Part shown: positions 1 through 64,000 of the stretch, piece after piece
Position numbering within the stretch: the first letter of the stretch is position 1
How the letters are laid out: the number at the start of each line of letters is the position of its first letter
Assembly: GCA_965226495.1 (NCBI GenBank)
Contig: OZ245365.1
Coordinates: 1,376,001 to 1,440,000, forward strand
Source: Candidatus Marinacidobacterales bacterium
GTDB taxonomy: Bacteria; Acidobacteriota; Vicinamibacteria; Marinacidobacterales; DATDRI01
DNA length: 64,000 bases
Reading direction: 5' to 3'
Notes under the pieces: model-generated
Seen by the model: only the letters and a program-made list of their open reading frames with translations
Told to the model about the DNA's origin: nothing
The model's database searches: none
Position numbers and translations under genes: made by a program

Positions 1-30
1 CGAAATCGATTTCAATAGCTTGTTAAACAT
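1..30 (-). CDS. 5' end of a gene running off the left edge (MFNKLLKSIS...)
   Basis: ATG at 30 on the minus strand preceded by a GGAGGAG RBS; TTGACA near 222-227 on the minus strand; only 10 codons visible. Confidence 0.35.
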   Translation of the reverse strand, partial: MFNKLLKSIS

Positions 31-245
31 TTCTCCTCCCCCCTCAAGACCAATATAACAACGCTCTTTTCTTGGTCTTGAGACGACTTAGAGTTGGGAG
101 GAACGTGCTTCGATGAAGTTTTCGTCTCGAAGCTTCTAGGCGTTGACTAGGGCGTCAACGTACGCGTCAGTGATGGTACCGCGAAGGCACTCGTAAGGTC
201 TACAAAACCTGTTGTGGAATCTTGTCAAGAGAAAATTTCACTTTT

Positions 246-2576
246 TTACTCGAGCCCCATTCGTTTCAGGATCTCCTCGAACTTTGGGTCTCCTTTCAGG
301 GATTCGCCTACTGGGGTCCAACGGAGAAAGAGAAACTCGCCGCCGCGCTCGGCATCGGCTTTCTCGAGCCACTCGTAAAGCTTCTCGCGCTCGCCGAGCC
401 CGGCGTACAAGCGCACCATCTCCAACGGCGCCAGGTAGCGGCGCTCGGAGGGATCTTGTAGTCGTCGGAGAATCTCTCTCGCCTCGTCCTCTCGACCCGA
501 TCGAGCGTAGGCGTACCCCAGGTCTCCCATCCCGAGCCCGCCGTCGGAGAGCTCGATGGCTTTCTGGTACTCGGCAATCGCCTCCTCATACTGGGCGTTT
601 TTTTCGAAAGCCTGGCCGAGGTAGCGGTGCCCTTGAACGTAGTTGGGATCGAGCTCCACTGATCGGCGTAACTGCTCGATGGCTTCTTCGACCCAGCCAG
701 CATTGACGAGGCTCCAGCCGACACCCATTCTGAAGAAAGGCGACAACGGGTCGAACGTGAGCGTGCGGCGTATGGTACGAATGGACTCGTCGTGTCTTCC
801 CGTTGATGTCAGGAGAACCCCATACCAAAAATGTGCCGCCGCGTAATCCGGGTCGAGCTCGAGGGCCTTCTGGAAGGCTTCTTCCGCTTCGCGCCATCGA
901 CGCTCGTTGAGCTCGATCCAGCCAAGCGAAGTGTAGGCTTCGGCCAGCGAGTCATCGAGATCGAGAGACTTCAGAGCGGCCTCGCGAGCCTGTCGATAAG
1001 CCTCGGCCGGAGGTAAGTAGGTGTAATGCCCGAGCAAACTCAAGCCGTCAGCTAGCCCCGCGTAGGCTAGCGCGTAGCTCGGATCTTTGTCGATGGACTC
1101 CCGAAAGTACTCGATAGCGAGCTCGAAGCCCTCCTCCGTGCGGGTCTGGATGTGATAGCTTCCCTGGAGGTAGGCCTGGTAAGCCTCGGCATCCTCCGTA
1201 TAGCGGCGCGACAATCGTCGCTCGTCTTCCGCAGTGAGCCGGCCAAGAAGCTCTCTCGATATCTCCTTCGCCAGGTCTTCTTGAAGCACGAGAACGTCGG
1301 CCAGCTTGCGCGAGTACTGCTCGCTCCACACAAGGCTGCCATCGCGCGTATCGACCAGCTCCGCAGTGAGGGAAAGATCGTCGCCCCGCTGCACGACGCG
1401 GCCGAGGACCACGGCATCCACTTCGAGCTCGGCGCCCACCGTTTCGGGATCGATCGCCTTGCCCTTGTAGCGGAAGGCGGAGCTCCGGGAAATCACTTTC
1501 ACGTTCGGAAGCTGCGACAAACTGACAATGATGCTTCCTGTAATCCCGTCGCTCAGATACTCCGAGTCCGGGTTCGCGCTTCCGTTCTCGAAAGGAAGGA
1601 CCGCGACAGAGTCGATGCCATCGGACGGCAGAAAACGGTACACACCGAGGACAGCCAAAACGACGACGGCGGCTGTCCCGAGCCACAGGGGTAGTGGGCT
1701 TTTCTTCCGCGAGACGCGTTGCACCGACGGGCTCGACCCGCTCTCGCGCCTCAAGTCCTTGAGGTTCACCAAGAGCTCGTGGGCCTCTTGGTGCCGGTTC
1801 GCCGGATCCTTAGCCAGACATTTGTCTAGAAACTGCTGGAGGTCGGACTCCGCATCCTCAAGCCGAGGCGCTGGCTCTCTGAGAATGCCGTGGAGGGTGT
1901 CGACGTTGGTTGCGCCTTGGAAGGGATGTTCTCCGGTGAGCATCTCGTAGAGAACCACTCCGAAGCTAAAGACGTCACTACGGTGGTCGACCGAAGCGCC
2001 TCCGGCCTGCTCGGGAGACATGTAGGAAATGGTACCCAGCATCTGGCCAGATTGCGTTTCTCCGCGAAGCGCGGTCGCTACATCGCTGCCCACCGGTGCG
2101 AGCGGCTCTAGGAGCTTCGCGAGTCCGAAATCGATAATCTTTGGGTGGCCGTCCTCGCTGATCATAATGTTGGCGGGCTTGAGGTCTCTATGAACGATGC
2201 CCTTCTCATGGGCACGAGTAAGCCCTTCCGCGACTTCAACGGCGATGTCAAAAACCCGCGCGGTGGACAGGCGCTCCGTGGCGATTAGATCTCCCAGCTT
2301 TTCACCCTCTATCAATTCCATCGCGATGAAGGTCGTGCCATCTGATTCGTCGATCCCGTAAACGACTGCGATGTTCGGGTGTTTGAGTGAAGCGGCCGCT
2401 TGGGCTTCTTGGACGAAACGGCGCTTGCGTTCCTGGTCGGCTACGAGCTCGGGCGGAAGTACTTTGATCGCCACTTCACGGTTTAGTTTGGTATCGAGCG
2501 CACGGTAGACGATCCCCATGCCGCCGCGGCTGATTTCTTCGAGAACTTTGTAGTGGGAGAGTGTCCGCCCGACCAT
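246..2576 (-). CDS. Hanks-type Ser/Thr protein kinase with TM helix, TolB-like/adenylate-cyclase-associated domain and TPR repeats
   Basis: GGMGIVY, VAIK, HRDLKPAN, DFGLAK, YMSPEQ; SVAVLPFEN...YLSDG domain; TPR-like helices; start moved to MVGRTLSHY with AAGGAG RBS. Confidence 0.93.
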   Translation of the reverse strand: MVGRTLSHYKVLEEISRGGMGIVYRALDTKLNREVAIKVLPPELVADQERKRRFVQEAQAAASLKHPNIAVVYGIDESDGTTFIAMELIEGEKLGDLIATERLSTARVFDIAVEVAEGLTRAHEKGIVHRDLKPANIMISEDGHPKIIDFGLAKLLEPLAPVGSDVATALRGETQSGQMLGTISYMSPEQAGGASVDHRSDVFSFGVVLYEMLTGEHPFQGATNVDTLHGILREPAPRLEDAESDLQQFLDKCLAKDPANRHQEAHELLVNLKDLRRESGSSPSVQRVSRKKSPLPLWLGTAAVVVLAVLGVYRFLPSDGIDSVAVLPFENGSANPDSEYLSDGITGSIIVSLSQLPNVKVISRSSAFRYKGKAIDPETVGAELEVDAVVLGRVVQRGDDLSLTAELVDTRDGSLVWSEQYSRKLADVLVLQEDLAKEISRELLGRLTAEDERRLSRRYTEDAEAYQAYLQGSYHIQTRTEEGFELAIEYFRESIDKDPSYALAYAGLADGLSLLGHYTYLPPAEAYRQAREAALKSLDLDDSLAEAYTSLGWIELNERRWREAEEAFQKALELDPDYAAAHFWYGVLLTSTGRHDESIRTIRRTLTFDPLSPFFRMGVGWSLVNAGWVEEAIEQLRRSVELDPNYVQGHRYLGQAFEKNAQYEEAIAEYQKAIELSDGGLGMGDLGYAYARSGREDEAREILRRLQDPSERRYLAPLEMVRLYAGLGEREKLYEWLEKADAERGGEFLFLRWTPVGESLKGDPKFEEILKRMGLE

Positions 2577-2716
2577 CGAAGGGCTCCTTGTTGCGTGAAA
2601 ATAGCCCCGCACAGACTGAAAAGTCAATGGGGCGTTGGGTTACTCAGCCCCAAAGGGTGAATAGCTAAGTCGCTGAAGGTAAGCGAGTCTAGCCCGGAAC
2701 CGCCATTCACAAGGAT

Positions 2717-4372
2717 TCAAGCTTCATGTACCCACTGGCCATCGACCATCGTGCGTTCGACCGGTACGTCGATGAGCGTCGATGGATCGACTCGGGTCGG
2801 ATCCTGGCCGAGGACGACGAGGTCTGCCAGCTTGCCGGATTCGATGGAGCCCTTTTCGTTCTCTTCGTAGGAAGCGTAGGCGCCGTGGAGCGTCCCGACG
2901 CGGATGGCCTCCATCACGCTGACCTTCTGTCGCGCGCCCCATACGTTGCCTCGACTGTCGGTGCGGGTCACGCTCGATTGCAGCGCCATCATCGGCTCGA
3001 ATGGGCCGGGAGGATAATCAGACGTCTGCGTCACTTTGATGCCGGCATCGAGAAAGCTACGAACGGCGAACATTCTCTCCAGCCGCTCGGCCCCGTAATA
3101 AACCATCTTTTCGCCGTGGTAGTAGACGTATGTCGAGAACGGGTTCGGTATGGCGCCAAGCGCTTTGATGCGCCGGACGAGGTCTTCGTTGATGAGCGTG
3201 CAGTGCTCGAGCCGGAAGCGAGGATCGTGGCGCGGAAGCTCTTCCTGGAGCTTTTCGTAGACGCGCAGAGTGATGTCGATGCCGACGTCGCCGTTCGCAT
3301 GGACGCCCAACTGCCACCCGGCCTCGTGCGCTTTGCGCGCCCGCTGGAACAGATCCTCTTCCTGGGTCACGATGATGCCGTAGTCGTCGGGCCGCCCCAC
3401 GAAAGGCTCGCTCAGGCGCGCGGTCCTCTCTGAGATAGACCCATCGCATATCAGCTTGACCGGTCCGACCTTGACCCACTCGTCCCCGAGCCCCGTACGA
3501 ATGCCCGCCTCGAGCATCTTGTCGAGATACTGATAATCGATCAGCGCGTAGACCCGGAGCGCCAACTCAGAGGCGTCGCGCGCATCCTGGTAAGCCATCA
3601 GGTCGTCGGGCGTGCCGAACGCATCGTGGGCCGAGGTCACGCCGGAAGCCGCCATCATCCGGGAGATGAGCTTGACACCCTTTCGAGCGTCCTCGCGTGT
3701 GAAATCCGACGGCAGAGCTTCTATCACGGCGAACGCCGCGGATTCCTCGAGCTTGCCGTTCAAACGCCCGTCCGCGTCACGACCCAGGTGCCCACCGGGG
3801 GGATCGACTGCATCTTCGCGGAAACCCACTTTTTCCAACGCGAGCGAGTTCAGGTACGCCGTATGGCCTCCGCGGTGCTCGATCAAGACGGGATGCTCCG
3901 GTGCCACCTCGTCCAGGTCGGCGCGCGTCAGTGGACGGCCTTCGGCGGTCTTCGTGTCGTCGTACTTGAACCCAGCCACCCACTTCCCGGCCGGCGTTTC
4001 CTCGGCATAAGTACGAATCGCGCCTTTGATCGCCTCGATGGAACGCAAATCGCAGTCTATGCGCGTCAAATGGCGTATGCCCGAATAGCCCAGGTGAGTA
4101 TGAGCGTCGATGAAACCTGGAACAACGGTCTTCCCCTCTAAATCGATACGCCTCGTCCGCGCGGTGGCCAGATTGAGCACGTCGTCGTCCGAGCCAACGG
4201 CGAGGAACCGGCCTCGAACAATCGCGACGGCCTGCGCCTTCGGCTGCCTGTCGTCAATAGTAATAATGTTGCCGTTGTGCAGGATGAGCTCGGCTTCGGT
4301 GTGCTCGAACGGAAACAGACCGAGCGCGCCGACGCTTGCCAGAAACTCTCGCCGGTTTGGATAGTGCATCAC
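2717..4372 (-). CDS. Amidohydrolase family 3 (YtcJ-like), probable Tat substrate
   Basis: PGFIDAHTH, HANGD, RLEHC, TSDYP, GKLADLVVL; N-terminal NRREFL twin-arginine motif. Confidence 0.9.
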   Translation of the reverse strand: MMHYPNRREFLASVGALGLFPFEHTEAELILHNGNIITIDDRQPKAQAVAIVRGRFLAVGSDDDVLNLATARTRRIDLEGKTVVPGFIDAHTHLGYSGIRHLTRIDCDLRSIEAIKGAIRTYAEETPAGKWVAGFKYDDTKTAEGRPLTRADLDEVAPEHPVLIEHRGGHTAYLNSLALEKVGFREDAVDPPGGHLGRDADGRLNGKLEESAAFAVIEALPSDFTREDARKGVKLISRMMAASGVTSAHDAFGTPDDLMAYQDARDASELALRVYALIDYQYLDKMLEAGIRTGLGDEWVKVGPVKLICDGSISERTARLSEPFVGRPDDYGIIVTQEEDLFQRARKAHEAGWQLGVHANGDVGIDITLRVYEKLQEELPRHDPRFRLEHCTLINEDLVRRIKALGAIPNPFSTYVYYHGEKMVYYGAERLERMFAVRSFLDAGIKVTQTSDYPPGPFEPMMALQSSVTRTDSRGNVWGARQKVSVMEAIRVGTLHGAYASYEENEKGSIESGKLADLVVLGQDPTRVDPSTLIDVPVERTMVDGQWVHEA

Positions 4373-4439
4373 CGTCTCCGTTCATTCCCACGAAGGGTTC
4401 CGATGCGGACGATTGAGCCTAGTGGGCCAGCCATCAGAC

Positions 4440-7106
4440 TCATGATTCGAGCCCGGCTGCCCAGTTGACGACCACCGTTAGGCGCGATTGAGCTGCCTCG
4501 GCCGCCGGGGCCACGATAAGAAATCGCTCGCCGTCGGCAGTCACATCATAAACCTGCCGAGAGCCCGCCCAAGCTGTACCGGTAGCGAGCGACCGGAAGA
4601 GGACCTTGGGGGCCGTTGGTGCGAACGTCCCGGCTCCCCCGATTTCCACCGCCATCATGCTGTTGTCTGGGGCCAGGTAGAAAAGCTCCTTGCCATCCCC
4701 TCTCCACCTGGGATCGGTACCGCCGTTCGAGGACACCTGCCATTTTCCGGCAGAGCCGGGGGCGACTCCCTTCGACGCGAGCGGGATGGAGCGTACCCAA
4801 ACCTCCCACTGACCGGACTCGTCCGACGTGTAGGCTATCCAGTTTGCGTCGGGCGAGAATTCGGCGGCACCTCCTCGGAATTCCGGTGGTACGATGGATT
4901 CTGGCTCTTCTTCGCCTTCGATGGACCAAAGAAACAGACCTCCAGCTCCTCCATACACGACGAGCCGACCGTCGGATGACCAATCGTGAACGAAGATGGG
5001 CGAGTCCGTGCAGTGAAGCAAATTCGACTCGTCGGTTCCCGACGCATCCCTTGTAAAAAGACACGAAACACCTCCCGGATCGGAGCTGAATAGAACTTCT
5101 CTCCCGTCCGGGGACCAGACTGGACACCAGTCGTTCGAAGCACCGAGGGTGAATCTGGAGGGGATTCCCTGGGAGACTTCCATGAGATAAAGATCCCGGT
5201 TTCCAGTCCTTGGGTCCGGTTGACTGACGGCGATCCGCTTTCCGTCCCGGGAGATGCGTGGCTGGATGTATTCACCAGTCGGGCCGACCCTCCCGAGCTG
5301 CTCACCTTTTCGATTGAACCACCCCAACTGGCGGTCGGCAGTGCTACCTTCGACAAAAGTCAGGATGCGGCCGTTGGTGGAAACCCCAAAACGTGCCGAT
5401 GCGCTCGTGGCGGTGTAACTCACGCCCTCAGCGACCAAATGGGGGTTGCCACTGAGCAGATGTGTGTCGGCGTCGAAAGGTTGCGCCAAGAGTGTCCCGT
5501 CGCGCACGAAAAGCAGGTGGCCCGGTGGCGAGTAGAACGCATTCGTTTGCGCCGTCATGACGCGTTTGACGTCGTTGGAGTCGAGTGATCCCACGTAAAT
5601 CGCCGTGTGCTCGGGCTGACTCGACCGAGCAAGGTAGAGGAAGTGACGGCCGTCGGGAAGAAACTGCGGATGCCGATGAGAGTTCTCTCCGCGCGACGTA
5701 TCGAGAGTGGTGATGGGCTCGGAAACGCCGCCCGCGGCCGATATTCGATGGAGCGGACGCCGGTTGCCATTGGCGAAGACGATGTCCCCGTCACGGTTCC
5801 ACGTCCCGCCAAGGTCACCGGCATCTCCGATCGTTTCTATAGGTCCTCCATTGGCCGCAATCTTCTTGAGTTCGCCACCGGCGAAAAAACCGATGAAATT
5901 GCCCTCGGGCGACCAGAACGGACGGGTGGCACCTTCAGTTCCAGGAAGCGCTCGGACCGCCAGTGAATCCAGGACTCGAATCCAGAGAACCCGGCTGCCC
6001 GCGTCGTCCTGGCCGGTGAAGGCTACTCTCGTGCCGTCAGGTGATAGCGCTGGAATGCCGCCCCACCCAACGGTCTCCGGCCCCGGTCTATCTATTTGGA
6101 ACCGGATGAGCTCGTCTCGGTTTCGAGGAAAATGGCTGACGACGGCGAGCAAGCTTGCCACGAGTAACGCCGATAGAGCCCATGCGCTCCGCTCGCGGAT
6201 TCTACTTCCTTGGTCACCTCGGGCCCTTGGCTCCTCGTGAGACTCTAGATCACCGGAGTCCAGCTCTTCCTTCAGTGCCTCCAAGTCGTTGCGGATATCC
6301 AAGGCGTTCTGGTATCGGCGGGCGGGCTCCTTCGCCAAACATTTCCGGATGATCCGCGCGAGCTGTCTGGGCTTGTTGGGCGCAAAGTCGCTAACCGGCG
6401 GCGGGTCTTGTCTGAGGATGGATGAAAGGACCGCGGCAGGTGAATCTCCGCGAAAGGGCCGCTCACCGGTCACCAGCTCGAAGAGTACGATCCCCAAGGA
6501 GAAGTTGTCCGAGCGCTTGTCGACGGACTTGCCTTCCGCCTGCTCGGGAGACATGTAGGCCACCGTCCCAACGATGACGCCCTCCCGGGTCTGCAATTGT
6601 GTAGGTAGCTCGCTCCTTTCGGGTCCGGCGACCTCTTGCCTCCATTTGGCCAAACCGAAGTCGAGAATCTTGAGCCGCCCCTCGTCGTCCCGCATGAGGT
6701 TGTCCGGCTTCAGATCCCGGTGAACGACCCCTCGTTGGTGAGCAGAGCTCACGCCATCGGCAAGGGGAATCGCGATCTTGAAAAACTCATTCAGTGGCAG
6801 ACCGTTCTTCGGGATGGATTTGGAGAGGGCCTCCCCCAGCACCAACTCCATGGTAATGAAGTGGACGCCTTCCGCTTCCTCGACAGAGAAAACGGTCACG
6901 ATGTTGGGATGGTTCAGCGCCGCGAGGGCCTTGGCCTCTCGCCTGAAACGCTCCCGACGTTCCTCGCTCTCGGCTAAGTCAGGAGGTAAAACCTTGAGGG
7001 CAATCTTCCGGCCTAGCTCGGTGTCCTCCGCGAGGTAAACCTCTCCCATGCCGCCGCTTCCGAGCTTGTCCACGATCTTGTAGTGGGCAAGGGTTCGGCC
7101 AATCAT
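4440..7106 (-). CDS. Ser/Thr protein kinase with C-terminal PD40/TolB-like beta-propellers
   Basis: GSGGMGEVY, HRDLKPDN, DFGLAK, YMSPEQ; repeated SPDG/WSPDG motifs. Confidence 0.93.
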   Translation of the reverse strand: MIGRTLAHYKIVDKLGSGGMGEVYLAEDTELGRKIALKVLPPDLAESEERRERFRREAKALAALNHPNIVTVFSVEEAEGVHFITMELVLGEALSKSIPKNGLPLNEFFKIAIPLADGVSSAHQRGVVHRDLKPDNLMRDDEGRLKILDFGLAKWRQEVAGPERSELPTQLQTREGVIVGTVAYMSPEQAEGKSVDKRSDNFSLGIVLFELVTGERPFRGDSPAAVLSSILRQDPPPVSDFAPNKPRQLARIIRKCLAKEPARRYQNALDIRNDLEALKEELDSGDLESHEEPRARGDQGSRIRERSAWALSALLVASLLAVVSHFPRNRDELIRFQIDRPGPETVGWGGIPALSPDGTRVAFTGQDDAGSRVLWIRVLDSLAVRALPGTEGATRPFWSPEGNFIGFFAGGELKKIAANGGPIETIGDAGDLGGTWNRDGDIVFANGNRRPLHRISAAGGVSEPITTLDTSRGENSHRHPQFLPDGRHFLYLARSSQPEHTAIYVGSLDSNDVKRVMTAQTNAFYSPPGHLLFVRDGTLLAQPFDADTHLLSGNPHLVAEGVSYTATSASARFGVSTNGRILTFVEGSTADRQLGWFNRKGEQLGRVGPTGEYIQPRISRDGKRIAVSQPDPRTGNRDLYLMEVSQGIPSRFTLGASNDWCPVWSPDGREVLFSSDPGGVSCLFTRDASGTDESNLLHCTDSPIFVHDWSSDGRLVVYGGAGGLFLWSIEGEEEPESIVPPEFRGGAAEFSPDANWIAYTSDESGQWEVWVRSIPLASKGVAPGSAGKWQVSSNGGTDPRWRGDGKELFYLAPDNSMMAVEIGGAGTFAPTAPKVLFRSLATGTAWAGSRQVYDVTADGERFLIVAPAAEAAQSRLTVVVNWAAGLES

Positions 7107-7297
7107 GCAGAGTTCCTGTTTGGCGAGACAAAGTTATTCCAGTGGGCCCGGAATGTAAACCAGTGAAAGTCGCGTCGGCCCCGCCATTCATCGTACAACA
7201 CCGAAGCGGTGCTCCCATGTGTGCCGGGAGCCAGCGAGAATCTTGTCCAGGCGGGATTCGGGCCCACGGTAACGCCGGCCAGAGGTCGGCTTCGAGC

Positions 7298-7720
7298 CTA
7301 TCCGGGGTTTCGATTCTGGGCAGCAAGTCGAGTCACAACGCGCTCGACGATCGTTCTTTTATAGTGAGCCAGGTTCTGAGGTTGACCGCCTTTCGCCACG
7401 CTGTACCTCGCCGTTAGCGTGAGATTCTCTTCTTTGGGCTCTGATTGTATGAAGACACGGACCTGCGTTGGGTAAGGGTTGTCGTTATCTCCCGCCCACT
7501 CCCAGGTTACGGTGCCGGTGAGATCCGGTTGGCCCGATTGATTCAACGTGGCTCCGGCTGCAGCGAGCGCCTTTTCCAGGTTCGCGTTCAGGTCTTCGGC
7601 ATGGTCACCTTCTAACTGGATCTTGTTGATGGTAACTCCTGCAAGTTCTGTCGATGAACCACAATGAATGGATAGCCCTGCAAAAAGAAGAATGGTGAGA
7701 AAAAAGAACGCACGTTTCAT
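7298..7720 (-). CDS. Hypothetical lipoprotein
   Basis: Signal peptide MKRAFFFLTILLFAGLSIHC with Cys; AAGGAGG RBS. Confidence 0.65.
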   Translation of the reverse strand: MKRAFFFLTILLFAGLSIHCGSSTELAGVTINKIQLEGDHAEDLNANLEKALAAAGATLNQSGQPDLTGTVTWEWAGDNDNPYPTQVRVFIQSEPKEENLTLTARYSVAKGGQPQNLAHYKRTIVERVVTRLAAQNRNPG

Positions 7721-7781
7721 GAAAGCCTCCTTTCTCGAAGGGATGGCCCTGCCATCATAGACTACTAAGAGACAAATAGCA

Positions 7782-8467
7782 CTAAGGTGCGTCTCGAGTC
7801 ATGGCCCGGACATAGTTTTCTAACGTCAGCGGGGGCTCAGAGCGAAACGTCTCCTTGGTGGACGCGGTCTTCTCGATGCGATCGAGCCGGAAGTTTCTAA
7901 AGTCTTTGCGGAGCTCGCACCAGGCTCCGAGCGTCCACACATTACCCCAGAAATAGAGTCCTAGTGGGCAAACGACGCGACCGCTGGCAACGCCCTCCCG
8001 GTCTTTATAGTCGAGGTGTATCTTCGACCGGGCATCGATCGCCTTGCGCAAAGCCCCGACATTCGCTCGGACCTCTGGCGATACCCGGAACGACAGCGAG
8101 AAGAGTGCGGTATCGTGTACCTGGTGTCGTTTTGACGGAGGCAGGACCGCCTCCACTTTTGTAAGGACGCTACGGGCGGCTTGACGGAGCTCGGAGTCCC
8201 CCCAGCTTTCGACCATGCGTGCGCCGAGGACGAGAGCCTGAACTTCCTCGCCGTTGAACATCAGAGGTGGAAGGTCGAAGTCCTTGCCGAGACGGTACCC
8301 GACCCCGCCTCGCCGAGTATGGGCACACCGGAGGCGCCCAGATCACGGATGTCCCGATAGACGGTTCGCTCCGAGACCTCCAAGCGTTCAGCAAGCTGCG
8401 CCGCCGTCGTTAGCCGCCGACGGCGCAGCATCTGGACTATCTGAAAAAGCCGGTCAGCTCGCCGCAT
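7782..8467 (-). CDS. YafY-family HTH-WYL transcriptional regulator, split by a single-base deletion near 8303-8306
   Basis: N-terminal MRRADRLFQI...VSERTVYRDI wHTH; WTLGAWCELRKDFRNFRLDRI WYL domain; adding one G to the GGGG run restores GEAGVGYRLGKDFDLPPLMF. Confidence 0.85.
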
Positions 8468-8858
8468 CCTGGCGGGCATTGTCGGCCGGCACGTGAAAGA
8501 AATCCAGGAGGACGCCGTTGGGATCCTGGGTCAAAAAGCTCTTCCACCCCCACGGCTTGACCGCCGGCTGACTCATCAACTTCACACCGCGCTTCTCCAT
8601 GTCGGTGGCTTTCTTGTCTGCATCCGCGGTTGGAATGCTGATCAGAAGGCCCTTGCCGTTGAAGGCGGGCAGCTTACCGAGAGGGCCCTCCTGGGTCGTC
8701 AGGAAGGACAACTCGGGACCCGATTCGCCACCGTAGCGAACCGCAAGATAGTCAGGCATGTCGTGGATGATCTCGAAATCTGCCTTCTCAGCGTAGAACT
8801 CTTTGGTCTCGGCCAATTGGTCGGTAACGACCATGGGGAACAATTTCTTGGGATTCAT
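8454..8858 (-). CDS. VOC/glyoxalase/bleomycin-resistance family protein
   Basis: KEFY...GF-like start, KPWGWKSFLTQDPNGVLLDF; 3' end overlaps the WYL gene start, suggesting an operon. Confidence 0.85.
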   Translation of the reverse strand: MNPKKLFPMVVTDQLAETKEFYAEKADFEIIHDMPDYLAVRYGGESGPELSFLTTQEGPLGKLPAFNGKGLLISIPTADADKKATDMEKRGVKLMSQPAVKPWGWKSFLTQDPNGVLLDFFHVPADNARQDAAS

Positions 8859-8917
8859 CGATATCTCCAAAGGTTAGTGGCTCGGCCCATCCGAACCGAG
8901 GACATCCTAGAATCCCC

Positions 8918-8941
8918 CTCCTGACACCGTTCTGTCAGGAG
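8918..8941. promoter_or_regulatory. Perfect palindrome CTCCTGACA-N6-TGTCAGGAG, putative WYL regulator operator
   Basis: 9-6-9 inverted repeat 8 bp upstream of a minus-strand TAGGAT -10 (8904-8909) for the VOC-WYL operon; identical copy at 13081-13104. Confidence 0.65.
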
Positions 8942-9052
8942 TGTTTCAGGGCCGGTGAGCGTCCCCGTCCTCCGAAAGGGTATTGTGCTACCGCCGCTGG
9001 TGTGGCACTCTGAAGATGAGCTGTATCTGGACCGGCATGAGCCGAGGGACCC

Positions 9053-9358
9053 ATGGCCAAACCTAAATTCGACTCCGACAGCGACCGCAGCCGTTACAAA
9101 GAACGCCTCGAAGTCATCCAAACCCGCCTTAGTGCACGTTTTCAGTCTGTTACGCACAAATGGGACGCCGATTCGCAGACGGAGGTCTTTGCATTCTCCC
9201 AAAAGGATGAGAATTTCCGCCTGAATGTGCCCAGGGCGACGCTGGTCGATGAAAGTGTCGGCCTTTTCTATATCGAGTCCAGCGTCGATAGCGTGAAGGG
9301 CTCGAGCTGGAAGAGCATCCTACTAACGCCCACCGAGGGACTCGTTCCCCTCGAGTAG
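9053..9358 (+). CDS. Hypothetical 101-aa protein, paralog 1
   Basis: GAGGG RBS; 91/101 aa identical to 13218-13523, with many synonymous differences. Confidence 0.8.
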   Translation: MAKPKFDSDSDRSRYKERLEVIQTRLSARFQSVTHKWDADSQTEVFAFSQKDENFRLNVPRATLVDESVGLFYIESSVDSVKGSSWKSILLTPTEGLVPLE

Positions 9359-9478
9359 TCGCCCCAAGACGGCTCGCATCCGTCGCCCACCACAACTGCG
9401 GCCCGAGCGACGGAGCACCCCCAACTTGGTTATGCTATAGCTTCGTGACACTCCGTTAGCAGCACGGATAGGCTCCTC

Positions 9479-11470
9479 ATGCACGCGCTCGTCATTCTTA
9501 AGGATCTCGTCATCATTCTAGCGGTGGCGATCCCCGTCGCCGCCCTCGCCAACCGCGCCCGGCTGCCCACCGTCGCCGGCTTCCTCGTCGCAGGAGTCGT
9601 CATCGGTCCGCATAGCTTCGCGCTCATCTCAGAGCCCGACACAGTGACGGAATTGGCGGAGCTCGGCGTCATGCTCCTCCTTTTCACCATCGGCCTCGAG
9701 TTTTCCCTGACTCGCATCGTACGGATGGGGCGTCTTGTACTCCAAGGTGGCGGGCTCCAGGTGGTGGGCACCATCGTCGCAGCCGCGGCGGTTGCCAACA
9801 TCGGGTTGGAAGTGCCCTGGAACCAAGCGTTGTTCTACGGATCGCTGGTCGCCCTGTCCTCGACGGCGATCGTCTTGAAGATCTACTCCGATCGCGTGGA
9901 GCTGGACAGTCCGCCGGGTCGTGTCGTGGTGTCGATCCTTCTTTTCCAGGACCTCTGCGTGGTTCCCTTGATGCTTCTTATTCCGGTCTTCGCTCACGCG
10001 GGTCCGGGCCTGGTCACTGGAACTTGGACCGCGATCGGCACGAGCCTGCTCGTTGTTGGCGGGCTGATGCTGACGGGACGGTTGGTAGTGCCGCGGATCT
10101 TGGATCGGGTCGTGCTTCTGAAAAACCGCGAGCTGTTTACATTGTGCATCGCCTTCTTTGCGGTGGGAGCCGCCTTCGTTACCGCGAGTTTTGGATTGTC
10201 TTTGGCCCTCGGCACTTTCCTCGCCGGTCTCGTGGTGTCCGAGTCGGACTATGGGCTTCAAGCCATCTCGGACGTCCGGCCTTTTCGGGATGTGTTTAGT
10301 GGGATTTTTTTCATCTCGGTCGGAATGCTTCTCGACATAGGCTTCGTAGGGACGTCACTGGCTCTCGTGGCGGCTGCGACCGGCGCTATTTTGCTACTCA
10401 AGGTTGTGATCACAACCGGGGCAGTGCTCTTTTTGAAGCGTGGTTTCCAGACCAGCATGGTAAGCGGGATCGGGCTCGCTCAGGTAGGAGAGTTCTCGTT
10501 CGTTCTAGCGAGCGTTGCCGCGCCGCTCGGACTCTTCGCCGGTAACGACTACCAGCTCTTTATCGCATCCTCGGTGGTCACGATGATATTGACGCCGTTC
10601 CTGATCGTCTCGGCCCGTCCGGTGGCGGAGTGGCTATGCCCGTACTTAGGGATCCGAGCCGTCTCCATGGAACCTCTCAAGCAAGCCGAGGTCGCTAAGA
10701 TGAGCGACCACGCCATCATCGTGGGCTACGGTTTGAGCGGACAACATCTCGTTCGAGTCTTGCGAGCTGCGGGCCTCGACTACGTGGTGCTAGAGCAAAA
10801 CGGACAGCTGGTCCATCGGGGACGAGAGGAAGGGGTTCGTGTGCTTTTCGGCGATGGCTCGCGAGAGGAGCTTTTGGAGGAGGTAGGCATCACCAGGGCC
10901 CGCGTCGTGGTGTTCGCCATCGCCTCTCCGACAGACGAGAGGCGCGGGGTAGCGATCGCGCACGGTCTCAACCCCGCGGCCCACATCTTGGTAAGGACAC
11001 GCTACGTCCGATCCATCGACGAACTGATGCGCCTGGGTGCGACCGAGGTGGTGGTCGAAGAGTTCGAGGCAACCCTCGAGCTGTTTGCCCGCGTTCTCGA
11101 ATGCTACGAGATACCGACCAATACCATTCAACGGGAGCTCGATGCGGTTCGGAACGAGCATTACAAGGGACTGCGCGAGGGCTCGCTCACCGACCTGAAG
11201 CTGGACGCCCTTCGGCATTTGGGCATTCACGGAGCGCTCGATCTGGTCGAGGTGGAGGACGGAGCTTCGGCACTCGGCGAAAGCCCTACCTCCCTGGACT
11301 TGAGGCGAGTGACAGGTGCCATCGTGATCGCCGTGGTTCGCGAGGGCAAGGCGCTCTATCGCCCGGACCCGAAGTTTGCTTTCAGGCCGGGGGATGCCGT
11401 CGTCCTGGTGGGGGATAGGGAGGCGCTGGAAGCGGCCACGAAACTGTTCAAGGCTGGTACGGAACGATAG
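9479..11470 (+). CDS. CPA2-family cation:proton antiporter (Kef-type) with TrkA-N and TrkA-C domains
   Basis: ELGVMLLLFTIGLEFS, LSSTAIV, LLFQDL, LAQVGEFSFV; IIVGYG Rossmann motif; C-terminal RCK-C. Confidence 0.93.
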   Translation: MHALVILKDLVIILAVAIPVAALANRARLPTVAGFLVAGVVIGPHSFALISEPDTVTELAELGVMLLLFTIGLEFSLTRIVRMGRLVLQGGGLQVVGTIVAAAAVANIGLEVPWNQALFYGSLVALSSTAIVLKIYSDRVELDSPPGRVVVSILLFQDLCVVPLMLLIPVFAHAGPGLVTGTWTAIGTSLLVVGGLMLTGRLVVPRILDRVVLLKNRELFTLCIAFFAVGAAFVTASFGLSLALGTFLAGLVVSESDYGLQAISDVRPFRDVFSGIFFISVGMLLDIGFVGTSLALVAAATGAILLLKVVITTGAVLFLKRGFQTSMVSGIGLAQVGEFSFVLASVAAPLGLFAGNDYQLFIASSVVTMILTPFLIVSARPVAEWLCPYLGIRAVSMEPLKQAEVAKMSDHAIIVGYGLSGQHLVRVLRAAGLDYVVLEQNGQLVHRGREEGVRVLFGDGSREELLEEVGITRARVVVFAIASPTDERRGVAIAHGLNPAAHILVRTRYVRSIDELMRLGATEVVVEEFEATLELFARVLECYEIPTNTIQRELDAVRNEHYKGLREGSLTDLKLDALRHLGIHGALDLVEVEDGASALGESPTSLDLRRVTGAIVIAVVREGKALYRPDPKFAFRPGDAVVLVGDREALEAATKLFKAGTER

Positions 11471-11590
11471 AATTCTATCTTTTTTGGTTAGGATGAATGA
11501 ACTCAATTCTGGAAAATACTGATGATAAACAAAAATCGGATGATGTTTCTGACATGCTTCATAGCAAATATACTGTTTACGAACGTGGCT
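11462..11590 (+). pseudogene. Remnant of the upstream region and signal-peptide coding part of the MBL hydrolase gene at 13779
   Basis: gttaggatgaa.gaactcaattc...atgataaacaa.aa.cggat...tttctgac.tgcttcata matches 13718-13860. Confidence 0.75.
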
Positions 11591-11780
11591 ATGCGCACAC
11601 GGGGGCCTTCCCCGAGCTACTCCGCATCTACCACCTGCTGGGGGATCCTGGACTGAGAATCCGGTAGCTACTTCCTTTTCAGCGCCGCAACCTCGAGAAG
11701 CGCGACCGAGTCACACCGACCTTTGCTCGACCAGCCCCTTGCGATGCTGTAGAGTCCGGTGGCGCAAATGAGCAGATCGC

Positions 11781-11798
11781 TGTACACTTAGCTGTACG
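11781..11798. promoter_or_regulatory. Putative TA autoregulatory operator (TGTACA/TGTACG hexamers 12 bp apart)
   Basis: tgtacacttagctgtacg just upstream of the antitoxin ATG; same core hexamer and spacing as the yefM-yoeB operator. Confidence 0.6.
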
Positions 11799-11807
11799 GA
11801 GCTAGCC

Positions 11808-12083
11808 ATGAAAACAATGACGCTGACTGAGGCACGAAATCAGCTCTTGAAGGTGGCGGAGGAAATGGAACGGAGGCCGGACCAGGTCGTGGAAGTCGTC
11901 AAAAGAGGCAAGAAGGTCATGACCTTATTGTCTGCCGAGGTCTACGAGGCTATCGTCGAGACGCTGGAGGTTGTGGCGGACGAGGCAGCCTTCACCAAAC
12001 TGCGCCGGGCCGTAAAAGAGATCGAGGCGGGAAAAGGCATGTCCTGGAGCGATGCTCGGAAGGAACTGGGGTTGTCGGAGTAG
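11808..12083 (+). CDS. Phd/YefM-family type II antitoxin
   Basis: MKTMTLTEARNQL...VVKRGK...LLSAEVYEAIVETLEV. Confidence 0.88.
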   Translation: MKTMTLTEARNQLLKVAEEMERRPDQVVEVVKRGKKVMTLLSAEVYEAIVETLEVVADEAAFTKLRRAVKEIEAGKGMSWSDARKELGLSE

Positions 12084-12086
12084 GGC

Positions 12087-12422
12087 TTGCCTGGCCGCTA
12101 CGAGATCGAGATCGCTCCGACGGGATATCGATCACTCAAGACCCTCAAAGGCAAGAAGCTTCGTCGCGAGATCGCCAAAGTCATCGATGGGTTGGCGCGT
12201 GCTCCCGAGGAGCAAGGGAAGGCGCTCCTGGGACCACTCGAAGGGGTGCGGAGTGTGCGCGCGGCTCGCGATCGTTTCCGAATCCTTTACAGGGTTGACA
12301 CACGCGCGAGGGTCGTGTCCGTTTTGCTAGTCGGTGAGAGAGCAGCGGGACAGGATGCGGATATCTACGCCCTAGCGCAGAGGCTCCTCGCTACGTTTGG
12401 GAGCGGTGCCGAAGAGGATTGA
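12087..12422 (+). CDS. RelE/ParE-family type II toxin
   Basis: YEIEIA...GKALLGPLEGVRSVR...FRILYRVD; basic protein 3 nt after the antitoxin; TTG start. Confidence 0.88.
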   Translation: MPGRYEIEIAPTGYRSLKTLKGKKLRREIAKVIDGLARAPEEQGKALLGPLEGVRSVRAARDRFRILYRVDTRARVVSVLLVGERAAGQDADIYALAQRLLATFGSGAEED

Positions 12423-12437
12423 CGTCCTACTTCATTC

Positions 12438-12503
12438 ATGCCTCAAGTATGGGTGCGAGGCCTCAATGATGAACCCGTGGCGAGGCTGAAGAAGCGAGCC
12501 TGA
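12438..12503 (+). pseudogene. Truncated FitA/StbC-like ribbon-helix-helix antitoxin remnant
   Basis: Manual translation MPQVWVRGLNDEPVARLKKRA* then NYSRS*, resembling FitA-type N-termini. Confidence 0.5.
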
Positions 12504-13080
12504 AACTACAGCCGTTCCTGATACCTGATGTGGCCGCGGGAAGTCACATCGATCTGACGCTCTTCGGTGGCGGCGTGTACTCGGGCAGCCCGACGATAAC
12601 AGAGCGGGACGAGCAACCAGCTCCCGTAGCGCATAGCACCATCGCTCGGCTTTCGGACCTAACTCGGGCGAACAAGTGGATCGTTGTCATTCTGATGGGC
12701 GCGGCGCTTGCCTTTGGCCTCATTAGCGCGTTTGCTCCCCGCAACACTTCCAAATGATATTCGAATGCACACTCTGTGAAATAGGGCTCGGGCGAGAGCC
12801 GACACCGCGAGCCTTAACGCTTACCGGATCCAAACGGAGCTCTCGTTTCAGAAGCATGGAGCCCCGGAGCTGCCTTCCCATGAGTCCCTCATCCCGGTGC
12901 GGGTGAGCGGGGAGGGGCTTACCACCTGAGCGTCTGCCTATCAACAGCTTCGCGCTTTTGCCCTGGGCCAGGGTTCACGTTGGTGGAGCGTCGCGTCGGT
13001 TCCGACATTCCGGTAATCCCGAACCCACTCCTGGGCGTTCCGGCCCGGCCTATCCGAACCTGAGACATCCTAGAACCCCC

Positions 13081-13104
13081 CTCCTGACACCGTTCTGTCA
13101 GGAG
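13081..13104. promoter_or_regulatory. Second copy of the CTCCTGACA-N6-TGTCAGGAG palindrome
   Basis: 24/24 identical to 8918-8941 while the flanks have diverged. Confidence 0.65.
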
Positions 13105-13217
13105 GGTTTCAGGGGGCTGCCGAGGGCTCCGACACGCCGAAAGGCAATTGTGCTCCGTCTCATGGTATGGCACTCTGAGCATGAGCTCTATCCGGGGCCG
13201 GCAGGACCGAGGGACAC

Positions 13218-13523
13218 ATGGCCAAACCTAAATTTGATTCCGACAGCGACCTTAGTCGTTACAAAGAGCGCATCGAAGTCATTCAGACCCGCCTCAGTGC
13301 GCGCTTCCAAAAGGTTACCCATGATTGGGACGCCGATTCGAAGACTGAGATCTTTGCCTTCTCCCAGAAGGACGAGAATTTCCGCCTGAATGTGCCCCGA
13401 GTGACCCTCGTCCTTGAAAGTGTGGGGCTCTTCTATATCGAGTCGAACGTCGATAACGTGAAAGGCTCGAGCTGGAAGAGCATCCTGTTGACCCCGACCG
13501 AAGGCCTAGTACCCCTCGAGTAG
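13218..13523 (+). CDS. Hypothetical 101-aa protein, paralog 2
   Basis: About 90% aa identity to 9053-9358; GAGGG RBS. Confidence 0.8.
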   Translation: MAKPKFDSDSDLSRYKERIEVIQTRLSARFQKVTHDWDADSKTEIFAFSQKDENFRLNVPRVTLVLESVGLFYIESNVDNVKGSSWKSILLTPTEGLVPLE

Positions 13524-13592
13524 ACCCCCGAAAGCTGGCCCGCTCCGGCGCCAGAGTATAGACTCCCTTTCGTCGTGTCAGGAGGGAGGCTC

Positions 13593-13713
13593 ATGGGAAT
13601 TGAGACAGTCGAGCTCGCACCAGACTTTCGCATTCCTAGAATCTTGAAGGGGCGTAGTAGATCGCGCAGGGGCACGGGAACGTGCCGTTGCAGGACCCGA
13701 TCGAAGACATGTT
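13593..13713 (+). pseudogene. Degraded 5' fragment of the aldo/keto reductase at 14832
   Basis: MGIETVELAPDFRIPRILKG, then indel/stops; matches 14832-14953; GGAGG RBS. Confidence 0.85.
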
Positions 13714-13778
13714 GTCGAACCGAATATTGTATCTTTTCTAGTTAGGATGAACGAACTCAATTCAGGACAATATTTTAA

Positions 13779-14810
13779 ATGATAAACAAGAACCGGATAA
13801 CTCTTGCAACGTTTCTGACGTGCTTCATAACAAACATACTGTTGACGGACTTGGCTGTCGCGGCGGAACGAGAACAACGTGATTTTTCATCTTCAGATAT
13901 CACTAAGGTACTAATGTTAGGCACGGGTACTCCGGTACCAAACCCAGAAAAGCGCGGCACAAGTATTGCAGTTATTGTTAAGGGTATCCCCTACATTGTT
14001 GACGCTGGTGCGGGTATCTGGAGAGCCATGGGCGAAGAAATGCCAGATGTGCCAATGCCCGGATGGCAAGATCGTAAGCCCAGTAAAGTTAAAGGGTTTG
14101 AGTTGCACAAAGCTGTTTGGGAGCGCGTGTTTCTCACACACCTGCACAGCGACCATACCATTGGTTTGCCTAGCCTAATTCTGTTGCCCTGGTCGTGGCG
14201 TCGCGAAGAGCCGCCGCACATCTATGGTCCCCCAGGTACGAAAGACCTGGTAGACGGAATATTATCTGCCTATCGGCATGACATTGCCTTCCGTGTGTAC
14301 GGCGACGAAGCCAACAACGACACGGGTTGGAGAGCGGTTGCCCATGAAATCTTTAAGCCGGGATTTGTTTACAAAGACGAGAACGTCAAAGTATCCGCGT
14401 TTAAAACCCAGCATGGAACCGCTCCGGCAACTTTCGCCTACCGCTTCGAAACACCTGATCGGGTTATTATCATTTCCGGTGACACCGGATATAGAGATGA
14501 GGGATATAGCGACACCAATTTAGACCTGGGAGTTCTGGAAGCTGCGAAGGGCGTTGAGGTAGACATACTTCTTCATGAGGTGTTCGGTATAGATGATTTG
14601 GACTCTTTTCCTTACGAAATGTCTCGCGCTGAGTTATACCATACTTCAACCAAGAAGCTTGCTGAGATTGCAAACATCGTGAAGCCAAGCCTCCTTGTTA
14701 TGTACCACGTCCAGAATTTTACCGACAATCCGAATCAATTGCTCGAGGAGATAGAGCACTATGGCTGGAAAGGGAAGGCTGTAGACGCGCAGGAACGAGA
14801 CGTGTATTAG
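13779..14810 (+). CDS. Secreted MBL-fold metallo-hydrolase (RNase Z/AtsA arylsulfatase-like)
   Basis: LGTGTP, VDAG, THLHSDH, ISGDT, LLHEV, YHT; signal peptide; visibly more AT-rich than its neighbours. Confidence 0.88.
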   Translation: MINKNRITLATFLTCFITNILLTDLAVAAEREQRDFSSSDITKVLMLGTGTPVPNPEKRGTSIAVIVKGIPYIVDAGAGIWRAMGEEMPDVPMPGWQDRKPSKVKGFELHKAVWERVFLTHLHSDHTIGLPSLILLPWSWRREEPPHIYGPPGTKDLVDGILSAYRHDIAFRVYGDEANNDTGWRAVAHEIFKPGFVYKDENVKVSAFKTQHGTAPATFAYRFETPDRVIIISGDTGYRDEGYSDTNLDLGVLEAAKGVEVDILLHEVFGIDDLDSFPYEMSRAELYHTSTKKLAEIANIVKPSLLVMYHVQNFTDNPNQLLEEIEHYGWKGKAVDAQERDVY

Positions 14811-14831
14811 TAATGTCCGGGGTGTGAACCC

Positions 14832-15893
14832 ATGGCAATTGAGACGGTCGAGCTCGCTGAAGACTTTCGCATTCCCAGGATCCTGAAGGGGGCATGGCAG
14901 ATCGCGCAAGGGCACGGGAGCGTGCCTCTGCAGGAGCCCATCGAAGACATGTTTCGATTTGCCGAGGCGGGGGTCTTCGCCTTCGACTGCGGTGACGTCT
15001 ACGCGGGGGTCGAGGATCTCATCGGCCAATTCATCGAAGCTCGGCGTCAGCGCTTGGGAGACGCATCGGACATCAAGGTACTGACCAAATTCATTCCGGA
15101 CTTCGATGCGCTCCCGACCGTGGACAAGAGTTACGTTCAGCGCGTGGTCGACCAGTCCTTGCGCCGATTGCGCCTGGAGCGGCTCGACGTGCTGCAGTTC
15201 TTCTGGTGGTCCTACGACGTGCCAGGCTACATCAATGCCATCCACTGGGTGGATGAGCTACGGCAGGCCGGGAAGATCCACAAGATCGGGCTCGTCAACA
15301 TCGATGTGAAGCGAACTTTGGAGATCCTAGAGTCGGGGATAGAGGTTACGACCGCACAGGCTCCTTATTCCGTCCTCGACAATCGACCGGAACGAGGCGT
15401 GGCCGAGCTCTGCGAGAAACACGGGATTGGCCTGCTCTGTTACGCGACCGTCGCAGGTGGTCTTTTGAGCGAGAAGTGGTTGGGCGCGGAAGAGCCAACT
15501 CTACCTATGGAAAACCGCTCCGTGGAGAAGTACAAGCTGGTCATTGACGAGATCGGAGGCTGGGCGCTCTTTCAGGAGATGCTTCAGACTCTCAAGCGGA
15601 TCGCCGTGAAACACGAGGTCAGCATTACCAACGTGGCGACGAGATACGTACTAGAAAGGCCACAAGTCGCATCCATCATTTTGGGCGCTCGAAACGTCGA
15701 TCACCTGGAGGATACTCTCCGCCTCTTTTCTTTCGATCTCGACGACGAGGACTATGCCGCGATTAGAGCAGTGCAGTCTCGCCTCACCGGCCCGCCCGGT
15801 GACGTCTACGAAATGGAGCGCGACCTCAATGGACCGCATTGGAAGAGGATGAACATCAACCTGCATAGCAAGCTGAGCGAGAACTTGGAGTGA
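14832..15893 (+). CDS. Aldo/keto reductase
   Basis: GAWQ, FDCGDVY, TK, SLRRLRLERLDVLQF, GKIHKIG, ILGARN. Confidence 0.9.
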   Translation: MAIETVELAEDFRIPRILKGAWQIAQGHGSVPLQEPIEDMFRFAEAGVFAFDCGDVYAGVEDLIGQFIEARRQRLGDASDIKVLTKFIPDFDALPTVDKSYVQRVVDQSLRRLRLERLDVLQFFWWSYDVPGYINAIHWVDELRQAGKIHKIGLVNIDVKRTLEILESGIEVTTAQAPYSVLDNRPERGVAELCEKHGIGLLCYATVAGGLLSEKWLGAEEPTLPMENRSVEKYKLVIDEIGGWALFQEMLQTLKRIAVKHEVSITNVATRYVLERPQVASIILGARNVDHLEDTLRLFSFDLDDEDYAAIRAVQSRLTGPPGDVYEMERDLNGPHWKRMNINLHSKLSENLE

Positions 15894-16423
15894 CCTACAA
15901 GGCGAGACGCATCGTGACCGCGGAACGTGAGGACGGGAGCTCCTACATCTTGAGCGACGGCGAGGTCGATTCCACCACCGGCATTCCCGGAGTTCTCGAA
16001 ATCACCGAGCTATGGTCTTCGGACGAGTCGCCTGCGCGAATACCCCTAACCAACGACGTCATCTCGGGGCCGCCCGCGACATTGGAGCCCACCCGTACCG
16101 GCAACAAACTCGTTGTCGAGGTGGCCTGGCCCGACAAAGATCCCTTCGATCCCGCGAAGGCCAAGGAAATGTTCGATTCCATCAAGGCACCCGACGCCTT
16201 GTCCCAACAGGACGGGCAGAAGTATCCGGGTATGCATCGCACCAACACCATCGACTATGTGGTGATTCTGCTTGGCGAGATTTGGCTGGTCGTCGATGAC
16301 AGAGAATTATTGGTGAAGCAGGGCGATGTCGTTGTGCAGGGCGGCGTCAATCACACTTGGGTGAACCGCTCCGACGCGCCTTGCGTTCTTCTTGCCGTTC
16401 TCGTCGGCGCCGAAAGAGGCTGA
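15890..16423 (+). CDS. Cupin domain protein
   Basis: RRIVT, MHRTNTIDYVVIL.GEI, GDVVVQGGVNHTWVN; GTGA overlap with the AKR stop. Confidence 0.88.
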   Translation: MTYKARRIVTAEREDGSSYILSDGEVDSTTGIPGVLEITELWSSDESPARIPLTNDVISGPPATLEPTRTGNKLVVEVAWPDKDPFDPAKAKEMFDSIKAPDALSQQDGQKYPGMHRTNTIDYVVILLGEIWLVVDDRELLVKQGDVVVQGGVNHTWVNRSDAPCVLLAVLVGAERG

Positions 16424-16432
16424 GCGCTTCCA

Positions 16433-17569
16433 TTGAAGAAGCTTTCGGCGATCGTCTTCTCCTACTTCTTTGGAGCCACGTTCATTCTCAGCCTGCCGAT
16501 TTGGGTCGGTGCCCTGGTCGAAAGCTATTCGCTAAGCGAGAGAATCGGCGGATTCATTGGATCGTTGGAGCTGAGTAGCGTGGCGATCTCGATGCTCCTT
16601 TCCTCCCGATACATCCATCTCGTGAATAAACGCTTGCTCAGCCTGATCGCCGCGGTCTTCGCGATTGGCGGCAATCTGGTCGCAGCCCTAGTGGAGCCGC
16701 TCTCGATCGTGATCGCAATGCGCGCGCTGGTGGGTCTCTCACTGGGAGCGGTCATTACGTGCGCTCTTTCGACAGCGGCCGGGACGTCCCGCGCTCAGCG
16801 GACCTTTTCCATCATGGAAATCTCACTCGCGCTCATGGCTTCGGTTTTCTACTACGCCGTTGCAGGTCCCACCGAAAGCTACGGCGTTAGCGGCGTCTTC
16901 GGTACGCTGGTGGTAGTTCTTCTCATCTGCGTTCCGTTCTTCATTTTCCTTCCTACCGAGAAATTCGCCGATGCCCGGCCGACCGACGTACCGGGCCGGC
17001 TCGGGGCAATCGAGTGGCGCGGTATTTGCGGACACGGACTTGTGTTCGTGGCGATGTTCAGCTTTTGGACCTTTGTCGAGCGCATCGGTTCCGCACTCCA
17101 GCTCTCGATGGATACAGTTGGTCCCATCTTGTCGGTGGCTTTCATAACCGCTCTCGCTGGGCCGGCGGTCGCTCCATGGGTGGTTCGCACATTTGGGAGG
17201 CGCCTACCCGCGGCGACGGCCATCGTGGTCATGGCGACGTTTGGGCTCCTACTCACTCACGCTTCATCGGTCTTGATGTATGGAGCGGCGGTCATCGTCA
17301 TCAAGACGTTCTTCCTTTTCTATAGCGTGGTGACGAACGGTTTGTTCGCGAGCCTGGATCCGAGCGGGAAGTTGAACGGCATGGGACTGGCATTTGCCGT
17401 GGGTGGAACATCCCTGGGGCCGTCGTACGGTGGACTCGTTTTGGCCGATCAGGAATACGCACTCCTTGGTTGGTTTGCTTTGCTCCCCTGGCTACTGGGA
17501 CTCGTTCTCCTGTTGCCAGCGGCTCGTAAAGCCGAGATGATTACGCGCACGGGAGGGTCTACGATATGA
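16433..17569 (+). CDS. MFS transporter
   Basis: About 12 hydrophobic segments; WTFVERIG; within the operon. Confidence 0.85.
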   Translation: MKKLSAIVFSYFFGATFILSLPIWVGALVESYSLSERIGGFIGSLELSSVAISMLLSSRYIHLVNKRLLSLIAAVFAIGGNLVAALVEPLSIVIAMRALVGLSLGAVITCALSTAAGTSRAQRTFSIMEISLALMASVFYYAVAGPTESYGVSGVFGTLVVVLLICVPFFIFLPTEKFADARPTDVPGRLGAIEWRGICGHGLVFVAMFSFWTFVERIGSALQLSMDTVGPILSVAFITALAGPAVAPWVVRTFGRRLPAATAIVVMATFGLLLTHASSVLMYGAAVIVIKTFFLFYSVVTNGLFASLDPSGKLNGMGLAFAVGGTSLGPSYGGLVLADQEYALLGWFALLPWLLGLVLLLPAARKAEMITRTGGSTI

Positions 17570-19482
17570 AACCACTCCATCGCCGCCGAGCTTCCTTGGG
17601 TATTACGCGGCGGGATTTCTTGAACGGCGTTTTGCTGGGTTCTGGCGCGGCGCTTTTGCGCCAACAACCGGTACTCCTCGCAGGGCAGACTCCTCTGCAG
17701 GCGCCGGGTCCCGACTGGTACGGCTATGGCGGCATCGGAGACTATGCGCCCTCCCACGGGAACACACCGGAGGTGCTGGCTCACGCACACCACCTGCGTG
17801 ATGGCCTGTACGAGAGTGCGGGCGGCCGGGCCATTGATACCGAAGAAGTCTACGACGTCGTGGTCATCGGCGGTGGAATTGCCGGGCTCGGTGCGGCCTA
17901 CGAGCTCAAGAAGGCCTCAACCAATCACACGTGCCTGATTATCGAGAACCACCCCATCTTCGGTGGTGAATCGAAGCGCAACGAGTTTCGGGTGAAAGGC
18001 CGTCGCTTGATCGCGCCACAGGGCTCGAACGGTTTCTCTGTGCCGGGCGAGGATAAGGGGGAGCATGCATCTAGCGACGCCCGCTACTACCAGGAACTAG
18101 GCATCCCTCGGCGTTTTTCCTACCAGCGTCTGGAAGGCGATGGGGACTTGCGATTCGGTACCGACAATTACGGTTTTCTTTATTGGTTGGAGAACAAGGT
18201 TAGTGTCGGATATTTCTCCGGCGGCGACCAGAAGAGGGTCGCGAAAGACCCCTGGCAGTCTGAATTGAAAGGAACCTCTTTTTCCCAGCTCGAGCGCGAG
18301 CAGTTACTCAAGTGGCGAAACGCAAGCGGGCGGCCTTCCGAGAGGAAAGACTACGAGCAATGGTTGGACAGCATGAGCTACGCCGATTACATCGAGAAGG
18401 TCATGGGCCTCAATCCGAACGTAACGGCCTTTGCGGATCCTCTATTGGCGAGCGCCGTGGGTTTGGGATGTGACGCGGTTTCAGCGTATGCCGCGTATTC
18501 CATTCTTTTTCCGGGCGTGATCAACTTCTATCCTCCCGAGGTGAGGGATCTGTCGCAGCTCGAGCGGCACTCGTTTCCAGGAGGGAATGACGGTTTTGCA
18601 CGGCACTTCGTGAAGAAAATCATTCCGGCGGCGATAGGCGGCGACGATTCCTTCGAACAAATCATGAACGGAAGCGTGAATTTCGCCGCCTTGGATAAGG
18701 ACGACCAGCGCATTCGGATGCGCGTGGGCGCGACGGTGGTGGGTGTCGAGCATCAAGCTGAGGGGGGCGAGCCCGACAGGTCCGAGCACGTTGTGGTGAC
18801 CTACGCTAAGGGTTCCAATCTGTACCGCGTCAGGGCTCGCGGCGTCGTGATGGCCACAGGCGGTTGGATGAACAAGCATGTCGTTCGCGACTTGCCGGCC
18901 GCTCATCATGACGCCTTCGGATCGTTCCAGCATTCGGCTTTCTTGGTGGCAAACGTCGCTCTGACAAACTGGCGCTTCATGTACGACTTGGGTATTACGG
19001 CGTGCCGCTACAACGGTCGCTTCGGTTTCAGTTGCAACATCCGGCTGCCCATGTCGGTGGGGGAATATCAGCCGACACTCGACCCGGACGAGCCCACCGT
19101 TTTGACGTTCTACGTGCCACTCATCTACCCGGGACTCCCGGTGAGGGCCCAGTGTATGAGAGGTCGCATGGATCTCCTCACCACGAGCTATGCGGACTAC
19201 GAGTCACTGATCGTGACGCAGCTCTCGGAGCTTTTTGGAACGAGCTTCGATCCGAAGCGTGACGTGGCGGGTATCATTCTCAATCGCTGGGGGCACGCGT
19301 ACGTGGTGCCCGAGCCGGGCTTCTTCTTCGGTCGCGACGGGGAACCGGCGGCTCGAGATGTTATCCGGGAACCCCACGGCCGGATCGCCTTCGGTCACTC
19401 GGAGCTCCGAGGCAACCAACATTGGGGATCCGCGGCCGATGAGGGGCGTCGGGCGATGCGCCAAGTCCTCGATCAACTCTAG
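17566..19482 (+). CDS. Tat-exported FAD-dependent amine oxidoreductase, spermidine dehydrogenase (SpdH)-like
   Basis: ITRRDFLNG Tat motif; VVIGGGIAG; ENHPIFGGESKRNEF; FPGGN; NRWGHAY; IAFGHSE. Confidence 0.82.
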   Translation: MKPLHRRRASLGITRRDFLNGVLLGSGAALLRQQPVLLAGQTPLQAPGPDWYGYGGIGDYAPSHGNTPEVLAHAHHLRDGLYESAGGRAIDTEEVYDVVVIGGGIAGLGAAYELKKASTNHTCLIIENHPIFGGESKRNEFRVKGRRLIAPQGSNGFSVPGEDKGEHASSDARYYQELGIPRRFSYQRLEGDGDLRFGTDNYGFLYWLENKVSVGYFSGGDQKRVAKDPWQSELKGTSFSQLEREQLLKWRNASGRPSERKDYEQWLDSMSYADYIEKVMGLNPNVTAFADPLLASAVGLGCDAVSAYAAYSILFPGVINFYPPEVRDLSQLERHSFPGGNDGFARHFVKKIIPAAIGGDDSFEQIMNGSVNFAALDKDDQRIRMRVGATVVGVEHQAEGGEPDRSEHVVVTYAKGSNLYRVRARGVVMATGGWMNKHVVRDLPAAHHDAFGSFQHSAFLVANVALTNWRFMYDLGITACRYNGRFGFSCNIRLPMSVGEYQPTLDPDEPTVLTFYVPLIYPGLPVRAQCMRGRMDLLTTSYADYESLIVTQLSELFGTSFDPKRDVAGIILNRWGHAYVVPEPGFFFGRDGEPAARDVIREPHGRIAFGHSELRGNQHWGSAADEGRRAMRQVLDQL

Positions 19483-19549
19483 CCGGCACGGCGTCTCGCC
19501 AACCAGGCGTGAGTTAGAATAGCCAGGCCAGCCAACGTGGAGCATCGAA

Positions 19550-20623
19550 ATGACCGAGTCCAACCCTGAAAGCCCGGTGATTGCCGGCTACAAGCCGTGC
19601 TACGTGGAGCTCGAGAGAGGGAAGACCTACCTATGGTGTGCCTGTGGGCGGAGTAAGAATCAACCCTTTTGCGATAGCTCTCACCGCGGCACGTCCTTTC
19701 GGCCGGTCCAGTACGTCGCGAAGGAAGAAGGCGAAGAAGTCTTGTTCTGCGCCTGCAAGCGCTCGTCGGAGAAGCCGTTTTGCGACGGGACGCACAACAG
19801 CCTGAAAGACAAGTACGACGAAGACGATCCCCAAAGCCGGGAGAACCTATCTATTCCTCAGGTCGAGGCGGGTGGAGAGGGGAAGGCCCGTTTGGACGGG
19901 GGGTGCTACGTCTGCAGCATCCCGGCGCTAGCCCTCGATCGAAACGGCACGCTCGGTTTCGCGCCCACCATTGCTTCTTCCGACGGTGCCAAGTATCAGT
20001 CGCAGTTCTATCTAGAAGCGACGCAGGGAGAGTCTCCGGTGATCAGTTTTGGAGACCGTCATGTGGTCCTACTCCTGGCGGAAGGGAAGGGGACGGTGGT
20101 GATCTCTGGACAATCGTTCGAGGTGAAGGAAACCGACGGCGTCTACGTTCGGGGGGGCGAGGCTTTTTCGCTGCAGAACCTTGGGCCGGACACGATGAAG
20201 CTCTTCGCCGCCGTCTGTCCTCAAGCCGAACAACCCGCGTTCTTAGAAGAGATGCCACAGAACTTCGAGGCCTCACTTCCGAAGCGTGTGGTCAGCGTCG
20301 ATCCGGAAGAGCGCCAATCCATGGCAGATCGATTCTTTCAACTTCTTGTAGACAAGAAGATCGGCTCCGACGTGGTGACCCAGTTCATAGGCGAAATTCC
20401 CGTCTCCAAGGCCAGTCCGCACCGCCACCTATATGAAGAGACGCTCGTCATCCTCAAAGGCGAGGGTTGCATGTGGACCGAGTCGAAAAAAGCACCGGTC
20501 AAAGCGGGCGACATCATCTTCTTGCCTCGCAAACAGCTTCATTCACTCCAATGTACCGATGACGACGGGATGCTGGTGGTGGGAGTCATCTACCCGGGCG
20601 ACAACCCTTCCATCAATTACTGA
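19550..20623 (+). CDS. Double CDGSH iron-sulfur domain fused to two cupin domains
   Basis: WCACGRSKNQPFCDSSH and FCACKRSSEKPFCDGTH; C-terminal cupin HRHLYEE...GDIIFLP..QLHSL. Confidence 0.85.
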   Translation: MTESNPESPVIAGYKPCYVELERGKTYLWCACGRSKNQPFCDSSHRGTSFRPVQYVAKEEGEEVLFCACKRSSEKPFCDGTHNSLKDKYDEDDPQSRENLSIPQVEAGGEGKARLDGGCYVCSIPALALDRNGTLGFAPTIASSDGAKYQSQFYLEATQGESPVISFGDRHVVLLLAEGKGTVVISGQSFEVKETDGVYVRGGEAFSLQNLGPDTMKLFAAVCPQAEQPAFLEEMPQNFEASLPKRVVSVDPEERQSMADRFFQLLVDKKIGSDVVTQFIGEIPVSKASPHRHLYEETLVILKGEGCMWTESKKAPVKAGDIIFLPRKQLHSLQCTDDDGMLVVGVIYPGDNPSINY

Positions 20624-20686
20624 ATCAGTTTTCCTCGACGCGCCACGAGAGCCGACCCGGTCGTGGCCCTGTGACTGGAGTAGTTC

Positions 20687-21144
20687 CTAAAGCGCCATCT
20701 CGTCCGCGGTGGCTGCCTCTTCCGAGACGGAGACGATACCGTCACTCGAGGCGCAGATTTGCCCCTCTTGATCGCGAAGCTCGGCGCTCGCGAATATCAT
20801 CGAGCGACCAGCCCGGACGATTCGACCGAGCACTTCGAAGCGATCGCCGTGAACGGGCCGAATGAAATGCACATTGAGTTGCGCGGTGCCGACGCGGCGT
20901 CCCGGTGCGCAGAAATGGCCCACCAAGCCAATCGTGAAGTCGAAAGCGGCCGAAATGATCGCTCCATTGACGGCATCGGTTCCTAGCCCCCCCGATGGTG
21001 CGGCTCGATGGGGTCGATGGACAAGCGGACGACATCCGGTGAGGAAAGATCCAAGCGCGCGCCCATGTGAAGTAAGCCAGGGTGACGGTTCCAGCGAGCC
21101 TCCATTTTGGCCCGCTCGGTATCTGAGAGGGGGAGGGCGGTCAC
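20687..21144 (-). CDS. PaaI/hotdog-fold thioesterase, split by a single-base deletion near 20987-20993
   Basis: Adding one G to the G run restores HHRGGLGTDAVNGAIISAAFDF, continuing to TAQLNVHFIRP; GTGA overlap with the upstream gene. Confidence 0.75.
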
Positions 21145-21542
21145 AGGTTGCCGGAGCAGACTCGCTCGTCGATGATCCGCTGAAACCAACCGAGCTCCAT
21201 TGCCAGCTTCGTTAGCAGCGCACTCATTTCGTTCCAGTCTCTTGCCGGAAGAGCCTCGACGAGCTGGGTGGCCAGATCCTCCAATCCGGCTGCGCCGACT
21301 TCGGTGGAACTGGCTTTGAGCTCGCGCGCTAGGCGGGCGAGCGATTCGGAGTCCTGGTTCCCGAGGGCCCGCTCGAGCGATGTGAGAGCTCGGTCGGCTG
21401 ACTTCGAAAAAGACTCACAGCGCTCCTTGGCGAGCTCGGCGTTGCCGTTCGCTTGTCGGAGGGCGATAGTGCGATCGAAGACTTCCAAGTTGAAACTACC
21501 TCTCTTAACGCTGTTTATATCAAAGAGGCGGTACTCGAACAA
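21141..21542 (-). CDS. Hpt-like domain protein lacking the phosphoacceptor His
   Basis: LARELKASSTEVGA..L matches the Hpt aHxLKGSS..lGA pattern with R in place of H. Confidence 0.6.
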   Translation of the reverse strand: MFEYRLFDINSVKRGSFNLEVFDRTIALRQANGNAELAKERCESFSKSADRALTSLERALGNQDSESLARLARELKASSTEVGAAGLEDLATQLVEALPARDWNEMSALLTKLAMELGWFQRIIDERVCSGNL

Positions 21543-21572
21543 ATCCGGGGCTCGAGAGAGAGCCGCTGCTAT

Positions 21573-21740
21573 CTAGCCGGCTAGAGCGTAATAGATCACG
21601 TAGAACCAGGAGAATACGCCGTGCAGCATGGCCCATAGTATCGATCCGTTCTTGGACCAGGAGATCGCAATCGCGAGTGCTGCGCCCATGCTGACGCCCG
21701 AACGAGTTACTTCACGACGGTACATATGACCGTTAGCCAT
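21573..21740 (-). CDS. Small conserved-looking membrane protein
   Basis: GAALAIAISWSKNGSILWAMLHGVFSWFYVIYY; GGAGG RBS before ATG 21740. Confidence 0.7.
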   Translation of the reverse strand: MANGHMYRREVTRSGVSMGAALAIAISWSKNGSILWAMLHGVFSWFYVIYYALAG

Positions 21741-21824
21741 AAACGTCCTCCGCGGTGGCGGCCTCTCCGGGAGTGGCGAAGCCGGTCTCACCTTATCGGA
21801 AGACGGGAGGTCCTGCCAGGGTTC

Positions 21825-24329
21825 CTACTCGGTTCGAAGTGCGACGACGGGGTCGATTCGACTCGCCCGGCGGGCCGGAACGTAGGCGGCAAGGGCGGCC
21901 GCACCGACGAGGACAGTCGGGACCGCGAAGAACGTGAAGGGGTCGAAGGCCTCGACTCCGAAGAGGAGTCCACTCAGCAACTGGCTCAACCCGAGAGACA
22001 GCAGGAGACCGATCACACCACCGACGACCACAAGTTTTAGCCCGCTCAGCATCAGCATTCGGATCACGGAGCCCCCGTCGGCGCCGAGAGACATCCTAAT
22101 TCCCACTTCCCGGGTTCTCTGAGCAACCGCGTAGCTCACGATGCCGTAGAGGCCCACGCTGGCCAACGCGAGGGCGAGCACCGCGAAGACGGAGAGCAAC
22201 AACGCAGACAAGCGAGCGGGGAGTAGCACGATCCCCAAGTGTTTGTCCATGCTCTTGGCTTCCCATACCCATAGGTCCGGATCGACTCGTCGGCCGGTGG
22301 CCAACAAGTCGAGCGCCAGGCGCTCTGGGTCGAGGGTCGTTCGAGCCACCACGGTGTGGAAGGTCTCGTAGTTCTGGCTGTAGGGGATATAAATGAAGGA
22401 TCGCGGCGCCTCGCCCAGTGAACGTACTTTGGTGTCGCTCGCTACCCCGATGATCTGAAGGTCGGGGTCATCGTCGTCGCGCAGCATTTGGCCAACCGCC
22501 TTCTCGGCAGAGGACCAAAACTTCTTGGCCAGGGCTTCGCTGACAATGGCAACCGGCGGGCTGTCGGCGAGATCTCGGTCGTTGAAGTTGCGGCCTCTCA
22601 AGATGCGGACCCCCGCTGCGTCGAAAAACTCCGCGTCGACTGTGGCGCGATCGGCGGCGTGGGCATCGCGTTCCGGCGGCGGCTCGACCCCGTCCACATT
22701 AAAGTCCATGGTTTGTGTGCTCGTGGTGTTGAGATGCAGGTTGTCGATCATTCCTACCGATTCGACACCCGGTAGTTCTCGGAATCGATCCAGCAAGTTG
22801 CGGGTGAAGACTCTGCCCTCTTCTTCGGTGAATCGAGTCGTCGGAACCATGACAGTGAGAATCGCCGATGGATCCCGGCCGAATCCCGGATCGACGGATT
22901 GGATCCGCTCGAAGCTTCGTAAGAAGAGCCCCGCTCCCACAAGCAGGACCAAAGAGATCACCACCTGAGCCACGACCAGCAAATTCCTTACCGTGAGTTT
23001 GCCGTGCTGCCCGCCCCCCGCCGTTTCGTCCTTGAGGGTAGAGGCAAGATCGGGGTTCGTGCTCTGAAGCGCAGGAACCAATCCGAGCAGGACCCCCGCC
23101 ACCAGGGAAACTGAGAGGCTGAACCCGAGCACGTTGGTGTCAGGGGTCAAATCCAACGTAATGGGAAGCGGGAGTGGCAGGTCGGCGGAGACGAGGAGCT
23201 TCAGAAGCCAAACCGAAAGCGCGAACCCGGCACCACCGGCCAAGACTCCGAGGAGGACCGTCTCACTCAGAAGCTGCCCCGCCAAGTCGCGGCGGGTGGC
23301 GCCCAGAGCAAGGCGAAGAGCGATCTCTTTCTTGCGATCCAGAGCCTGGGCGAGCAGAAAGCTCGCCAGGTTCATGCAGGCGATGAGCAGCACGAGGCCG
23401 ACGGCGACGGTGAGCAGCCAGGCGGCAGCGCGAACAAACCGGTCGACCGGAGGGAAAAGGATGACACTTTCCGTCGGTACGGAAATGAATTTTCCGTGGG
23501 GATCCCAATTGTCGGTGTCGTCTTCCGTCAGGCGCGCGGCAACCGCGTCCATCGCGACCTGAACTTGAGGGATGGATACACCGGGTTTGAGCCGCGCCTT
23601 GAGGAACATGGAGTGATTGCCCCGCGCCTCGAACTGATCGCTGGTGGCCGCGAGGAGCTCGTTGAGCATCATCATCGGCGTGTAGACCGCTGGTTCCATT
23701 CCGCGAAAGCTACCCATGAACTCCGGCGATGCGACGCCGAGGATCGTGTAGGGGCGGCCGCTCAAACGCATTTCGCGGCCGACCACGTTTGGGTCCCCGC
23801 CGAACGCGCTTTGCCAATACTTGTGGGACAACACGACGACGGGATGGGCGCCTGGATTGACGTCGTCCTCCGTCAGGATCGTTCGGCCCACCAGCGCTTC
23901 AACTCCGAGCAGAGAGAAGTAGTTTCCGCTAACCACCTCGCTCGAGATCATCTCGACGGAGCCATCCCGATCGACCTGCGCGAGGTTGATCCTTGTCGCG
24001 CTGACGCCTTCGAACACGTCTCGGGTTCCGTCTCGAATGTCCTCGTAGTCCGGGTACGAGAAGACGTTGTAATGGAAGTCGGGCGTGTCGATGTAGAGAT
24101 TGACGAGCTCTTCGGGAGCCTCGAGGGGGGACTCTTTCAACAACACGGCATTGATGAGGGTGAAGATGGCGGTGTTGGCGCCAATTCCCAGCGCCAGGGA
24201 CAAGATGGCGATCAACGTGAAGCCCGGGTTTTGTCTCAACCTCCGGGTTGCATAGGCGAGGTTTCGCCAGACCGTGGCCAGGAACGAATCACCGTTCCCG
24301 TTCCTGCCTAGTGTATGGGTCGTGGGCAC
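21825..24329 (-). CDS. ABC transporter permease, duplicated MacB/FtsX type (ADOP-like)
   Basis: PGFTLIAILSLALGIGANTAIF; LLIACMNLA; REVGIRMSLGA; PARRASRIDP. Confidence 0.93.
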   Translation of the reverse strand: MPTTHTLGRNGNGDSFLATVWRNLAYATRRLRQNPGFTLIAILSLALGIGANTAIFTLINAVLLKESPLEAPEELVNLYIDTPDFHYNVFSYPDYEDIRDGTRDVFEGVSATRINLAQVDRDGSVEMISSEVVSGNYFSLLGVEALVGRTILTEDDVNPGAHPVVVLSHKYWQSAFGGDPNVVGREMRLSGRPYTILGVASPEFMGSFRGMEPAVYTPMMMLNELLAATSDQFEARGNHSMFLKARLKPGVSIPQVQVAMDAVAARLTEDDTDNWDPHGKFISVPTESVILFPPVDRFVRAAAWLLTVAVGLVLLIACMNLASFLLAQALDRKKEIALRLALGATRRDLAGQLLSETVLLGVLAGGAGFALSVWLLKLLVSADLPLPLPITLDLTPDTNVLGFSLSVSLVAGVLLGLVPALQSTNPDLASTLKDETAGGGQHGKLTVRNLLVVAQVVISLVLLVGAGLFLRSFERIQSVDPGFGRDPSAILTVMVPTTRFTEEEGRVFTRNLLDRFRELPGVESVGMIDNLHLNTTSTQTMDFNVDGVEPPPERDAHAADRATVDAEFFDAAGVRILRGRNFNDRDLADSPPVAIVSEALAKKFWSSAEKAVGQMLRDDDDPDLQIIGVASDTKVRSLGEAPRSFIYIPYSQNYETFHTVVARTTLDPERLALDLLATGRRVDPDLWVWEAKSMDKHLGIVLLPARLSALLLSVFAVLALALASVGLYGIVSYAVAQRTREVGIRMSLGADGGSVIRMLMLSGLKLVVVGGVIGLLLSLGLSQLLSGLLFGVEAFDPFTFFAVPTVLVGAAALAAYVPARRASRIDPVVALRTE

Positions 24330-24541
24330 GCTGAGCCTCCTATCGTCCGGCGGTCGGAGTCTAGTGCCCGACCGCCACTGTTATAAACGTTGGCGGCCAG
24401 CTAAGGGTTCCCCAAAAGGGTGGCACCTGGTGACCGAGGTTTCAAGATGTTGATTTTAAACGGCTTACCAAAAGGGTGGCACCTGGTGGAGAATCGAGAG
24501 AAACTAGCGGTGTTCTTAATTCGAGGATTCGAGGAGTCGCT

Positions 24542-25189
24542 ATGTTCATCAAGAAAACTGAAGTACCCGAGAAGGAAAGTTCACTTCCGGGGCGGGCCGA
24601 TCCCATGTCTGTTCCGGAGACCCATTTCGTGAATGGGCATCCGTTGAAGCCGCCATTTCCCGAGGGAATGGAGATGGCGATGTTCGCGCTCGGATGTTTC
24701 TGGGGAGCCGAGAAGACCTTTTGGGAGACCGATGGCGTCTACACGACCGCCGTCGGCTACGCGGGAGGGTACACTCCAAACGCGACTTACCAGGAGGTAT
24801 GCAGCGGCATGACCGGCCACACCGAAGTCGTGCTCGTGGTGTTCGACCCGCAGGTCGTCTCGTACGAGAAGCTACTCAAGATCTTTTGGGAGGCTCACGA
24901 CCCGACACAAGGGATGCGCCAGGGTGGTGACGTCGGGACGCAGTACCGATCCGAAATCTATACCTATAACGATGAGCAGAAGAAGGCTGCGCTTGCTTCG
25001 CGAGAAGCCTATGAAGAAGTGTTGGGAGCTTCGGGCTACGATCCCATCACCACCGAGATCGAAGATGCCCCCGAGCTCTACTACGCCGAGGATTACCATC
25101 AGCAGTACCTGGCCAAGAACCCGAACGGTTACTGTGGCCATGGAGGTACAGGGGTCGCTTGTCCTACCGGGCTTTCAGTAGATCGATAA
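24542..25189 (+). CDS. msrA: Peptide methionine sulfoxide reductase A
   Basis: [29 protein letters not shown]; GAGGAG RBS. Confidence 0.96.
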
Positions 25190-25204
25190 GAGTGCCAGCT
25201 GATT

Positions 25205-25705
25205 CTACGGCGGAAACCCCTCGAGCAGTTTTCTCACGGCCTTGTTGATGAGGGTCTGGTTCTTCTGAGGTTTAGGATCCACAGTCGCGGTTGCGATGCC
25301 TCGCCACAATAACCGTCCCTTCTTTGAGTCGAGGATATCGAGAACGAGCGTTCCCGCGATGTGTTTTTCTACCTTGAGAGTTGCGGGGGATGTCCATGTC
25401 GCGCGATAGCCGGCGCCGGCCAAATCAACCTCTTCTTTCGCCGACGCGTGGTAGACGAGGTACAGGTCGGGTTCTTGCTCATCCAGCCAGTAACCCTTGA
25501 TGCCGAGCTCGCTCTCGACGGCGCTCGTGATCCGATGGTCGGAGAGGTCGTTCTCGACCGGCGTGCCATCTCGCCAGGCAAACGTTTCGTACTTGCCGAA
25601 ATCGACTCGGTCGTCATAGTCGACGCTGATGTTCTGGGCGTTGGCGCTAATCGGGGCAAGGACCATGATGCCGGACAAAATTACCAGGGTTGCCAGGTTT
25701 CTCAT
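25205..25705 (-). CDS. DUF4136-like exported protein
   Basis: VDYD..VDF.KY.TFAW; GTLVLDILD...LLWRG; signal peptide. Confidence 0.75.
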   Translation of the reverse strand: MRNLATLVILSGIMVLAPISANAQNISVDYDDRVDFGKYETFAWRDGTPVENDLSDHRITSAVESELGIKGYWLDEQEPDLYLVYHASAKEEVDLAGAGYRATWTSPATLKVEKHIAGTLVLDILDSKKGRLLWRGIATATVDPKPQKNQTLINKAVRKLLEGFPP

Positions 25706-25719
25706 TTAAAAGGTTCCTC

Positions 25720-26697
25720 TCAAGGCTCCGTCTTGGGTGCCATCTTCTGAACGGCGTAGTATCCCTGCCGAGTGCGGACGTCGAGGTGATCGTAGTATTT
25801 GACCCGAACCTGTATGCGACGCCAGGACCCGTCTCGGGTGGCGTCTTTGGGAACGTAGGCGATCCGGTATTGACTGTGTAGCTCTTCCATGACCTGGGAG
25901 AAATGGTAGTTGAGCTGTTCCAAATCGTGGGGGTAGAAGGCGCGGCCACCGGTCTCTTTGGCGAGACTACCGAGGAAGTGTCGGTTGACCACCCTGACCC
26001 CGGAACCGAGTCCGGGTCGACCTTCGAAGCCGACCGTGTAGATACTCACATCGGAGAGCTTGCCGCGCTCGACCGCTTCGTCCTGGGTAATGTCACTTCC
26101 CTCCGCCGACGGCCAAGAGTCGGTGCCATCGGTGAGAACCAAGAGTGCGGTACGACCGTTGAGGGCCGCGAGTTTTTCGAGCGATATCCGCACCGCGTCA
26201 TAGAGGGCGGTCGCGCCTCCCGGTCGGAAGCCGTCGATGGCTCGCTCCAAAGTGCCCACGTCACCCGTGAAGTTGGTTGGGAAGAATAGGTCCTGGTTGA
26301 AGAAGCCGATCATGGCCCGATCGCCCGGACGCAACTGACGGACGAAGTTCATGGCCGCCGACTTAACGCCGTTGGCGTTCGGCTGGATACTCGACGAGGC
26401 GTCGAGTAGGAGGATAACGGTGACGGGAGTGTTTCCGGAAGCAAAGAAGCTCAGCTCTTGGGTGATCCCGTTCTCACTTATCTCGAAGTCCTCGGCCTTC
26501 AGTCCCGGGATCATTTTTCTTCCTGAGGTGACGACGGCGTTCAAGTAGACCGCATCTACTGCTACATTGAACTCGATTTGCTCCTCAGCGTGAGTACCGG
26601 ACGGGACGGTAGCCTTTTGCGCGGTGGTGGTCATAGATGAGCCGGGGGATAGGCCAATGAGAGGCAATCCGGTCAGAAGCAGGTGTCGCGCTCGCAC
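25720..26697 (-). CDS. VWA domain protein (acidobacterial VWFA-related type)
   Basis: LDASSS MIDAS motif, TALYDA, LTDG, ETGG, QYRIAY, VRTRQGY. Confidence 0.88.
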   Translation of the reverse strand: MRARHLLLTGLPLIGLSPGSSMTTTAQKATVPSGTHAEEQIEFNVAVDAVYLNAVVTSGRKMIPGLKAEDFEISENGITQELSFFASGNTPVTVILLLDASSSIQPNANGVKSAAMNFVRQLRPGDRAMIGFFNQDLFFPTNFTGDVGTLERAIDGFRPGGATALYDAVRISLEKLAALNGRTALLVLTDGTDSWPSAEGSDITQDEAVERGKLSDVSIYTVGFEGRPGLGSGVRVVNRHFLGSLAKETGGRAFYPHDLEQLNYHFSQVMEELHSQYRIAYVPKDATRDGSWRRIQVRVKYYDHLDVRTRQGYYAVQKMAPKTEP

Positions 26698-26769
26698 AGC
26701 CTATCAGGTTAGCCAACCCGGCGCTTTCGATCAAGACTCGCCCGATCCGCATGTGATAAGTGTTGTGTC

Positions 26770-27762
26770 ATGAAACTGCGATTGCTTTCTGGGGACGAGA
26801 TTCGCCGCGCCGTATCCATGGCGCAAGCCATTGAGGCTGTGAAGCCGGCTTTCGCCGAGCTTTCGACGGGCAAAGCGGATGTACCCGTTCGTACCGGCGT
26901 CAAGGTTCCCCAGCATAACGGGGTCAGCTTATTCATGCCCGCCTTCTTACGGGAGAGCGATCAGCTCGGTGTGAAAATAGCGTCCGTCTTCCCGGACAAT
27001 GTGAAGCGGGCTCTTCCCACCATCCACGCGTTGGTTGCGGTGATCGATTCGAAGACCGGCCGTCCGACCGCGATTGTCGACGGAACCTATCTGACGGCTC
27101 TGCGAACGGGCGCCGCGACGGGAGCCGCCACCGATCTCCTCGCGCGTAGGGACGCGAGGGTCGCTGCCATCATCGGGGCCGGGGGGCAGGCTCGCACGCA
27201 ACTAGAAGGTGTCTGTGAAGTCCGAGATATAGAAGAGGCAAGGATCTACAGTCTTCGCCCCGATTCGGCGGCGAAGTTCGCGGAGGAAATGCAAGATGCC
27301 GGCGGCCGGATACCGAAGAACGTTAGGGCCGTCTCCTCGGCGAGAGAAGCGTTGCGAGGCGCGGACATCGTCTGCACCGCCACAACGGCGAGAGCACCGG
27401 TGTTCGAGGATGCCCATCTCGAAGTTGGCGCGCACATCAACGCGGTCGGAAGCTTTACTCCTGAGATGCAGGAGGTTCCCGAAGAGACGATGAGGAGGGG
27501 GCAGGTGGTCGTTGATTCCCGAGAGGCTTGCTGGGAAGAGGCCGGAGATCTGCTGATTCCCTTGCAGAAGGGGCTCATTTCCAAGGACCACATTCGCGCG
27601 GAGCTCGGCGAGATCTTGGCCGGTGCCAGGGCGGGGCGGGGAAATGACGACGAGGTCACGATCTTCAAGTCGGTGGGCAACGCGGTGCAGGACGTTGCCG
27701 TCGCAGGCAAGGCATTAGAAGAGGCGAGAAAACACTCTCTCGGCGTCGAGTTAGAGATCTAA
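26770..27762 (+). CDS. Ornithine cyclodeaminase/mu-crystallin family protein
   Basis: LTALRTGA, IIGAGGQA, HINAVGS, FKSVGNAVQD. Confidence 0.92.
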   Translation: MKLRLLSGDEIRRAVSMAQAIEAVKPAFAELSTGKADVPVRTGVKVPQHNGVSLFMPAFLRESDQLGVKIASVFPDNVKRALPTIHALVAVIDSKTGRPTAIVDGTYLTALRTGAATGAATDLLARRDARVAAIIGAGGQARTQLEGVCEVRDIEEARIYSLRPDSAAKFAEEMQDAGGRIPKNVRAVSSAREALRGADIVCTATTARAPVFEDAHLEVGAHINAVGSFTPEMQEVPEETMRRGQVVVDSREACWEEAGDLLIPLQKGLISKDHIRAELGEILAGARAGRGNDDEVTIFKSVGNAVQDVAVAGKALEEARKHSLGVELEI

Positions 27763-27770
27763 CAAGACGC

Positions 27771-28047
27771 TTACGTGCCGATGACCACGTTCCACGGTCG
27801 AATCCGCCATTCCTTGACCAGCCCGTTTTGCACGTACGGATCGGCGGCGACAAACTCTTCGATCTTCTTGGGGTCGTCGACTTTGAAAACGATCACCGCC
27901 TGATCGACGGGATCAGCTAGCGCTCCTCCGAAGACGAGCTCCCCTCGTGCGTGGCACTCCTTAGCCATGCCCAAATGCCCTTCTCGGAACGGACCTCGGC
28001 GGTCGAGTATATCGTCGACGTAATCGTAGAAAAGTATGTAATGCATC
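27771..28047 (-). CDS. YciI family protein
   Basis: R.PFREGHL, GGALADP, FVAADPYVQNGLV. Confidence 0.88.
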
Positions 28048-28102
28048 TCTACCTCGCTTGCCGCCATTCTAACGCGACGTGACGAGCTAATGATACAGGG
28101 CA

Positions 28103-28834
28103 CTAGGGGATCACGAACTCCTCGGGCTCAAACGGAACGTCGATCAAGAAGGTCTCGTAGACTTCGACGGCCGTCATCTCTCCATTCAGGCCATCCGGGG
28201 ACTGGACCACCTGTTGGCGTTGAACGGGAAAGCCGGTTTCCTTGTTGAGCCACAACTTGGCCTTCGCGGAAGGCTTTCCATTAACATTGACGTCGAACGT
28301 CATCGTCTCGGTGATGACTCCGTCGATCGTTTCCTCGTCATCCCAAGCAAAGTTCGTTACGGTGAGCCAGGTGTGAACGTCGCCGTCGGTTCCCTCGGGG
28401 GCCGAGGCACCACTAAGAACCGCCAGGTTATGGAGGATGCCCATTCGAGTCAGCCCGACGACAATTCCCTCGTTCAAAGCAGCGGGCGCTTCTTCTTCGA
28501 ACGAGTCCGTTCCGTTCCCGACCCACATCTTGGTCCCGTCGGAAACGAGAGCGACGAGGACATTGTTCGATGCGAACTGGCCGGTAAACTGGATACGAGC
28601 ACGATTCCCTTTCGCCAGGATAGCTTTGCCTTCGAAGGCGGATTCGACCGTCCCCGTCGAGCCGGCACCACCCTCTATATGGATCGTCTCCGCCTGGAGC
28701 AGTCTCCTCTCGAGCTGTTGGAACCGCCTCCCGGCCGGGACCTCCGGTTCACCCGTCGGCCAAAAGTCCGAGCAAGATAGCAACGGCAGGACTCCCAACA
28801 TGCTCAAGAGCAATAACTTTGAACGTATCATCAT
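28103..28834 (-). CDS. Hypothetical lipoprotein (LolA-like beta-rich)
   Basis: Lipobox LLSC; GGAGG-like RBS; beta-strand-rich sequence. Confidence 0.65.
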   Translation of the reverse strand: MMIRSKLLLLSMLGVLPLLSCSDFWPTGEPEVPAGRRFQQLERRLLQAETIHIEGGAGSTGTVESAFEGKAILAKGNRARIQFTGQFASNNVLVALVSDGTKMWVGNGTDSFEEEAPAALNEGIVVGLTRMGILHNLAVLSGASAPEGTDGDVHTWLTVTNFAWDDEETIDGVITETMTFDVNVNGKPSAKAKLWLNKETGFPVQRQQVVQSPDGLNGEMTAVEVYETFLIDVPFEPEEFVIP

Positions 28835-28991
28835 CGACAGGTCCTCCCCCGAGACGTCATTCTAAGCGAACCCCGGCATCGGCTTCTAGTTTGAAGCTTT
28901 TTGTTGACCCCGCTGGCCGCCTCACGTATTATCCCCCCGCTTGCCAGCCCGGCTGGCGGCGCTAGTGCTCTCAAGATCGGGAGGCTAAATT

Positions 28992-30038
28992 GTGAATAGT
29001 GAGAAAATTATAACTTCTGTTTGGATTCTTGGCGTAATAGGTGTCTTACTCTTTCTTCTATCTTTCACCGCCTGCTCGAGCCCGATGCCCGTGGACTCCG
29101 AAGAGGACGCGCCGGCGTCTCGGGTGGAGCCGCAGTATTTTCTCGGAGCCGACAAGACTCACAATCGTTTCAGCAGCCTCATCCCCCCGGCGCTGGAAGT
29201 ACCTTCTGGATCTGTCATCGAGGTGCAGACCAAGGAGGCGACAGACGGCCAACTCACGTCGGATTCTGTGGCCGGCGATATCTCGAAGCTCGATTTCGAT
29301 CCCATCCACCCCTTGACGGGGCCCATCTACGTCGAGGCGGCCGAGCCTGGGGACGTGCTCGCCGTTACACTTCACGAAATTGAGGTCGGCGATTGGGGCT
29401 GGAGCGCGATAATACCAGGGTTCGGGTTCCTAGCCGAAGATTTTCCCGATCCCTACCTCAAGACGTTTCGCATCGAGAAAGGCGCGACCGAAGTCGCGTT
29501 CACCGACGGCATCTCCTTGCCGATTCGTCCCTTTGCTGGCGTGATGGGAGTGGCTCCGGAAACTGAAGAGATGCTCACGACCATCCCGCCCCGGGCCAAC
29601 GGCGGGAACATGGACAACAAGCATTTGGTCGCGGGCACGACGGTCTATTTTCCTGTCCTGGTAGAAGGAGCGCTCTTTTCCATCGGAGATACGCACGCCG
29701 CGCAGGGGGACGGAGAGGTTTGCGGTACGGGTGTCGAGGCCCCGATGCGAATCGTCTTCCAGTTGGATGTGATCAAAGGCGGGCGATCTTTGGCCGAGCC
29801 CCAGTACGAGACGGACGCTTATTACGCGGTGACGGCATACGCGGAAGACCTCGACGAGGCGGCCAAGAAAGCTACGCTCTACATGATCGGCTACTTGGTG
29901 GAAGAGCGTGGCCTATCGCGAGAAGACGCCTACGTCCTATGCTCCTTGGCAGGGGATCTCAAGATCTCCGAGGTGGTCGACGTGCCGCACGTTCTGGTGA
30001 GTATGCATATGCCGAAGGGCATATTCAGAGACGAGTAA
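28992..30038 (+). CDS. Acetamidase/formamidase family protein with lipoprotein-like signal
   Basis: HPLTGPIYV, GGNMD, GDTHAAQGDGEVCGTGVE; FTAC lipobox; upstream TTGACC-17-TATTAT. Confidence 0.9.
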   Translation: MNSEKIITSVWILGVIGVLLFLLSFTACSSPMPVDSEEDAPASRVEPQYFLGADKTHNRFSSLIPPALEVPSGSVIEVQTKEATDGQLTSDSVAGDISKLDFDPIHPLTGPIYVEAAEPGDVLAVTLHEIEVGDWGWSAIIPGFGFLAEDFPDPYLKTFRIEKGATEVAFTDGISLPIRPFAGVMGVAPETEEMLTTIPPRANGGNMDNKHLVAGTTVYFPVLVEGALFSIGDTHAAQGDGEVCGTGVEAPMRIVFQLDVIKGGRSLAEPQYETDAYYAVTAYAEDLDEAAKKATLYMIGYLVEERGLSREDAYVLCSLAGDLKISEVVDVPHVLVSMHMPKGIFRDE

Positions 30039-30055
30039 GCTCTTGTTCCTTTATT

Positions 30056-30094
30056 CCCTCGCCCCCTTTGGGGGAGAGGGTAGGGTGAGGGGGG
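30056..30094 (-). repeat. REP-like CCCTCACCC...CCCTCTCCC-GGGAGAGGG element
   Basis: Hairpin-containing repeat between convergent genes; related copies at 31490, 32870 and 32927. Confidence 0.7.
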
Positions 30095-30104
30095 CACTAA
30101 AACG

Positions 30105-31481
30105 CTACTGAATATATCCCAGCGCCTTTAACTCCTCTCGAGCCTGCTCGTCGAGGATGGGCGCCCCACCGTCGCGGAGCGTGAATGTGGCAGCAAGCTC
30201 CAGGTTCTCCCGATTCATCTCATCGTAGTAGTCTCGAAGCTCTCTGGCGATGTGCCTATTTGCTTCGGCGACACTCTTGAGCTCCTCAGGATCCACGCTC
30301 AGATTGTAGAGCTCCACGCGCTTGGCGTCGGGGTTGTAGATCAGATGCCAGGGTCCGCGGTGGACTGACACCTGGTTGGGGTGAGTGGCGATCCGAACAC
30401 GCTCTTCGTCTATCTCACCTTCGCCCTTCATCAGCGGGATAAGGTTCACTCCCTGGAAGCGATAGGGTGGCTCCAAGCCGATCGCTGAGAAGACGGTGGG
30501 CATCACATCGATGGACTCCAACGGAACGTCGACTCTCGATGGCGCCATACCGGGGAGCTTGATGATGAGAGGCACTTGCAGCTGCACGTTGTAGGGCCGA
30601 TTGTGACCCACGTAGCGACGCTCTCCAAGGCTCTCTCCATGATCGGACGTGAAGATGATCATCATCTCATCGTAGAGCCCGAGGCGCTTCAGCTCGTCGA
30701 AGAGCCGTCCTAAAGCAGAATCGACGTACTCGACCTCAGCCGCATAGAGATCGCGTACGAATTGGTAGTCCTCGTCTCCCATCACAACCTTGTTGTAGTA
30801 TCGCGCCCCACATTTGCCCGGATCGACGTGGCCTTCGTACCACCCGGCACGTTTGGCCGCGTATTCCTCGGGCGGGGAATAAGGGCAGTGGGGCTCGTAG
30901 GTATGGAGGAAAAGGAAGAACTTATCGTCGTGGTGCTCGCCTAACCAACGGAACGATTCCTTTTCGAAGGCTTCGATTTGATTGGCCCGCGTGATGGGTG
31001 GAAGCTCGATGTACTCGTCAAAGCCCTTCGAGAAGCCGAACTCGGCCTTCAATTGTCCACCGCCCACGATTCCGGTGGTGGTGAATCCGGCCTGCTGTAG
31101 GGTTTCTAGCGGTGAGACCAAGGTTTCTTCTGGAACAGTCGATTTACTCGTCTTGTGGACGCTCGGATAGAGCGAGTACAGGATGGATTTGTGGGACCGA
31201 GCGGTGGAGGACGCGTGGGACAACACATCGGTAAAGATCGTGCTTTCGGAAGCGAAGCGATCGATGTTGGGACTCGTATCGAGCTCCGGGTTGTAGGAGC
31301 CCAAGAAGTCGGGCCGTAGCGTGTCAATGGAAATCAGAAGGACCTTGTCAACCGGTGCAACGATTGGCTCTGAATCCGTGTTCGCGCATCCCCCGATAAG
31401 GCTGATAAAAAGGGCGGCGAGAAGGAATAAAGGGCGGGGTTTTCTAACGTGATTCATTCTTTGCTGAAGAGGTTTCTTCAT
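30105..31481 (-). CDS. Sulfatase-like (alkaline phosphatase superfamily) lipoprotein
   Basis: LISIDTLRPD, LHTYEPHCPY, TSDHGE, ELYNL..DPEE, LKALGYI; STARSH in place of CxPxR. Confidence 0.87.
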   Translation of the reverse strand: MKKPLQQRMNHVRKPRPLFLLAALFISLIGGCANTDSEPIVAPVDKVLLISIDTLRPDFLGSYNPELDTSPNIDRFASESTIFTDVLSHASSTARSHKSILYSLYPSVHKTSKSTVPEETLVSPLETLQQAGFTTTGIVGGGQLKAEFGFSKGFDEYIELPPITRANQIEAFEKESFRWLGEHHDDKFFLFLHTYEPHCPYSPPEEYAAKRAGWYEGHVDPGKCGARYYNKVVMGDEDYQFVRDLYAAEVEYVDSALGRLFDELKRLGLYDEMMIIFTSDHGESLGERRYVGHNRPYNVQLQVPLIIKLPGMAPSRVDVPLESIDVMPTVFSAIGLEPPYRFQGVNLIPLMKGEGEIDEERVRIATHPNQVSVHRGPWHLIYNPDAKRVELYNLSVDPEELKSVAEANRHIARELRDYYDEMNRENLELAATFTLRDGGAPILDEQAREELKALGYIQ

Positions 31482-32856
31482 CCTTTAATCCCTCTCCCTC
31501 TGGGAGAGGGCCTGGGTGAGGGTACCTTGCGGTATCTTCGGGAAGCATCAGATTCATCAGTGTAGCAGTAATGGCGCCGATCGCGAGACCAGACTCCAGA
31601 ACGACCTTGATGGATGATAGGAGCATGGCCACGACGGGTTGGTCGATAGACTGATCCAAGTTCCCGGCCCATTCGGGCACCATACTGACTCCTAAACCGA
31701 GCGAAAGTGTAATGGCAAGGATGAGCTCGTTCCGCCTCGTCCAGCCACCCGAGCCGACGATTCTGAGACCAGCGAGCGTCACCGTTGCGAAGAGCACGAT
31801 GGTTGCGCCGCCCAACACCGGTCTCGGCATCAAGCCGACTAGAGCCGCCAGTTTAGGGAAGAGCCCGAGGGAAATCAAGATCCCGGCCACCGCAAAGCCT
31901 ACTCGACGTGCCGCGACCCCGGTCAAGCCGATGACGCCGTTGTTCTGTGAGAACGTGGTGTTGGGCATGGAGTTGAAGATGCCGGCGAGCAGACTTCCGA
32001 AACCATCGGCCAGTATTCCTCCCTCCAGCCTTCGAATGAAGACCGGGCCTTGAACCGGCTCACGCGACACGGCCGAGGTGGCGGAAAGATCTCCGATCGA
32101 TTCGATGGTAGTCACGAAGTAGCCGATGATCCACGGGAACAAGTAAACGGGATCGAAGGCAAGGCCGAACCGAAAGGGCATCGGCAGCATCGTCCATGGA
32201 GCGGTTTCCGCCGCGGAAAGATCCACTCGGCCGAGCGCTAGCGCGAGCAGATATCCCGCCACCAGTCCGAGAGCGATCGAGCTCGTTCGTACGAAACCAC
32301 CGCCGAACCGGTGTAACAAAAGTATCGTCGCCGCGACGAAGGCTCCGAGGGCCAAATTTGCACCGCTCCCGAGATCGGGAGCGCCGATGCCGCCGGCGAG
32401 ATCGGTGATGCCCACTGCAATCAGGCTCAATCCAATGAGCATCACGACCGACCCGGTGACGACGGGCGGGAAGAGTCGGCGCGCCAAGCCAATGAATCGG
32501 CTCAACACCATCTCGACGGGAGCCGCCGCCAGGGTCAGGCCGAGAATCAGCGGAAGCCCTCCTGCTTGTCCGGACTGGATCGCGAGAGGAACGAACGTGA
32601 AGCTCGTGCCCTGTACGCTCAACAGTCCGGACCCGAGCGGGCCGAGCCGCTTGACTTGAATGAACGTTGTGACGCCCGAGGTGAAGAGCGCCATGCTAAC
32701 AAAAAAGGCAGTCTCTGCTAGGGTGAGCTCGAGCGCACCCGCGATGATCAGGGGTGGTGTGACGATGCCCACGAACATGGCCAGTACGTGCTGGAGTCCG
32801 CAGAGGAGCGTCGTGGCGAGATTGGGCTTGGCGTCGAGTGCGTAGAAGGGCGTCAT
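31444..32856 (-). CDS. NCS2 family xanthine/uracil permease
   Basis: LQHVLAMF, ESIGD, TTFSQNNGVIGLTGV signature. Confidence 0.92.
   Translation of the reverse strand: MTPFYALDAKPNLATTLLCGLQHVLAMFVGIVTPPLIIAGALELTLAETAFFVSMALFTSGVTTFIQVKRLGPLGSGLLSVQGTSFTFVPLAIQSGQAGGLPLILGLTLAAAPVEMVLSRFIGLARRLFPPVVTGSVVMLIGLSLIAVGITDLAGGIGAPDLGSGANLALGAFVAATILLLHRFGGGFVRTSSIALGLVAGYLLALALGRVDLSAAETAPWTMLPMPFRFGLAFDPVYLFPWIIGYFVTTIESIGDLSATSAVSREPVQGPVFIRRLEGGILADGFGSLLAGIFNSMPNTTFSQNNGVIGLTGVAARRVGFAVAGILISLGLFPKLAALVGLMPRPVLGGATIVLFATVTLAGLRIVGSGGWTRRNELILAITLSLGLGVSMVPEWAGNLDQSIDQPVVAMLLSSIKVVLESGLAIGAITATLMNLMLPEDTARYPHPGPLPEGEGLKDEETSSAKNESR
31490..31522 (-). repeat. REP-like element inside the 3' end of the NCS2 CDS
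   Basis: ccctctccctctgggagagggcctgggtgaggg, translated as PHPGPLPEGEG. Confidence 0.7.
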
Positions 32857-32869
32857 CGACGAACTGGAG

Positions 32870-32980
32870 CCCTCACCCTACCCTCACCCAGAGGGAGAGG
32901 GAATAACGGAAAAAGGCACGGTAGCGCCCTCACCCCGGCCCTCTCCCAAAGGGAGAGGGAGTAAAGGAGGAAAGGCACGA
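32870..32980 (+). repeat. Two tandem REP-like elements
   Basis: ccctcaccc...gggagaggg followed by ggaaa(aa)ggcacg, twice, about 57 bp apart. Confidence 0.75.
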
Positions 32981-34687
32981 TCAATAGCCGGCGGCGTGGC
33001 CGTCCTTCCGTGACTCCGAAGCTCCATAGTAGACCTTGTTCTCGGGATCGAACCGAATGCCCTGGTAACCTCCGAACCCGCCGGGTCTTTCTTCGATTCG
33101 ATGGCCCATCTGCACGAGGTCCCTAAGCACCTCGGCTTCGACGCCGCTTTCCAACGAAAGCGCGCCGCCATCTCTCATTCTTTCTCCTGTGGGTTGAGAC
33201 GAGCCGTAGTGGCGGATTCTGGGGGCGTCGCCGGCCTCTTGCAGGTTCATGCCGAAGTCCACAATATTAATGACGATCTGCGCATGGCCTTGCGGTTGAA
33301 CGTCTCCTCCCATGACGCCGAAGCTCATGAAGGGCTGTCCATCTTTTGTGATGAAGGCTGGGATGATGGTGTGAAATGGGCGTTTGCGCGGCGCGTACGA
33401 GTTGAAGTGTCCCTCTTCTAAGTTGAAGAGCTCCCCGCGGTCCTGAAAGATGAATCCCAGTCCATCAGGAGAGAGGCCGGAGCCCAGTCCGCGATAGTTG
33501 CTCTGGATCAGTGAGACCATGTTGCCTTCGTCATCGGCAACGCTCAGATAGATGGTGTCTCCCGCATCCAAAGCCGGATTCCCCGGCGGGTAGCTTCTTC
33601 CGGCGCGGTTCGGGTCGAGGAGCTTGCGCCTTTCCGCGGCGTATTCTTTCGAGATCAACTGCTCGACGGGAATCTCGTTGAAGTCCGGGTCGGCATAGAA
33701 GCGGGCGCGGTCCTCGAAGGCGAGCTTCTTGGCTTCCGTGAAATGATGGATGTACTCCTTGCTTCCGAAGCCCATGCCCCGGATGTCATAGGCTTCCAAG
33801 ATATTGAGAATCTGAAGCGCGGCAATGCCTTGACCGTTGGGCGGGAGCTCCCAGACGTCGTAGCCCCGATAGTTCGTCGAGACGGGCTCGACCCAATCTG
33901 ATGTGTGACTTGCCATGTCTTCGTAGGAAAGGAAGCCCTCGTTTCTCTTCATGAAGGCGTCGATGGTCTTAGCGATCTCTCCCTTATAAAACACGTCCCG
34001 CCCGCCGTTCGCGATCTTTTCTAGTGTGTTCGCGAGGTACCGGTTCTGGAAGACCTCACCTTTGTTGGGAGCGCGGCCATTCGGCATGAACGTCTCTTTG
34101 AACCCCGGCCACTCTTGGAGAACGGGAACACTCGCTTGCCAGGCATTGGCAATGACCTCCGAAACCGGGAAGCCTTCTCGCGCGTATTGAATGGTCGGGG
34201 CGAGTATGGCCTTCATGGGAAGTTTTCCGAACTTCCCGTGTAGCTCGAACCAACCGTCCACCGCGCCGGGTACCGAGACCGGGAGCGGTCCGTAGGGAGG
34301 AACGTGAGTCAAACCGAGTTTCTTGAAATGCTCGAGCGTGAGCGAAGCGGGGGAACGACCGCTGGCGTTGAGCCCGTAGAGTTGTTTGGTTTTCGCATCC
34401 CAGACGATGGCGAACAGGTCCCCACCGATGCCGTTTCCGGTCGGCTCGACGAGGCCGAGCATCGCGTTGGCAGCAATCGCGGCATCGATCGCATTGCCTC
34501 CCAGCTTCAAGATGTCGATCGCAACTTGCGTTGCCAACGGTTGGCTCGTTGCCGCCATCCCGTGCCTGGCGATCACTTCCGATCGCGTGGCGAACGGCTT
34601 TCCGATTACGCGGTCACCTCCGAACATGAGCATGGGGGTCATGGGGATGGCAACCAATATGAGCGCCACGAACACAGCCGTTTTCAT
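32981..34687 (-). CDS. ggt: Gamma-glutamyltransferase
   Basis: GGNAIDAAIA, GIGGD, catalytic Thr in GDTIYLSV, RPFHTIIP, GVMGG..QPQGH. Confidence 0.93.
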   Translation of the reverse strand: MKTAVFVALILVAIPMTPMLMFGGDRVIGKPFATRSEVIARHGMAATSQPLATQVAIDILKLGGNAIDAAIAANAMLGLVEPTGNGIGGDLFAIVWDAKTKQLYGLNASGRSPASLTLEHFKKLGLTHVPPYGPLPVSVPGAVDGWFELHGKFGKLPMKAILAPTIQYAREGFPVSEVIANAWQASVPVLQEWPGFKETFMPNGRAPNKGEVFQNRYLANTLEKIANGGRDVFYKGEIAKTIDAFMKRNEGFLSYEDMASHTSDWVEPVSTNYRGYDVWELPPNGQGIAALQILNILEAYDIRGMGFGSKEYIHHFTEAKKLAFEDRARFYADPDFNEIPVEQLISKEYAAERRKLLDPNRAGRSYPPGNPALDAGDTIYLSVADDEGNMVSLIQSNYRGLGSGLSPDGLGFIFQDRGELFNLEEGHFNSYAPRKRPFHTIIPAFITKDGQPFMSFGVMGGDVQPQGHAQIVINIVDFGMNLQEAGDAPRIRHYGSSQPTGERMRDGGALSLESGVEAEVLRDLVQMGHRIEERPGGFGGYQGIRFDPENKVYYGASESRKDGHAAGY

Positions 34688-34795
34688 TCCGGGACTCCTT
34701 TCGATGTGAAGCCTGCCTGGTTAACACGCCTTGGCTCGCGATTGTAGGGGAGGGGAAGAGGCAGTTCAAGCCGGGGAAGTGGCTGTGGGCAACTG

Positions 34796-36145
34796 TTATT
34801 CCTCTCGTTTCGACTTCCACCAATCCCTTTCGCGCATAAGCAAAGCGCGAGCATATTCGGCGTGGGACCACATGAGCGGTAAGGCGAACTGAATGTAACC
34901 GCCCTCCGGATGCTTTCGGTCGGGGATCATGCATTTGGAGCCCGTCTCTTTGTAGGAGCGAGCCATGTTGTTCGCCTCTTCCAGGATGCAGTCGAAGTTG
35001 ACGTCCTTTCTGAGGATGGGTTTATGGAATTCTTTTGCGAAATCCTCACCCGGATCCCACTCTTTTTCCATGAACCACTCGAATCGTTTGCAGGTGGACA
35101 GATGCTCTGGGATCTCTCCTTTATCGTTCCTGTAGCGATCGATCGCGCTTAGGAGCTCGTCTCCCCGTTTCTTGTTGCCGCTCCAAAAATGGTACTGCGC
35201 CAGCACCGCGGTGTACTGGAGCCAGGGCCCGTTTCCTGCATGCACGTGGACCGCGAAATCATCGTAGAAAGGAAGATACCGCATGATCATCCCGAACTCG
35301 GGATCGGTCAATTGTTTCTCCATGTAGCTCACGCTCGTCTTCATCTGTTCCTTGTAGTGCAAGAACCCGAAATAAAAGGGGCTGAGGAGAGTGAAATCGG
35401 GACGTAGATCCATCGTTCCCTCTGGATTGATGCGACGGATGTAGCGGTCGCCGGTCATGAAGAGCTCACTAACGGAATGGAGGAACTGCTTGCGGAAATT
35501 CAGGTAGGCGGGTGATATTGCCTTCTGCTCGTCGTACAGAGTGGCGAGCTCATGGGCGAGCGAAAAGGCATAAAGAAACGCGAAATTGACCCAACACGTG
35601 TAGCCACTTTCCAGTGCGGACTCATGAATCGAGGTCGTCGAGTGAAATAGGTTGAGCTCCTTGTGATAAAGCTTCTCGATGCTATAAGTCAAGGCGTGGC
35701 GGATACTCTCGAGGAATTCATCGAGCTCCGGGACGTTCTTCTCCAGTCGGTTCGCGGCCAAGAGATAGTTCCCGATAATAGATACCCCGTGAGCGATGTT
35801 GTCTTCCTGCGCGTAAATGTGACGGCTTTCCCCGTCCGTGTGGTAACGCTGGCCCCAGCTCCCGTCTTCTTCTTGGACGTCCTTCATGAAATGTGCCATG
35901 GACTTCATGAGCTCGAAGGCATCGTCGGCGGCATCGTAACCGGCCGGTGAGCCTACGAGTCGGCGGAAGAGTTGCACAGCACAACTCGTGTCCCGTGGGT
36001 AGACGTACGGGTAGCGGGTCTCTGGAGGGGATGCCAATAACAGTCGGCCATATTTCTCGGAGGGCGCTGTACTCTTCAAGATGATTTTCATGTGCGCTGA
36101 CAGTTTGTCATTCAGTTCTTGGGTTTCTTTTTCTCGCCTGGACAT
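34796..36145 (-). CDS. GH15-like (alpha/alpha)6 glycoside hydrolase/glucoamylase
   Basis: YPYVYPRD, WGQRY, GEIPEH, PLMWSHAEY; start MSRREK with GGAGG RBS. Confidence 0.75.
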   Translation of the reverse strand: MSRREKETQELNDKLSAHMKIILKSTAPSEKYGRLLLASPPETRYPYVYPRDTSCAVQLFRRLVGSPAGYDAADDAFELMKSMAHFMKDVQEEDGSWGQRYHTDGESRHIYAQEDNIAHGVSIIGNYLLAANRLEKNVPELDEFLESIRHALTYSIEKLYHKELNLFHSTTSIHESALESGYTCWVNFAFLYAFSLAHELATLYDEQKAISPAYLNFRKQFLHSVSELFMTGDRYIRRINPEGTMDLRPDFTLLSPFYFGFLHYKEQMKTSVSYMEKQLTDPEFGMIMRYLPFYDDFAVHVHAGNGPWLQYTAVLAQYHFWSGNKKRGDELLSAIDRYRNDKGEIPEHLSTCKRFEWFMEKEWDPGEDFAKEFHKPILRKDVNFDCILEEANNMARSYKETGSKCMIPDRKHPEGGYIQFALPLMWSHAEYARALLMRERDWWKSKREE

Positions 36146-36345
36146 GGTCTTCCTCCGCCTCCGGCCGGAGTATAGACCCAAACGCGCATAGGGGAGAATC
36201 GAGTGTCCGCTTTCGAAGGATAGAGTTCCCAGGGGCGGACAGCGCTTTGCGGCAGAAGGGCTGTTTTGCTGCGAATAGGCGGAGTTTGCGTGGCACATAG
36301 TTTGCTCTTCTGCGAACGGTAGCAGTAGGTGACGAGGAGGTTCCC

Positions 36346-36819
36346 ATGGGCAAACCGGAGCGTGTGCGGGATGTGGTCGCGGGACTTCCAAGCCCGGAGT
36401 ACGTGACCGAAAAAGCAGAGGAAGGTTGGAGGCTTGTAGGGGTCGAGTGGGAACGCGAGGCTCTAGAAAGCGAGCAAGAGACCGGCGGCGTCAATCGCGT
36501 CAGGCACGTCAGGGAAGAGATACCCTTCGGTCTCAAAGTTTCCAAAGATTGTCTCCATCTGGAGGAAGATCCGACTGAAACGGAGACCCTCCTGCTCGTC
36601 CTGGAGATGATCGTCGAGGACAAAACAATGTCGGAAGTCGCGGATGAGTTGAATCGACGGAGTCTCAAGACCCGCCGCGGTTCTGAATGGACCCAGCCGT
36701 CGGTTTTTGCTCTCTTGCCGCGCGTCATCGAGGTGGCCCCGCGCATCTTCTCGAGCGAGGAATGGGTTACGAGGAAGGTAGCGTCTTACCCGCTTCATAA
36801 CGGCAACTCTGCCGATTGA
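36346..36819 (+). CDS. Small protein with a stand-alone recombinase-type DNA-binding domain
   Basis: IPFG...VADELNRRSLKTRRGSEWT; no serine catalytic domain; GAGGAGG RBS. Confidence 0.7.
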   Translation: MGKPERVRDVVAGLPSPEYVTEKAEEGWRLVGVEWEREALESEQETGGVNRVRHVREEIPFGLKVSKDCLHLEEDPTETETLLLVLEMIVEDKTMSEVADELNRRSLKTRRGSEWTQPSVFALLPRVIEVAPRIFSSEEWVTRKVASYPLHNGNSAD

Positions 36820-36873
36820 CGCCCAAAACTCCAGATTTGCGTTCGTCATTCCTTAGGCCTACCATCATGGTCC

Positions 36874-37752
36874 ATGTCTCCAGCGGTCCTTTCGAAGGAA
36901 AACGGCCCACCGTCGTCCCGTCCAGCGCTGAGTGTCGTTCTCATCACCCACAATGCAGCGGCGCTTCTCGAACGAACCGTCGCGGCGGTGTCCTGGGCCG
37001 ATGAGATTCTGGTTGTAGATTCAGGCTCGACGGATCACACCCGCGAGCTCGCGACGCGGTTGGGTGTCACTGTCCTTCTACAGCCCGAGTGGAAGGGCTT
37101 CGGTTACCAAAAGAACTTCGCGCTTGCTCACGCCAACGGGGTCTGGATCCTTCTCCTCGATGCCGATGAGGTGGTGGATCCGACGCTGGCGGGAGAGATC
37201 CAGCGGGTAACGAGGACTCTTGGAGAAACGACCGGATACACCATGGAACGCGTTAACTATTTTTGCGGAGTCCGACTCAGATTCGGTGGATCACGGCCTG
37301 TTCACATCCCGCGACTGTTTCAGAACGGGCGCGGTGTAGTCTCGGAAGACGTCGTCCACGAGCACGTCATCATCGATGGACCGGTGGGACGTCTAAAAGG
37401 GGCCCTGCATCACTACACTACCGACTCCGTGACCGCCCGCGTTCGAAAGGACGACGAGTACTCGAACATCATCTCGCGCGTGCGTTTCCAGGCCGGTCGC
37501 CGGGTGAGTTTCTGGCAGCTCTTGTTCATCATGCCCGCGGTGGTGTTTCGAGACCTCTTCCTCCGGTTGGGAATACTCGATGGCAAGACAGGAATCATCG
37601 TGACTGCGATCGCCGCCTTCTACGCCTTCAGCAAGTACGCGAAGCTCTGGGAGCTTCAGCAACGAGAGGCGAAGGGGAAGACCATGGTCATGAGTGAGTC
37701 GACGACCCCGCCGGCCGAGAGACGGGCACATGTTTCCGAAAGTGCTCCATAA
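36874..37752 (+). CDS. Glycosyltransferase family 2 (WaaE/KdtX-like)
   Basis: VVDSGSTD, GFGYQKN, LDADE, VHE, KYAKL. Confidence 0.9.
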   Translation: MSPAVLSKENGPPSSRPALSVVLITHNAAALLERTVAAVSWADEILVVDSGSTDHTRELATRLGVTVLLQPEWKGFGYQKNFALAHANGVWILLLDADEVVDPTLAGEIQRVTRTLGETTGYTMERVNYFCGVRLRFGGSRPVHIPRLFQNGRGVVSEDVVHEHVIIDGPVGRLKGALHHYTTDSVTARVRKDDEYSNIISRVRFQAGRRVSFWQLLFIMPAVVFRDLFLRLGILDGKTGIIVTAIAAFYAFSKYAKLWELQQREAKGKTMVMSESTTPPAERRAHVSESAP

Positions 37753-37754
37753 AT

Positions 37755-38570
37755 CTAGACCATCCCGCCGTTCGGCGAAAGACACTGCCCGGTGATGTAG
37801 GCGGCGTCGTCCGACGCCAGAAAAAGCGCGCTGGCGGCGATGTCCTCTGCGGTCGCCCAGCGTCCCATCGGTATGCGTCTGAGGGAGCTTGCTTTGACCG
37901 GAGCCGAGATGTGGGCGGTCATGGGGGTCTCCACGAAACCGGGAGCGATGGCGTTCACTCGAATGTTCCAAGCGCCGACTTCCCGAGCCACGGAGCGCGT
38001 CAAGCCCAAGACCCCGGCTTTAGCGGCCGAGTAGTGAGGTGCATCGGGGAGCCCCACGATTGCCGCGGTGCTGGACATGTTGATGATCGCTCCTCCGTTT
38101 TGGCGTTTCATCGGCTCTAGTGTTGCGCGCGTGCAGAAGAAGGCCCCATCGAGGTGCACCTGCATCATCCGTCGCCAGGTGTTGTCACTCATCTCTGCGG
38201 TGACGTTCCAGTGAGTCTCGATCTCTTTGCCAGCGGCGAGCTCTGCGAGACGAGACTCGGCAATGCGATTGAGCTCGGGCCATCTCTCGGGCGGTTCGGC
38301 GATTCCAGCGTTGTTGACCAGGATGTCCAGTCTACCCAAGCGTCTCGCCACTTCCTCGAACATGCGCGCAACCTCGTCACTGTTCGATACGTCGGCGGCT
38401 AGAGCGTGTCCTCGAGATTGCTCGATCTCATCGAGAGTCCGTTCCGCGTCAGCCAAACGCAAATCGTTCACGACGACGATGGCTCCTTCTCGAGCGAATG
38501 CTATCGAGATGGCTCGGCCGATACCCGAACCGCCCCCAGTAACCAGCGCTACGCGATTCTCTAGTTTCAT
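37755..38570 (-). CDS. SDR family oxidoreductase (FabG-like)
   Basis: TGGGSGIG, NNAG, YSAAK, NAIAPG. Confidence 0.93.
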   Translation of the reverse strand: MKLENRVALVTGGGSGIGRAISIAFAREGAIVVVNDLRLADAERTLDEIEQSRGHALAADVSNSDEVARMFEEVARRLGRLDILVNNAGIAEPPERWPELNRIAESRLAELAAGKEIETHWNVTAEMSDNTWRRMMQVHLDGAFFCTRATLEPMKRQNGGAIINMSSTAAIVGLPDAPHYSAAKAGVLGLTRSVAREVGAWNIRVNAIAPGFVETPMTAHISAPVKASSLRRIPMGRWATAEDIAASALFLASDDAAYITGQCLSPNGGMV

Positions 38571-38586
38571 GCTGCCACCCCCCCCC

Positions 38587-38632
38587 AAAAAAAAAGAGCC
38601 CCGACCGGCTCCTTCCAGAGCGGGTCGGGGCT
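38587..38632 (-). terminator. Intrinsic terminator after groEL
   Basis: Stem agccccgacc/ggtcggggct followed on the minus strand by T9. Confidence 0.85.
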
Positions 38633-38658
38633 AAGGGTGATACGTCGAGACTGGACCT

Positions 38659-40326
<1,668 letters not shown>

Positions 40327-40388
40327 CTACCTCCTGATATATGTGATGGTGGGTTGGCGCGCCCGAAGGGTGCGCGAGGACCCGCCGG

Positions 40389-40679
40389 TTACTCGAGAAT
40401 TCCGAGTACCTCGTCTTCTCTGACGATAAGATACTCGACATCTTCCAGTTTAATTTCAGAGCCGGAATACTTTCCGACTAGAACTTTGTCGCCAACTTTG
40501 ACTTCCAGCGGAACCTTTTGTCCGTCTTTCAGCACCCGGCCTGAGCCCACCGCGATAACTTCCGCAGTCAAGGGCTTTTCCTTGGCGCTGTCGGGGATGA
40601 TGATGGATCCCACTTTTTTCTCTTCCTTATCCTCGAGACGCTTAACAACGATGTTTTCTTTGATGGGTGTGATCTTCAT
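40389..40679 (-). CDS. groS: Co-chaperonin GroES
   Basis: IIIPDSAKEKP, AVGSG, VKVGDKV, KYSGSE. Confidence 0.98.
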   Translation of the reverse strand: MKITPIKENIVVKRLEDKEEKKVGSIIIPDSAKEKPLTAEVIAVGSGRVLKDGQKVPLEVKVGDKVLVGKYSGSEIKLEDVEYLIVREDEVLGILE

Positions 40680-40740
40680 TGTCTAGTTCTTCCTCCTTTT
40701 GCAGTGAAATGCGAACGGCCCTGCAGGGTTTTCTTGCGGC

Positions 40741-41187
40741 TCAGCCGCCGATGGGAATGTGCTTGCTGTTTTTGTCGACCTGCTTGGGCATGATGACCAT
40801 CAGGATGCCGTCCTTGAACTCGGCCTTGACCTTCTCGGAGTCAATTGTTGTGGGTAGCGTAAAGGTCCGGTTGAACGGGCCGAAGGCTCGTTCCATTCGA
40901 TGGAACTGTTCCTGATGGATCGCCTCTTTCATGCGCCGCTCGCCCTTGAGCGAGATCCGGTTGCTGTCGATACGAAGCTCGATGTCACTTTGATCGACAT
41001 CTGGCAGCTCGGCCTTCAACACCAGGCTCTCCTGGGACTCGTAAAGATCGACCGGGGGAGACCAGGTACCAACTCCGGACACTTCCGTTTGGGAGCGAGT
41101 GCGAGAGAAGGTCTGATCGAACAACCGGTTCATACGCTCTTGGAGCGCAACTAGCTCACGAAACGGATCCCAGTGGGCGACGGGCAT
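40741..41187 (-). CDS. Hsp20/alpha-crystallin small heat-shock protein
   Basis: WDPFREL, WSPPVD, ERAFGPFNRTFTLP, AEFKDGIL. Confidence 0.95.
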   Translation of the reverse strand: MPVAHWDPFRELVALQERMNRLFDQTFSRTRSQTEVSGVGTWSPPVDLYESQESLVLKAELPDVDQSDIELRIDSNRISLKGERRMKEAIHQEQFHRMERAFGPFNRTFTLPTTIDSEKVKAEFKDGILMVIMPKQVDKNSKHIPIGG

Positions 41188-41218
41188 AATTATCGCGTTG
41201 CTTATTTTGGTTATTGGG

Positions 41219-41245
41219 TTAGCACTCGCGGTGTGCGAGTGCTAA
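41219..41245. promoter_or_regulatory. CIRCE element (HrcA operator)
   Basis: Perfect TTAGCACTC-N9-GAGTGCTAA upstream of hsp20-groES-groEL. Confidence 0.97.
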
Positions 41246-41253
41246 CAGGCCGT

Positions 41254-41282
41254 ATCGTAGCGACTGCCTTAGCCGTTGTCAA
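41254..41282 (-). promoter_or_regulatory. Sigma70-type promoter of the heat-shock operon
   Basis: Minus strand TTGACA-17-TACGAT, 8 nt before CIRCE. Confidence 0.8.
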
Positions 41283-41404
41283 GCAAAAAGCTTAGTGGCT
41301 TTGATTTAGATCAGGAGCGCCCCTTTTCGAGCTATTCTACTGATAGTAAAGGACATAATTGGCGTGGCAACAGGTCGGTTTTCTGGCTGGGGAACCGAGC
41401 CTCA

Positions 41405-41433
41405 TTGACAGCTAGCTTCACCTAGCCCATAGT
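41405..41433 (+). promoter_or_regulatory. Sigma70-type promoter of archease-rtcB (near-leaderless)
   Basis: TTGACA-17-CATAGT, 8 nt before the GTG start, no SD. Confidence 0.6.
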
Positions 41434-41441
41434 CTGTTTCG

Positions 41442-41855
41442 GTGCCCTACCGAGTGCTGGACCACACGGCCGACTATATGGTCGAGGTCGCGGCGGAAGG
41501 AAAGCCGGAGCTCTTCTCCGAGGCCGCGAGAGCCCTTTTCGACATCATCACCGATTTGGAAACGGTAGAACCGCGGGAATCGGTCTCGCTCAGCGTCGAA
41601 GCCGAAAGCAGCGAAGAGCTCCTAGTGTCATGGCTCACCGAGCTTCTCTTTCTGTATGAGGACCAAGGATGGTTGTTTTCTCGATTCGATCCAAGGCTAG
41701 TGGGAGATCATCGGTTCGAAGCCGAGGCGTGGGGTGAGAAGCTCGATCCCGAGCGCCATCCCATTGATCGAGAGGTGAAGGGGGTGACGTACCATCGTAT
41801 GGCATTGGTGAGGCAGGGAAAACTCCTCAAGACGACGATCGTTTTCGATCTCTGA
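41442..41855 (+). CDS. Archease
   Basis: [22 protein letters not shown]-terminal FDL. Confidence 0.93.
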
Positions 41856-41875
41856 AGCGTTCGAAAGGATACGCG

Positions 41876-43327
41876 ATGACAAGCAAAGTCAAGATTCAGA
41901 AAATCGACGACAACCGTTGGCGTATCCCGAGGGAAGGGAAGATGCGCGTCGAGGGTTTGGTCTTCGCGAGCGAGGCTTTCGTCTCCACCCTTCGCGGAGA
42001 TCCCGCCCTCGAGCAAGTCGCCAACGTCGCCGAGCTCCCCGGTATCGTTGGCCGGTCCATCGCGATGCCGGATATTCACTGGGGCTACGGTTTCGCTATC
42101 GGGGGCGTCGCCGCTTTCTCGCCGGAAGACGACGGCGTGGTTTCGCCAGGGGGGGTGGGTTTCGACATCAACTGAGGCGTCCGGCTGCTGCGCTCAGGTC
42201 TGAGTCGCAAGGACGTGGAAGGAAAACTACCGGAGTTGGTCGACACTCTCTTTGCCAATATCCCAACCGGCGTCGGGGCGCACCGTCGCGACCTAAAGCT
42301 CCCTCAGTCTGAGTTGCGACGAGTTCTCACGCGAGGTGCGGGTTGGGCAGTAGCCAACGGCTACGGTACCGACACCGACCTCGAGTACATCGAAGAAGGA
42401 GGCTGCCTCGAAGGTGCGGATCCAGACGAAGTCAGTCCCCGCGCCATCGAACGCGGGCGTCCGCAATTGGGGACCCTCGGTTCGGGGAATCACTTTGGCG
42501 AGGTCCAGTACGTCGCGGAAATCTACGACCAAAAGCTTGCCGATGCGCTGGGTTTATTCCCCGGACAGGTGACGGTCTCGATCCACACCGGTTCCCGCGG
42601 GCTCGGCTATCAGGTGTGTGACGACTTCTTGAAGATCATGCTGCGCGCTTCCGCCAAGTACGGCATCGAGCTTCCCGATCGCCAGCTTTGCGCTGCACCT
42701 CTGACCTCTCCAGAAGCGAAGCGTTATCTTGGTGCCATGTCGGCGGCGGCCAACTACGCTTTCGCTAACCGGCAAATGATCACGCACTTGGTGCGCGAGA
42801 GTTTCGAGAGTGTGCTGGGGATTGGCCGCGGGAAACTTGACCTCGGTTTGGTTTACGACGTTTGCCACAATATCGCCAAGTTCGAGGAGCACCAGGTCGG
42901 AGGCAGAAAGAAAAAACTATGCGTCCACCGTAAGGGAGCGACGCGAGCCTTTCCGCCTGGCCATCCCGAGATTCCCTCCGCCTACCGCGCCGTCGGTCAA
43001 CCGGTCCTCATCCCTGGGGACATGGGACGCTACTCCTATGTGTTGGTAGGCACGGAGCGCGCCTATCAGGAGACATTTGGAAGTACGTGCCACGGTGCCG
43101 GACGGCGCATGAGCCGTCGCCAGGCGCGGAAGACCGCCGGCAAACGCGCCATCGTTCGCGAGATGGCAGAGCAAGGGATTATCGTCCGAGCCTCCGGGAG
43201 AGCCACGTTGGTGGAGGAGATTCCGGAGGCTTATAAAGATGTTGCAGAAGTCGTGGATGTGGTCGAGGGAGCAGGCATCAGTCGGAAGGTTGCGCAACTC
43301 CGGCCGATGGGAGTCATTAAGGGCTAG
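41876..43327 (+). CDS. rtcB: RtcB RNA 3'-P/2',3'-cyclic phosphate:5'-OH ligase, with in-frame TGA at codon 100 (candidate selenocysteine)
   Basis: [73 protein letters not shown]; both ORF halves are in one frame. Confidence 0.95.
42176..42216 (+). promoter_or_regulatory. Putative bacterial SECIS element
   Basis: Hairpin directly 3' of the TGA: GCGUCC/GGACGU, UGCG/CGCA, CUCA-GGUC-UGAG; AGGUCU top as in E. coli fdhF. Confidence 0.75.
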
Positions 43328-43524
43328 CCAGGTGCGCTGGACGATTCAGGGCACGCTGTGCGCAATCACGCACTAATTTCTCAGCGTCATCACCGGATCG
43401 ACCCTCGTTGCCCGACGTGTCATTAAGGGCTAGCCAGGTGCGCTGGACGATTCAGGGCACGCTGTGCGCAATCACGCACTAATTTCTCAGCGTCATCACC
43501 GGATCGACCCTCGTTGCCCGACGT
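43313..43524. repeat. Perfect 106-bp tandem duplication
   Basis: 43313-43418 = 43419-43524; the unit covers the 3' ends of rtcB and of the convergent permease. Confidence 0.92.
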
Positions 43525-44486
43525 GCCGGCAAATAGGAAGCTAAGCCGGCGACCAGCAGCAACGCAAGCGGCGTCACCGCAAACGCCATGGGGTCGATGG
43601 GTTGGACTCCGTAGAGTAGGGTTGCCAAGACTCGCGCCAAGATGAAAGTCATTGGCGCTCCGAGGGCCAAACCGGCGACGGTCAGAGCCAATTCTCTGCG
43701 CATGACTCCAGAAAGCAGGGAGGAACGCGGCGCGCCAAGGGCCATTCGGATCCCGAGCTCATGTGTTCTCTGTTTCACTACGTAAGAGAGAACTCCGTAG
43801 AGACCGAGGCCGGCCAGGAGAAGACCGAAAAACGCGAAGCACGCGAGCACCGAAGCGTAGAGCCGAGGGCGTGCGACGATGGTCGAGAATGCGGTGTCCA
43901 ACGAGGCGACCTCGTGAACCACGCGGGACTCCAATTCTCTCGAGGCCTTGCCAACTTGAACGGTGAGGGTTTCCGGCTCGACGGAGCCCCTAACTACCAA
44001 GCCCATCGAGCTCCAAGGAAATTGCGCGTGAGGTACGTAGACCTGAGGCTCAACGATCGCGGCTGGTCCGAAGTGGCTGATATCATCGACCACACCGACG
44101 ATCTCGCGGGCAAGTAGCTCGTCTCCGGTGAACGTGATGTCGAAGACGATGCGGCGTCCGATCGGATCCCGGTCGGCGCAGTGCCGGCGCGCGAGCTCAC
44201 GGCTGACGATCACCGCCGGTGTCGAATCGGCCGAGTCACGATTGTCGAACCATCGTCCTTCGATGAGCCGCGCCCCCAGCGTTTCGAAGAACCCCGGGCT
44301 AATGACGTGCGTTAACGCTCTTGGGGTTTCCGACGCCGGTGGTGTCGGATCTCCCTCCACCGCATAGTCTGCTCGGTCGGCTTGTTTGGCTACGCGAATT
44401 CATAAAGTAAGTGCAACACAGCTCCCGGATGAGGTGACCTGGAATGTGCCACGATTCCTCAAACAACCAAGAATGGGGACTCGCTA

Positions 44487-45506
44487 ATGACTTATTACCA
44501 GATCACCTCGGAAGAACGCTACACCATCGCGGCGCTGCGACGGGAGGGATTTTGCTCGGCCGAGATCGCGCGGCGCCTGGGGCGCCACCGGAGCACCATC
44601 TCGAGAGAGGTCAGGAGGAACAGCTCACCTAGTGATGGATGCTACCGGCCGAGCAAGGCCATCGAGAGAACGAACGGACGACGCTCGCGGTCTCGCCGGA
44701 ACCAGTACTTCACAAAGGCCGACTTTGCCCTGGTGGAGAAGAAGCTTAAGGCCGACTGGAGCCCAGAGCAGATCTCCGGCCACCTGCGCCTTCACGGCGA
44801 GCTCTCGATCAGCCACGAGACGATCTACACCCACGTTTGGCGGGACAAGGAGGCCGGAGGACATCTATACCGCCACCTTCGATGCTCGCCCAAACTTAGA
44901 CGCAAGCGCCACAACAGCTACGACAGCCGAGGCCGCCTGGCCGGGAAGCGTCACATCTCCGAGCGGCCGTCTTGTATCGACAAGCGCCGTGCCGTTGGCC
45001 ACTGGGAGATTGACACCGTGGTAGGAAAAGACGCGCCGGACTGCGTCACCACGCTCGTGGAACGAAAGACGGGCTATGCGCTGATCGGCAAACTGTCCGA
45101 CCGCAGCATGTTCGGCACTAGCCAGCGAACGAAGATGTTGCTCCGGCGGGTGCCGGATCAGGTCAAGACCATCACCGCGGACAATGGCACGGAGTTCCAC
45201 GACTACGAATCCGTCGAGGAAGCGACCGGCGTCAAGTTCTACTTTGCAACTCCCTATCACTCATGGGAGAGAGGCAGCAACGAGAACTTCAATGGATTGC
45301 TACGACAATACCTGCCGAAGCGCACCAGCCAAGCAGCGCTCACGCAACGCCACTGCGATGGTATCGCAAAGAAGCTCAACACACGGCCCCGCAAGAGGCT
45401 CGGTTACCGCACACCGGAGGAACGTTTCCATGGGCAAGAGGCTCGGTTACCGCACACCGGAGGAACGTTTCCATGGGAACTAACGAATGGTGCGCTTCAA
45501 ACTTGA
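44487..45506 (+). CDS. IS30-family DDE transposase
   Basis: STISRE, WSPEQI, GHWEIDT, TADNGTEF, WERGSNENFNGLLRQY, RPRKRLGY. Confidence 0.96.
   Translation: MTYYQITSEERYTIAALRREGFCSAEIARRLGRHRSTISREVRRNSSPSDGCYRPSKAIERTNGRRSRSRRNQYFTKADFALVEKKLKADWSPEQISGHLRLHGELSISHETIYTHVWRDKEAGGHLYRHLRCSPKLRRKRHNSYDSRGRLAGKRHISERPSCIDKRRAVGHWEIDTVVGKDAPDCVTTLVERKTGYALIGKLSDRSMFGTSQRTKMLLRRVPDQVKTITADNGTEFHDYESVEEATGVKFYFATPYHSWERGSNENFNGLLRQYLPKRTSQAALTQRHCDGIAKKLNTRPRKRLGYRTPEERFHGQEARLPHTGGTFPWELTNGALQT
45391..45477. repeat. 43-bp tandem duplication in the transposase 3' end
   Basis: gcaagaggctcggttaccgcacaccggaggaacgtttccatgg twice. Confidence 0.92.
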
Positions 45507-47220
45507 AGTCACACTACGTAAGGCACCTGCAGGGTCGCGCCAACGGAGCTCACTCCCGGGAGCCGTCTCACATCTCGTAAGAGATTCTCGAAGAACGCGG
45601 CCCTCCGCGCCGGTTCGGGGTACTGGCGGAAGGGCAACGAGACGCGCAGAGAAACGACTTCCTCGGGCTCGAAGCCGGGATCTTTCTGCTGGAGGAAAAT
45701 GAAGCTGTGGATCAACAGGCCGGCGCCGATCAGTAGCGGTAGTGCGATGGTGACTTGACCCACGACGAATAGATCCTTGAATCGACTACCCGCCGAGCTG
45801 GTGTTTTTTCCCGCCTCTCTGAGGAAGCCGGCGGCAATATCTCCCCTCAACATCAGGAAGCTTGGTAAGAGGCCAAAGACGACGGTCGACCCGAGGGCCA
45901 GCACCATAGTGAAGCTCAGAACCGCATGGTCCACGCCGAGCCCCTCCGCGCGCGGGAGACCTGGCGGTAGCAAGGTGGATAGCGCCGGAAGTACCCAGAG
46001 CACGATGGTCAGGGCCAGCGCGGCTCCGGCGAGAGCGAGCAACAGGCTCTCTGCCAACACTTGGCGCACCAGATCACCCCGGCCGCCTCCCAGCGCCAAC
46101 CGAATCGCGATCTCCCGCCGATCGCTCATGATGCGAGAGAGCATGAGGTTGGCGATGTTGGCGCAGGCGATGAGGAGGACGAACCCCACCGCGGCCTGGA
46201 GCAGGTAGAGTCCCGGCCTCGTTTGGCCGACGAAAGAATCGAGTACCGGTTCTACCGACACTTTCCACCCGGCGTAGGTCTCAGGGAAGTCTTGCGCCAG
46301 CCGATGGCTTACCACTTGAAGGTGGGTCGTTGCTGCCCCAATGGATACACCGGGCTCGAGTCGGCCGAAAGCGGTGTAGATCCGAAAGTGGGGATTGCTG
46401 GGATTTTCTCCCGCTCGCAAGGCGACCCATAGCTCGGGACTCGCCTCGCTTCCCAGATCGTGGCCGTAGATCTCCGGAGGAGCAACCCCGATCATGGTGT
46501 GATCGATTCCACCGAGGTTGAGCACTTGACCCAGCGCGCCGGCATCGCCGCCCAGTCGCTCGAGCCAGAACCGGTGGCTCACCACGGTGAGCGGCAGACT
46601 ATCCGCGGCCTCGTCTTCCTTGCCAAAGAATCTCCCGGCGGCCGGTCGAACGCCGAACACGTCGAAGTAGTTGGCGGATACGACTCCGTGGTTGACTTGC
46701 TCGTTCCACTGGCTGGTGCGCCACATGACACCGAAATAGGTCGAGAACGCGAGATCGGAGAAGCCTTCGCCCTCCCGCCGCCACGCGCGGGCCTCCGAGA
46801 CGGATGTCCAATCGAGATGGCCTTCGGCCTCGTTGAGGGAGAGGATGCGCACCAGCCGATCCGGATCTATGTAGGGGAGTGGGCGCAGCAAGATGGAGTA
46901 GACGATGCTTGAAGACCAAGGTGGTGGCGGAGATACCGAGGGTCAGGACCGAGACCACTCCTAGAGCGAAGCCGGGTGCCCTGCGGAGCCTTCGCCAAGC
47001 GTAGCGAATGTCGTTCGAGAGGAATCTCACCATGTCACTGTCGATTTGCAATAACTATACCGCGCGGAACCCTCGTGAACCGCCGAGAATCGCGGTCGAC
47101 CCGTCACCAACTCTGGTCGATGCCCGCCATCGGGACGACCGGCTCCCGAAAACGGACAGCTTTGTTCGCCGGCGGTTTTGACAACAACTTCCGCACCGGG
47201 GTATAGGGAAGCTTCACTGC

Positions 47221-48453
47221 TTGAGCGGAAACACGATGTCCCGGACTGTCACGTTCGATTTGAAACAGCTGGATCGGCTCGCCGATCCTCATCCCTTGTA
47301 TCAGAGGATGCGCGAGGAGGATCCCGTTCACTGGTCGGAGGAGTTTCAAGCATGGTTCGCCACCGGCTACCCAGAAGTGTCGGCGGCGCTGCTCAATCCT
47401 CACCTGAGCAACGCCCGGACCTCCCGCGTTCCCGACCGTCTCAAGGCGATTGACCCCGACCTTTTCAAAGACTATCGACGTGTGTTGAGCAAGGCCTTGT
47501 TCATGACCGATCCGCCCGAGCACACGCGCTTGCGTCGGCAGTCTTGGGAAGCTTTCACTCCCGCTGCCGTCGAGCGGTGGCGCCCCGCGATCCAGAGGGT
47601 AGTCGATGAGTGTTTGGATCGAGCGGAAGCTTTGGGACGCGTCGACCTTGTCAAGGATTTCGCGGAGGTGATTCCGGCAACTGTCTTGGGAGAGATGTTC
47701 GACGTGCCCACGTCGGATCAGCAACTCTTCTGCGAGAGTGGAGTCGCGGTGGCAACCCTTTTTAGGTCCCCGACTCAAGACATCGAAGCCAAGGCAAAGG
47801 CGGCCAATGATGGGACGCTTGCACTGGAGCGCTATTTTCTCGAGCTGATACCGAAACGGCGCCGGCAACGCGGCAGAGATCTCGTTTCGTTCTTGATCGG
47901 AAGGGTAGAGGCCGGTGAGATGAGTGAGGAGGAGTTGTCGGCCCAGTGCGTCTCTTTCCTGGCCGCCGGTATCGTTACCACCGCGGAGCAGCTCGGCAAC
48001 GGTGCATACTGCTTCCTGAGCCATCCGTCGGAAATACATGCGATGCAGCTCGACGACTCACTCATTAAAGGCGCAGCAAAAGAGGTCCTCCGTTACGCAG
48101 CCGGCGGGTTCATTTTCAAGGTTGCGACCGAGCGGACGGTGATCGCCGGAAGGACGGTCGAGCCCGAACAGATCGTCTACATTGGTTTGGCCTCCGCGAA
48201 TCGCGATGCTCGCGTGTTCGAGGATCCGCACCGCTTCGATATCCAACGCGAGAACTTGCAACGGCACCTCGCTTTTGGTTTGGGGCGTCATGCGTGTACC
48301 GGCTCGGCGCTTGCGAGCGCGGAGCTCGAAATCGCCTTCCAGACCCTTTTTCACAGGTTCCCGAAACTGCGCCTCGACACGAGCAGCGAGCTTCCCATGA
48401 AGTGGGATACTTTCTCTCCGAGGATCTACACGTCGCTGCCCGCCCTAGTGTGA
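47221..48453 (+). CDS. Cytochrome P450 (alternative start 47236)
   Basis: DPPEHTRLR, AGIVTT, EVLR, SANRD, FGLGRHACTG heme Cys. Confidence 0.95.
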   Translation: MSGNTMSRTVTFDLKQLDRLADPHPLYQRMREEDPVHWSEEFQAWFATGYPEVSAALLNPHLSNARTSRVPDRLKAIDPDLFKDYRRVLSKALFMTDPPEHTRLRRQSWEAFTPAAVERWRPAIQRVVDECLDRAEALGRVDLVKDFAEVIPATVLGEMFDVPTSDQQLFCESGVAVATLFRSPTQDIEAKAKAANDGTLALERYFLELIPKRRRQRGRDLVSFLIGRVEAGEMSEEELSAQCVSFLAAGIVTTAEQLGNGAYCFLSHPSEIHAMQLDDSLIKGAAKEVLRYAAGGFIFKVATERTVIAGRTVEPEQIVYIGLASANRDARVFEDPHRFDIQRENLQRHLAFGLGRHACTGSALASAELEIAFQTLFHRFPKLRLDTSSELPMKWDTFSPRIYTSLPALV

Positions 48454-48472
48454 CGCGGGTGGAGGGAGGAAG

Positions 48473-49270
48473 ATGGCGAGAACGGTAACGCCCGACGGAG
48501 CCGAGCTCTATTACGTGACGCGCGGTGCAGGACCGCCCATCCTTTTCGTGCACGGCTGGATGAGTAATCATCGGACCTGGGATCGCCAGATCTACGCGCT
48601 TCAGGAGCGTTATCAGTGTGTGGCGCTCGATCTTCGTGGGATGGGGCAGTCCGAGAAAGGCGACTGGGCGTACAGTTTCGAAGAGTTCGGCTCCGACGTC
48701 CGCCACGTCATAAAGAGTCTTGGCTTGAAGGACGTAACGCTGGTGGGTCGTTCGATGGGCGTCAGTGTTTCGCTTAGCTACCTCGAGCAGTTCCAAGACG
48801 ACAGTGACGTGTCGAGAGTCGTCCTGATCACTGGTCCCATCAAGTTAACGAACTCGTCGGATTGGGACCTCGGCATAGAAGAAGAGGAATGCATGAACTA
48901 CATCGACGGCGTTGCCAATGACCCTCTCAACGGGCGTTGGCGGTTTGCCGAGGCTTGTCTCCTCAATCCGAGCGAAGCCGAGGTTCAAAGCGTCTATCAG
49001 ATCTCACTTCAGACCCCCCTCGACGTTGCGATGAAAGCAGTGCGCAATCAGCTGAAGCTCGACCATCGAAGCGTGTTGAAGACCCTGCAGATTCCATGTC
49101 TTGCCGTCTATACCGGCCACGATTTCTATCCACCCGCGCTCGGCGAGTATATTGCGAACACCGCACCCAAGGGTCGTGTCGTCACGTTCGAGGATGAGGG
49201 CCACTCCATGCCGGTGCAGAACGCCGAAAAGTTCAATGAGCTCCTCATCGACTTCATGGAGTCGTCCTGA
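48473..49270 (+). CDS. Alpha/beta hydrolase (non-heme haloperoxidase/esterase-like)
   Basis: FVHGW, DLRGMGQS, GRSMG, GHS. Confidence 0.9.
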   Translation: MARTVTPDGAELYYVTRGAGPPILFVHGWMSNHRTWDRQIYALQERYQCVALDLRGMGQSEKGDWAYSFEEFGSDVRHVIKSLGLKDVTLVGRSMGVSVSLSYLEQFQDDSDVSRVVLITGPIKLTNSSDWDLGIEEEECMNYIDGVANDPLNGRWRFAEACLLNPSEAEVQSVYQISLQTPLDVAMKAVRNQLKLDHRSVLKTLQIPCLAVYTGHDFYPPALGEYIANTAPKGRVVTFEDEGHSMPVQNAEKFNELLIDFMESS

Positions 49271-50510
49271 GGCTGCGCGGCCGCCAACCCATGCCGACGA
49301 CGTACACCAAACCGGTAACAACGATCGACGTCAGCGGTTGGATCGTTTCCGGCGGTGCCAGCCGCCCGGCGACGAGTCCAGTGGCGAGTGCCACAATGGC
49401 CACCCAGTTCACGACCGACTCGCCCGTTCCCTCTAGCCTTCGTCGTCGAAGCACAAAGTAGTCCGCGATCAGAAGGCCGACCAAGGGTGCGAAGATCGCC
49501 CCCAGGAGGCTCAACCACTGCGTGAAGTACTGGGTCAATCGAAAACAGGCGAGGCCGGTTCCGACCGAACCGAGCACCAACGTATTCAGCCAGCGAGGCC
49601 ACCTCGGGAATATGTTGGTCAAGGCCAGCCCGCCGGAATAAAGGACCTTGTCACTCGTGGTCCAAGTCGCGAGCGCGATGACGACGAGCGCCCCGACGCC
49701 CAAGCCGAGTGATTGGACGCCCAAGACCGGGTTCGGCTCCCCGGTTGCGAGCGCCGAGATCGCGCCGAGCGCCATCATGAACGCTGCGACCGGGGCAACT
49801 CCGAGCGAGCCTATCCAGACTGCGCGGTGGTCTCGGGAGTAGCGTGCAAAGTCCGCCGCGGTGAACGCGCTTCCCATTTGGGCGGACACCACGAGATTGA
49901 CCGCACCCAGAAACGATAGCGGTCCGAGTCCCGGTCTAGACAGGAGGTCGGGCAACGAATGATCGGCTGCGATCTTGTAGAGCAGCAAGGTCGACAGCGC
50001 GAGTAGAAGGGGAACCGCCACAGCGGCCAGCTTTCGGATCCAGTTGAAGCCGATGATGGCGACGAAAGCGTTTGCTGCTCCCATGAGCACGATGGGAACG
50101 ATGATGGATGGCCCCGACCGGCCGGTTAGAGTGCGGAGCCCGCCGTCTAGGGCCATCGCGGCCAACTCGGTGTGAACCGCAAACCAGCCGGTCGACGAAA
50201 CCAGGATCGCGAGCGAGGGGAGCCAGGTTCCCCACGGATACCCCAGGGAAGCTCTCGTCAGGACCGGTGTGGGGAGGCCATGGTCGGTCCCCGGGTACGC
50301 GGCGGTGGCGGAAATCCCGAAGGCGATGACGTTGCCCAGGAGTCCGGCGAGAACGGCCTGGGTGAGCGACAAGCCAGGAACGAACGCACCACCTACCAGC
50401 ATCATCGGCAGGCAAATATTAACCCCGGAATAAAGCGCGAAGAACGCGAACCAACCCTGCCGGCGAGATTCTCGAGGAACGGGATCGTTTCCGTGAGTTT
50501 CGACCTCCAT
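49254..50510 (-). CDS. NCS1 purine-cytosine permease family transporter
   Basis: GWFAV, ADFARY, ATWTT, ADYFV; about 12 TM segments. Confidence 0.88.
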   Translation of the reverse strand: MEVETHGNDPVPRESRRQGWFAFFALYSGVNICLPMMLVGGAFVPGLSLTQAVLAGLLGNVIAFGISATAAYPGTDHGLPTPVLTRASLGYPWGTWLPSLAILVSSTGWFAVHTELAAMALDGGLRTLTGRSGPSIIVPIVLMGAANAFVAIIGFNWIRKLAAVAVPLLLALSTLLLYKIAADHSLPDLLSRPGLGPLSFLGAVNLVVSAQMGSAFTAADFARYSRDHRAVWIGSLGVAPVAAFMMALGAISALATGEPNPVLGVQSLGLGVGALVVIALATWTTSDKVLYSGGLALTNIFPRWPRWLNTLVLGSVGTGLACFRLTQYFTQWLSLLGAIFAPLVGLLIADYFVLRRRRLEGTGESVVNWVAIVALATGLVAGRLAPPETIQPLTSIVVTGLVYVVGMGWRPRSLRTTP

Positions 50511-50521
50511 CGAGGAGGAGT

Positions 50522-51229
50522 CTACTCGTAGGACAGCTTGGGATACCAGTCGGTGCCGCGACCCTCCGGCGTCAGATCGAAGAGGTTCCAGAGCGGCCAA
50601 AGGGCATCGACGTGGCGCGTTTCGCCTCCGGTCGGACCATAAAGGAGCTCGGAGCCCCAGAAATGATAGATGTCGTCGTCTTTTTTCACGAAGACATTGA
50701 GCATGGGCATCTGGTTTCCCTCGGCGTCCTCGGCCCAGTAGTCGGCGTTATAGCTATTCTTGTTGGACGAGAGGAGCGGAATCCTATTCCAGTGCCGGCC
50801 TTGCGCAAAGTCCATGATCCTCTCGATAGGGGACTTGGCCACGACGACCATGTTGATTCGATCGCGGACGTGAGGCGCCTCCGCGTCGAAGCCGTCGATG
50901 ATCGATGTGCACATCGGGCACGGCGCTTCCATCGTAGGGCCGTACATGTAGCTGTAGACGGCGAGCGTGTTCTTACCTGGCGAGAAAAGGTCGGATAGTC
51001 TGACGGATCCTGTGGAGCCGGTCTTTCCGACTCTCTCGAAGACGTAGTCCTCCTTGACCTTGCCGCTTAAGGGCAGCTTGCGCCTTTGCTCCGCGACCTT
51101 CTCAATATGGGTACGAAGGTCAGCCTCGGCCTTTAAAAGTTCATCGCGCGCGCCACGGTAATCGTCGGACTCGTTGGGAAACCGCCTGTCGTTCTTGTCA
51201 GGCTTGTCAGGCTTGTCAGGCAGGCTCAT
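50522..51229 (-). CDS. DUF899 family thioredoxin-like protein
   Basis: ARDELL.AE, RRKLP, CPMC, DLTPEGR. Confidence 0.88.
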   Translation of the reverse strand: MSLPDKPDKPDKNDRRFPNESDDYRGARDELLKAEADLRTHIEKVAEQRRKLPLSGKVKEDYVFERVGKTGSTGSVRLSDLFSPGKNTLAVYSYMYGPTMEAPCPMCTSIIDGFDAEAPHVRDRINMVVVAKSPIERIMDFAQGRHWNRIPLLSSNKNSYNADYWAEDAEGNQMPMLNVFVKKDDDIYHFWGSELLYGPTGGETRHVDALWPLWNLFDLTPEGRGTDWYPKLSYE

Positions 51230-51275
51230 GTCTTCCTCCGTCTCGATGAGAGGGTACCTACTTCAGCCTCGGTTC

Positions 51276-52484
51276 TCAAAAATGCCATGACCAATTGAGC
51301 TGTATGTAACTGTCCTTTCGAATTCCGTGGAGAAAGATGTCCTCGCGCGGGACGCCGACGAACGTCCTCGCTTCGACGTCCAGCGTCCAGCTGTTTCCAA
51401 AGCGCCGGCTCGCCTCGACGTTGATGAAGCTGGCACCGGTGTCTCGGTCGACGGTCGCTCCGGCGAGAATCTGAGTGCTCTGCACGTCGTTGAAGGCGAG
51501 GCGCGCTCCGAAAAAGATGTCATCGTCGAATGGTGTGAGCGCCAACTTACCTCGCTCGTCGAAGGAGTATTCAGCCAAAACACCGATGTCGAGCCCGGTG
51601 GTCTTGACGTTGACGAAGGTGTACTCGAAGCCTCCGGCGAATGCGTAGAACCGATCGCCCTGTCCGTATCGGTTGATGGCTTCGACCTTCCACAGCCAAC
51701 CGCCTTGGGTCATTTGCAGATCCAATCCGGTTTGATCGATGAGGTCGTAGACCGGGACGAGAACGGTCTCGTTGTCTCGGTCTTCTGGCAGGAAGCGGGG
51801 ATCGCGGCTAGTACCATGAAAGTGGGAAACGCCTACGTCCCACGGTCCCAGCGCGTGGGACCAGCGGACCGCCGCGTCGATATGGCGCTGGCCGGCACCT
51901 GATTGGTAGACGGATCTCTCTGAATCGACGGGAAACGCTAGGCCGGGCCGACTATCGCTTCCGAAGAATCTCCGTTCGCGAAAGCCGAGTAGGGTGAAAA
52001 AGTCGATGGTCCCCCAGGAGCGAATCAGGGCGAAATTTACCATTGGTTGGCCGAGCTTGGCCTCACCGTCGATGTTCTCGGTCAAGTCGGTTTGGTTGAT
52101 GATGTCGACGAGATGATTCGACTCCGACACTCCCCAAAACACTCGACGAATACCGGTCCGGAGCTCCCAATCGCGGGCGTTCAATTGCCAGGTGAGCTCT
52201 CGAATGTCCCAATGCGTGCGTTGTGGATCGTTCTGATCCAGGCGGACGAAGGGCACGAAGAGGAAGAGCTGGCGTCCGTCCTGCCATTCCTGGTACCACT
52301 CCGGCTCGAAGGCAAGAGACAGGTTGCTTCCTGACAAGTCTGTGCTGAGCGCGCTCTGTGGAAAGAGCCGGCCTTCCAAAGACACCTTGCCGTTCCACTC
52401 GCCGGCCCTGGCCGGGATGCCGGCCAGGGTGAGCATCAGAAGCGCCATCCCGAGGATGACGCTGCTCGTCGGAAAGCGTTTCAT
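51276..52484 (-). CDS. Putative outer-membrane beta-barrel protein
   Basis: Signal peptide; amphipathic strands; VFWGVSE..HLVDIINQ; C-terminal aromatic WHF. Confidence 0.75.
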   Translation of the reverse strand: MKRFPTSSVILGMALLMLTLAGIPARAGEWNGKVSLEGRLFPQSALSTDLSGSNLSLAFEPEWYQEWQDGRQLFLFVPFVRLDQNDPQRTHWDIRELTWQLNARDWELRTGIRRVFWGVSESNHLVDIINQTDLTENIDGEAKLGQPMVNFALIRSWGTIDFFTLLGFRERRFFGSDSRPGLAFPVDSERSVYQSGAGQRHIDAAVRWSHALGPWDVGVSHFHGTSRDPRFLPEDRDNETVLVPVYDLIDQTGLDLQMTQGGWLWKVEAINRYGQGDRFYAFAGGFEYTFVNVKTTGLDIGVLAEYSFDERGKLALTPFDDDIFFGARLAFNDVQSTQILAGATVDRDTGASFINVEASRRFGNSWTLDVEARTFVGVPREDIFLHGIRKDSYIQLNWSWHF

Positions 52485-52489
52485 GGCTC

Positions 52490-53365
52490 TTACCTCGCTC
52501 GCTTGAGACTGTTGCGGTCGAAGTCACGTTCGGAAAGACCGGTACGAAACTCGTACCCGCTCCACGACAGCAATGTGCTCTTTCCGGTCTGATGATTTTC
52601 CATGAAGAGATCGTCGGCCCGCCAGTACTGGTCGAGGTAGTGCACGTACTTGGAGTAGGTCAGCGTCTTGAGGAGCTCGTCCTTCCGGTCATAGAACTCG
52701 ACCTTCTCCGGCCGGTACTCGTCTTTGTCGTACCAAACGACGTGGCGCGTGTAGCCCGAATTTTGGTCGAGGGGAATGCGCTCGACTACGAAACAGTCGC
52801 GCTCATTCGCAGTGTCCTCTCGCAGGTAGCGATAGCTGTACTTATCCACCTCTTGCGAGGCGAGGTCTTCGTAGGCGAACTCGCTCCCCATGAAAGGACC
52901 CGACTTGTTATTGGACGAGATGCGCTTCACGCGCTTCAGTGCGGGAAGATAGAGCCATTGGTCGTCGGCGCCGGTGCGATGCGTGTAGGTGAGGAAAGCA
53001 GTTCCCTTGACGTCCCGGGGCTGGTCGAAGATCACCAGCAGCTTGTCGCCGTCGCCATCGACCTCGAGGAGTCGACTACGAAGCTCCCGGGTGCTCTCCT
53101 CGCCGTGTCGGTTCCGGAGAACCATCCGGAGCCCGTTTCGCTGGTCGCTCCAACCGGAGTCGCGCTGGTCCCACTCGAGCGCTATTTCGCGGCCGCGCTC
53201 TTCGTCCGCACTGGGCGCACTGGGGGGGGCGCTCGTGGCTGAAAGACCGGTTGCGAAGGCGGCGATGAGGAATGCCAACGCGACGAGATAGAAGAGGGGC
53301 TTCCAGTCATGTCTTGTGAGGGCTGCGGCACGGGTTTGGGTCTTAGCTGGCTGCTTGGTATTCAT
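52490..53365 (-). CDS. Outer-membrane lipoprotein-sorting (LolA-like) protein
   Basis: PRDVKGTAFL, DDQWLYLPALKRVKRI, FMGSEFAYED. Confidence 0.88.
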   Translation of the reverse strand: MNTKQPAKTQTRAAALTRHDWKPLFYLVALAFLIAAFATGLSATSAPPSAPSADEERGREIALEWDQRDSGWSDQRNGLRMVLRNRHGEESTRELRSRLLEVDGDGDKLLVIFDQPRDVKGTAFLTYTHRTGADDQWLYLPALKRVKRISSNNKSGPFMGSEFAYEDLASQEVDKYSYRYLREDTANERDCFVVERIPLDQNSGYTRHVVWYDKDEYRPEKVEFYDRKDELLKTLTYSKYVHYLDQYWRADDLFMENHQTGKSTLLSWSGYEFRTGLSERDFDRNSLKRAR

Positions 53366-55712
53366 CTTTTAGTTCCTCCATTTTGGAAGCTCGTGTGTCT
53401 CTACGACCATCGATTTCCATGAGAATTGGGGGTAGGAGAAGTAGGTCGGTGGCGAGTGCGATGGCGATGATGAGCGCCGACATTCTTCCCATGTCTCCGT
53501 TGAAGCTGAAAGTGGACTGGGCCAGGATCGAGAATCCGGCCGCCAAGATGATCGAGGTCACGACGAGGGCGGCGCCGACAGTCGAGAAGGCGTAGCGAAC
53601 GGCTTCTTCGGAACTGAGCTTTTTTTCGCGTCGCGCTCGAAGATATTTGCTAAGGAAGTGGACGGTGTCGTCTACGACGATGCCGAGACACATGCCGCTG
53701 ACGATCGAGAGCCCGAGATTAATTTGCCCCACGAACAGCCCCCAAAGGCCGAACGCCATCGCTGCCGGAAGTAGGTTGGGGAGGAAGCTGATGAGGCCGT
53801 ACTTCAAACTCCTCAGGGCGAGCACGAGGGTTAAACCGATGAGGCCGATCGCCAAGAGGGTGCCGATGAGCATGCTCCTTACGTTTCGGCTAGAGATGTA
53901 GGAGAACATCACACCCGGGCCAACGCCGCGCGCGAACATGTGCTCCGGAGCGTTGGCGCGCAGCCATTCTTCTCCTTCTTCCACAAGACCGATGAGCTCC
54001 TTGGATGTGATGTTCTGGACGGTGACCGACAGCTTGGCGGCCGACTTATCGACGTTGATTTGGTTGTTGAGGTCGAGCCCGTAGGGAAGCGACATCTCGT
54101 AAAGGAGTAGGTATTGCGCTGCGAGCTCGCGGTTGTCCGGCAGGCGGTAGTAGCTAGGATCGTCGGCGTTCAGGTTTTTGTTGAGCTTCTTGAAGACGTC
54201 ACTGAGGGAGGCGACATGCACGACGCCTGGCTGGCTGCGGTACCAATTGGCGAACTCCTCGAGCTTCTCCAAGTAGGCAGGCTCGCTGATCCCGCCGCTC
54301 GAATCCGCGCCCAGTGAAAAATCGATTTGGTAAATCCCGCTCAAGTGCTCCATCGCGAAGTCGGAATCCTGGCGGAAAGCCATGGACTCGTCGAAGTAAT
54401 TGACGAACTGGTCGTTCAGCGAGTTGAGAGGGAGCAGAGCCGCCATCAGGAACGCGGCGAGCCCGCCGCCCCAGAGCAGGGGCCGCCGGCGCGAGACAAC
54501 GAATCCCGCCACCTTGTCCATCGGAGACTCGGAGCGCTCGGCGCGAAGTTTCACTCTCACCGGAAGAATTGCCATCAAGGCAGGGAGGAAGGTTATCGAT
54601 AACACCCACGCCGCCGCGACTCCCGTCGCGCTGATGTTACCGAGGTCGTGGAAAGGCGGCACTTCGCTGAAGTTCATGCTGAGAAATCCGATCGCCGTCG
54701 TCAGGCTGGTAAGAAACACCGGCTGCATGTTGACCCGAAGACTTTCCACGATGGCTTGGTGCTTGGTTGCTCCGTGGCGCATTTCTTTGAGCATCGTCAC
54801 CAAGATGTGAATGGCATCCGCCACCGCGAGAGTCATGATGATCGTCAACGCCGCCGTCGACGGAGGCGTCAACGAGAGGCCGGCCCAGCCGGCGAGTCCG
54901 AGCGCGCTGGTCACCGAAAGTGCTATGACGCCCAGAGTCGCGATGGTCGCTGAGACCGAACGGAGAAGAAGCACGATCGTGAGAGTGATCACGAGGTACA
55001 TCGCCGGCACGAGTGTGGCCATGTCCTTCATCGCCGATTCCTGGAAGGCGTTATTGAGCATCGCCATCCCAGTGATGTGCGTCTTGAAACCGGGGTTTTC
55101 CTCCTCGACCCGTGCCGCGAGCTCGCGAGCGAAGGCGACCGACCTTGCGGTCTCGTCGGTTTCCTTTCTGGGAAGCTGAAGGGTGATGTTGAGTCCGACG
55201 ACGTGAGTGCGGCTGGGAACGATGCGATTCAATAGCATCGGCTCGCTCAGTGCGATCTCCCGTTTCGCCGATAGTTCCTCCGGTGTGAGAGCCTCGGCAT
55301 CTCGAACGAGATCCTCTACGATCAGATTGTCGCCCTCGGCCCAGGAGTGCTGGAAGTTCGAGAGGGAGTCCACGCGGATGGCGAAGGGGATCTTCCAGGC
55401 TTCCGAGGTCATCTCTTCGACGATTGCCAAGGTTTGGTTGGTGAAGGTTTCGCCGTTGGGCGGCTCCAGGATCATGAGGATGTTGTCGTTCTTGGTGTAG
55501 ATAGCCTCGACGGCGTCGAAGGCGATTAACTGTGGGTTATCCGGACCGAAGAACACGCGGTACTCGTCGATGAACCCCAACCGACTGGCACCGCCGATAG
55601 CCAGAAATGAGAGCACTAGCACCGCAAACAGGACTGGCCAACGCCGCTTCACCACCCAGCGGGCGTAGCGTTCAGCTGACACCAAGTGGGTGGCACTTGT
55701 ATCCGTCTTCAT
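53343..55712 (-). CDS. MMPL/RND-family transporter
   Basis: AVADAIH, TSLTTAIGF, GIVVDDTVHF; two TM repeats; GGAGG RBS before MKTDT. Confidence 0.92.
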   Translation of the reverse strand: MKTDTSATHLVSAERYARWVVKRRWPVLFAVLVLSFLAIGGASRLGFIDEYRVFFGPDNPQLIAFDAVEAIYTKNDNILMILEPPNGETFTNQTLAIVEEMTSEAWKIPFAIRVDSLSNFQHSWAEGDNLIVEDLVRDAEALTPEELSAKREIALSEPMLLNRIVPSRTHVVGLNITLQLPRKETDETARSVAFARELAARVEEENPGFKTHITGMAMLNNAFQESAMKDMATLVPAMYLVITLTIVLLLRSVSATIATLGVIALSVTSALGLAGWAGLSLTPPSTAALTIIMTLAVADAIHILVTMLKEMRHGATKHQAIVESLRVNMQPVFLTSLTTAIGFLSMNFSEVPPFHDLGNISATGVAAAWVLSITFLPALMAILPVRVKLRAERSESPMDKVAGFVVSRRRPLLWGGGLAAFLMAALLPLNSLNDQFVNYFDESMAFRQDSDFAMEHLSGIYQIDFSLGADSSGGISEPAYLEKLEEFANWYRSQPGVVHVASLSDVFKKLNKNLNADDPSYYRLPDNRELAAQYLLLYEMSLPYGLDLNNQINVDKSAAKLSVTVQNITSKELIGLVEEGEEWLRANAPEHMFARGVGPGVMFSYISSRNVRSMLIGTLLAIGLIGLTLVLALRSLKYGLISFLPNLLPAAMAFGLWGLFVGQINLGLSIVSGMCLGIVVDDTVHFLSKYLRARREKKLSSEEAVRYAFSTVGAALVVTSIILAAGFSILAQSTFSFNGDMGRMSALIIAIALATDLLLLPPILMEIDGRRDTRASKMEELKDEYQAAS

Positions 55713-55740
55713 ATTTATCCTCCGATGGATCAGTAACATT

Positions 55741-55756
55741 CATACCGGTCGGTATG
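55741..55756. promoter_or_regulatory. Putative TetR operator CATACC-N4-GGTATG
   Basis: Perfect palindrome upstream of the MMPL gene; near-identical site at 56417-56432. Confidence 0.7.
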
Positions 55757-55798
55757 TTAAGTGAGTTAGCAGCGTGAAAAGAGGTCATTGCGGTGTGA

Positions 55799-56419
55799 TT
55801 AGGCGGCGGCTACTGGGGCGAGGACCCGTAGCGTTTCGAGATAGAGGACGAGGCCCTCGATGCAGGCTTCCACCATCGACGGATCCCGGGAATTCTTGGC
55901 CATGCCAGCCATCCCTTCGATGGAGGCCACGATAAAGGCGGCCGACTTGTGACTGTCGATGTCGGTACGAACCTGATTCGCGCCCTGTCCTCGGAGGAGC
56001 GCGTCGGTGATCCCGTCGCGCCAGGAGTCGAGGGCCGCTTCGATGCGGACTCGGAAACCCTCATCGATAGGGGACATTTCCTGGGCGAGATTGGCCAGCG
56101 GGCAGCCGCAGGTGCAAGCCATCTCGATGTGCTCTGGTTGCAACCCTTGGAGCATTCCAATGAGGCCATCGATGGGGTCGGTTGCGCTCTCGATGGGCCG
56201 AAGCCACATCTCCGCGATCATCCCTGGGATGATTTCCTCGACAATCGCGTATCCGAGCGCATTTTTGTTCGGAAAATGATGATAGAGAGCACCCTTTGTA
56301 AGTCCTGTGTCAGAGAGTATCTGCTCCAGGCTCGCTGCGCGGAAACCCTTTGCGTAGACCTCCCGGTATGCGGCGTCGAGGATCTTCTGGCGGGTTCCGT
56401 CCGGGTTCCTCTTGTTCAT
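55799..56419 (-). CDS. TetR/AcrR family regulator (probably leaderless, start MNKRNP)
   Basis: TRQKILDAA, GLTKGALYHHFPNK HTH, GCPLANL. Confidence 0.92.
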   Translation of the reverse strand: MNKRNPDGTRQKILDAAYREVYAKGFRAASLEQILSDTGLTKGALYHHFPNKNALGYAIVEEIIPGMIAEMWLRPIESATDPIDGLIGMLQGLQPEHIEMACTCGCPLANLAQEMSPIDEGFRVRIEAALDSWRDGITDALLRGQGANQVRTDIDSHKSAAFIVASIEGMAGMAKNSRDPSMVEACIEGLVLYLETLRVLAPVAAA

Positions 56420-56455
56420 ACCAACCAGTATGTATCTTGAAAAGGGCCGTGTCAA
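56417..56455 (-). promoter_or_regulatory. tetR promoter overlapped by its operator
   Basis: Minus strand TTGACA-17-CATACT-7-ATG; palindrome CATACC-N4-AGTATG covers the -10 and the start. Confidence 0.65.
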
Positions 56456-56543
56456 GCAAATAATTCGAGCGACCAGGTGCCCTACTCCGAGATAAGATAG
56501 CCCGCGAAAACGCCCGTCTGGTGGCAACAATGAAGGAGTCGAC

Positions 56544-58294
56544 ATGAACTTCAGCCGGAAGCCTTTGTTCGCTCTTCTCGCGACTCTGGCGCTATCTCCA
56601 TCATGTCAGCGCGAAGCCCCGCCCGACCTCATCGTCGTCGGGGCGGGTATCTCCGGGCTTTCGGCCGCTCTCGAAGCGGCGGCGGGTGGTGCCAGGGTCG
56701 AAGTCATCGACATGAGCTCCGTCTTCGGCGGCCATGCTGTTGTGGCTCATGGCGGCCTCGCCATCGTCGGCAGCCCGATTCAGCAGGCGGGATCGAAGAC
56801 AGCATCGAGCTCGCCTACAGCGACTTCATGAACTGGGGTGAGGATGCGGATCCACTGGGTGCGTTACTACGTCGAGCACTCGCGGGAGGAGATTTTCGAC
56901 TGGCTCACCGAGTTGGGCGTGGAGTTCCAAGGCCTGATGTTCCATCCCGGCAATAGCGTGTTGCGGTTTCACAATGAAGTAGGCCGCGGGCTCGGGCTGG
57001 TAACGCCGATTTATCTCTTGAAGAGCGGGAACGTGAGCTTCCGATGGAATACCCGCGTCGACGATTTGATCGTGGAAGATGGCAGCGTAGCGGGAGTTCG
57101 GGGGGTTCGCGGTGAAACGATCGAGCGCCGCGCGGACGGGGTCGTGATCGCCACCGGAGGTTTTCAAAGCAACTCTGGAAAAGGTCAGAGAGTTTTGGAA
57201 CAAAGACATGCCTTTTCCGGAGCGGATTCTCGTGGCTCGGGATGGAAGAGGGATACGGTTTGGATCTTGCCGAGAAAGTAGGCGCCCAATTCCATTGGAA
57301 CTATGTGACAGGGCTCCCGGATCCTCGCTACGAGGAGGGAATTCGGGGTGTCAATGCAATCGCCTACGATTCCATCTACGTCAACATGGAAGGGGAGCGT
57401 TTCGTTAACGAGTGCCTCTCCGCCAAGTACACGCTTCCTGCTCTCTTGAAGCAGCCCACGGGCAGTTATTGGGCGGTCTTCGATTCGGAAGGCAAGAATG
57501 ACTACATGGTGACCGGCTCCGGCTGGAGCGATGAGAAGGTGGAGCATCTCGTTTTCCAAAACGAAGAGCTCACCAAGAGTTCGGATAGCCTCGAAGGTCT
57601 CGCGGCTGCCACCGACCTTCCAGAAGGCGTTTTGAAACGAACCGTGACACGGTTCAACCAGATGGTGAAGCAGCAAGACGACACCGATTTCGATCGCATC
57701 GCTCAAGGTAACGATCCACGCTGCCGCGACGTCAAAGCGTTAGAGGTTCCGCCCTTCTACGCCATCCGGATGTACCCGCTCGCGCGCAAGAGCATGGGAG
57801 GGATCGCCGTCGACAACGCCTCCCGCGTCGTGGACAAGAAGGGCGAGGTAATTCCCGGCCTCTATGCCGCGGGGGAAGCCTCGGGACTCGCCGGCATCAA
57901 CGGCAAGGCCGGCTTGGAAGGAACTTTTCTTGGCCCATCCATCGTGACTGGGCGCATGGCGGGCCGAACGGCTTTGGCGCAGCTTGAAGCGAAGGCACTT
58001 GGACGAACGGAGCCCGCCCCACCGCTGCCTGCAACCCCTGCAACCGACGCCATGCCAGAGGTCGGGGTTTATGCGGTGGACAGCGCTCAGTGTACGAAGT
58101 GCCATGACCTCGCGACACTCGTTGGGTCGAAACGGCCGGGCTATCTTCACTTCGAGCTGGCTCATGGCGTGGTCTTGGAACGTAAGGCGGAGTGTGTCCA
58201 GTGTCACGGGGAGCTCTTTCCCTACGAAGAAGACCGCCATCGGACCGCTCCCCTTAAGCAGGCCACCGTTTGCGGGAACTGTCACGGGCTTTAG
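56544..58294 (+). CDS. Exported FAD-binding oxidoreductase (SdhA/FccA/KstD superfamily) with three C-terminal CxxCH motifs; several frameshifts
   Basis: VVGAGISG, VIATGGF, VN.EGERF.NE, PGLYAAGE; CTKCH, CVQCH, CGNCH; spread over at least three frames. Confidence 0.75.
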
Positions 58295-58680
58295 AGCTTA
58301 CGTTCCGTCGACCCCGACATCCCGTGGTGGCGAAGATGACCGCGGAGCGAATCGTCGACGAGTTTGGCTTCGAAGATCCACCCACCCCAACTACCCCATT
58401 GCATGCTGAGGCGTGATGCTTTGAAGGTGGGCTCGTGCATTTGGTGGTCGCGGTCGCCGACTCGGCTTCCCAAGTAGGTCACACCGATCCCGCTAGGGTC
58501 CTTCTCAATTTCGAAGGGCCCGAACAGGTCCCACTGGTCGTTGCGGCCGTCAAGCTTTGTACCTTCCCAGACACCGACCACGGCATCTGCGGAGTCGTTT
58601 TGGGCTAGAAGATGACTAGGGAGTCCGGCGATTAGGGAAAAAGCCAGTGCGGACCATGCAAGCGAGCGCAGAAGGTTCAT
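58291..58680 (-). CDS. Hypothetical exported protein, possibly truncated
   Basis: AGGAG RBS, signal peptide, VVGVWEG; abuts the convergent gene. Confidence 0.5.
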   Translation of the reverse strand: MNLLRSLAWSALAFSLIAGLPSHLLAQNDSADAVVGVWEGTKLDGRNDQWDLFGPFEIEKDPSGIGVTYLGSRVGDRDHQMHEPTFKASRLSMQWGSWGGWIFEAKLVDDSLRGHLRHHGMSGSTERKL

Positions 58681-58743
58681 ACCTGCTCCTATGACTCATG
58701 GCGCTCCCTCACCGATCGTCCCAGCAGCATAGCACCCGAGGGC

Positions 58744-59217
58744 TCACCCCTCGCCCTGTTGTTTCATCATTTCGGAGAGCCTCTTGTCCATCTCCTCCGG
58801 GGGTACGTCTTCCACGTGCGTCGCGATGGACCACTTGTGCCCAAAGGGGTCTTTCACGATCCCTGACCGATCCCCGTAGAACTGGTCCGCAACCGGCCTG
58901 ACCTCGGTGGCTCCGGCGGCGATGGCCTGTTTGAACATGGCGTCCACGTCCTCCACGTAAAGGAGCATGGAGATGGGGGAGCCACCGAGTGACTCCGGGC
59001 TGAGGGCCATTATCTCCGGATCCTCGTCCGCCATCATGATGGGTGAGTCACCGATCTTGATTTCGGCGTGTCCGATCTTTCCTTCCGGAGCGGCCAGCCG
59101 GAAAAGCTCGGTGGCACCGAAGGCCTTCTTGTAGAACTCGATGGCTTTGGCCGCGCCCTTGATGATCAAGTACGGGGTGGCAGTGTGGTAACCCTCAGGA
59201 ACTGGCTTGACTGGCAT
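58744..59217 (-). CDS. VOC/PhnB-like protein
   Basis: TPYL, AIEFYKKAFGA, HAEIKIG, QFYGDR, DPFGHKW. Confidence 0.92.
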   Translation of the reverse strand: MPVKPVPEGYHTATPYLIIKGAAKAIEFYKKAFGATELFRLAAPEGKIGHAEIKIGDSPIMMADEDPEIMALSPESLGGSPISMLLYVEDVDAMFKQAIAAGATEVRPVADQFYGDRSGIVKDPFGHKWSIATHVEDVPPEEMDKRLSEMMKQQGEG

Positions 59218-59248
59218 TTTCTTGCCTCCTTAATTTAGTCACGGCTGG

Positions 59249-59816
59249 TCATTCAGTCCTTATCACGACCAGATAAATGGAATCGTCTTGGGCCATTTCT
59301 TCGTAGCGCTTCATATCCAGGACTTCGTAGCCCTCTGCTGCGAGCTCACCGAGTGCCTGCTCAGTGTAATGAACGAACCGGAGACCCTCATGCTCCTCCT
59401 CCTTCGTTCCGTACCAGAAAGAATGCATTAACAGACCATCGGTGTTCAACACCTCTCTCTGCTTCTGAAGGGATGTGGTCAACTCGTCCTTTGTAAGGTG
59501 GTGCAGCACCTTATTGGAGTATATGCAGTCGAACCTTCGGTCGGTCTCCATGGCCCTGGCGTCGAGAAGGAGCAGGTCCGCCTTGCGATTCTTCTTTCGA
59601 TAAGAATCGAGAAAAGCCGCGGAGTTATCCGAGCCCGTGACTTGGTATGTCCGGCCGAGGAGTTCCAAATCCTTTCCGGGCCCCAATCCCCAGCTCGAGA
59701 ACGGTAGAACCTTGGGGTAGATGCTTGTTCAGGACTTCGACGAGCTCGGCTCCGTCATAGCCCTCGGCCGCCTCGACATATTCTTGGACGCCGTCTTCGG
59801 TGTCGTAAAAGCCCAT
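59249..59816 (-). CDS. Class I SAM-dependent methyltransferase, split by a +1 frameshift near 59685
   Basis: VLELG(M/I)GPG motif I is restored by removing one base; FDCIYSNKVLHHL. Confidence 0.8.
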
Positions 59817-59841
59817 GACAGATTACCCTGAGCCCGCTCCC

Positions 59842-61908
59842 TTATTTCGACGCGGTCGGGGTTGCCGTCGATGTGTGCGAAGGGAAGTGCTTCGCATACC
59901 AATCCATGCTGCGATCGATGAGATCGACCTGGTGTCCGATTTCTCGAACTCCGTGGCCTTCCCGCGGATATCGCACCATGATGGTCTCGACACCGACATC
60001 TTTTAGGGCGATGTAATACTGTTCCGCTTCCGCGATCGGAACGTCGTTATCGTTTTCTCCGTGGACCAACATCGTCGGGGTCTTGACCTTGCCGACATGC
60101 TTCAGCGCCGAGCGTTCCCACAATACATCCATCAAATTATCTTGATGGGGTAGCGCGCCGAACTCGACCGCCAAATAGTCATGGTAATAGGCCATGTAGT
60201 TGAAGCTGATCAGGTTCGAGATGCTGGCGATGGGGATGGCGGCTTTGAACATAGATGTCTGGGTAATGATCCAGTTGCTGAGCTGTCCCCCGTAGCTTCC
60301 ACCCTCGATGCCGAGCCGGTCCGAGTCGACCCAGTCGTAGCGGCGGGCGGCCGCCTGCACACCGTAAATCACGTCCTTCGCTTCGCCCCCGTTTTGGTCA
60401 CCGAATATGGCATCGGCGAAGGCTTGCCCGTAGCCCGAGGAGCCGCGATAGTTCACCATGATCACGCCCCATCCGTGGCTAGCGTAAGTCTGTGCTTTGA
60501 AATGGAAGCGCGGTCCGCTCTGGCTGTGAGGCCCGCCTTTGATCATGGCGATGAGCGGGTGCTTCGAACCTGTGGTTCGACCGAACGGATGGACGACATA
60601 GGCCTCGACCTCTACGCCATCGAAGCTCAAGAACTGCATGGCCTCGACCTCGGCGACTTGGCGCCCGGCCAAGATCTCGCGGTTGAGGTCGGTCAGTTTT
60701 TCCATCGTGTTGTTCTTCTTGAGATAAAGCTGGCGCATGTCGCCCGGTGAGTCCAGGCCATATGTGACCGCACCATCCGTCGCCAAGGACCACGAGCGAA
60801 CCGTTCCGGGTTCGCCAACGACGACCTCCGGCGCGCCTCCCGAAACGGGGAGCCGGTAGAGTCGAATGTTGCCCCGTTCCTGCACGGTCGTGTAAACGGA
60901 TCTCCCATCCGATGACCAGCCCGGGGCACCCTGACGGTTGTCGATGCCGGCTCCGAGATCCTTACGATTCCCGCCATCGGCGTCCATGAGCCAGATGTGG
61001 GTATCCTCCATCGTTGTCTCGGAAGAGGTCAGCCCTCGTCGCGTACCTTGATAAGCGATGGACTGGCCGCCAGGAGACCATCGTGGCCGATACTCGGCGC
61101 TCTCGGTTCGGGTGAGCCTTCGAATCGACCCCTGGTCGACGTTTACAGCGAAGATGTCGTAGTTGAAAAACTGATCCGGGTTGGGCTCCCGATTGGAAAC
61201 GAACAGTATCTCGTCACCGGCGGGTGACCAATCGATGGAGTGTTCGTAGTAGTCACCGTGCGTCAATTGGCGCACTTTTTTCGATTCGACCCCCACGACA
61301 AAAATGTGCACCCGGCGGTTGTCGTTGAACCTCGTCAATCCTTCCGACGCCGTCGGTTTGTAAAGGTAGCGTGTGATCACCACCGGATCTGCGCTGGCGT
61401 CGTCCGTTTCCGGGCCCGGGGTTGCGGAAACGAACGCGATCGACTTGCCGCCGGGGGACCACGTCAATCTTTCTCCCGATGAGGGTAGCGGATGGTTGGT
61501 CCATTGGACCGGAGCGAGGAAGTTGGCCTGGCTGCCATCTGAACGAGCGACCATGAGTCCGCGCTGGTCGTCTTGACTACCGATGTAGGCGATCCACTCT
61601 CCATCGGGTGACCATCGGGGGTGAGAGGCACGGCCGTCGCCTAGTTTGGCGGGTTCGTCGGCAGCGAGATCCCGGATCCAGGCAAGAGAGTAAGCACGGC
61701 CCGGACGGTCGCGATACTGGACGGTGTAAACGACGCGACTCCCGTCGGGAGAGCATTGGACTTCGCCGACCGAGCGCATCTGGTAAAGGTCTTGGCTCTG
61801 AAAACCACGACTTTGGGCCAACGATGGTGATGCGAGCGCCGTCGCAGTCAACAATGAAAGAGGCGCAGCCAACAGGGAAAGGGTCGCGGCCCATCTGAGT
61901 TGTGTCAT
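59842..61908 (-). CDS. S9 family (acylaminoacyl/dipeptidyl) peptidase
   Basis: Signal peptide, WSP propeller repeats, GGSYGG, HGENDNDV, EGHG. Confidence 0.93.
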   Translation of the reverse strand: MTQLRWAATLSLLAAPLSLLTATALASPSLAQSRGFQSQDLYQMRSVGEVQCSPDGSRVVYTVQYRDRPGRAYSLAWIRDLAADEPAKLGDGRASHPRWSPDGEWIAYIGSQDDQRGLMVARSDGSQANFLAPVQWTNHPLPSSGERLTWSPGGKSIAFVSATPGPETDDASADPVVITRYLYKPTASEGLTRFNDNRRVHIFVVGVESKKVRQLTHGDYYEHSIDWSPAGDEILFVSNREPNPDQFFNYDIFAVNVDQGSIRRLTRTESAEYRPRWSPGGQSIAYQGTRRGLTSSETTMEDTHIWLMDADGGNRKDLGAGIDNRQGAPGWSSDGRSVYTTVQERGNIRLYRLPVSGGAPEVVVGEPGTVRSWSLATDGAVTYGLDSPGDMRQLYLKKNNTMEKLTDLNREILAGRQVAEVEAMQFLSFDGVEVEAYVVHPFGRTTGSKHPLIAMIKGGPHSQSGPRFHFKAQTYASHGWGVIMVNYRGSSGYGQAFADAIFGDQNGGEAKDVIYGVQAAARRYDWVDSDRLGIEGGSYGGQLSNWIITQTSMFKAAIPIASISNLISFNYMAYYHDYLAVEFGALPHQDNLMDVLWERSALKHVGKVKTPTMLVHGENDNDVPIAEAEQYYIALKDVGVETIMVRYPREGHGVREIGHQVDLIDRSMDWYAKHFPSHTSTATPTASK

Positions 61909-62019
61909 GAAGTTCCTCCCAGAAAAATCTGCCTCAATGTAGCCGAGGGCGGGCTTGCGGTACAACTCGGAGCTGCTAGTGGACTGTGCGGGCGAACTCG
62001 GGGACGCGCTTGCGAGCCG

Positions 62020-63279
62020 CTATGGAGTTCGAGGCAGCGGTGACCTGGGCTCCGGCACTTCCCGACGTCCCCGCCTTTCATCGATCTTCCGCCTCTTATC
62101 GATCTTCTGTTGGATGAATTCCGCCCCGTAGACATGTTCGGCCGCCAAGCGATTATGGGGAGGGCACAAAAGACGAAGGAACCGCTCATCGTGGCTGCGA
62201 AAGATGGCAAACGGCCGCTCGTGTTCCACCTGAAGACCGGTCCGCGACCGACATCGCCTCCCATCAGCGCTTTTGTATTCGCATTGGTGGTTCCCACGGG
62301 CATGGACCCGCTCGATCGCCTCGGAAGGAATGTGTCGCGACCTGGCCGGCTCGTCTTCCACGTCCGGCACGTCCGGCACGCCCGGCCCGACATCATCCGA
62401 CATCTCCTCCGGACGAGGTGTGGTTTTGGTGGCCTTTTGCCTCACCTTCCGCCGCTCGAGCTTCCTTTTTGGGTCTTTCTTATCGAGGGCAACGTCCAGA
62501 GCCTGCTCCAAGATCTCCGCCATATGTTTCTGAGCATTCTCGACGCCCATGACCTCGGCCAGTCGCTCGAACTTCTCTTTGAAGCTCCGGTTGGCCGAGA
62601 ACCTGAAATTGAACACGGCGGGTCGGGCTGGCTGGAGGATGTTGGGCGAGCTGACCGCTGGCGCTCGCTCATCGTCAACTCGCGCGGAGAGGTCGTTGGT
62701 CTTTCCGCTGGAACTGCCTCCACGGGCAGCGGCCGGGCGGGGCTTTTTCGAATCGAAGGCTCGAACACCGGTTTGGGCTCGATGCGAACGAGATACTCTA
62801 GTACCGCTTTCTGGGTCATCCCGGCGCAATCCGCAAGGAGCTTATCGACATTGCTCTCTGTCAGGACGGGCGCGAGGAGCCCTCAGCCCGAGCGTAGGGC
62901 GAGGCCATTGCCGAGTCCCGAAGCGAGAAGCCGTGGGGGTGGGGCCCCGCGGCACTTATGGAAGTCCCGCAACCGTGAGACTGATACGGTTCTCGGCCAG
63001 CGCGACGAGGAGCTGAGGGAAGCGAATCGAAACATTGGCGACGTGTATTCGCGATGCGACCGAGCCTTCGCTCAGACGAAGCCTCTCGACGCAATAGTGA
63101 AACGTGCTCTTGTAACCGAGCTCGAGCGCGACCTTCCTCCTCGACATCTCGGCGATATGGGCGATGAGCTTGGCAACGTTTTGTTTCTCGGCGCAGACCA
63201 ATTTCTCCGCCGACCGATCCAGCTCGCCGTCAGACAGGCGTTCGAGCTTTCCGAAGTAGTTCTTGAATCTTTCGAGCAT
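62020..63279 (-). pseudogene. HNH endonuclease domain protein (DUF222-like architecture) disrupted by an 85-bp insertion and a frameshift
   Basis: N-terminal LIAHIAE...LGYKSTFHYC; C-terminal QCEY...C...QVEH...LLCPPHN; frames change near 62883-62967 and 62745. Confidence 0.75.
62883..62967. repeat. Short (~85 bp) GC-rich structured insertion
   Basis: Its removal rejoins LTVAG to LLAPVLTESNVDKLL in frame; contains hairpin gccgtggggg...ccccgcggc. Confidence 0.65.
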
Positions 63280-63494
63280 CGTCTTCCCCCAAAGAGTTAG
63301 TAACCAAATTATACTCCGGCGTTTTAGAACGCCCGCAGTCGGTGACAGGAAGGCGACAACCGATCGACGTGAAACAAAAATCCAAAAGGCGCGGTGAATA
63401 CAGCAGGACGCTACGTAGCAAACGTGAGCGATGTTTTTGAAGGCGTCGTCGTCACGATGCAATTTGTCGCACGAAAGCTGTCAAGCTTTTTTTG

Positions 63495-64000
63495 TGTAGT
63501 GTCCTGAGTCTTTGGTTACACACTGAGTCCTGTTTTCTGTCTAAGGCGTTCATACGGGGTCTGGCCGTCTAAGCCTCCATGAGGTCGATGGTAGTTATAG
63601 TACTTCTCCCACTCGCTCAGTTTTGCATTGAATAGGTGAATGTCGTCGCTGACCCCGTCCTTGTCTAGAAGCTGGTAAAACTCTTGGTCGTCGGTGCGAT
63701 GAGAGCGTTCGACCTTGCCGTTCAATCGAGGGGTCCGGGGCGTGATGTATACGTGGGATATGTCTTTGTCCTGAAGGTGCCAGTGAAACCTCGACTGGAA
63801 TTCAGCACCGTTGTCGGTTTGTATGACGTGAATTCTGAAGGGTAATCGGTGGATGACTTCATCGATGAACTGAATGGCCGTCTTGTGACTGCAGGCATCG
63901 AATATCTTCAAGACCCGTATCCTTGTACAGTCGTCTACGGCCGTGAACTGATAGAACCTTCTCCGGGTGCCTGGTATTCTCTCCAGGAACTTTACATCTA
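63495..64000 (-). mobile_element. IS481-family element, right end (partial)
   Basis: Integrase-core transposase; terminus begins TGTAGTGTCC, about 20 bp past the stop. Confidence 0.8.
63516..64000 (-). CDS. IS481-family transposase, C-terminal part
   Basis: YQFTAVDDCTR, IQTDNGAEF, NGKVERSHR, YNYHRPHGGL.GQTP. Confidence 0.9.
   Translation of the reverse strand, partial: DVKFLERIPGTRRRFYQFTAVDDCTRIRVLKIFDACSHKTAIQFIDEVIHRLPFRIHVIQTDNGAEFQSRFHWHLQDKDISHVYITPRTPRLNGKVERSHRTDDQEFYQLLDKDGVSDDIHLFNAKLSEWEKYYNYHRPHGGLDGQTPYERLRQKTGLSV

Follow-up and report, generated by a model that had tools for sequence, protein, structure and literature searches.

The closest described relatives of the gene considered here are the archease-linked RtcB RNA ligases of Pyrococcus horikoshii, T. 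thermophilus and human (PF01139), whose GTP-dependent joining of RNA ends is assisted by archease, encoded in the same operon (PMC3973293). Cys98 of the P. horikoshii enzyme bridges both Mn ions, its loss (Cys-to-Ala) abolishes activity, and it has been observed oxidised to sulfonic acid (PMC9745838). A 2026 review, the main text of which does not contain 'selen', names this cysteine the Achilles heel of RtcB (PMC13247085; role and oxidation of Cys98/C122 in PMC9745838 and PMC13247085). The product of our locus shares with this group the fold (an AlphaFold model with Cys substituted at residue 100 has a pLDDT of 88.5 and a TM score of 0.96 to P. horikoshii RtcB 4dwq; 57% identity), the other metal and GTP ligands, and the archease operon (PMC3973293); it differs in that the codon for the bridging residue is UGA, followed by a hairpin, and a selenocysteine (Sec) form is unreported in the literature searched. 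The E. coli-type RtcB (DIGCGM motif) belongs to the same superfamily and has the same Cys ligand, at about 30% identity.

Among selenoproteins, the nearest systems are those decoded by SelB and an in-frame SECIS, such as FdhA and SelD, which likewise combine a UGA at a conserved Cys position with Cys orthologues, a G-loop hairpin and sel genes; the families catalogued with them are mostly thiol oxidoreductase-like, and none is named as an RNA ligase (PMC13188914). Sec has a low pKa and resists irreversible oxidation, and the same catalogue already includes proteins that are not obvious redox catalysts, namely a methylated-DNA methyltransferase and a SelO-like protein (PMC13188914). [NiFeSe] hydrogenases also have Sec for a Cys metal ligand, which has been linked to oxygen tolerance, and three [NiFe] hydrogenase sequences are predicted to carry a Sec that bridges two metals (PMC13582414); theirs is a redox Ni-Fe centre with a usually non-bridging Sec, whereas the RtcB centre serves nucleotidyl transfer and probably holds two Mn ions. 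The sequence-only reading of this locus had emphasised selenium as a metal ligand in a non-redox enzyme: the RNA ligase holds as new, while a bridging Sec and selenoproteins with no obvious redox role have these precedents. New here is the setting for Sec, namely an RNA ligase whose nucleotidyl-transfer site has two manganese ions.

RtcB is absent from Table 1 of the 2026 catalogue, which comprises 119 prokaryotic selenoprotein families, in keeping with the sequence-only reading, which did not count it among the classical ones, and 'rtc', 'ligase' and 'splicing' do not occur in the catalogue's main text (PMC13188914). The main texts of BSepDB (PMC13326102), deep-Sep (PMC12013277) and an Asgard study (PMC11227280), the supplements of which hold the family lists, are equally free of RtcB, ligase and splicing terms; no seleno-RtcB model appeared among the NCBIfam matches of June 2026, and no report of a natural Sec-RtcB was found in a literature search that covered few subscription papers. 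It is thus quite likely that Sec-RtcB is not yet described.

The rtcB locus and its in-frame TGA

The window, the whole 64,000-nt stretch of contig OZ245365.1 (positions 1,376,001 to 1,440,000, from a Candidatus Marinacidobacterales bacterium) that was analysed, contains the following features.

41405..41433, + strand: sigma-70-like promoter match (TTGACA, 17 nt, CATAGT) before archease; 10/12 matches, a consensus match only
41442..41855, + strand: archease gene, 137 aa, a known RtcB activator (PF01951, 138 bits)
41876..43327, + strand: rtcB gene, 483 aa with TGA as Sec; the sole rtcB found in the genome
42164..42166, + strand: Asp97, metal-2 ligand (P. horikoshii Asp95); invariant in 100/100 full-length TGA forms, role from PMC9745838
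42173..42175, + strand: in-frame TGA, codon 100, bridging-Cys position by alignment, putative Sec; TGA shared by at least 119 other loci
42190..42208, + strand: SECIS-like hairpin, 5-bp upper stem, loop GGUC at 42197-42200; fits the bacterial SECIS model of PMC13188914
42491..42493, + strand: His206, metal-2 ligand (P. horikoshii His203); conservation, role from PMC9745838
42584..42586, + strand: His237, metal-1 ligand (P. horikoshii His234); conservation, role from PMC9745838
42866..42868, + strand: His331, metal-1 ligand (P. horikoshii His329); conservation, role from PMC9745838
43091..43093, + strand: His406, guanylylated nucleophile (P. horikoshii His404); conservation, role from PMC9745838

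The only stop within the frame 41876-43327 is the TGA at codon 100, in the context FDIN*GVR, which under table 11 breaks rtcB into ORFs of 99 and 370 aa in one frame, just as the sequence-only reading had described. Translated with TGA as U, the 483-aa product scores 590 bits against the Pfam RtcB profile, for which the cut-off is 27, and it aligns end to end with the P. horikoshii and T. thermophilus structures. Residue 100 is placed at the DINCG cysteine, which in P. horikoshii is the metal-bridging Cys98, as had been proposed; that cysteine is missing here, and only its selenium analogue would fill the position, if the codon is recoded. A tblastn search of the same genome found no second rtcB. 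The intact archease gene to which the earlier reading had pointed ends 20 bp upstream, and archease immediately precedes rtcB at 96/140 TGA loci and 50/72 Cys loci.

Public contigs from three studies span codon 100 and agree with the window across it: X1 with 0 differences over 41400-43036, X5 with 0 over 41400-42435 and X15 with 1, at a place that the match does not display, over 41735-42584. These are contigs rather than raw reads, compared over 850-1637 bases, and one of the three sets may be the window's own source. In the RNA run X19, no listed contig crossed the TGA, the matches being short pieces of which one was exact at 41816-42022. A genetic code in which TGA is generally a sense codon (code 4 or 25) is ruled out, since RF2 is present in the genome and TGA is the commonest stop of its long ORFs (at least 400 aa; 703/1721).

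Several features of the surroundings deserve mention. Just 8 nt separate the end of the promoter match from the archease GTG (window 41405-41442), so a message started there would be leaderless or nearly so, and the hsp20-groES-groEL genes lead away from this gap in the opposite direction. The rtcB stop and a terminator-like hairpin are overlapped by a tandem duplication of 106 bp with identical copies (43313-43525); one copy is skipped in the contigs of all three DNA runs, which points to an artefact in the window assembly or to collapse in those contigs. Further downstream, a transposase-like ORF (44487-45506), which we take by resemblance to be of IS30 type, sits between two halves of an ABC-permease-like gene (43479-44360 and 45509-46891).

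Hairpins downstream of the TGA

The hairpin after codon 100 is support that the sequence-only reading had missed. We take its tip to resemble the E. coli fdhF element; the selD hairpin of the same genome has a similar tip, CAG-GUA-CUG, and a scan of the genome for the rtcB hairpin tip recovered rtcB and selD among 40 mostly chance matches. Bacterial SECIS elements present a loop starting with G, 16-37 nt downstream of the UGA, and the window hairpin, with a 4-nt GGUC loop, a 5-bp stem, a 21-nt spacing and a stability of -16.6 kcal/mol, agrees with all four rules of the bacterial model (PMC13188914) while encoding RSGLS. An Rfam search of 41800-43600 gave no SECIS family and a single chance match (E 9.8). 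Taken by itself, the hairpin is no more stable than its shuffles (z 0.06 and -0.15), and its case therefore rests on conservation.

The first G-in-loop rule is passed by 116/134 TGA genes versus 14/49 Cys genes, the 18 TGA genes that fail being nearly all of a Nitrospirota type, and when both hairpin shapes are allowed the figures become 134/139 versus 10/72; these rules were written after the TGA genes had been seen, for a gene set that includes a few duplicates. Stability relative to synonymous recodings is a test free of such after-the-fact bias. The mean z is -1.28 for 140 TGA genes and 0.0 for 72 Cys genes, a control stretch giving +0.04 in each group, and among 11 independent pairs an average of 6.7 agreed and 0.0 were opposed (median p 0.016). 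Compensatory changes point the same way, cells changed on both sides exceeding 500/500 shuffles for both hairpin types, although these counts may be inflated by kinship; for the short type, compensatory changes in 42 plus-strand loci surpass every one of the 500 shuffles on three out of five measures, but not on the other two, which count pair types.

The Nitrospirota type is a long hairpin of 14 pairs whose loop is A-rich, located +13 to +50 after the TGA in L035, L044, L050 and other Nitrospirota loci. Two of its synonymous third positions co-vary (CG in 11, GC in 5 and UA in 1 of 19). It mostly fails the G-in-loop rule that FdhA- and SelD-type elements follow, and resembles neither the consensus SECIS nor the selD hairpins of three Nitrospirota genomes (the selD regular expression read 3 of 4 loci). 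On its sequence features, this hairpin is a candidate second SECIS class.

Distribution, selenocysteine machinery and exchange with cysteine

The exact pattern G[VI]G[FY]DIN-TGA-G[VI]R occurs in at least 119 loci of the GTDB collection, and all 119 matches listed are RtcB, 49-71% identical to the query. By record name, the matches listed belong mainly to Thermodesulfobacteriota/Deltaproteobacteria (Desulfobacterota), Nitrospirota, Acidobacteriota and Myxococcota, with one or two loci each in Binatia, Eisenbacteria, Gemmatimonadota and Planctomycetota; viral contigs gave 0 matches. The downstream frame is complete (378-383 aa) in 88 of these 119, cut by the end of the locus in 28 and stopped early in 3. 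In samples not picked by trait, TGA occupies the codon in 5/6 same-family orthologues, in 10/109 same-phylum genomes that gave a match (the own genome counted; an eleventh flagged TGA lies elsewhere in the gene and is left out) and in 7/105 Nitrospirota genomes with a match (query genome included), such that Cys is still the majority form.

The part of the gene downstream of the TGA is under purifying selection. Thirteen other catalytic positions are invariant in 100/100 full-length TGA forms and 69/69 Cys forms, the metal ligands and the guanylylated His (D97, H206, H237, H331, H406) are all in place, and five of six family comparisons give a dN/dS of 0.04-0.12 for the sequence after the TGA, the sixth being saturated; upstream values are valid in 2/6 pairs only, four being out of register, probably by a one-codon gap, and dropped. 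A comparison of TGA and Cys forms for a Sec-specific second-shell residue found none, the most divergent columns being the hairpin-coded G108 and S110. No U occurred among 241 proteins from two homologue searches, a weak check since U is passed as C.

The genome of the window (G000) encodes selA, selB, selD and tRNA-Sec (selC), all over their cut-offs, and its selD carries an in-frame TGA of its own. The sole complete UCA tRNA scores as canonical tRNA-Sec at 70.9 bits. A second tRNA-Sec call, at 176351 (G000:C1:173953-176447), 2.4 kb downstream of the real gene, has most of the 3' part of that gene and a broken 5' end; it resembles an attachment-site remnant left by an element that integrated at selC. 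Across the first 50 of the at least 119 hosts, selB is over cut-off in 47; among the others, selA and tRNA-Sec occur in G388 and a partial selA in G351, and G378 has no match to selB, selA or tRNA-Sec and an rtcB with a local frameshift, which may reflect decay after Sec loss or an incomplete assembly. In 80 relatives, selA accompanies 14/14 genes with TGA and 54/66 without, and all 12 selA-negative genomes are without TGA at the site; the contrast is consistent, though weak, since selA is present in most of the relatives and the 66 are high-scoring matches rather than a random draw. Relatives with selA mostly keep Cys (54/68). The sequence-only reading had proposed a 483-aa Sec-RtcB and named four observations that would speak against it, namely TGC or TGT at the codon, a genome devoid of Sec machinery, TGA at this position in none of the homologues, and relaxed selection downstream; none of the four was encountered, and the proposal is supported.

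On a 169-row FastTree, built after masking residue 100 and the 18 that follow it, 21 changes between Sec and Cys are needed, 11 of them forced by well-supported branches; a 60-row IQ-TREE subset, hand-picked and enriched for switching pairs, needs 17, with 12 forced, and Sec forms a single clade in 0/200 bootstrap trees. As judged from the codon, the tree implies at least 11 exchanges between the two forms, the counts giving the number of changes rather than their direction. Two genomes, G006 and G153, have TGC together with an intact hairpin, selA and tRNA-Sec, and the position of G006 inside a Sec clade, hairpin kept, indicates Sec-to-Cys reversion there. That the hairpin comes in two shapes suggests two or more origins, or else a reshaped element. 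One Cys row of the larger counts and trees, L182, is from an unpublished genome (G185), and no conclusion depends on it. Neighbours on the tree that bear names, and the label of a homologue cluster, suggest that the host belongs to Acidobacteriota.

Other arrangements turned up in the course of the survey. A first metagenome pattern gave no match and is uninformative, as it demanded Gly at a position occupied by Ala in the E. coli type; a second gave 20 matches, 18 of which are not RtcB and two of which are E. coli-type RtcB with TGA, namely L252 (a metagenome contig, match at 1343-1371), which is full-length, has its TGA at that same Cys and lacks a G-loop hairpin, and L247, a partial case. 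These TGAs could be errors or of independent origin, and with only two such genes, both without the hairpin, Sec is seemingly confined to the archease-linked type. L197 (G254) is a long-branch RtcB with TGA at the site and selA in its genome and neither hairpin type. Five related genes, L268-L272, carry an intein exactly before the Cys/Sec codon, which is TGC or TGT in all of them, so that the residue is also the +1 splicing nucleophile. A short pattern for intein alleles with TGA at +1 drew many control matches and is too loose; the 30 loci read from among its matches comprised 16 plain Sec-RtcB and 0 intein alleles.

Decoding of the codon, predicted mechanism and significance

Taken together, these comparisons make it very probable that the gene encodes a selenocysteine-containing RtcB RNA ligase, a member of a real and probably uncatalogued selenoprotein family that numerous uncultured bacteria seem to share. 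Could the UGA instead be read with an ordinary amino acid, either Cys through a variant tRNA with a UCA anticodon or Trp by leaky suppression, yielding an ordinary or weakened RtcB? Some Deltaproteobacteria have Cys-delivering variant UCA-anticodon tRNAs, Cys functions at the site in most relatives, and Cys forms sit within Sec clades. That the only complete UCA tRNA of G000 is the canonical tRNA-Sec, the second call being a partial copy (host tRNAs were examined in G000 and five further genomes), and that the hairpin is associated with the TGA and selB with the hosts, render such read-through very unlikely.

Less probable again is a gene split on purpose or broken, whether as a 99-aa piece followed by a 370-aa piece restarted at GTG 42215 or as a spreading nonsense allele. 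Public protein sets do carry close TGA genes as exactly such pieces, 98-99 aa and 355-379 aa, and 3/119 listed loci have a further break; a split would, nevertheless, remove an essential bridging ligand, the Cys-to-Ala change of which abolishes activity (PMC9745838), and the stop at this codon, where read in the protein-based searches, is always TGA and never TAA or TAG. Purifying selection and invariant active sites across several phyla fit poorly with decay and rule out a pseudogene. An assembly or sequencing error at 42175, for which the one opening is that contigs rather than raw reads were compared, is close to impossible for this genome in view of the agreement of contigs from three studies; for the family it is refuted, given the TGA of 5/6 same-family orthologues and at least 119 other loci. 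The TGA at codon 100 is neither an error nor a mark of a pseudogene.

For the Sec-RtcB reading, we infer selenium insertion, ligase activity and a benefit of selenium along the following lines. SelB with Sec-tRNA would bind the hairpin and Sec would be inserted at codon 100; without selenium, RF2 would end translation at 99 aa, so that the full-length ligase would depend on selenium supply. Judging from homologous structures, the selenolate would bridge two metal ions, probably Mn2+, together with Asp97, His206, His237 and His331, and His406 would take GMP from GTP, aided by the adjacent archease. The enzyme would then join 2',3'-cyclic-phosphate or 3'-phosphate ends to the 5'-OH ends of broken RNA in a GTP-dependent manner. 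The least certain step is the gain. Cys-RtcB is inactivated by irreversible over-oxidation, which the Sec form may withstand, and Sec may also give the metals a ligand that is fully ionised; its low pKa and resistance to oxidation suit the site's known weakness. Alternatively, the swap may alter metal preference or be near-neutral. A heme-copper oxidase match occurs in 5/5 host genomes tested, all below the family cut-off, and other hosts are from anaerobic lineages, a mixture that displays no simple oxygen link. With such mixed lifestyles and frequent reversions, we give protection from oxidation only an even chance.

The broadest form of the proposal would make this the first natural Sec RNA ligase, with selenium bridging a two-Mn site, a third answer to RtcB oxidation beside the PYROXD1/thioredoxin of animals, RNA repair switched by selenium, a dozen or more Sec/Cys flips, and a non-canonical SECIS class in Nitrospirota; for all of these jointly, the balance is about equal between right and wrong. 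At the level of the family, the finding would add a widespread member to the selenoproteome and extend selenium to RNA repair, at a cysteine known to be where RtcB enzymes are vulnerable, among them the essential human tRNA ligase. The at least 119 genome records concerned hold a gene that pipelines tend to cut into two seemingly dead fragments. An oxidation-resistant RtcB would be of use as an RNA-ligation reagent. Finally, natural Sec/Cys pairs, such as G003 (TGA) and G006 (TGC, hairpin kept) on short sister branches, make the question of why Sec is used rather than Cys testable at a non-redox metal site.

Follow-up and report, generated by a model that had tools for sequence, protein, structure and literature searches.

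Why does a gene that otherwise encodes an intact RtcB RNA ligase carry UGA at the codon of a bridging metal ligand, and how is this codon read? In the window, which is the whole 64,000-nucleotide stretch of DNA analyzed here, the rtcB coding sequence occupies positions 41876..43327 on the forward strand and specifies 483 amino acids when its single internal TGA is read through. The read-through product matched PF01139 over the complete model (1-426/426, 590 bits, E = 4.1e-177) and aligned end to end with the structures of T. thermophilus TTHA1785 and P. horikoshii RtcB. The in-frame UGA, a predicted selenocysteine codon, is codon 100 (42173..42175, forward strand) and is aligned with Cys98 of P. 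horikoshii RtcB. Cys98 bridges both Mn ions, its alanine mutant is inactive, and the residue is oxidizable to sulfonic acid (PMC9745838). The remaining active site is intact, with D97, H206, H237, H331, and H406 of the window protein matching the P. horikoshii metal ligands Asp95, His203, His234, and His329 and the nucleophile His404 (PMC9745838). The bridging cysteine expected of an RtcB is replaced in the window gene by TGA, for which selenocysteine is predicted. This TGA is a variant character at the bridging position, not a loss of membership in the RtcB fold family.

The archease gene (41442..41855, forward strand; PF01951 over residues 3-137, E = 2.5e-40) is located upstream of rtcB and separated from it by a gap of 20 nt. 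Archease is a known activator of RtcB. An archease-like match adjoined rtcB in 76 of 87 loci with long flanks (86 TGA-type loci and the single Cys revertant of the family), compared with 20 of 42 Cys loci. The window gene shares with Cys-type, archease-assisted RtcB (TTHA1785, PDB 2epg; PH1602, PDB 1uc2/7lfq; human RTCB) the full-length PF01139 domain, the other ligands, the His nucleophile, and the adjacent archease, and differs in that the Cys98 codon is UGA with a candidate SECIS element, predicting selenocysteine. Divergent from the archease-rtcB pair (38659-41187, reverse strand) are genes which, by resemblance, we take to be groEL, groES, and a small heat-shock protein gene. On the other side, an exact 106-nt tandem duplication (43313-43418 and 43419-43524, together 43313-43524) begins in the last rtcB codons. 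The five relatives for which the 3' flank of rtcB was read do not have this duplication, and it could be an insertion scar or an assembly artifact. Further on, an ABC-permease-like gene on the reverse strand is present in two pieces (43479-44360 and 45509-46891, within 43479-46891). Between them lies a 339-aa transposase-like ORF (44487-45506, forward strand), presumably IS30-like by resemblance, with a short repeated segment at the transposase end.

The first explanation to be weighed is a sequencing or assembly error that changed TGC to TGA. At this codon, a single base separates the window gene from its nearest Cys homologue, and the duplication at the end of rtcB would fit a faulty assembly. 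However, contigs of runs X5 (41400-42435) and X6 (41924-42885), which come from two different studies, showed zero differences from the window, and TGA was present in five of the six full-length family orthologues (79 to 95% identity) and in at least 119 other genomes. Error is thus refuted, and its probability is negligible. Short metatranscriptome contigs from two runs were identical to 41816-42022 and 42598-42799, and none of them spans the UGA.

The distribution of the codon was investigated by motif scans of a genome collection, which queried TGA or TGN at this codon only. TGA at codon 100 of rtcB was found in at least 119 genome loci. By their titles among the matches listed, these comprised 29 Thermodesulfobacteriota, 27 Nitrospirota, 23 Acidobacteriota, 10 Myxococcota, 6 Pseudomonadota, 5 others, and 19 unassigned. 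TAA or TAG at codon 100 was not found among full-length relatives. Where a UGA-type frame closed inside its locus, it was full length in 85 of 88 cases and stopped early in three, and each catalytic motif was kept in 84 to 85 of the 85 full-length frames. When 301 genomes spread evenly over the window's phylum were sampled, the RtcB motif was matched in 89; the codon was TGA in 10 of these and TGC or TGT in 79. A midpoint-rooted FastTree phylogeny, calculated for 178 of 227 loci (short or duplicate rows were dropped) with the UGA codon and the next 15 residues masked, showed at least 13 changes between UGA and Cys; this tree cannot separate gain from loss except in nested cases such as locus L022. 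The neighbors of a same-class locus on this tree suggest that the source of the window is probably an acidobacterium. Viral contigs gave no match to the TGA-type rtcB motif, and the RtcB proteins of 216 plasmid records were all below 60% identity. Three UGA-type genes stood apart: L161 belongs to another motif subtype and has no hairpin, L233 is a lone divergent UGA gene, and L093 has a stop 133 codons after the UGA and no selA match in its genome. Some of these three may be nonsense mutations. The selenocysteine codon of the window (42170-42175) also coincides with the intein site of other RtcB genes. The intein-containing NCBIfam RtcB model matched from residue 99 onward, and Cys98 is named as the splice junction of P. 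horikoshii RtcB (PMC4150793).

Directly after the UGA, the sequence-only reading had described an fdhF-like SECIS hairpin, and all its arms were found in the sequence at the positions given. The lower stem pairs GCGUCC (42177-82) with GGACGU (42211-16), the outer pairs of the upper stem are formed by UGCG (42189-92) and CGCA (42206-09), and CUCA (42193-96) pairs with UGAG (42201-04) to close the apical loop GGUC (42197-42200), with U42205 bulged and the apical GU at +23/+24. The hairpin was also the favored fold. In ViennaRNA, the minimum free energy structures of 42170-42230 (-18.6 kcal/mol) and 42176-42216 (-16.2 kcal/mol) contained both the lower stem and the apical hairpin. These structures pair G+17 with U+30 and leave no bulged U42205; the register originally drawn appeared when +12..+42 was folded alone (-9.5 kcal/mol). 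Among four folding windows, the apical hairpin formed in all, and the lower stem formed in three and was replaced by another pairing in 42140-42240.

Stability alone was rejected as evidence because folding of dinucleotide shuffles gave no signal: the hairpin was not unusually stable (z = -0.70), and 43 of 200 shuffles folded as well. Relative to alternative synonymous codings of the peptide encoded here, the window hairpin was unusual in its upper part (p = 0.01), and the chance of a 4-bp stem with a GGU loop under the codon usage of the genome was 0.004. It had also been proposed that the A/T-ending loop codons are atypical for this DNA. This holds for TCA, the rarest serine codon (5.8%), but not for GGT, which is ordinary (20.1% of glycine codons). 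An Rfam scan of 41800-42600 with E values up to 10 returned no SECIS family and two chance matches. The same 8-nt top followed other TGAs of the genome in 23 matches, and only rtcB has long frames and a known motif. The SECIS model itself is permissive, being passed by 309 of 907 coding-like TGAs in the window genome. A single pass therefore means little, and the comparison across the family decides.

For this comparison, 132 UGA-type and 91 Cys-type genes remained after duplicate removal. The SECIS model was passed by 100 of the 132 UGA genes, 87 of them with the loop at +21..+23, versus 12 of the 91 Cys genes, in which the positions were scattered. Among class-I UGA genes, the upper stem was present in 102 of 107, in one of two registers (a 4-nt loop with a 3' bulge or a 5-nt loop without a bulge), and G at +23 was present in 94 of 107. 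In the 91 Cys genes, the corresponding numbers were 8 for the stem, 29 for G at +23, and 4 for the two together. When the stability of +13..+36 was tested against synonymous recodings, 73 of 105 UGA genes reached p <= 0.05, compared with 3 of 90 Cys genes. The possibility that the hairpin is equally present in Cys-encoding homologues thus failed, since the hairpin occupied the corresponding site in only 2 of 91 Cys genes.

Covariation was also examined, and compensatory changes were found in the upper stem of UGA-type genes. In an alignment of 101 sequences, 79.5% of cells in the upper helix were paired, with two-sided changes at four of eight pairs. The count of pairs with two-sided changes was no higher than in shuffles; the count of cells with such changes and the covariation score were higher than in shuffles. 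In the 24 genes with a 5-nt loop, two neighboring pairs swap G-C/C-G/A-U and A-U/U-A with all 24 genes paired and the encoded residues altered; this subset was chosen by pairing, so the percentage paired is circular and only the two-sided swaps count. On the tree, nine independent UGA/Cys pairs were available, and the hairpin followed UGA in 5.7, opposed it in 0.0, and showed no difference in 3.3 (median p = 0.031, range 0.031-0.219).

The same data delimit the element. The lower stem (arms 42177-82/42211-16, spanning 42177..42216 on the forward strand) can form and had been drawn as part of the SECIS; it was rejected as such because of its low conservation, with 61.6% of cells paired versus 79.5% in the upper helix. 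All six pairs were kept in 9 of 105 UGA genes, compared with 4 of 90 Cys genes, which shows no UGA-Cys difference, and the lower stem is probably incidental. The bulged U42205 was not conserved either: only 10% of class-I homologues have U there, and 79% have C. From these comparisons we infer that the signal is restricted to the upper stem-loop (42189..42209, forward strand), a predicted SECIS core with a 4-bp stem (42193-96/42201-04) and outer pairs (42189-92/42206-09). Within it, the apical loop GGUC (42197..42200, forward strand; +22..+25), which contains the conserved G at +23, is the predicted SelB contact.

These results bear on a second alternative, in which the UGA is a true stop, rtcB is either split (99 aa and 370 aa) or a pseudogene, and the codons for RSGLSR give rise to the hairpin incidentally. 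The public protein collection stores exactly the 99-aa and 370-aa pieces of the window rtcB, and no entry there corresponded to the read-through protein when Sec was written as Cys. The ordinary stability of the hairpin relative to dinucleotide shuffles also suits this alternative, as does the use of TGA as the commonest stop of the genome (679 of 1649 long ORFs). However, a split would remove the essential bridging ligand together with residues 100-113, and it does not agree with the occurrence of TGA at this one codon in several phyla, with the frames that stay intact downstream, or with the repeated U/C changes on the tree. Nor would a by-product of coding be expected to beat synonymous shuffles and to covary. 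We regard a true stop as extremely unlikely.

Two Cys-type genes, L022 (genome G006) and L225 (genome G170), keep the hairpin at +22. L022 is the nearest Cys homologue mentioned above; its product is 88% identical to the window protein. It is nested among six UGA-type family genes with tree support of 1.0 and 0.97, and its genome retains selA, selB, and tRNA-Sec. L022 is probably a recent Sec-to-Cys change with a leftover SECIS, and both genes are likely Sec-to-Cys revertants that can serve as natural controls. The hairpin had been thought to support recoding independently of the stop codon. For the single hairpin this does not hold, because the closest Cys relative keeps it; for the family-wide contrast between UGA and Cys genes, it does. 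On that contrast, the reading of the hairpin as a SECIS for a selenocysteine UGA is supported, with the corrections to its lower stem and bulge.

In addition, 27 UGA-type genes, 26 of them titled Nitrospirota, have a different, longer hairpin instead of this one. The longer hairpin showed a strong synonymous signal (median z = -4.39 over +12..+54), and 19 of the 27 genes form one tree clade. It lies at +12..+51 with a variable purine-rich loop near +28..+36 (L065, L067, L068, L072-L074, L080-L082, and other Nitrospirota-titled loci) and is possibly a lineage-specific SECIS class.

Next, we compared the element with known SECIS elements. In the bacterial model, the apical loop has 3-9 nt, the upper stem 4-16 bp, G stands at the first or second loop position and is usually followed by G or U, the UGA-to-loop distance is 16-37 nt, and the folding energy is -7.5 kcal/mol or lower (PMC13188914). 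The rtcB hairpin is directly 3' of an in-frame UGA within the coding region and has a 4-nt loop, GGUC, on 4 bp with another 4 bp below a 1-nt bulge, a spacing of 21 nt, and an energy of -9.5 (+12..+42) or -16.2 kcal/mol (41-mer). The structure is selected in UGA-type and not in Cys-type homologues, apart from the two Cys exceptions. It therefore shows no essential difference from the bacterial in-ORF consensus as drawn in Fig. 2A of PMC13188914. What differs is the host family, which is not listed as a selenoprotein, the existence of two registers, and the different hairpin of the Nitrospirota-titled homologues.

The likeness to E. coli fdhF (taken from NC_000913.3) was confirmed for the top of the hairpin, in which 8 nt including the apical GU are identical. 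This top is at +17..+24 in fdhF and at +20..+27 in rtcB, which is shifted by 3 nt, or one codon, away from the UGA. In fdhF the upper stem starts 11 nt from the UGA with GU at +20/+21, whereas the rtcB stem starts at +14 with GU at +23/+24, and 9 of 17 hairpin positions of fdhF match rtcB. SelB binding to fdhF needs the 5' bulged U17 and G23, and the lower region of the element matters little (PMC8659212). The equivalent of U17 in rtcB is a paired G and the rtcB bulge is 3'; U42205 was rejected as its counterpart because of its 3' location and because most homologues have C there. The unconserved lower stem of rtcB resembles the little-needed lower region of fdhF described in PMC8659212. As judged from these alignments, the rtcB element is fdhF-like in its loop only.

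We then asked whether the genome could decode UGA as selenocysteine. It has selA, selB, selC (tRNA-Sec), and selD, the last with its own TGA, and its SelB ends in SelB winged-helix domains. The tRNA-Sec gene scored above the Rfam cut-off (70.9 vs 47 bits) and has a long variable arm and a G before the CCA end, conserved in five relatives. In all six family genomes read (L011, L175-L179), G faces A at the eighth position of the acceptor stem of this tRNA. A second UCA-anticodon tRNA call (L012; G000:C1:176351-176447) was only the 3' part of tRNA-Sec, at 45.6 bits and below the cut-off. L012 sits 2.4 kb downstream of the full tRNA-Sec gene, between a 134-aa ORF, which immediately precedes it, and a 392-aa ORF. 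It resembles an attachment-site duplication derived from an element that had inserted at selC. As TGA is the commonest stop, the code is therefore not reassigned, and genome-wide UGA reassignment was rejected on this basis and because the UCA tRNAs are tRNA-Sec and its partial copy.

Cys-charged UCA tRNAs occur in a few bacteria, and a third alternative is that the UGA is recoded through the same hairpin to cysteine, or that Sec and Cys are both inserted. The two UCA-anticodon calls would allow it, and the self-cleavage of an engineered Sec enzyme (PMC4150793) would make Cys chemically safer. The calls, however, are tRNA-Sec itself and a partial copy, and maintaining a costly UGA with its hairpin in over 100 genomes would be pointless when TGC encodes Cys. 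Insertion of cysteine is thus very unlikely.

In the phylum sample, selA was present in 10 of 10 TGA genomes versus 60 of 79 Cys genomes. Among 50 TGA genomes tested from the scan of at least 119 loci, 48 had selA (45 over the cut-off and three partial) and two had no match. selB over the cut-off was not found in G001 and G004 (91% and 73% complete). Because selA is common in the phylum and the genomes are related, this co-occurrence gives modest support.

The other selenoprotein genes of the genome were also considered. Fifteen candidates were picked by motif from a genome-wide read-through list, and in 14 of them (L273-L286) the TGA lay inside a domain of a catalogued selenoprotein type, namely formate dehydrogenase, AhpC/redoxin, deiodinase-like, CMD/AhpD, thioredoxin, rhodanese, or DUF3179. 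In the remaining candidate, C1:1737995, the Pfam domain begins only downstream of the TGA, and this candidate was therefore rejected. The predicted selenoproteome is large: besides selD, it includes at least 14 additional catalogue-type Sec genes, most of them split by the logic of gene callers. As the sequence-only reading had suggested, their hairpins were compared with that of rtcB, and most loops start at +18..+23, which brackets the +22 of rtcB. They share loop position and G-loop with rtcB, not hairpin sequence.

Taken together, these results make it very likely that the hairpin works as a bacterial SECIS. Codon 100 would then specify selenocysteine, and translation through it would yield the complete RtcB RNA ligase of 483 residues. 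In the proposed mechanism, SelB with selenocysteyl-tRNA would be recruited by the GGUC loop 21 nt from the UGA, and the ribosome would insert Sec at UGA 100. In the resulting protein, selenium would replace the sulfur that bridges the two Mn ions, and the enzyme would presumably act as an archease-assisted RtcB, which ligates RNA 3'-phosphate ends to 5'-OH ends in a reaction that requires GTP and Mn. More speculatively, selenium may be favored because a selenolate would be fully ionized and would resist the irreversible oxidation that inactivates Cys-type RtcB. The pKa of selenocysteine is lower, and this residue withstands irreversible oxidation (PMC13188914); oxidation of the bridging cysteine is described as the weak point of RtcB/RTCB (PMC13247085). 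Selenocysteine and selenium are absent from the accessible main text of the latter paper.

A stable Sec-RtcB is not a given, because engineered P. horikoshii RtcB with Sec98, made in E. coli, cleaved itself near the Sec (PMC4150793). Sec could accordingly be inserted and the product then be cut close to residue 100, or translation could usually end at the UGA, which would give a selenium-dependent on/off switch for RNA repair and not a catalytic upgrade. The natural genes share the Asn-Sec-Gly context of the cleaved enzyme. In addition, the window gene was the single rtcB found in a search of the genome, so ligase supply would depend on selenium. Several relatives, however, carry a second, E. 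coli-type rtcB with Cys. In the comparison of Sec- and Cys-type proteins, no residue was found that is unique to the Sec types and might prevent such cleavage, and Cys248, invariant in Sec types, occurs in 61% of Cys types as well. We consider such a switch unlikely, and insertion of Sec into a working ligase is the preferred reading.

Sec-RtcB was sought in current catalogues of selenoproteins. It is absent from Table 1 (119 families) of the 2026 review PMC13188914, which in its accessible part has no RtcB or ligase entry. RtcB, ligase, and splicing were likewise not found in the available main text of BSepDB (PMC13326102), in the main text and four supplements of deep-Sep (PMC12013277), or in the main text of SelCysML (PMC13745706). 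NCBIfam 20.0 has no Sec-RtcB model, and its matches were Cys-type or intein-containing RtcB models only. In the openly accessible literature on RtcB with selenocysteine, selenoprotein, or SECIS, the engineered P. horikoshii U98 variant (PMC4150793) was the only relevant item. The hairpin is a known kind of signal, and the putative selenoprotein family that it marks is uncatalogued. Sec-RtcB would be a widespread selenoprotein family missing from the current catalogue.

Selenocysteine as a metal ligand is known from the Mo/W site of formate dehydrogenase and from [NiFeSe] hydrogenase, for which protection from over-oxidation is the proposed benefit (PMC13188914). The predicted RtcB is similar in placing Sec where a metal-binding Cys would be, and differs from these redox enzymes in that it catalyzes non-redox nucleotidyl transfer at a binuclear Mn site. 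Thiol-redox proteins make up most of the prokaryotic selenoproteins listed, and if the prediction is true, Sec bridging two Mn ions in an RNA ligase would be a new use of selenium. The predicted Sec falls on the residue whose oxidation is a known weak point of RtcB/RTCB. A natural Sec-RtcB would also conflict usefully with the report of a self-cleaving engineered Sec-RtcB in PMC4150793. The window gene and its Cys orthologue, with codons one base apart, form a natural Sec/Cys pair with which to test why evolution picks Sec. In practice, more than 100 genomes carry an rtcB TGA, and gene callers split the window gene in two. More broadly, and with somewhat less than even confidence, RtcB may be a natural, widespread non-redox selenoenzyme with a selenolate-bridged Mn pair, which has undergone at least 13 gain or loss changes and uses at least two unrelated SECIS designs. 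It may then be a bacterial answer to the oxidation sensitivity that animals meet with PYROXD1, and genomes with a single rtcB would tie RNA repair to selenium.
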